Positions 1-64,000 of a stretch of 64,000 nt of DNA are shown here, piece by piece. Within the stretch, counting starts at the first letter, position 1, and every line of letters begins with the position of its first letter. The notes beneath the pieces are model-generated. The model was not told where the DNA came from. It made no database searches and saw nothing but the letters and a program-made list of their open reading frames with translations. The stretch lies in NCBI RefSeq assembly GCF_009914755.1, contig NC_060926.1; one strand, 5' to 3'. Origin of the DNA: the human T2T-CHM13v2.0 reference genome, Homo sapiens. The position numbers were made by a program, and so were the translations under genes.

Positions 1-40
1 GTCTCATTAGATTACTCTTTAATTTTTAAAATTGTTTTAA

Positions 41-323
41 TTTTTTTTTTTTCAAAACATAGTCTGACTGTCACCTAGGCTGGAGTGAAGTGCTGTGATC
101 TCGGCTCACTGCACCCTCGACCTGCCTGAGCTCAGGTGATTCTCCTGCCTCAGCCTCCTGAGTAGCTGGGATTACAGCCCTGTGCCACCACGCCCAGCTA
201 ATTTTTGTATTTTTAGTAAAGACGGGGTTTCGCCATGTTGGCCAGGCTGGTCTCAAACTCCAGGGCTCAAGCAATCTGCCTGCCTCAGCCTCCCAAAGTG
301 CTGGGAACCACCAACACCTGGCC
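41..323 (-). mobile_element. Alu (older J/S type) in left arm; paralogous copy at 9723-10003 (+)
   Basis: Alu consensus blocks with poly-T; both copies share the same internal deletion near the Alu 5' end (gctgggaaccacc). Confidence 0.9.
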
Positions 324-514
324 TGTTTTAAAATTATTTTTAATTTTTTATTATTTTAACTTTTTAATTTTTTTAATTTTTGTTTTTTTTAAATTTTTAA
401 ATATTTATTTTATTCCATTTTTAAAATGTTTAAGTTTTTAAATTTCTTAAAGGCCTTACCAGTAGCATCATGTCGTACTCATCCTCTTCTTGCTATTCTA
501 ATCTTCTCCCTCCC

Positions 515-570
515 TACATATATACACACACACGTACACACACACACGTACACACACACACATGCACGTA
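515..570. repeat. Interrupted (CA)n microsatellite; shorter paralog (TG)n at ~9190-9232
   Basis: tacatatatacacacacacgtacacacacacacgtacacacacacacatgcacgtaca. Confidence 0.9.
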
Positions 571-1659
571 CAGCAACACTCCAGCCCATTGCCTCACAGA
601 TTGCTATGCACCAACAGGCCTAAAATTAAAATAGTAATAGCAATGTAGTCACAAATATAAAATAATATAAAATTATTCTGCCACGAAGATCTTTTTTTTT
701 TTGAGAAAAATACAACTTTTTAGAGCAAAAATATAGGGCAGCAACAGGAAGGCTCATTTTAAGCTGTTACGCTGCGTAGAGCTGCACCTTCACATGGCCT
801 GTGAAAATACCTATTCACTGAATTTGGATTGTAATCAATAATTACCAGCCTAGAAGACCTCTGAAAGTTTGATCATTTTCTTCCCTCTGGGCAGGCAAAT
901 CTTCCCTGCATAGAGACACTGTGAGCTGGAAGGGAGTTCCTTCTCTCAGTGCGTCCTCTGTGCCTGCTTTTCCCATTTGCGTTTTTGAGAGTTCAGAACT
1001 CCAGGAAGGATCATCCTATGCTGGAGATTTCCCCGTGAACGTTTCCTTCTGCACAGAGCAAATCAGGGAGACTTGGCCCCTCTGTTCCGTCTATGGACTC
1101 TAGAGGCGTATCTGTCTTTTTAGTCTGTTAGCCGAGGCTGTTAGACATGTTGGCCTTAGTTCTTACACAGCTTGCAGAGAAAATAAGATTGTTATAGAAC
1201 CAATACTCATGGTCTATGGGTTAATGTAGCATTGGCAAGACTGCCCATGAGGGCAGGCAAGGGATTTACCGTCTGGCAAAATACAAACACCTTAGTCTTT
1301 TGGCTTTCAGTTAACAAATATGACGTCGCATTTGGCCCTATTACAGCTACAGTTAAGTGCACACACATTTCTTTTCTCCCATTATTCGATTTGCACATGC
1401 TCACAAATCCAAAAGTAATGACATACTTGCATTAAAAGATATCTAAATTTTGATGAGTGTTGTAATGAACAGGAAAAATTATTCTATCATCTACAAATCT
1501 TTTCAAACTTGGGTTTTCTTTGCAAGGTCCTTAAGTTTCGCCTGAGTCCAATATTTCTTATGCAGCAGAGACACAATCATTGCCAACTGATCACCATACA
1601 CTGGATTTTCATCCTCAATAAGCCCGAGTGTAAGATCCATGCCTCTGCTTCACACTCAC

Positions 1660-1714
1660 CTGTCTTCAGTCAGTGCTCCTCCTTAGAGGTGGTGAGCCCA
1701 CAGCGATTTATATA
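1660..1714 (-). promoter_or_regulatory. LYG1: TATA promoter + short non-coding first exon + 5' splice site, probably LYG1 exon 1
   Basis: Minus strand reads TATATAAA (1714-1707), then ...GGAGCACTGACTGAAGACAG|GTGAGT with a consensus donor after 1660. Gene identity is inferred only from recalled gene order (LYG1 lies downstream of TXNDC9 on the same strand); no LYG1 coding sequence is in the window. Confidence 0.6.
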
Positions 1715-1994
1715 GAGTCCTGTTCTCTTGTTAAAAGTGTTCATCTCATCCTATTTTGGAGAGATTTATGACATCTCATAAATTATAATAATAATCATAA
1801 TTATTATAAATACTCCGAACTTATATAGGGCCTTTTATTCGAGAATGTCCTGGCATTTTGCAAACATTAACCAATCTGTTTCTTGCCATACCTCAGAAGG
1901 CAGATCCTAGTTGTAGTTTAACTTTGACACATTGAGGTCCAACACTTGTCTTTATTCACATCATTTTCTGGGAATGTGGGTTAGGTAAGAAAAC

Positions 1995-2137
1995 AAGGAA
2001 GGAAGAGAGAGAGAAAGAGAGAGAGAGTGAGAAGGAGAGAGAGAGTGAGAAGGGGAAGGGAGGAAGGGAAGAGGAAGGGAGGAAGGGAAGGAAGAAAGAA
2101 AAGGAAGAAGGAAGGAAGGAAGGGAGGGAGGGAGGGA
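1995..2137. repeat. Purine-rich (GA)n/(GGAA)n low-complexity tract; paralog (CT)n/(TTCC)n at ~7617-7765
   Basis: gagagagaga...ggaagggagg arrays that differ slightly in length between arms. Confidence 0.9.
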
Positions 2138-2201
2138 ATTGAACTTGGTGTGTCAGAAACTCATTATTGGTTTGTATTTCAGGTAAGCAGAGCGCCTAGA
2201 C

Positions 2202-2393
2202 CAGGGGTTGGCAGCTTTTTCTTACAGGCCCAGACAGGTTTTTGGGCTACGTGGTCTTTATAATGCCTCTGACATTGTAGCATGAGAGTGATCATAGATA
2301 ATATTTAAATGAATGGCCAAGACTGTGTTCCAAAAAAAAAACTTTCTTTACTACACAGGTGGTGGCCCTAGGGCCGTAGGTTGCTGGCCCCTG
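2202..2393 (+). mobile_element. MER58A-like hAT-Charlie MITE; paralog at 7364-7552 (-)
   Basis: Terminal inverted repeats caggggttggc ... gctggcccctg; internal ctgtgttccaaaaaaactttctttactacacagg resembles MER58A. Confidence 0.75.
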
Positions 2394-2724
2394 TTCTGAA
2401 CCACCGAGAGATACCAGTTCACATGTCCTCAGTTCAGCAATGTGGGGAGAGATGATCGGCTGGATGATGCTATTTTACAGACACCCAGGACCTACAGCGT
2501 GTTCCAAATGTCTACATCAATAAGTACTTTGAGAGGGTTCATATGAAGTTTCCAGGAAGGATTCTTTCCCAAGTTGTGGAAAGGGTGCATTTCATGACTG
2601 AAAGAGGGAGCCCCCTCCCTCACCACACCCTGTGCCCCAGCTCAGCTGAACAGCTTGATTTTCCCCAAACACAGCGCCATTCTTTGCACTAGGCATTCCT
2701 ACAGGATCTTTCCTTTTTATCTAA

Positions 2725-3260
2725 ACCCTCAGGGACAGGGGCTGTGTCTCATTCGTCTTTATAATACCAGCATGCAACACTCTGCATGATACATATTAGA
2801 CACTCAGTAAAACACGTGGAATCAATGGCTTGCTTATCGGCTGACTGGTATACAGTCTGTTTCTTCTGCATCCCCTGCCTTAGCTCCCTCCCCATACCAC
2901 AACTCAAACACAAGCTCCGTGAGAGCTGTGAATCTGGCTACTTCATTTATAAGACTGAGTCTTCAGTGCCCAGATAACAGCCTGGCACACTGTAAGTGTT
3001 CAGTAAATCTTTGTTGAATCAGTCAATGACTGAAGAATTCCTACAACCTCACCCAGCAAGATTTGGACTGGGCTTCCAATGCTGGGCCCCAGGTTAGACG
3101 TGTGTTCCTTGTGTTTCAAGCAACATGTGGATATTTCTACCATAGCACCTACAGCACTTTGGTTTGTTGTTGTCTTGAGAACAAAAACAAAGGCTTTTTT
3201 CTCCTGTATTCCTTATGGCACATAAGGGGTATTCAGTACATGTTTACGGAATGAGTAAAT
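2725..3260 (+). mobile_element. L2 3'-end remnants (several)
   Basis: Repeated motifs similar to L2 ...cctggcacatagtaggcgctcaataaatatttgttgaatgaatg near 2800, 3000 and 3230. Confidence 0.6.
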
Positions 3261-3350
3261 GAATGATTTAAAGCGTATTTATGACTTTTTGGAAGTCACT
3301 CACTCTGCATCCCCAGTGCAGACATTGAGGGTTAAGATTTTGTTATTCTC

Positions 3351-3645
3351 AGCCGGGCACAGAGCCTCACGTCTGTAATCCCAGCGCTTTGGGAGGCCGA
3401 GGCAGGTGGATCACTTGAGGTCAGGAGTTCGGACCAGCCTGGCCAACATGGCGAAACCCCATCTCTACTAAAAATACAAAAATTATCCAGGCATGGTGGC
3501 ACACACCAGTAATCCCAGCTACTCGGGAGGCTGAGGCAGGAGAATCAGTTGAACCAAGAGGGAGAGGTTGCAGTAAGCCAAGATCATGCCAGTGTACTCC
3601 AGCCTGGGCCACAGAGCAAGCCTCCATCTGAAAAAAAAAAAAAAG
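3351..3645 (+). mobile_element. AluS with target-site duplication
   Basis: Full Alu; TSD aagattttgttattctc / aagattttgtttttctc. Confidence 0.92.
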
Positions 3646-4321
3646 AAGATTTTGTTTTTCTCTACTTGTGACTGAGATGGTGAGACCACAAGGCAGGGCA
3701 CTGTGAGCAAGGGTCCAGATTTGGACACCCAGGGAGTTCCTGAACTTTAACTCTGGGAGGGGAGTGTGAGAACACTGGGTTCCTCTCGGTTGTTGGCAGA
3801 GTTGGGGTAAAAAGAGAACTAATGCACCCATTAAAAACTCTATCCTGACCCCCAAAATGGAACTCATCCATTTTATTTTTTCCACCAAGCTCTAGCACAT
3901 ACCAACAATTAAAAGGTATTACAGTGTGGGGAAATCTGGGGATGCCCAGCTCCACCTACAAAAGCACCCTGTCATCAGCCCAGAGGGCCATGTTAGCATC
4001 CTGGGAGGTTCTCCTGGGCAGCAGCCAGCATGTTGCCTGGCAAAGGCTCCACAGAGACGAAATGGCTTCTCACAAACCCTGCCTCTCTATGATGACTTCC
4101 ACCTCCTCACCTGCTGCACCTGGGTCCCCACCCTAAGAATCCTAGAAGCTGAGGAGGTCGTTCTCCATCCAGCCTCCGGGACACTCCGCAGGCACATGAC
4201 GGTCAGATTTATGTTTTAAAAAGTGTCCCCTGGCTGCTGATTGCATTGGAGGTGAGCCAGAGTGACTCGGGAGACTTCACAGAAGACCAGAAGAGAGATG
4301 ATGGTTGGACTAGAGTGACGG

Positions 4322-5103
4322 GGCTATGGCTTGGCTGTGTCTCCACTGAAATCTCATCTCAAATTGTAGCTTCCATAATTCCCTTGCATTGTGGGAGGGA
4401 CACAGTGGGAGACAATTGAATCATGGAGGCAGTTTCCCCCATACTGTTCTCCTGGTAGTGAATAAGTCTCAAGAGATCTGATGATTTTATAAGAAGAAAC
4501 CCCGGCCGGGCACGGTGGCTCACGCCTGTAATCCCAGCACTTTGGGAGGCCCAGGCAGGCGGATCACGAGCTCAAGAGATAGAGAACATCCTGGCTAACA
4601 CAGTGAAACCCCGTCTCCACTAAAAATACAAAAAAATTAGCCAGGCGTGGTGGGGGCACCTGAGACTTCAGGGGATTGTTGGGAAGGCAAGATTGGTTTT
4701 GAAATGTGAGGACATGAGATTTGGGAGGGGTCAGAAGTGGAATGATATGATTTGGCTCTGTCCCCACCAAAATCTCATCTCAAATTGTAGCTTGCATAAT
4801 TGCCTTGTGTTGTGGGAGGGACCCAGTGGGAGACAATTGAATCATGGAGGCAGTTTCCCCCATACTGTTCTCATGGTAGTGTATAAGTCTCATGAGATCT
4901 GATGATTTTATAAGAGGAAACCCCTTTCACTTGGCTCTCACTCTTCTCTTGTCTGCTGCCATGTGAGACATGCCTTTCACCTTCCGCCATGATTGTGAGG
5001 CCTCCCCAGACACGTGGAACTGTGAATCTGTTAAACCTCTTGCTTTTGTAAATTGCTCAGTCTCAGGTATGTCTTTATCAGCAGCATGAAAGTGGCTAAG
5101 AGA
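4322..5103 (+). mobile_element. Internally deleted THE1 (MaLR) element: partial 5' LTR 4322-4503, Alu 5' part 4504-4662, internal 3' end 4663-4742, full 3' LTR 4743-5103
   Basis: Two copies of the THE1 LTR start (tgatatg..tggct.tgtc.ccac..aaatctcatc); purine tract gggaggggtcagaagtggaa precedes the second LTR; LTR end ...gtctttatcagcagcatgaaa. Confidence 0.88.
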
Positions 5104-5459
5104 AAAAGGAAAGATATTACAGATCTATTTTAGAGGTGGAATTGACAGGACTCAGTTTGGGACAAGACGCCAAGGATGAGAGCAAAGAAGAGGACATAAG
5201 TGCCTGGGAGGATGGTACTAAGTCTGGAATGCTGAAGATGAAAGCACATTTACCAAAGAAGATGAAGTTTTAGGCTGGGTGGAGTGGCTCACGTCTGTGG
5301 TTCCAACACTTTAGGAGGTCAAGGCACTTCAAGACCAGCCTGGGCAACATAGCAACATCCTGTCTCAATTTATGAAAAAGAAAAAGAAAGGATTATGTTT
5401 TAACTCCCATGTAACAAACCTACACGTGTACACCTCAATCTAAAAATGTTTTTAAAGAG

Positions 5460-6495
<1,036 letters not shown>

Positions 6496-6513
6496 TTACA
6501 AAATATATAATAT

Positions 6514-6800
6514 CTTTTTATTTTGAGACGGAGTCTCGCTCTGTCACCCAGGTGGAGTGAGCGTGATCTCAGCTCACTGCAACCTCCGCCTCCTGGGTTC
6601 ACACCATTCTCCTGCCTCAGCCTCCCGAGTAGCTGGGACTACAGTAGCCTGCCACCATGCCCGGCTAATTTTTTGTATTTCTAGTAGAGGCGGGGTTTCA
6701 CCGTGTTAGCCAGGATGGTCTCGATCTACTGACCTCATGATCCGCCGGCCTCAGCCTCCCAAAGTGCTGGGATTACAGGCATGAGCCACCACACCCTGCC
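6514..6800 (-). mobile_element. Alu (Y/Sc-like)
   Basis: ttagccaggatggtctcgatct diagnostic block. Confidence 0.9.
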
Positions 6801-7725
6801 TCATGATTTCTTATAAGTAAAAAACACACAAAAAAGGAGAGACCAGAGAATTAATCCAGCCATCTAAATGGACATTGAACCCACTCAGCATGACAGAGTC
6901 AAGAATAAGACTTTGAGACAAGTGTGAACGTTTTCTTGAAAAAGTGAGGATCCAGGAGGTCTGAAAGGACAAGCCAGGGACATGGTGGCTCATAGCACAA
7001 GTTTCTGAGACACAGCCCCTGTCCCTGAGGGGTTAGATAAAAAGCAAACAGCCTGTAGGAAGGCCTAATGCAAAGAATGGCGCTGTGTTTGGGGAAAATC
7101 AAGCTGCTTAGTTGAGTTGGGGCACAGGGTGTGGTGAGGGAGGGGGCTCCCTCTTTCAGTCGTGAAATGCACCCTTTCCACAACTTGGGAAGGAATCCTT
7201 CCTGGAAACTTCATATGAACCCTCTCAAAGTACTTATCGATGTAGACATTTGGAACATGCTGTAGGTCCTGGGTGTCTGTAAAATAGCATCATCCAGCCG
7301 ATCATCTCTCCCCACATTGCTGAACTGAGGACATGTGAACTGGTATCTCTCGGTGGTTCAGAACAGGGGCCAGCAACCTACGGCCCTAGGGCCACCACCT
7401 GTGTAGTAAAGAAAGTTTTTTTGGAACACAGTCTTGGCCATTCATTTAAATATTATCTATGATCACTCTCATGCTACAATGTCAGAGGCATTATAAAGAC
7501 CACGTAGCCCAAAAACCTGTCTGGGCCTGTAAGAAAAAGCTGCCAACCCCTGGTCTAGGCGCTCTGCTTACCTGAAATACAAACCAATAATGAGTTTCTG
7601 ACACACCAAGTTCAATTCCCTCCCTCCCTCCCTTCCTTCCTTCCTTCCTTCCTTTTTCCTTTTCTTCCTTCCCTTCCTCCCTTCCTCTTCCCTTCCTCCC
7701 TTCCCCTTCTCACTCTCTCTCTCTT

Positions 7726-7756
<31 letters not shown>

Positions 7757-8045
7757 TCCTTCCTTGTTTTCTTACCTAACCCACATTCCCAGAAAATGAT
7801 GTGAATAAAGACAAGTGTTGGACCTCAATGTGTCAAAGTTAAACTACAACTAGGATCTGCCTTCTGAGGTATGGCAAGAAACAAATTGGTTAATGTTTGC
7901 AAAATGCCAGGACATTCTTGAATAAAAGGCCCTATATAAGTTCAAAGTATTTATAATTATTATGATTATTATTATAATTTATGAGATGTCATAAATCTCT
8001 CCAAAATAGGATGAGATGAACACTTTTAACAAGAGAACAGGACTC

Positions 8046-8100
8046 TATATAAATCGCTGTGGGCTCACCACCTCTAAGGAGGAGCACTGACTGAAGACAG
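8046..8100 (+). promoter_or_regulatory. Identical duplicate of the TATA/first-exon/donor module, facing TXNDC9
   Basis: TATATAAA at 8046-8053; GAAGACAG|GTGAGT at 8100/8101; exact reverse complement of 1660-1714. Confidence 0.7.
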
Positions 8101-9329
8101 GTGAGTGTGAAGCAGAGGCATGGATCTTACACTCGGGCTTATTGAGGATGAAAATCCAGTGTATGGTGATCAGTTGGCAATGATTGTGTCTCTGCTGCAT
8201 AAGAAATATTGGACTCAGGCGAAACTTAAGGACCTTGCAAAGAAAACCCAAGTTTGAAAAGATTTGTAGATGATAGAATAATTTTTCCTGTTCATTACAA
8301 CACTCATCAAAATTTAGATATCTTTTAATGCAAGTATGTCATTACTTTTGGATTTGTGAGCATGTGCAAATCGAATAATGGGAGAAAAGAAATGTGTGTG
8401 CACTTAACTGTAGCTGTAATAGGGCCAAATGCGACGTCATATTTGTTAACTGAAAGCCAAAAGACTAAGGTGTTTGTATTTTGCCAGACGGTAAATCCCT
8501 TGCCTGCCCTCATGGGCAGTCTTGCCAATGCTACATTAACCCATAGACCATGAGTATTGGTTCTATAACAGTCTTATTTTCTCTGCAAGCTGTGTAAGAA
8601 CTAAGGCCAACATGTCTAACAGCCTCGGCTAACAGACTAAAAAGACAGATACACCTCTAGAGTCCATAGACGGAACAGAGGGGCCAAGTCTCTCTGATTT
8701 GCTCTTTGTGCAGAAGGAAACATTCATGGGGAAATCTCCAGCATAGGATGATCCTTCCTGGAGTTCTGAACTCTCAAAAACGCAAATGGGAAAAGCAGGC
8801 ACAGAGGACGCACTGAGAGAAGGAACTCCCTTCCAGCTCACAGTGTCTCTATGCAGGGAAGATTTGCCTGCCCAGAGGGAAGAAAATGATCAAACTTTCA
8901 GAGGTCTTCTAGGCTGGTAATTATTGATTACAATCCAAATTCAGTGAATAGGTATTTTCACAGGCCATGTGAAGGTGCAGCTCTACACAGCATAACAGCT
9001 TAAAATGAGCCTTCCTGTTGCTGCCCTATATTTTTGCTCTAAAAAGTTGTATTTTTCTCAAGAAAACATGATCTTAGTGGCAGAATAATTTTATATTATT
9101 TTATATTTGTGACTACACTGCTATTACTATTTTAATTTTAGGCCTGTTGGTGCATAGCAATCTGTGAGGCAATGGGCTGGAATGTTGCTGTACATGCATG
9201 TGTGTGTGTGTGTGTACGTGTGTGTGTGTATGTAGGGAGGGAGAAGATTAGAATAACAAGAGGAGGATGAGTACGATGTGATTCAACTGGAAAGGCCTTT
9301 AACAAATTTAAAAATTTAAACATTTTTAA

Positions 9330-9622
<293 letters not shown>

Positions 9623-10085
9623 AAAGTAAAATAAATATTAAAAAAATTTAAAAACATTAAAACAAAAATTTTAAAAAATTAAAAAGTACAAATAATAAAA
9701 AATTAAAAATAGCTTTAAAATAGGCCTGGTGCTGGTGGTTCCCAGCACTTTGGGAGGCTGAGGCAGGTGGATTGCTTGAGCCCTAGAGTTTGAGACCAGC
9801 CTGGCCCGCATGACGAAACCCCGTCTTTACTAAAAATACAAAAATTAGCTGGGCGTGGTGGCACACGATTGTAATCCCAGCTACTCAGGAAGCTGAGGCA
9901 GGAGGATCACCTGAGCTCAGGCAGGTCGAGGGTGGAGTGAACCGAGATCATGTCACTTCACTCCAGTCTGGGTGACAGTGAGACTCTGTCTCGAAAAAAA
10001 AAATTAAAACAATTTTAAAAATTAAAGAGTAATCTAATGAGACATTCTTACAGGCTTATAATGGTGAGATGATTCCACAATTTTG

Positions 10086-11088
<1,003 letters not shown>

Positions 11089-11134
11089 AGAGCGGTGGTT
11101 TTCAATGGCTGCTCATTAGAATGATTGGAATCAC

Positions 11135-11470
11135 TAATGTGATTCCAGCCTACTCCCTGGAACCTATGTACATGTTAAGTTACATGGCAGAGGAGACTCC
11201 AGTTAGTAGATGGAATTAAGGTTCCTCATCATCTGACCTTAAAAGAGATAGGATATCCTGAATTATCAAGGTGGGCCCTTAAATGTGGAAGATGGAGGCA
11301 GAAGAGTCAGTTTCACAGAGATGGAACCAGCTCTTGCTGCCTTTGAAGATAGAGGGAAGGGGCCAGGCGCTAGGGACTCTTGTCTCTAAAAATAAATAAA
11401 TTAAAAAAAATAAACTTACATTGTTTTAAGCCACCAACATTGTGGTAATTTTTACAGCAGCAGTGGGCAA
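11135..11470 (+). mobile_element. MLT1-type MaLR LTR remnant
   Basis: gatggaattaaggtt...ctgaccttaaaa and ataaacttacattgttttaagccacc...acagcagcagtgggcaac. Confidence 0.7.
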
Positions 11471-11652
11471 CGCAGCCACATTTATGAACCACTGCAGGAG
11501 GGGTTCTGCTGCCTCTTGGCCATCGTTTGCCAAAATCTTTTCTCCGTTCCTTCCTGAGAGGCAAAGGCTAGTCCCAGCTGTTTCCAGTCTTCTTGATCAG
11601 AATTTTTCCCTTTACTTAAGAGATTCACCCTGCTTTAGTTGTAATTTGTGTC

Positions 11653-14268
11653 TTTTTTTTTTAAGAGACAGGATCTCCCTCTGTTGTTCAGGCTGGAGTG
11701 CAGTGGCACAATCATAGTTCACTGTAACCTCAAACTCCTGGGCTCCAGTGAACCTCCCATCTCAGTCTCCCCAGTAGCTGGGACTACAGGTGTGTGCCAC
11801 CACACTGGGCTAATGTTTAAATTTTGTTTTCCAACTGGTCTTCTGACACAGGAGAATTTTTTTATCTTTTGTGGAGATGGGGTCTTCCTATGTGGCCCAG
11901 GCTGGTCCCCCTGCCTCCTTTTTTTTGAGGCAGGGTCTCTCTCTGTCTTCCAGACTGGTTTGCAATGGTGTGATCACAGCTCACTGCAGCCACAAACTCC
12001 TGGGATCAAGTGATCCTCCCACCTCAGCCTCTCAACTAACTAGAATTACAAGTGCGTGCCACCATGCCCGGTTAATTTTTAAATATTTTGTAGAGATGGT
12101 GGGGGAGGGGGTCTCACTATGTTGCCCAGGCTGGTCTCGAACTCCTGGGCTGAAGTGATCCTCGGCTTTGACCTCCCAAAGACGAGATTACAGGCATGAA
12201 CCACCACACCCAGCCCTCAGGCTGGTCTTGAACTCCTGGCCTCAAGCCGTCCTCTATCCTTGGCCTTCCAGGCATGAGCCACCATGCCCAGCCCTCAGGC
12301 TGGTCTCGAACTCCTGGCCTCAAGCCATCCTCTGTCCTTGACTTCCCAATCCCCTGGGATTACAGGCATGAGCCAGCATGCCCAGCCTGATTTTTGTCTT
12401 TATGATCAGATCCTTATTGTTGCTATGCAATTTAAAACTTAGAAAACCATAGTTTTAAGTAACAAAGTTTTATTATATTAGCCCAAGGATGCTAATGACA
12501 AGCTCAAAATTATTTGTCAGTTGGTTTAAAAATACATGAAAAGAGTTAAGCATTTATATCCTGTATAATAAAAAAGGAAAAATAATAATAATACACATTT
12601 AATCAGACAGTTTTATGAAGGCCATAAGTTGTTTGTTTGGATGAACCTGGGAGGCTGAGGGGGCTCAGGCCCCTCAGAGAAGGGGCAGAAAGTAGGGATG
12701 GAAGACCCTGGCAGTCATCTCTAAGGGAAGGGAAGCCCCTAAAGGGGCCAGCCCTAGCAAAGAAATAGCAGGAAGAGCCTTGGTTCCCTCTCACCTCTTC
12801 AACCACTCTCCACTGACCAAGCCCACACCCCTTATTCTGTGGACATTTTCCCACTAAAATATTTCACTTGGCACTTTGGGAGGCTGAGGTGAGTGAGTTA
12901 CTTGAGGTCAGGAGTTCAAGACCAGCTTGGCAAATATGGTGAAACCCCGTCCCTACTAAAAATACGAAAAATTAGCTGGGCGTGATGGTACATGCTTGTA
13001 CTCCCAGCTACTGGGGAGGCTGAGGCAGGATAATTGCTCGAACCCGGGAGGTGGAGGTTGCAGTGAGCCAAAATCGCACCACTGCACTACAGCCTGGGCA
13101 ACAGAATGAGACTCCGTCTCAAAAAAAAAAAAAAAAAGAAAGAAAATATTTTCATATGTACCATCTGCACAATAGAACACTTTGCATTTATTAGAGAGGT
13201 GGCACTACTGTGATGACATAAGAAAATGTGCTGGCTGTACAGGTAAATGGGAAAAAAACAAGTTGCAAAATAAAATGTACTCAGTGACCCCATTTTAACA
13301 AAGACAAATGTTAGTGTATGTCTAGAAAATAAAAATTTGGGAGAAATGCATCAAATCTTGAAAGAAGTTATCTGTGGAGATGAGACTAGAGAACATGCTT
13401 ATTTTACATATTTCATATTTCCTTAATGATTGACATTGTATGCCTTATTGCTTTCATAATCAGAAAAAATAATTGTATAATTAATGGTAAAAACTGCCAA
13501 CCAAGGCTGGGCACGGTGGCTCATGCCTGTAATCCCAGCCCTTTGGGAGGCCGAGGCAGGAGGATCACCTGAGGTCAGGAGTTTGAGACCAGACTGACCA
13601 ACATGGAGAAACCCCATCTCTATTAAAAACACAAAATTAGCCGGGTGTGGTGACGCATGCCTGTAATGACAGCTACTCGGGAGGCTGAGGCAGGTGAATT
13701 GCTTCAACCCAGGAGGCGGAGGTTACATTGAGCTGAGATGGCACCATTGCACTCCAGCCTGGACAACAAGAGCGAAACTCTGTCTCAAAAAAACAAACAA
13801 AAACAACAACAACAACAATAAAACAAACAAAACTGCCAACCAAGTCTTTTTTCTTCTTCTATTTTTTAATTGAAATAGAGACAGAGTCTTGCTTTGTTGG
13901 CCAGGTTGGTCTTGAGCTCTCGGCCTCAAGTAATCCTCTCACCTTGGCCTCCCAAAGTGCTAAGATTACTGGTAATCACGCCTGGCCTAATCCAGTCTTT
14001 CCCCCTACTTTTCCCTAGACATTTAGAATATGGTGATATATAGTGATAGGGTTATAAAAGTCAGTCATTTTAAATTGTATCCCTAAATAAATGCCTGTAA
14101 TCAAGACCATCTTGTGCTGGGTGCAGTGGTACATGCCTGTAGTCCTAGCTACTCAGGAAGCTGAGGTGGGAGGATCACTTAAGCCCAGGAGTTTGAGGTT
14201 ATGGTGAGCTATGACCACCACTGCACTCCAGCTTGGGCAACAGAGTAAGACCTGTCTCTTAAAAAAAA
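11653..14268. mobile_element. Alu cluster (AluJ pieces 11653-12387 -, 12872-13148 +, 13505-13830 +, 13860-13988 -, 14116-14268 +)
   Basis: Alu consensus blocks and A/T tails. Confidence 0.85.
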
Positions 14269-14899
14269 TCTTCTCTCAGCAGATCAGCCATCAAAATTAT
14301 TGTTAGCCTGATGAAATATAGGTGGGCATACAATGTTAGAAGCCACCCTGACCTCTGCAGGGACTCCAAGTCCTCATAAGCACAAACAGTTCTAGCCTGC
14401 CATTGACAGTTTAAAGAGGGTGTCCTTTTGTCCCTCCTACATTTCTCTGTTTATTCATATCCTTCACATTTTTCTTTCTTTTGACCTATTTCATTCCTAA
14501 AATATTCTAACATCTGACTTCTCTCCCAATTACAATAGTAACAATACATCATGGGTTTTCCAGTGTAGTTACTTTTTAGTATATATTTTTTCAATAATGG
14601 CTATTCATTAAATATATATGATTTGTTTTGGGGCCACTGAAAGACTTCATATAGGTAAGTTCATATCATATTGTGATAAAGTTTTTGGTTTTTGGTAATG
14701 AAAACATGGATTTTGCACTGATTGCTCTGCGGAATTTCTCTCTGGATGATGCTTGATGACCTTCACATGGCCTCTTAGTCTTTTTTTCAATTTACCTCCT
14801 TTGCAGCCTTTAAAACTGTGAATCAAGTCTTCCTGTTTCAAATCTCCTTCCTTAGTTTTCATGAATCTACACTGTCCTTCCTCTGTAAATGCTTCTTTG

Positions 14900-19640
<4,741 letters not shown>

Positions 19641-19649
19641 TCCACATAA

Positions 19650-20309
19650 ACTTCCAGTTACAGGTATTTTATTGAGCAGAGACAGTGAAGTTCCTTATGC
19701 TGTTATTTCAAAAGTGTTTCCTGGTTTCTTTTTAATGAATGTCTTAAAATACAAGCAATCAGGACCCTTTAAATAAGGCAGTATGTTCACAAATCAAAAT
19801 AGCTTTCTGCTGGCATCAGTTGATTCAACATCAACATGCAGTGTCCAGAATGAATAAGCAGTTCTTTAATGGTTATTTAAATATATTCCAGAAGAGCGTT
19901 TATAATTCATTTACAAGTGCAGTATTGCGCTAGTAAATGTTACTTGACCTCTTGTATAAATAATGCCGATTAAGAATTAGTCCTGGAATAGTTTTCGAAT
20001 TTCTAACTCTGTAGATCTAAAACACAATTGTAAATGGTATAAAGATGTAAGAATCATATTGTGATAAAGTCAATCTCAAAAATAGAGAATCCAGACCCTT
20101 CCCAGATAATTTAAGAACTGAGTTTTCCTCAACTTAAACATGATGGCCACACAGAAAACAGTAAAGACACTTTTCGATGTGATACAACTGTATAAAACTC
20201 GAGAATATGAGTATTTAGGTGACCAATGTATAGACATTAATAGAATTTTAAAAACACATTTAAATCTGAAGCAGAAAAAAAAAGACAATTTACAAAGAAT
20301 TATTGAGCT
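19650..20309 (-). other. TXNDC9: TXNDC9 3' UTR with poly(A) signals
   Basis: Follows TAG stop; minus-strand AATAAA at 19668-19673 and ATTAAA at 19731-19736 and 19865-19870; 3' end approximate. Confidence 0.75.
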
Positions 20310-20427
20310 CTAATCATCATCAGAGTCTGAATCATATTTCTTTCCTCGGATAGTTTTCTTTTCCAGCTTTGTGAAGTTTGTTCCAAATTTCTTTTGGTTC
20401 TGAAATGGTGGCTCCATTAAATTTCCA
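20310..20427 (-). CDS. TXNDC9: TXNDC9 exon 5 coding part (S)GNLMEPPFQNQKKFGTNFTKLEKKTIRGKKYDSDSDDD*
   Basis: T-tract+AAG acceptor; phase matches exon 4; TAG at 20312-20310; total CDS 681 nt. Confidence 0.96.
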
Positions 20428-20522
20428 CTTAAAAAAAAAAAAAAGCATTTTATTCTTTATGATTTAGTACTAGTATACTAAACTGCACAAAAATCTATCT
20501 TTGTTTTCTTCCTGTAACATAG

Positions 20523-20975
<453 letters not shown>

Positions 20976-21009
20976 TAACACAGTGCTCAGTTGTCACCGG
21001 AAATGAGAG

Positions 21010-21520
21010 AAACCATCACACACCTCCCGATATGATGCATCACTTCCATAATATGCCCGTCAAAAATCGATAATCTGAATCTAATCTTGAGGAAATTTAA
21101 GACAAACCCAAACTGGGAGATGTTCTCCAAAATAAACAGTTTGTACTCTTCAAAAACATCAGTCTTAAGAACCAAAGAATAACAATGGTAACTAAAGACG
21201 TAATAACTAAATGTGCTGCATTTTTGGTATGAAGGACAATTATTGGGACAATGAGAAAACTTGAAATAAGAGCGGTAAATTACACAATAATTCCTGTTTC
21301 AATAATTGTACTGTCGCTACGTAAGAAAATGTTCTTGTTCTTAGAAAATATATATGGAAGTCTTTAGGAGTAAAGGGACACTGTATTCACAATTTCCACT
21401 CAAATGGTTCCCAAAATACTTCATAGTATCTATAAAGACAATGATAAAACAAATATAAAATGTTTAAAATTGGGTAATATGGGCAAAGGGTCAATGAGGA
21501 TTCGTTGTACTAGTCTGCAG
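21010..21520 (+). mobile_element. L1MC-type 3' UTR fragment
   Basis: ctgaatctaatcttgaggaaatttaagacaaacccaaactgggaga...gtactcttcaaaaac. Confidence 0.6.
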
Positions 21521-22582
21521 GGGGTTGTTTCTACTAGTTTTTTGTAGAGACGAGGTCTCATCTCACTATATGTTGCCCAAATTGGTCTCAAACTCCTGGC
21601 CTCAACTGATTCTCCCACCTCAGCCTCTCAAAGTCTGTAATCTTCTGAGATTACACAAGTGCCCCACCCGGCTGCAATTTGTTTAAGGCTTAAAATTACT
21701 TCAAAATATATAACTTTATTTAATAAATATTAATATTTTATGTTAATATTAAGGAAATGAAACCAATTTCTACAACATAGGAATGATTTCGGCATGTCTA
21801 GGAGAGTCAGAGAAAAGACGGGAGGGAAATGGGGGAGAAAGAAAAACGTGAGAGAACCTTCTACTTCCTGAAAGGCACCATGACTCTGGAATGGTAAGTG
21901 CACAATTTTACCTGTTACTTTTGCAAATCAAGAAAAGGCAAAAAAGACAAGATGATATGCTCTGATTTGTGGAATTAGATAAATTATTTGTCTGAAGAAG
22001 TGGACAAAGAAATGGAAGTTGGATTTTAGATTGTTTTCAAACTAAAACTGTTCTTCATAGCAAGCAATGTAAGCTAGGCATAGAAACCTTTTTCTATTCA
22101 TCAGCCTCTATAAGTAAAACAGAAATATCCATGTTAAAAATCTAGTATTTTAAAATATAACTTTCTTTGCAAGAGTCTGCTTTTAATTTTTATTTTATCA
22201 AAGAGAATCACTTAAGTCAGAATTCATTTGAGCAATCTGGCTTAAATTGGGGAATAGTCAACACTGGATTGCCATTTTAAGTTTCCAGATTAATACAAAA
22301 TTAGTGTCAATAGTATACGTTAAGCTGAAAACTTTTATAGTCAGGAGTACGGTGAGACTCAGTTTTACCTATTAAATCAGTTTAATCTGTAAATCTGATT
22401 TTGCCGTAAAATCACGCTAATATTACACACTTCAAAAAAACATGCTTTTCCTTTGAGAAACTTTCTACATCTCAGCCAAAATGCCTTAATTTCATAAAAT
22501 AAATGTTACAATACAAAAATCTTTTGTAAAAATATCAACTATATATGAATTAAAATCAATCTCTTCTTTTGTTAAAAGTTAC

Positions 22583-22837
22583 CTGTAATTAAGAATGTCA
22601 GAAGAACCGAGCCTCCATTCTAAAGTTTCTGTGGTGAAGTCATCTGTATTTCCTAGGTCAGTAAACCCAACAACATAATCTTGTGTTTTCCCATCTTTTA
22701 GCAGTGCTAGTGTGGGAATGACTTTGATATGCAGTCTCTCACAAAGGAAAGGTGCTTTTTCCACATTCAGCTTCAAAAATTTGGTCTCGAGGTGTTTCTT
22801 GGACAATATTGCCAGATGTCTGTCTAGTATTTTACAC
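22583..22837 (-). CDS. TXNDC9: TXNDC9 exon 4 (CKILDRHLAILSKKHLETKFLKLNVEKAPFL...SSDILNY), thioredoxin/phosducin-like fold
   Basis: TTACAG|G acceptor, CAG|GTAACT donor, 255 nt; lies within ORF-track 22579-22878. Confidence 0.97.
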
Positions 22838-23368
22838 CTGTAAGTGACCACACATAGAAAATTATAAGCTAAAACCACAGATCGCTTTTTTCAAAATAAA
22901 TATCATCAAGGGAAATCTAATTATGTAGTTTTTCTGTTGACTCTCATAACATGGCAGCCAACTTAAACTTGTGTCAGATGACCTCACTTCCAGATCAGAG
23001 GTTAGCTGCCTGATTACGAGATGGGAAAACAGCCTATAAGATTCTAGAAAGTCAGATTTGCATTAATGATATTCTCTTTTAAAATATTAAATATATGCTT
23101 TAAGTCATAAAGGAAGTTGTCCTATCTCCTACACAGGAAACTTGAAGAGGAACAAACTGAAACTTGACAAAACTCGGAAGAGACTTACAAGAATCAGAAG
23201 TGCACACATGGTGCCATATTTGGAAGTCATGAAGAAAAACTGAACAGCATTACCGAGGAAAAACTTCTTACTCCTAAATATGCAACGCTGTCAGTAAGAA
23301 GCACATTAAGGCTAAGGGTTACTAATAATATTTAAATAAATGTGGCCATTATGCTTCTAGGAAATTAA

Positions 23369-28001
<4,633 letters not shown>

Positions 28002-28161
28002 TGCTTAACTTAATACTAAATAACATATGAGAGAGTACAATGAAACAACTTAGGAAGTTTTTTCTTTTAGTTTTCTTCATTTCTCTAGTAAGCCAGTATA
28101 TCTCCAGCCAAACAATTCACTGTGTTTTTTTAGAAAAAGTCACAGATGGAAACAAAGTTAC

Positions 28162-28280
28162 CTGAATGTGGAGTCTCTGTAGAAATGGCAAACCACATTT
28201 TCACTCTCCTTGACTTCTTGAAAAAAGTCTCTTTCACTAGGGATTTCTCTGTATTCCCCATGTCCTTTAGAAAGCCATTC
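28162..28280 (-). CDS. TXNDC9: TXNDC9 exon 3 ([39 protein letters not shown])
   Basis: TTAG|GAA acceptor, CAG|GTAACT donor, 119 nt, in frame with exons 2 and 4. Confidence 0.96.
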
Positions 28281-28388
28281 CTAATTTGGAGAGAGGCAAA
28301 ACATTACACATGTGAGATATCTCTTTCAGAACCACTTGACATTTTAAGTGTCCAAATCACCATCGTATTTTGTAATGAAGTCAATTAA

Positions 28389-33124
<4,736 letters not shown>

Positions 33125-33655
33125 TCAGTCAGAGTTTACAACTCTGCGTTTATTCTACACAAACATTCTAAGAGGCAACAACGATAGAGCTGTGGCCACC
33201 TTTGTTACAAAGCATGCATTCTTTTGAATATGCCACATAATTATTTCATTGGAAATGCCTGAAATACATTTTTCAACATAAATTGACTTAATTGCTCTTA
33301 TCTCATCTGTCTTATCTCGTTTGCTTTGAAAATAGCTAAATCGGCTTTAATATTACCTGAAATGGAAACCAATGACTCCCTAGCCCTCCATTCAACCAAA
33401 CAAATCCAAGCTCAGAAAAACGATCTTGGGCAGATCTTTCTTTTACTCGACTGTGGATTAATATAGAGATTGGGCTAATTTTGAATGTCTTTAAAACATA
33501 TTTTTTTCTGGGCAAATTTTTAACAGTAATAGGTATTCTGAATTTTAAAAACCCTAAACACAAAGAACGAAATGTAACTACTACAGCACATGTATATATA
33601 AGTTGTTAGGCGCATACTGTTATAGCAATTTCAGAAAGCAGGGCAGAGAGGTTAC

Positions 33656-33844
33656 TTGTTTCTGCTGTTGAGCTTTCCTTAGTGCCTGGAGTCTCTTTTC
33701 TTTAAGGCGTTCCAATTCATCCTCATCCATCTGATCCAGTTTTTGAATTTCAGAATCCAAATGTTCTTCCACCAGTTTGGTAGTCTGAAGCAGCTGATGC
33801 TCCAGGACTTTGGAAAACATGTCAACAGATGCATCAGCTTCCAT
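33656..33844 (-). CDS. TXNDC9: TXNDC9 exon 2 coding part (MEADASVDMFSKVLEHQLLQTTKLVEEHLDSEIQKLDQMDEDELERLKEKRLQALRKAQQQKQ); exon starts at 33876
   Basis: ATG at 33844, CAA|GTAACC donor, acceptor TCTCCCCAG| before 33876; recognisable phosducin-like 3 (TXNDC9/APACD) N-terminus. Confidence 0.97.
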
Positions 33845-34667
33845 TCTTCCAAATGGTACAGAGTTCAGCCTGGGTGCTGGGGAGAAGATTTACAAAATAC
33901 ATTTTAAAAAATGCAAACAATAAGCAAGGTTTTCTCTACCATTTTCAAAAATTCTGGCAAGTGTATAATGTGTACTCTATGGAGTATTCTAACGACATCC
34001 AAGCACTTGATGCTGGGCTTAACAATTTTTATGTGTTTTTAAATTTAATTCTCAGTAGGTTCTAGTCACACCACTCAAAAACTACTTACAGCAAATTTAG
34101 GGTGCTTCTGATTTAGCATATGTTTTACTATACTAAAGCCAAGACAAGTCTTTAAGACCATCACCAAACCACAGAGAAATGAGTTGTGAAGTTATACCTA
34201 GTGATATATACTGACAATCAGTGTTCTTTACCAATGGGAAAGAGAAATCAGAAACAACTGCGAACAATAGGAAGGTATACCTACTGAGGTTTTACACATA
34301 AATATATATATTAAACTTTACTTAAACACAGAGTACAGTTGAGCAAAACACAGATTTTTTTCATGGCTGCTGCCCAAATGAGTTTCATTTAACTCCTAAG
34401 ACGTCTCATTACCATTTATGTAAAGAAGAGTGCCTGGTGTTCCCTGAGCATTAATGTCCATTCCTGTTCTCCCATTACCTAACAAAAAAGTCTATGAGGT
34501 CACAAAAATTAATACTGGTTTCCATTTACTGACAGTGTTAACTTTGATGTAAAACACTCCAAATACTTTTCTAAATTTTGGGTTTTTTTCCAACATCACT
34601 CCTCTGTGTAAAATCAGAGTTTCAAAATAGAACTAATTCAGATTAGAAAGGAAGACCTATCTCAATT

Positions 34668-35300
34668 AGTCATGCATCACTTAACAATGGGAATATATTC
34701 TAGGCTGGGTGCTATGGCTCACGCCTGTAATCCCAGCACTTTGGGAGGCCAAGGTGGGCAGATCACTTGAGTTCAGATGTTTGAGACCAGCCTGGGAAAC
34801 ATGATGGAACCCTGTCTCTACTAAAAATAGAAAAATTGGCCAGGCCCGGTGGTGTGTGCCTGTAGTCCCCGCTACTAGGGAGGCTGAAGTGGGAGGAGGA
34901 TACCTTGAGCCCAGGAGGCAGAGGTTGCAGTGGGCTGAGAACGCACCACTTGCACCCCACCCTGGGCGACAGAGCCAGACCCTGTCTCAAAAACCAAAAA
35001 CCAAAAACCCACAAAACAATGAGAATACATTCTGAGAAATGCATCATTAGGTGATTTTGATATTGTTTCAAACATTATAGACTATTTACACAAACCCAGA
35101 TGGTACAGCCTGCTACACACCTAGGCTATGCCATACAGCCTATTACTCCTAGGCTACAAATCTGTACAGCATGTTACTGTACTGAATACTGCAGACAACT
35201 GTAACATAATGGCATTTGTGTATCTAAACATAGAAAAGGTACGATAAATACAGTATTACAATCTCATAAAACTGAAATGTCCTTATGTGGCACATGACTA
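34668..35300 (-). mobile_element. Tigger3a/MER7-like DNA transposon split by an Alu (34703-35015 +)
   Basis: Termini agtcatgc ... gcacatgact; internal ctcctaggctacaaatctgtacagcatgttactgtactgaatac; Alu TSD aacaatgggaatatattct / aacaatgagaatacattct. Confidence 0.75.
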
Positions 35301-35355
35301 TATATTTTAAAAGAAATGGAGTATTTTGTACTAGCAATTAGTACAAAATTTTACT

Positions 35356-35648
35356 TTTTTTTTTGAGACGGAGTCTCGCTCTGTCGCCCAGGCTGGAGTG
35401 CAGTGGCGCATCTCCGCTCACTGCTAGCTCCGCCTCCTGGGTTCACGCCATTCTCCTGCCTCAGCCTCCCGAGTAGCCGGGACTACAGGCGCCCGCCACC
35501 ACGCCCGGCTAATTTCTTTTTGTATTTTTAGTACAGACGGGGTTTCACCGTGTTAGCCAGGATGGCTACGATCTCCTGACCTCGTGATCCGCCCGCCTCG
35601 GCCTCCCAAAGTGCTGAGATTACAGGCGTGAGCCAGCCGCGCCCGGCC
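35356..35648 (-). mobile_element. Young CpG-rich AluY
   Basis: Many retained CpGs; TSD aaaattttactt. Confidence 0.92.
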
Positions 35649-36870
35649 AAAATTTTACTTCTTTTAAAAGAAATGGAGTATTTTGTACGAGAAATTTTAT
35701 ACCAACAATTAGAGGGCAAGTTTATGTGTATCTCAGGGTTATTACTGCAGAAATGATTTATAATTTGCCTATCAAAGCAGGAGGCTGTTGCATATCAATG
35801 AACTATGATACATTTGCAAATAATACTGAAGCACCCCAAACTTCACAACAAACTGTGAATTCATTCACTCAGCTTCTGACACAGATTCTGACCCACACAG
35901 GCCCTCTATAAACGTTGAGCTGAAGAGAAATATTCTTGCAAACTTCAATTCTGATTCCTTTTTCTTTACAGGAAAAGGATTTGAAAAGCATACTTGATTT
36001 CATCTTTGTATCTCCATAGAACACAGCAGGTACTCAATAAACATGTATTTAACGTTGAATGAACACGTGCCTGACTTCTGTTCAAATTACTACACTGTTA
36101 AGTTTCAAAAGTATTTGAGTCTAAAAAACCAAATTGTAAGCTCCTCGTGAGTGCTATAAAATTGGAAAGGTGCTGTATTTCAAACACAGCAGATTTCCAC
36201 GCTCCCTATCGCCCAAGAAAAATGTCAGTAGGACTGTGACCCTCAGTGAGGGGGTTGGAAGGAGAAGATAATAAGATACTGAATTGAACGTTGGAAGCTG
36301 TGCTCCAGGGATAAGCACAGAGAATGCTTACCCTGGAACTTTATAGAATGAGCCCAGAATTTAATTATGGGATAACTGGAAAAAGACGAGATTAAGAAGA
36401 GCTATTCTGGGTGTAGGTGTTGGTGGTCAGAGCATTGAGAATGGGGTAAAGAGACGATGCAACCCCTCGTTAGCTTTTCATTTTTCAAACCACAGCCTCT
36501 GATTCTTCCTTTTTACAGCTCCGCTGGAAGGGTGGGACGGGACACAGCGCGTCCTCAAATTCCCTAGTCATTTCCTGGACACCCTTACAGGTATCCGCCA
36601 AAACAATCAAGGGGCCTGGTCCTTAACTGAACCCCAGGTACCTCCCCAATGGCAAGCCGGCCACTCCCTGCGCCCGGGGAAACAGAGGAAAGCACAGTCC
36701 CGGTGGCCCCAACTTCGACGCCTCCTGGTGCGCTTGCGCAAGAGCCTCTGCCAGGACACCGACACCGGTGCTGGGGCCGCGCCCCTCCTCCGCTCCGGAT
36801 GTGGAGCAGCAGAATGTTCACCAGCACCCGGACGTGGTGGTCGGATTCTTCTCACTACCCTCTGCCTCAC

Positions 36871-36965
36871 CTGAGCTCTCGGTGACGCCTGAGAAGTGAA
36901 AGAGCAGCAGTTTCAAAAGACACGTCCACTCCGGCTTTTGCCTTGCAGTAGCTGCCGGCGGCTGC
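36871..36965 (-). other. TXNDC9: TXNDC9 non-coding exon 1 (5' end approximate)
   Basis: Donor CTCAG|GTGAGG at 36871/36870 inside the CpG island, downstream of CCAAT and GC boxes. Confidence 0.8.
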
Positions 36966-38186
36966 AAACGGGCCGTCACATCCGCCTCCTTATTGGCTGC
37001 GAACCTCGCGCGATATCACCTTGGACGCCAGAGGAAGGGGCGGGCGGTCGGGTGGCCAACAGTTCTGCGCGTGCGCCTCCCGCCCAGCAGCCCGGAACCC
37101 AAGGTGTCCGACCCTTGCTTTCCTCCGGGTACACGGCCGAACTGGAAGGCCGCAAAGCATTGTGGGAGTTGCAGTTTCTTAGTGCGCAGGCTGTCGTGGC
37201 CGGACTTTCTCAGGAGCGTGCTTCAGTATTCACGGTCCAGTGCGCCAGACTGGAAATGAGACAGCTGTGCTCTCGCTCAGCCGTGACGCTTGAACTGCGT
37301 TTCCATTCTGTTAGTGTTGAATGAACATTTTTCTTTTTTTTGTTTTCTTTTGTTAACATTTTTCCTAAAGTCGAGGCATAAACATATACAGCACAATTAA
37401 CTTTTGCATAGTTAAAACCCAAAATATCACCGGCCAGATCCAGATATAGAACATTTTCCACCACCCCTGTAGGTCCCCTCTTGACTCTTCGAAACACAGG
37501 AATTTTTAGAACTCGCCCTCGCTTTGAGGGTGAAGCTGAAGACCTATGTTAGGGAATTGATCGGCTGTGTCCTGTTCTGTTTTATTCAGTGACTGTACAT
37601 AATGCATAATGCATGGATGTTACTGAGAGGTCCCTATTTTGTCCTGAATTTATCTCTCTCGCAAACCCCCAGAGGACTCTATTGGTTCGTTGTGGTTCTT
37701 TACTGAACTTCGTGCGGCTGAGAATACAAAGATATAAAGGGAAGCCCAAAGCCCACTCCTGAACCGAAGCGTGCGTTCCCCGTTGGGAGAGGGGTGAGGT
37801 GGGGAAATTGACAGCTTCATTGTCCACCTCCGGGTTCTAGAACGTGGAAAACCCGCGGGTGTCGGCTCGTGGCGGACGCTTGAGGGCAGGGGGCGCTCGG
37901 GCTGCTGCCTGGTCGGCCGGTCAACCGGAGACGCTCTACCCGAAGCGCAGCTCTCGATGAGCCGCGCCCTGCGTCCTCACGCCGAGGCGGCTGGGCGATG
38001 CGCTTGCGCACTGAGAACTCACACCATATGTGTCCTGTTCCAGTGCGCGGGTCTGTGGAGAGCCGGGTGCGAGCGGCGGCAGCACGAGGGGAAAAGAGCT
38101 GAGCGGAGACCAAAGTCAGCCGGGAGACAGTGGGTCTGTGAGAGACCGAATAGAGGGGCTGGGGCCACGAGCGCCATTGACAAGCA

Positions 38187-38221
38187 ATGGGGAAGAAACA
38201 GAAAAACAAGAGCGAAGACAG
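38187..38221 (+). CDS. EIF5B: EIF5B exon 1 coding part (MGKKQKNKSED)
   Basis: gcaATGG start, AG|GTAGAT donor; recognisable eIF5B N-terminus. Confidence 0.95.
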
Positions 38222-39546
38222 GTAGATAGGGGTTGGGTCCGTACGGCGGCGGCCGCCGTGGCTCAGTGGAGTGTGCGGGTCTCGCCGGGCGCGGCGTCGG
38301 ACCGGGGTCTGGGCTCGCGATGAGCTTCGCGGGGTACCAGGCCTGGGCCCAGAGTGTGCGGAGCGGGCCCAAGCCCCCGGGCCGGGTGGGCACGTAGGGC
38401 CTCGACGGCGGGCGGGTCCTCCCAGTCGAGCCTCGCTCCCCCGGCTACCCCTTCCCCGGCCTGAGGAGCGGGGTAGTCATTTGAGGGTTCCTGGTCGCGC
38501 GGGGAGGGTCAGGCGGCTTCGCCAGCGTGGCCCAGGCCAGTGTGAGTTTTTTTCCGCGCTACTCTTGGCGAGGGTGGGGAAGTTCTTTTTATGCCTCTTA
38601 TACCTGTGAGTACTTTGGGAGGGAAGGGAGCTTGAATGTGATGTACGGCCGGGTTTCTCTACTCGCGGTTTCAGGTACGTTAGAGTTATGGGGAGGTGTT
38701 TAGCAGTTCGCTGTCTCTCAACTTAATCTGATTTGGATACAGTTTTCGTTTATTTAAGGGCTGATTGTCCAGCCCTCATGCTTTTCGCTTTCCTTCTTCC
38801 GGCCTGTTTTTTTTGTCGTTTCTTTGCTCTCTAGCCTTCCCCTAAGAAAGGAAGGGAAGAAGAAGAAACCAACCAACCGAGGTCGCTCCTTTCTAACCAC
38901 CTGAAATGCTTTGGGGAGGGAGGATAAGGGTATATGCGAGTTACTTACCTAGAGATTTTTGAGACATTTCTGTGTGTCACATTCGATTGAGTTCTGTTAC
39001 TCATGATGGAAAGAGTTGACTTCCTGGGAGTGAACAACATCTGTTACATTACACGTTCGTACACTACCCACCAAACTTAAATACGAGGCGGAGAGTAAGG
39101 TAAATTAAAAAAACTAGTGCTAGTTCATCAGTCTGACTCAAAACAGATATGTTGTCTTGAAGTTAAAATAAGTTTACTAATTATAAATTGGAAGCCTGGA
39201 TCGTTTTCTCACCTAGCGTTTGACTAGCTTATGAGTAGAATTAAAAGACAACAAAGATAGTCTTGTATTTCAGTTTTAGGTCTATTGGAGGAAGTTAATT
39301 GGTTTGGAGAATTGAATTATTGTTAAACCAGATGAATGAGAAAATAAGGATTATGGGTGATGTAGGGGAACACAAATTTCTGTACTTTTGACAGGAATTT
39401 TTGATGTATAGGGTACTTTTTTCCTTGCTAATGTTCAGCTGTCTCTAGAAAATAGAGAACTGAGTATAATGAGCCTTTATGTATTAATTACCTGCCTTCA
39501 ACCATTGTTAGCACATGACCTGCTTGGTTTCATCCCACCTACTAGA

Positions 39547-39968
39547 AGTGTGTGTGTATATATATATATATATACAAATATATATACACACATATATATA
39601 AATATATATATACAAATATATACACAAATATATATATATACAAATATATATATATATATACATTTTTTTTTTTTTTTTGAGACGGAGTTTCCCTCTTGTT
39701 GCCCAGACAACAAGAAACTTAGGGCAATGGCGCGATCTCGGCTCACTGCAACCTCCACCTCCCTGGTTCAAGCGATTCTCCTGCCTCAGCCTCCGAGTAG
39801 CTAGGATTACAGGCATGCACCACCACATCCGGCTAGTTGTGTATTTTTAGTAGAGACGGGGTTACTCCATGTTGGTCAGGCTGGTCTCGAACTCCCGACC
39901 TCAGGTGATCCGCCCGCCTCGGCCTCCCAAAGTGCTGGGATTACAGGCGTGATCCATCGCCCCTGGCC
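39547..39968 (-). mobile_element. AluSp/Sq with an expanded (TA)/(CA) microsatellite tail
   Basis: TSD cccacctactaga at 39534-39546 and 39969-39981 brackets Alu plus microsatellite. Confidence 0.9.
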
Positions 39969-41402
39969 CCCACCTACTAGATATTTTAAAGCAAATCTCA
40001 TTAGCTTTTCATCTGTAAATCCACCAAGTATATCTGTAAGAAATATTAATAGTGATTCTTAAACATTAGCAAATATTCAGTCAGTTTGCTGATTTCCCTG
40101 ATTGTCTTATTACAGTTTTTTTTTCAATTCGTTCGTTTGGTTTAGGATTACACAAATGTGTTCTTTAGATTAAAATTACATATATATGTGTTTTTGTTTT
40201 GTTTTGTTTTTTGGAGATGGAGGGGCAGTCTCACTATGTTGCCCAGTCAGGTCTTGAACTCCTGGCCAGTGATCCTCCCACCTCAGCCTCCCTAGTAGCT
40301 AGGACTACAGGCGCGATCCGGCTTATATGTTTCCCTACTTACACTTTTTACTTTCCAGGCTCTTTCACAATAGAAAAAAGCCATTGGGAGACAAGATGTT
40401 TATTCTTGTCTGTGTCTTTTTAGGGAAAAGTGAGTGTCTCATTGATTTATAAAGATTTTCAGGGATGCTGTAAAGTTTAAATTGCACACTAGACCCTGTT
40501 GTTAAATGATTGGTTTGGTTGTGTAGAAGAAATGCTGTTTTTTCCCCCTCTCAACCTAATCTGTGTTTTGTTGTTGTTGTTGTTGTTGTTTTGGTTTGTT
40601 TGTTTTTGGCTCATGTTGAAGGGAAAGTGGTGGCAATATAATTTTAAAACATTTATTTTCTCATATACCAATATATGAAATTGATACATTTTGTGAGTGT
40701 GTGTGTGTATAAATGCCTCATGGACTCCTTTTTATGAATGGCTTTCAGATTGTGTTTAAGAAATCCTGAGCTTTAGCAGAGTTCCCTTTGACTGGAACTG
40801 CTTGGGTTTTTATTTTGGTCTTCCACATGAGATATTGGGAGATGGGGAATGGGAAGTTCCACTGCTTTGTGAGTCAGCTTTTTACCTTTATTTTAATATT
40901 TCTTTCCTTTCTTCAGGGATATTTTGAATATTTGTAAATGGGACAAAAACACAGACTGGAAAGAAAATCTAGAGGGAGAAAGTCCAATTTTAGGATTAGT
41001 ATTCTTGTTTGTGTAAAATGAGATAGAGATCCGGTTTTATTCTCCTGGGTGAAGGTCCACACTTTAAAGATTTTACTGTCATTCCACCTCCCCTCCTTGG
41101 CTATGTCAGGCATGTTTCTGGCAAGGTGTGAACTGTGTGAGAAATGACAACTGCTTATTTAGTTATCAAGAGAAGGCATGGAGCCACTTTTCAGTTCTTG
41201 GACAGAACATACAATACTCACTGTCCTTAATTCTTATATTTAATTAATCCTTATTTTAACTTCTTAGCCACTCAGTATTCATTTAAAATTAGATTTTAAC
41301 TTACCTAATTTTATTTGTACAGCATGTGTCAGTGATCAAGATATTTATTCTTGTCTGTGTATTTTTAGAATTCTAGAATTTTGCTTAAAGACCAAGTTCT
41401 AG

Positions 41403-47960
<6,558 letters not shown>

Positions 47961-48062
47961 CCCCCAAATAGTCTTATATCAAATAGTAACAAATATAAAA
48001 TTTTGTAAAGTTCCAATCTGCAGTATTGATTTGAAAGATGATGCCACGTTGTTGAATCTAAA

Positions 48063-48256
48063 TCAGGGCTTCTCAAACTTTGTTCACCTGGGGATCTTGT
48101 TAGAATGGAGATTTTGATTCAGTAGATCTGGGGTGAGGGTCTGAGATTCTGCATTTTTCAGTTTTTTTTTTTTTTAACAGGCCTGAGATTTTGCATTTTC
48201 AATAAGGTGATGATACTGATGCTGCTTGTCCTATAACTATACTTTGAGTAGTAGGA
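48063..48256 (+). mobile_element. MER5A-type MITE with an internal duplication
   Basis: cagggcttctcaaactt...cacctggggatcttgttagaatg; ctgagatt.tgcatttt occurs twice, separated by a T-tract. Confidence 0.7.
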
Positions 48257-49534
48257 TCTAAATGACCATTTTCATTGTGAATGTATTGCCTCTTACAATG
48301 GATTTCTTTTGAGTTCAGCATGCCTGAACTAGCAAGAGCTCAATTCTTCTGATACTTTTTTTTTTATTTGAACTAGTGATTTTGAGCTTTACATGACAGA
48401 TTCTTCTCTTGACAAAAAGGTTTAATTTACCTAGTAAGTGTGCATCTGATCTTTTTCATCAACCGGAAACAATTTTGGGGGGTAGGGGTTGTAAACAAAA
48501 CCTTGGGTTGCTGTTCTATGACAGTATACTGTGATAAAGTGGCTGTCTGTATTCATCTTAAATCTTTATTATCAAATTAAAATTTAAAACAGGTAAAACA
48601 GAAGTTGCTAGAGAATTTTGAAGCTTCTGAAATCCCTGCAACTCTGTGTTCCTCCCCACTTAATCCAGTTTGTAAAAGCTGTACTGATCTGATAGTTAGA
48701 CATACTGGAATCTATAATACATATGAACTTAGGGTATGTGTATCGGGGGCGTCTACAAGATTTGTATTCTTATCAAATTAATGTATCAGATATTTAGAAA
48801 ATAAAGGGTTAGGCTGAATTTTGTAGAAGGTGATAAGATACACATACCCTTTGCATTGCATTGTATAATATAGTAGCAGTATGGTTTCATATCCCTTTTA
48901 AAGGAGTCACGACTTCATAAGGACATCGTAAGCTGGGAGGGTTTTCTTTTGAGACATAGCTAGTTCTCAGCTTATTGATTGTAGTACTTGAGCCATAACT
49001 TCATTAAGAGAGTTGAGAGTGAAAACTGTTAAGATTTGTGGTTATAAGTGGTGGGGGCCACTGAGGAGCAATGACTGCTGGGCTTTCCCTTCTTTTGTCT
49101 TGTTTTTCCTCTTTTTGTATGTAACTGTTGATGATCAAAGATGTTCTGGGTAAGAAGATGAAGACTGGGGAAATGAGATGTCAGAAGGTAACCTGTAGAG
49201 AAGGTGGGACTGAATTTCCCGGTTTCTCTTATTGCAGCTGTTACTGCTGAGATAGAGTTAAGAATAAAGAGAAGGATTCCCTCTTATGCTCTTCTTGTTT
49301 ACTATTATTAAGAGTTTTGGCGGAGAGGGGCAGAAGCCAAAGTAAGTGAAAAAGGGCAGCAACAGTGTTATATGTGACTTATCCTTCCTTTAATACTTTG
49401 AGGTTTTGGACAATTTGTCCATCAACTTGGGGATGGGGACGGAGGAAGGAGTGGTGTAGTTTGGATTTTACACTTCTACCAACATGCTGTCCATTACTAT
49501 AGGTCCTGGTATTGATTAGGAATAGGAAGAAATA

Positions 49535-49895
49535 TGGGGGTGCTTCGGTTATTATTGTACCATAACAAGTCATCCCAAACAGTGGCTTAAAACAAGAAAA
49601 CTTGTGATTATCTTTCATGGTTCTGGAGGTTGACTGGGCTTAATCAGCTGGAGTTGGCAGCTGGAGCATCTCTATTTGATCTCTCCTCCTGACCTGGACA
49701 TCCCCATTAGCTTGGCAGTGAGCATTCCAAGAGACAGGAAGCTGCCAGGTTAAGGCCTAGGCCTAGAAACTATAACAAAAGTTGCATCCTTCTATTTAGC
49801 AAGCAGTCATACAACTCCCACATTAAAGGAGATAGACCTCCACCTCTCAAAGAGTGTCAGAGATATTTTGTGCCAGGTTTTAAAACCTCTGCAGT
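49535..49895 (-). mobile_element. MLT1-type LTR remnant
   Basis: ataacaagtcatcccaaacagtggcttaaaacaa...catggttctggaggttgactgggct. Confidence 0.6.
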
Positions 49896-50329
49896 GGGTA
49901 AAGAGGCATTGGAGAAGAGAGGTTGGTAAAAAGGAGTCTTAGACATCTTGGAGATTTTGAAGTGTGGAATAATTTGGAAAGGAGTTGAATTTCCTGTGTT
50001 TCTTGTCTAACTTTACATTCATTACACAAGTTTTCAGTGGAAAATACCTGTCATTATCAAATGAAATTTGCTAAGTTTGGAATTGAGAGGAGATTTGTAC
50101 ATGAGGTTAATTTTCCTTTTACTTTGCAGTGAACAATTTTTTGTAATATGTGTCTTTAAAAGGCTTTCTACTACATTGGTCTCAAGATGAAGTATTTGTC
50201 TTACTTTTTATTTTTATGTATGATTTTTATTTAATTCCAAAAGCCAAACTCCAAAGTTGAGTACATGCCTGCACACACAATAAAGAAATACTGTTTTTAT
50301 ACAACTGGAAAAATACAAGTTGTATTTTG

Positions 50330-57910
<7,581 letters not shown>

Positions 57911-59740
57911 ATTTCATAGCTATGTTTGAATTTTTCAAGCAAGTAAAAAACTAGATCATTTCCCATTTTCTAGGAAGGCAGTAGAACCTGGTGTTAAAAT
58001 TTGGGCTTGAATTCCTGGTATGCTACTTTGTAGCTGGTGGCCTTTAAAAAATTACCATCTTTAAGAATAATTTTATGTAATTGTTATGAATATTAAGTGA
58101 CAGTGTATATATTATGTCTAGGCATTGGTCAGCACAATGCCTGAATATAAGCATATTAAAAAACTGTTCATCTTATATTGTTAGTCACAAAAAGCCTTTC
58201 AGACTTAATAATGTACAAATGTAGTCCTATACTTTGTTATCCTAGAGATGTTTATTGATGAATTCTCCAGAAATATAGCTAATCACAAGAAGATTCTTGA
58301 AGCTATTTTGATGAGGTGAATATAGTTTGGGTGAGGGCCGATAAATTTTTGGAAATGAGATGCCAAACTTCAGCCTTCTCTTCTCATGCAGTTGTCAGAA
58401 GCTGCTGTAGTGTGAAATGTTGCCAGAGATGCCTTTGGGGATACTCCTGGGAGATGCTAGGGCAGACTTAGGTTCTTGTTACCTGAAGAGACCTGAGAAT
58501 TGTCCTTGATTCTTCCTTACTCCTTTCTATATTCATCCTGTTGACCACTTAAGTGTTGTTGATTCTATTCCCTTAATATTTATCTAACTCATTTACATCT
58601 TGCCTGCCACTGGTGCAAGTCAGGTGCTCATTGTTTCTCATTACAGTTACTACAAAAGCTTCCTAACTGGTCTCCTTGCTTCCTGACTAGTCAGGATTCA
58701 GCCCTGCCACTCATTGTACCAGATGTAGCATTCTAAAATGCTTTTATATATATATATACAGGGTTTTACTCAGTGGCACAATTCTAGCTTACTGCAGCCT
58801 CAACCTCCTGGGCTCAGGTGATTCAGGTAATCTTCCCACCATAGCCTTCCAAGTAGCTGGGACAAGAGGCATGCGCCACCATGCCTGGCTAATTTTTTTA
58901 TATTTTTTAGAGACGGGGTTTCATAGTGTTGGCCAGGCAGGTCTCGAACTCCTGGGCTCAAGTGATCTGCCTGCCTCAGCCTCCCAAAGCGCTGGGATTA
59001 CAGGTGTGAGACACTGCATCCAGGCCTAAAATACAAATTGGATTATGTCAGCAGAAGTAAGACATCTGGCTATGGAATCAGACTTCCTGGATTCAAATCC
59101 CATATCTCCGACTCGTGTGATCCTGGGCAGATTCTCTGTGCCTCAGTTAGTAGTTACTTCATCTGTAAAGGAAGAAGAATGACAGTGTTCAGATCTGGTA
59201 CACAATCACCTGGAAATATTGTTGCTAAAAATATACTGCCTGGCTCCCCCCTCAGTTTCTGGTTCCCTCTATCTTGGGTGGGGTCAATAAATACATAATG
59301 CTCAAACATTTCTTGGGTGGTTCAGATGCCTTTTGTGAGCCCTCTTGAGGCATAACACACCTTGTTGCCTTTAGGCTTTTGTACTTACTGTGTCTGGTAT
59401 GTGTACCCCTTTTACTAAGAATAAGGTGCCTCTGACTTTCCCATTCTGGATTTGGTACTGTAGGAAGTCACCACCACTGCAGCAGATCAGTGTCAAATTA
59501 TCTAAAATGTAGGAAGAAAAGGAGCACATTTCAATTCTGGCCAACTATTTATAAAAGCATTAAGTTCTTTTACTTCAAGGCATTTAACATTTTGCAATTT
59601 GGGGTTTACTGGTTTGCTGTCTTCCCTATTAAGCGCCTTAAGGCTAAATTCTATATCCTCAATGTCTTGTCATATAATCTTTTAATTATATTTATAATAT
59701 GGTTGAAAGTTACTTCTCTTTAGAAATTTTCTTTACTGAG

Positions 59741-60066
<326 letters not shown>

Positions 60067-60895
60067 CTAAAGCATCTCTTACAAGGTGTCCATTATAAAG
60101 GCCACATTACATGAGTTGTTTTCTTACTGTGCCATTCATTTGGATTCATCTGCCTTTGCTACTTGGACATTTTAGACTGGACTGCCTTCATTTTCTGTAG
60201 GTTTTAGCTGGAACTTAATTTGGTTTACTCCAAGTAAGTTGGTAGGTGACGACATTGTTGGATGGATCCAGAAATGAAACCAGGAGCAAGCAGGTTTAGT
60301 TCTGGATTTTTGGTTAAGTATTTTATTTAGTGAATCATTCCTAATTCATTTAGATTTGAATGTGTGGTTATGTTTTTCTCAGGACATTCAATCCTTGTGC
60401 ATTTTAGTTTTCCCATTGGTAAAATGAGATAATAGGCTAGGTGACTGATCTCTAAACTTCCTTCCAACTCTGAAATTTCTGCTATTCCAAGTAAAAATGC
60501 ACAGGGATCCAAATATTTAGGTGTTGTTATTGATCGTCGAGAAATAAGACTTGTTTTATGTTTTAAGATCTCCCATTTTATAAATAACTTCATTCAGACG
60601 CACAAAAAACCTTTGGTATCTGTAAAAGTTAATTTCCTTTTCTTGATTACCCTGATTTTTTTCTGGAGCTTTTCATTATCTGTTCCTTATTTGAGTGTAA
60701 TCCAGAAACTTCACTGAAGCAGATGTAGGGAGGCTGATAAGTAGATGTAACTTGTGTTGTGATGAAAGAACTTGCCAAATGATTTTTCTCATTGTGCTGC
60801 TAATGCATGAAAAAGGTTAAAATGATAAAATCTATATAAATGAATGATTATTTTGCTTTTAAGTAGCATTTAGGATGTTTTTGTTTTCATTTAAG

Positions 60896-61021
60896 CACCA
60901 AGGATGACATTGATCTTGATGCCTTGGCTGCAGAAATAGAAGGAGCTGGTGCTGCCAAAGAACAGGAGCCTCAAAAGTCAAAAGGGAAAAAGAAAAAAGA
61001 GAAAAAAAAGCAGGACTTTGA
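60896..61021 (+). CDS. EIF5B: EIF5B exon 2 (STKDDIDLDALAAEIEGAGAAKEQEPQKSKGKKKKEKKKQDFD)
   Basis: TTAAG|C acceptor, GA|GTAAGT donor, 126 nt, in frame with exon 1. Confidence 0.96.
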
Positions 61022-61124
61022 GTAAGTATATTTTAAATATATTTGATTTTTATTTGTTTTGGTACTGGATTCACTTAATAAAAACTATACCAGTGCTTCA
61101 CAATGTATTTTAATCCTTTTCTAG

Positions 61125-61209
61125 TGAAGATGATATCCTGAAAGAACTGGAAGAATTGTCTTTGGAAGCTCAAGGCATCAAAGCTGACAGAGAAACTGTT
61201 GCAGTGAAG
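61125..61209 (+). CDS. EIF5B: EIF5B exon 3 (EDDILKELEELSLEAQGIKADRETVAVK)
   Basis: CTAG|T acceptor, AAG|GTGAAA donor, 85 nt, frame maintained. Confidence 0.95.
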
Positions 61210-61797
61210 GTGAAAGACAGACCTTTGTTACCTATTCGTATTTCGTATTCTATTCTTTCTTCTTAATGTTGGTTTGGGGAGCTACATTTGGAAACTTTTG
61301 AGCAGTGTACAATATGTTATTTAAAAGCTTCTATGAAATCTGATGTCAAAGGGAAAAATAGGTATTTTGTGGTATGTTGATTGTTCATAAAATTGGTACA
61401 TTTGGAGATGTGATGTAATCACTCGTTCCATCTTCAGTTTTCTCTGTTGTTTCTTTTTCATCCTTCGAATTTGGATAAGCCTCAGAGTAATGGGAAAATC
61501 ATAGATATTTTTTCTTCTTTCAACTTGTCCCTTAGGCTTTGTAAAGTTAGTAAATGGGTGGTGACTAGTGCCTGTTTCAAGAGCCCCTGGATTCTGCAAT
61601 TTACAATGATGCGAGATGTGTCTGAGGCCAAGGCCAACCTCTCTTGCTTGTTTGAATTTTATATTCCTGTGAAAAAGACTTTGAAAAAGATTTTGAAATC
61701 ATTTTGAGATTTTTAAAAAATGTTTACTTAATGAAGCACATGACTCTGGTCTCAATTATAATTCTGTTAATTTTTTCTAACAATGGAAATTTTTTAG

Positions 61798-62470
61798 CCA
61801 ACAGAAAACAATGAAGAGGAATTCACCTCAAAAGATAAAAAAAAGAAAGGACAGAAGGGCAAAAAACAGAGTTTTGATGATAATGATAGCGAAGAATTGG
61901 AAGATAAAGATTCAAAATCAAAAAAGACTGCAAAACCGAAAGTGGAAATGTACTCTGGGAGTGATGATGATGATGATTTTAACAAACTTCCTAAAAAAGC
62001 TAAAGGGAAAGCTCAAAAATCAAATAAGAAGTGGGATGGGTCAGAGGAGGATGAGGATAACAGTAAAAAAATTAAAGAGCGTTCAAGAATAAATTCTTCT
62101 GGTGAAAGTGGTGATGAATCAGATGAATTTTTGCAATCTAGAAAAGGACAGAAAAAAAATCAGAAAAACAAGCCAGGTCCTAACATAGAAAGTGGGAATG
62201 AAGATGATGACGCCTCCTTCAAAATTAAGACAGTGGCCCAAAAGAAGGCAGAAAAGAAGGAGCGCGAGAGAAAAAAGCGAGATGAAGAAAAAGCGAAACT
62301 GCGGAAGCTGAAAGAAAAAGAAGAGTTAGAAACAGGTAAAAAGGATCAGAGTAAACAAAAGGAATCTCAAAGGAAATTTGAAGAAGAAACTGTAAAATCC
62401 AAAGTGACTGTTGATACTGGAGTAATTCCTGCCTCTGAAGAGAAAGCAGAGACTCCCACAGCTGCAGAAG
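61798..62470 (+). CDS. EIF5B: EIF5B exon 4 (PTENNEEEFTSKDKKKKGQ...AETPTAAE), highly charged N-terminal region
   Basis: TTTTTAG|CCA acceptor, GAAG|GTTGGT donor, 673 nt; overlaps ORF-track 61897-62487; gene continues beyond the window. Confidence 0.96.
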
Positions 62471-63072
62471 GTTGGTTAATACTTTAGAGGAAAGAGCAAA
62501 AGGCTTTTGATTCACAGTATAAGTTGTAATCATTGTGCCCCAAGGTCGTTTTGTTATTTGTCCATGGGTATAAAGACACTTGATTGTAAGGAGCCATCTA
62601 AAAAATTACGTCTAAGTATTTGACTTGATTTGCATTGTTAATTCTTTACATATATAGTATAAATATCTTTCAGATTATTTATGTACAGACTGGAATTTTT
62701 ATAGAATTGCATTATGAAAACTATTTTTTTTGCTGTTGATAAAGGCTATAGAAGTTACTTAATGAAAAATTTATTCTTCCTTTCTGATAACTCAGTGTCA
62801 GATAATATTTGAATTCTTTCCTGTCTTTAAAAACCTAGTTCAATTTATGAAATTCACAAAGAAATGTTTTCATGAAGTTGCTAATATTTTCTGCTTCACT
62901 TAAAACTCAACATGCTAAAATTAGTGTCTTTTAAGCAATAATGAGCCATTTTTTTAACAACCAATTATAAAATAAAAGTTCTAGCTAATTTCTTCCTCTT
63001 ATTTAGAATGAAAATAGCTAAAGATCAGATGGTTTGCATGGCCATACTATATTCTTAAAACAGTAGTTTTTG

Positions 63073-63715
<643 letters not shown>

Positions 63716-64000
63716 TAAATGCTAGCATATTTATTATCTGGATATATTCGAGGAGGAACACCATGAAAGTACCTTCATAGCTTTTAATTCTTTAGAGTTC
63801 TTGGAGTATAACTACCTATATTTTTGTATTTTATCCTACTAATACCCCCTAAAGTGGACATCATTCTCATTAACTCCATCTTGTAGAAGTGAAATTAGCT
63901 ACAGAACTTACGTGGGTGTTAGTTCATTCTGATTGTTAGAACTTCATATAAGCATCTGTTGGACACCAGCCACTCAGGTACCATGGATTTAGAGATACAT

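What the first reader, a model, noticed from the sequence alone, without database searches (positions are those of the whole stretch)
8046..8110. Orphan duplicate promoter/first exon aimed antisense into TXNDC9
Seen: a perfect copy of the TATA-exon-donor module on the plus strand, with about 1 kb of shared upstream sequence and no downstream coding exon recognisable. Inference: it should fire in the same cells as the LYG1-side copy and produce a spliced lncRNA converging on the TXNDC9 3' end, or act as an enhancer-competing decoy. Multi-mapping of CAGE/ChIP reads would hide it.
Basis: partly seen in the sequence, partly recalled or inferred. Interest (0 to 1): 0.7.

Follow-up and report, generated by a model that had tools for sequence, protein, structure and literature searches.

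The report
Inverted duplicate of LYG1 gene start
The exact second copy of the LYG1 promoter and first exon is real, but it is one piece of an already catalogued 3-kb inverted duplication whose centre is kept identical by copy-correction between the two arms, and nothing yet shows that the orphan copy makes an RNA.

Summary
Window 8046-8110 (+) is an exact reverse complement of 1650-1714. It lies in an inverted segmental duplication. Arm 1 runs from about -266 (outside the window) to 2751, arm 2 from 7006 to 10275, and the spacer is 4254 bp. The unique part has only these two copies in the whole assembly.

The pair is already in print as candidate inversion 'mos-02-99199124-99409654', source 'Inverted SD pair'. 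It was genotyped in 54 of 54 samples and all carried one orientation (PMC13629690 Tables S1 and S3).

Arm ends differ by about 7% and the centre by 0.8%. The centre holds mismatch-free tracts of 612 and 397 bp; 0 of 20000 permutations reach 612. The perfect module therefore most likely reflects recent arm-to-arm gene conversion, not selection. Arm 1 looks parental.

The orphan copy keeps both TATA-like motifs, the exon and a consensus donor. No LYG1 coding exon follows it. The supplied RefSeq table has no plus-strand gene there. Six literature searches found nothing on it.

Whether the orphan copy fires cannot be tested here. Ordinary structure, low interest.

The parts
1..2751 (.). Arm 1 of the inverted duplication. 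It continues left of the window to about -266 and holds LYG1 exon 1, about 0.95 kb of upstream sequence and about 1.9 kb of intron 1. Probably the parental copy.
   Evidence: A full Alu (-458..-158) runs through the outer boundary.
2752..7005 (.). Unique 4254-bp spacer between the arms. It holds the LYG1 alternative upstream exons (3304-3438, 3507-3627, 5254-5389, minus strand) and the 3' end of the TXNDC9 alternative last exon.
   Evidence: Sharp loss of homology at 2751/2752 and 7006/7005. Exons are from the supplied RefSeq table.
7006..10275 (.). Arm 2 of the inverted duplication, the derived copy. Corresponds to hg38 chr2:99306393-99309654 in the published catalogue.
   Evidence: PMC13629690 Table S1 row 324.
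7953..8100 (+). Orphan copy of LYG1 exon 1 (NM_174898.3 exon 1660-1807). One difference from the original, at 7958.
   Evidence: Coordinate mapping through the alignment.
8046..8110 (+). Exact copy of 1650-1714 (-).
8101..8106 (+). 5' splice donor GTGAGT after exon end ...GACAG. Identical to the LYG1 exon 1 donor.
   Evidence: The match to the consensus MAG|GTRAGT is recalled, not from a call.
8008..8009 (+). AG that mirrors the acceptor of the LYG1 internal exon form 1660-1750, so that 8010-8100 could also act as an internal exon.
   Evidence: Exon form is from the supplied RefSeq table.
7932..7939 (+). CTATATAA, the upstream TATA-like motif, 14-21 nt before the RefSeq-equivalent TSS at 7953. 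Mirror copy at 1821-1828 (-).
8045..8052 (+). Mirror copy at 1708-1715 (-).
7959..8570 (.). 612-bp tract with no mismatch to arm 1 (1190-1801). Read as a recent gene-conversion tract. Reads of 27 to 250 nt that lie wholly within it cannot be assigned to one arm.
7259..7656 (.). Second mismatch-free tract: 397 aligned bases with one 3-bp indel, paired with arm 1 2099-2498.
7619..7756 (+). CT-rich polypyrimidine microsatellite block about 200-330 bp upstream of the exon copy. Mirrored at 2004-2135. The arms differ here by small indels.
9340..9622 (-). Alu present only in arm 2, flanked by a 12-bp target-site duplication (9328-9339 and 9623-9634, 11 of 12 identical). It inserted after the duplication and is antisense to a plus-strand transcript.
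6798..7398 (-). TXNDC9 alternative last exon. Its acceptor and first 393 nt lie in arm 2, that is in duplicated LYG1-upstream sequence.
   Evidence: Supplied RefSeq table. CT at 7399-7400 (+) is AG on the minus strand.
1660..1807 (-). The genuine LYG1 exon 1 (non-coding).
   Evidence: Supplied RefSeq table.

Best explanation
The module is part of an old inverted partial duplication of the 5' end of LYG1. The duplicated piece holds about 0.95 kb of upstream sequence, non-coding exon 1 and about 1.9 kb of intron 1. It was copied head-to-head 4.25 kb upstream of the original.

The arm ends have drifted apart by about 7%. The central 1.8 kb has been repeatedly homogenised by non-allelic (arm-to-arm) gene conversion without crossover. 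This is why the promoter, exon and donor copy is letter-perfect today.

The orphan copy is a by-product of this history. It is a structurally intact, CpG-poor, TATA-type promoter with a first exon and a strong donor, but it has no LYG1 exon to splice to. If it fires at all, it should give a non-coding RNA of low abundance, either unspliced and ended at the A-rich sites from 9330 onwards, or spliced into Alu-derived cryptic exons.

Shown: the structure, the copy number, the identity gradient, the Alu insertion, the lack of downstream LYG1 exons, and the lack of inversion polymorphism in 54 samples. Inferred: gene conversion as the cause, arm 1 as the parent, the age, and the low output.
For: Structure: inverted arms 410-2751 / 9339-7006 at 96.9% and -119..412 / 10165-9627 at 90.8%. 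The global alignment has 97 mismatches in 2965 aligned columns.

Copy number: in the whole 3.1-Gb assembly the non-Alu part of arm 2 matches only itself and arm 1.

In print: PMC13629690 Table S1 lists IR1 at 3014 bp, IR2 at 3262 bp, an inverted region of 4255 bp, type SD, source 'Inverted SD pair'. These equal my boundaries after a constant offset. Table S3 gives genotyping success 1, with CHM13 O1 and the 53 other samples O1/O1.

Identity gradient (percent mismatch):
- -266..42: 6.25%
- 43-387: 8.7%
- 413-700: 7.3%
- 701-1189: 1.4%
- 1190-1801: 0 of 612
- 1802-2098: 2.7%
- 2099-2498: 0 of 397
- 2499-2751: 5.5%

K2P distance is 0.074 for the flanks and 0.0084 for the centre. A 612-bp mismatch-free run was reached in 0 of 20000 permutations, both for the whole arms and for the inner block alone.

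The promoter-proximal stretch is less alike than the intron piece, which argues against selection on the promoter as the cause.

Arm 1 as parent: a full Alu (-458..-158) crosses the outer boundary in arm 1, while arm 2 has only a fragment ending at 10275.

Insertion after the duplication: the Alu at 9340-9622 has a target-site duplication and is present in arm 2 only.

No LYG1 gene-body copy lies downstream. The supplied RefSeq table has no plus-strand model.
Against: Gene conversion is inferred from one haplotype without an outgroup. No primate genome was available here, so concerted evolution of the arms was not shown.

The promoter copy is almost intact, with five differences from 7757 to 8110. 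The donor is at consensus, and no AATAAA or ATTAAA occurs on the plus strand for 1.2 kb after it. The sequence therefore does not exclude activity, and low output is a guess.

Lack of a RefSeq model is weak evidence, because reads from the exon copy multi-map.

The flanks are largely Alu and low-complexity sequence, so their higher divergence partly reflects faster-mutating sequence. Non-CpG K2P is still 0.063 against 0.0046.
Confidence: 0.72

Rival explanations
1. One reading: the orphan promoter is active in LYG1-expressing cells. It either makes a spliced lncRNA that runs on the plus strand towards the TXNDC9 3' end, or it competes with LYG1 for shared enhancers as a decoy. It has been overlooked because reads multi-map.
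For: Core elements are kept: both CTATATAA motifs, the exon, and donor CAG|GTGAGT. There are only five differences from 7757 to 8110. The 1040 bp of upstream sequence is shared. No poly(A) hexamer occurs at 8101-9329 (+). The arm 2-only antisense Alu offers AG acceptors at 9376-9377 and 9388-9389 and a GT at 9476, which the true LYG1 intron lacks. Reads inside 7959-8570 are ambiguous.
Against: There is no RNA evidence of any kind. The supplied RefSeq table has no plus-strand gene. Six literature searches found nothing. A junction read into unique sequence right of 10275 would map uniquely and should have been picked up by annotation pipelines if it were common. A crude acceptor scan finds no strong site before 11954. 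The orphan has lost two of LYG1's three CpGs near the upstream TATA. It lies inside a TXNDC9 alternative intron that is transcribed from the other strand.
Confidence: 0.18
2. The inverted repeat is a site of recurrent NAHR inversion. Flipping the 4.25-kb spacer would swap which promoter copy drives LYG1 and would redirect the LYG1 upstream exons towards the orphan side.
For: The arms are about 3 kb long with 612- and 397-bp perfect tracts, which is ample substrate. The pair was selected as an inversion candidate by PMC13629690.
Against: It was genotyped with success 1 in 54 of 54 samples. All carried orientation O1, no minor allele was seen, and no additional structural variant is listed for the region (the region name occurs only in Tables S1 and S3).
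Confidence: 0.04
3. The arms act at the RNA level. A minus-strand read-through transcript from TXNDC9 into LYG1 contains both arms and would fold into a hairpin of more than 2 kb. That hairpin could be an ADAR or Dicer substrate, or a splicing-looping element.
For: A TXNDC9-LYG1 read-through chimera is named for HeLa cells in PMC7437936 (passages). The arms are 97% complementary with perfect stems of 612 and 397 nt.
Against: Only one paper names the chimera, and it gives no junctions in the passages read. The arms would be intronic and short-lived. Neither editing nor small-RNA data were seen.
Confidence: 0.08
4. Assembly artefact: a false duplication in T2T-CHM13.
For: None found.
Against: The same arms and spacer lengths are given for hg38 (3014, 3262 and 4255 bp). 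Nanopore reads from 54 samples were genotyped across both breakpoints. The arms differ by 97 substitutions and an Alu insertion.
Confidence: 0.01

Closest known systems
Inverted segmental-duplication pairs screened as candidate NAHR inversions (Moreira-Pinhal et al. 2026, PMC13629690)
   Same: It is literally one of the 612 catalogued regions: arms over 1 kb and over 90% identical, inverted, less than 250 kb apart.
   Different: Unlike the 155 regions where that paper's abstract reports both orientations, this one was monomorphic in 54 samples. In the parts read, the paper does not say that the arms carry a gene's promoter and first exon.
Sex-chromosome palindromes kept alike by arm-to-arm gene conversion (e.g. 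PMC8981503; search listing and start of abstract only)
   Same: Inverted arms around a unique spacer. The central arm identity is far above that of the arm ends, as expected from intrachromosomal gene conversion.
   Different: It is autosomal and tiny (3-kb arms). Overall identity is 96.7%, not above 99%. Only the central 1.8 kb is homogenised. The arms hold no coding genes.
Incomplete (5'-end) gene duplicates in segmental duplications that donate a promoter and first exons to new transcripts (e.g. HYDIN2, PMC5345166; search listing and start of abstract only)
   Same: The promoter and first exon with its donor were duplicated without the rest of the gene.
   Different: No transcript from the copy is known. 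The exon is non-coding. The copy is local and inverted, not dispersed.
Divergent (bidirectional) promoter pairs
   Same: Two promoters face away from each other.
   Different: The starts are 6.1 kb apart (1807 and 7953), not under 1 kb, and they are duplicates of each other, not one shared nucleosome-free region.

Membership tests
Segmental duplication (UCSC definition as quoted in PMC13629690 Methods) | At least 1 kb long and at least 90% identical | tested here: met
   Arms are about 3.0 and 3.27 kb, with 96.7% identity over 2965 aligned columns. Listed as type SD.
Segmental duplication (UCSC definition as quoted in PMC13629690 Methods) | Not made up entirely of transposable elements or simple repeats | tested here: met
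   Bases 1-2334 of the query (7006-9339) match only the two arms genome-wide, apart from three weak 34-39-nt hits at query 2190-2228. The Alu-like hits are confined to query 2313-3038.
Polymorphic inversion mediated by inverted repeats | Inverted repeats at both breakpoints | tested here: met
Polymorphic inversion mediated by inverted repeats | Both orientations present in the population | tested here: not met
   0 of 54 samples carry the second orientation (PMC13629690 Table S3). This is a published test that I read, not one I ran.
Palindrome with arm-to-arm gene conversion | Tracts of identity far longer than the arms' background divergence allows | tested here: met
   Mismatch-free runs of 612 and 397 bp. 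0 of 20000 permutations reach 612.
Palindrome with arm-to-arm gene conversion | Arms of one species closer to each other than to the orthologous arms of related species (concerted evolution) | not testable with these tools
Active partial gene duplicate (orphan promoter that makes a new transcript) | Promoter, first exon and splice donor intact | tested here: met
Active partial gene duplicate (orphan promoter that makes a new transcript) | A transcript that starts at the copy | not testable with these tools
   No expression data are on hand. There is no plus-strand model in the supplied RefSeq table and no paper was found.

The most novel reading that the evidence does not exclude
The orphan copy is a live, tissue-specific promoter (kidney, liver or testis type, like LYG1) whose RNA has escaped annotation because its first 150-600 nt are identical to LYG1. 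Its transcript would use the consensus donor at 8100|8101 and splice into exonised antisense Alus that exist only on this side, for example the arm 2-only Alu at 9340-9622. It would run antisense through the TXNDC9 alternative last intron towards the TXNDC9 3' end. That would couple TXNDC9 isoform choice or level to LYG1-type regulation, while gene conversion keeps the two promoters co-regulated.
Probability: 0.15. Interest if true: 0.45.

Novelty: new member of a known kind. Interest (0 to 1): 0.22.

Why it matters
If the orphan start is silent, this is one more small inverted segmental duplication. Its only lessons are practical: short reads, CAGE tags and ChIP reads over LYG1 exon 1 and the first 470 bp of intron 1 cannot be assigned to one copy, and a perfect copy in such a structure is not evidence of function.

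It is also a clean small example of gene conversion without detectable inversion. There are 612- and 397-bp perfect tracts, yet 0 of 54 samples are inverted.

If the orphan start is active, it would be a case of a promoter duplicate kept co-regulated by conversion and feeding antisense transcription into a neighbouring housekeeping gene. That is of moderate interest only.

Tried and rejected
- Polymorphic inversion: I suspected one from the anatomy and then found the published genotypes. All 54 samples show one orientation. The Aguado 2014 table (PMC3961182) holds only one chr2 inversion, at 241 Mb, which is not this locus.
- Structured RNA: an Rfam scan of 1-12000 at gathering thresholds gave 0 matches.
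- Hidden LYG1 exon in the part of arm 1 outside the window: a stop-to-stop ORF listing of L010 3000-6000 gave only Alu-like and low-complexity translations in the last 266 bases. This is a weak test, and exon 2 itself was not located.
- Literature: LYG1+TXNDC9+inversion gave 13 papers, none on this structure. LYG1+HsInv gave 0. LYG1 with segmental duplication, gene conversion or promoter gave no paper holding LYG1 among the 20 listed of 541. 'TXNDC9-LYG1' gave 1 paper. Six LYG1 promoter, antisense and locus phrases gave 0. TXNDC9, LYG1, lncRNA and antisense gave 8 papers, none relevant by title or abstract.
- GC-biased conversion or differential CpG decay between arms: arm 1 strong with arm 2 weak 46, against 35 the other way (26 against 14 in the inner block). 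CpG kept only in arm 1 13, only in arm 2 8. The numbers are too small to conclude anything.
- Acceptor prediction: the scan is a home-made pyrimidine-content filter. It gives leads for primer design and is not evidence.

Full report
**1. The observation**

Window 8046-8110 on the plus strand has one other exact match in the window, the reverse complement at 1650-1714. By the supplied RefSeq table, LYG1 exon 1 (NM_174898.3) is 1660-1807 on the minus strand. Through the alignment this maps to 7953-8100 on the plus strand.

The exon copy ends ...GACAG and is followed by GTGAGT at 8101-8106. The homology reaches 1040 bp upstream of the module, to 7006.

**2. What it is part of**

The repeat search and BLAST show one large inverted repeat: 410-2751 pairs with 9339-7006 at 96.9%, and 1-412 pairs with 10043-9627 at 90.5%.

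The left arm was cut by the window edge. The window's own assembly could be searched, and 1.5 kb more on the left showed that the homology continues to about -266 paired with 10275.

The anatomy is therefore:
- arm 1: about -266 to 2751
- spacer: 2752-7005 (4254 bp)
- arm 2: 7006-10275

The inner boundary is sharp to the base. Across the whole 3.1-Gb assembly the non-Alu part of arm 2 matches only itself and arm 1. All other hits fall on its Alu-like parts, apart from three weak 34-39-nt matches.

**3. It is already catalogued**

Moreira-Pinhal et al. 2026 (PMC13629690) assembled 612 candidate inversions. Of these, 319 were pairs of inverted segmental duplications taken from the UCSC hg38 track. 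I read the outline and abstract, sections 4 and 13, and two searches of the Supplemental Tables.

Table S1 row 324 gives region 'mos-02-99199124-99409654': IR1 chr2:99299124-99302137 (3014 bp), IR2 99306393-99309654 (3262 bp), inverted region 4255 bp, type SD, source 'Inverted SD pair'. With a constant offset of 458,613-458,614 bases between the assemblies, these are window -262..2751 and 7006..10267, which are my arms.

Table S3 row 323 gives genotyping success 1, no minor allele, CHM13 O1, and O1/O1 in all 53 other samples. The region name does not occur in the table of additional structural variants.

So the structure is real and is the same in hg38 and CHM13. My own first idea, a polymorphic NAHR inversion, has been tested in print and not found.

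**4. Why the module is perfect**

The global alignment has 97 mismatches in 2965 aligned columns, and they are very unevenly spread:

| Arm 1 coordinates | Mismatch |
|---|---|
| -266..42 | 6.25% |
| 43-387 | 8.7% |
| 413-700 | 7.3% |
| 701-1189 | 1.4% |
| 1190-1801 | 0 of 612 |
| 1802-2098 | 2.7% |
| 2099-2498 | 0 of 397 |
| 2499-2751 | 5.5% |

K2P distance is 0.074 for the pooled flanks (0.063 without CpG sites) and 0.0084 for the centre (0.0046 without CpG sites). A 612-bp mismatch-free run was reached in 0 of 20000 random placements of the same number of mismatches. This held for the whole arms and for the inner block alone.

The standard explanation for old, diverged ends around a near-identical centre with long perfect tracts is non-allelic gene conversion between the arms. 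Selection is a poor alternative. The perfect tracts are 470 bp of intron plus the exon, and a distal upstream stretch. The promoter-proximal 300 bp, where constraint would be expected, is the least alike part of the centre.

This is an inference from one haplotype. No primate genome was available to show concerted evolution.

**5. Direction and age**

At the outer boundary, arm 1 carries a full-length Alu (-458..-158) that runs straight through the point where homology starts at -266. Arm 2 carries only the matching fragment, which ends at 10275 against unrelated sequence. That fits arm 1 as the parent and arm 2 as the copy, as does the fact that arm 1 is joined to the rest of LYG1.

An Alu at 9340-9622 is present only in arm 2. 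It is flanked by a 12-bp target-site duplication (9328-9339 and 9623-9634, 11 of 12 identical), while arm 1 holds one copy of the site. So this Alu inserted after the duplication.

Another Alu (43-387, paired with 10003-9659) is shared by both arms, so the duplication is later than that insertion.

The flank divergence of 6-7% is about the human-macaque level. That figure is recalled, not from a call. It suggests an age of some tens of millions of years, if the flanks escaped conversion.

**6. The orphan gene start as a machine**

From 7757 to 8110 the two arms differ at 7884, 7919, 7944-7945 and 7958, and further differences lie in the CT-rich repeat upstream. Two of these differences remove CpGs that the LYG1 copy keeps.

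Both copies are CpG-poor. CpG observed/expected is 0.06 for the orphan and 0.16 for LYG1, against 0.85 at the TXNDC9/EIF5B island.

There are two CTATATAA motifs per arm. The upstream one, at 7932-7939, fits the RefSeq start equivalent at 7953. If it is used, it would give an exon of only about 25 nt.

The AG at 8008-8009 mirrors the acceptor of the LYG1 internal exon form 1660-1750.

Downstream on the plus strand:
- No AATAAA or ATTAAA occurs from 8101 to 9329, then ten occur between 9330 and 10131.
- The arm 2-only Alu is antisense to such a transcript. It offers AGs at 9376-9377 and 9388-9389 and a GT at 9476. That antisense Alus exonise in this way is recalled knowledge.
- A crude pyrimidine-tract filter finds nothing before 11954, and its best site is 14019.
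- No low-copy match to 16 kb of LYG1 gene body exists anywhere in window 2752-64000, so any product is non-coding with respect to LYG1.

**7. What cannot be decided here**

No expression, CAGE or chromatin data are within reach. The supplied RefSeq table lists no plus-strand gene between LYG1 and EIF5B, and six full-text searches found no paper about a LYG1 promoter, antisense RNA or duplicate. The supplements of other papers were not searched.

All reads of 27 to 250 nt that start at or after 7959 and end by 8570 are identical in both arms. A tag that starts at 7953 would carry the discriminating base at 7958. A junction into unique sequence would also map uniquely, which makes a common spliced product less likely to have been missed.

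I put about 0.15-0.2 on a real, stable transcript from the orphan.

**8. Verdict**

This is a true and exact duplicate, correctly seen. It belongs to a known, catalogued inverted segmental duplication that is monomorphic in orientation. Its perfection is best read as gene conversion.

It is a new member of a known kind, namely a partial 5' gene duplicate in a small palindrome-like structure. Interest is low unless RNA evidence appears.

Noticed in passing
window 6798-7398 (-), mirror at 2357-2751 (+): The TXNDC9 alternative last exon takes its acceptor (AG on the minus strand at 7400-7399) and its first 393 nt from arm 2, that is from duplicated LYG1-upstream sequence. So the duplication gave TXNDC9 a new terminal exon. 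The mirror acceptor in arm 1 (AG at 2357-2358, + strand) has no annotated use.
   Followed up: partly
window 3304-3438 and 3507-3627 (-): Two LYG1 alternative upstream exons lie within an Alu-like element (about 3351-3650, poly-A on the + strand, hence antisense to LYG1). They look like Alu-derived exons.
   Followed up: partly
window 2004-2135 and 7619-7756: Long polypurine/polypyrimidine microsatellite blocks ((GGAA)n/(AG)n and their complement) lie about 200-330 bp upstream of the exon in both arms. They differ between arms only by small indels. Such tracts can form triplex DNA (recalled).
   Followed up: no
window 1-2751 with 7006-10275, minus-strand RNA: A TXNDC9-LYG1 read-through RNA (named for HeLa cells in PMC7437936) would contain both arms. 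It could fold into a hairpin of more than 2 kb, with perfect stems of 612 and 397 nt around a 4.25-kb loop.
   Followed up: no
window 4325-4503 and 4746-4924: Two direct copies (92% by the repeat finder, 89% over a 221-column alignment) of a dispersed-repeat-like sequence in the spacer, separated by an Alu that starts at 4504.
   Followed up: partly
window 12188-12343: Tandem duplication of a 78-nt piece inside an Alu (1.9 copies, 91% matches).
   Followed up: no
window 524-562 and 9204-9230: A short (AC)n/(GT)n repeat inside the arms differs in length between them (10-bp gap at 540-549).
   Followed up: no
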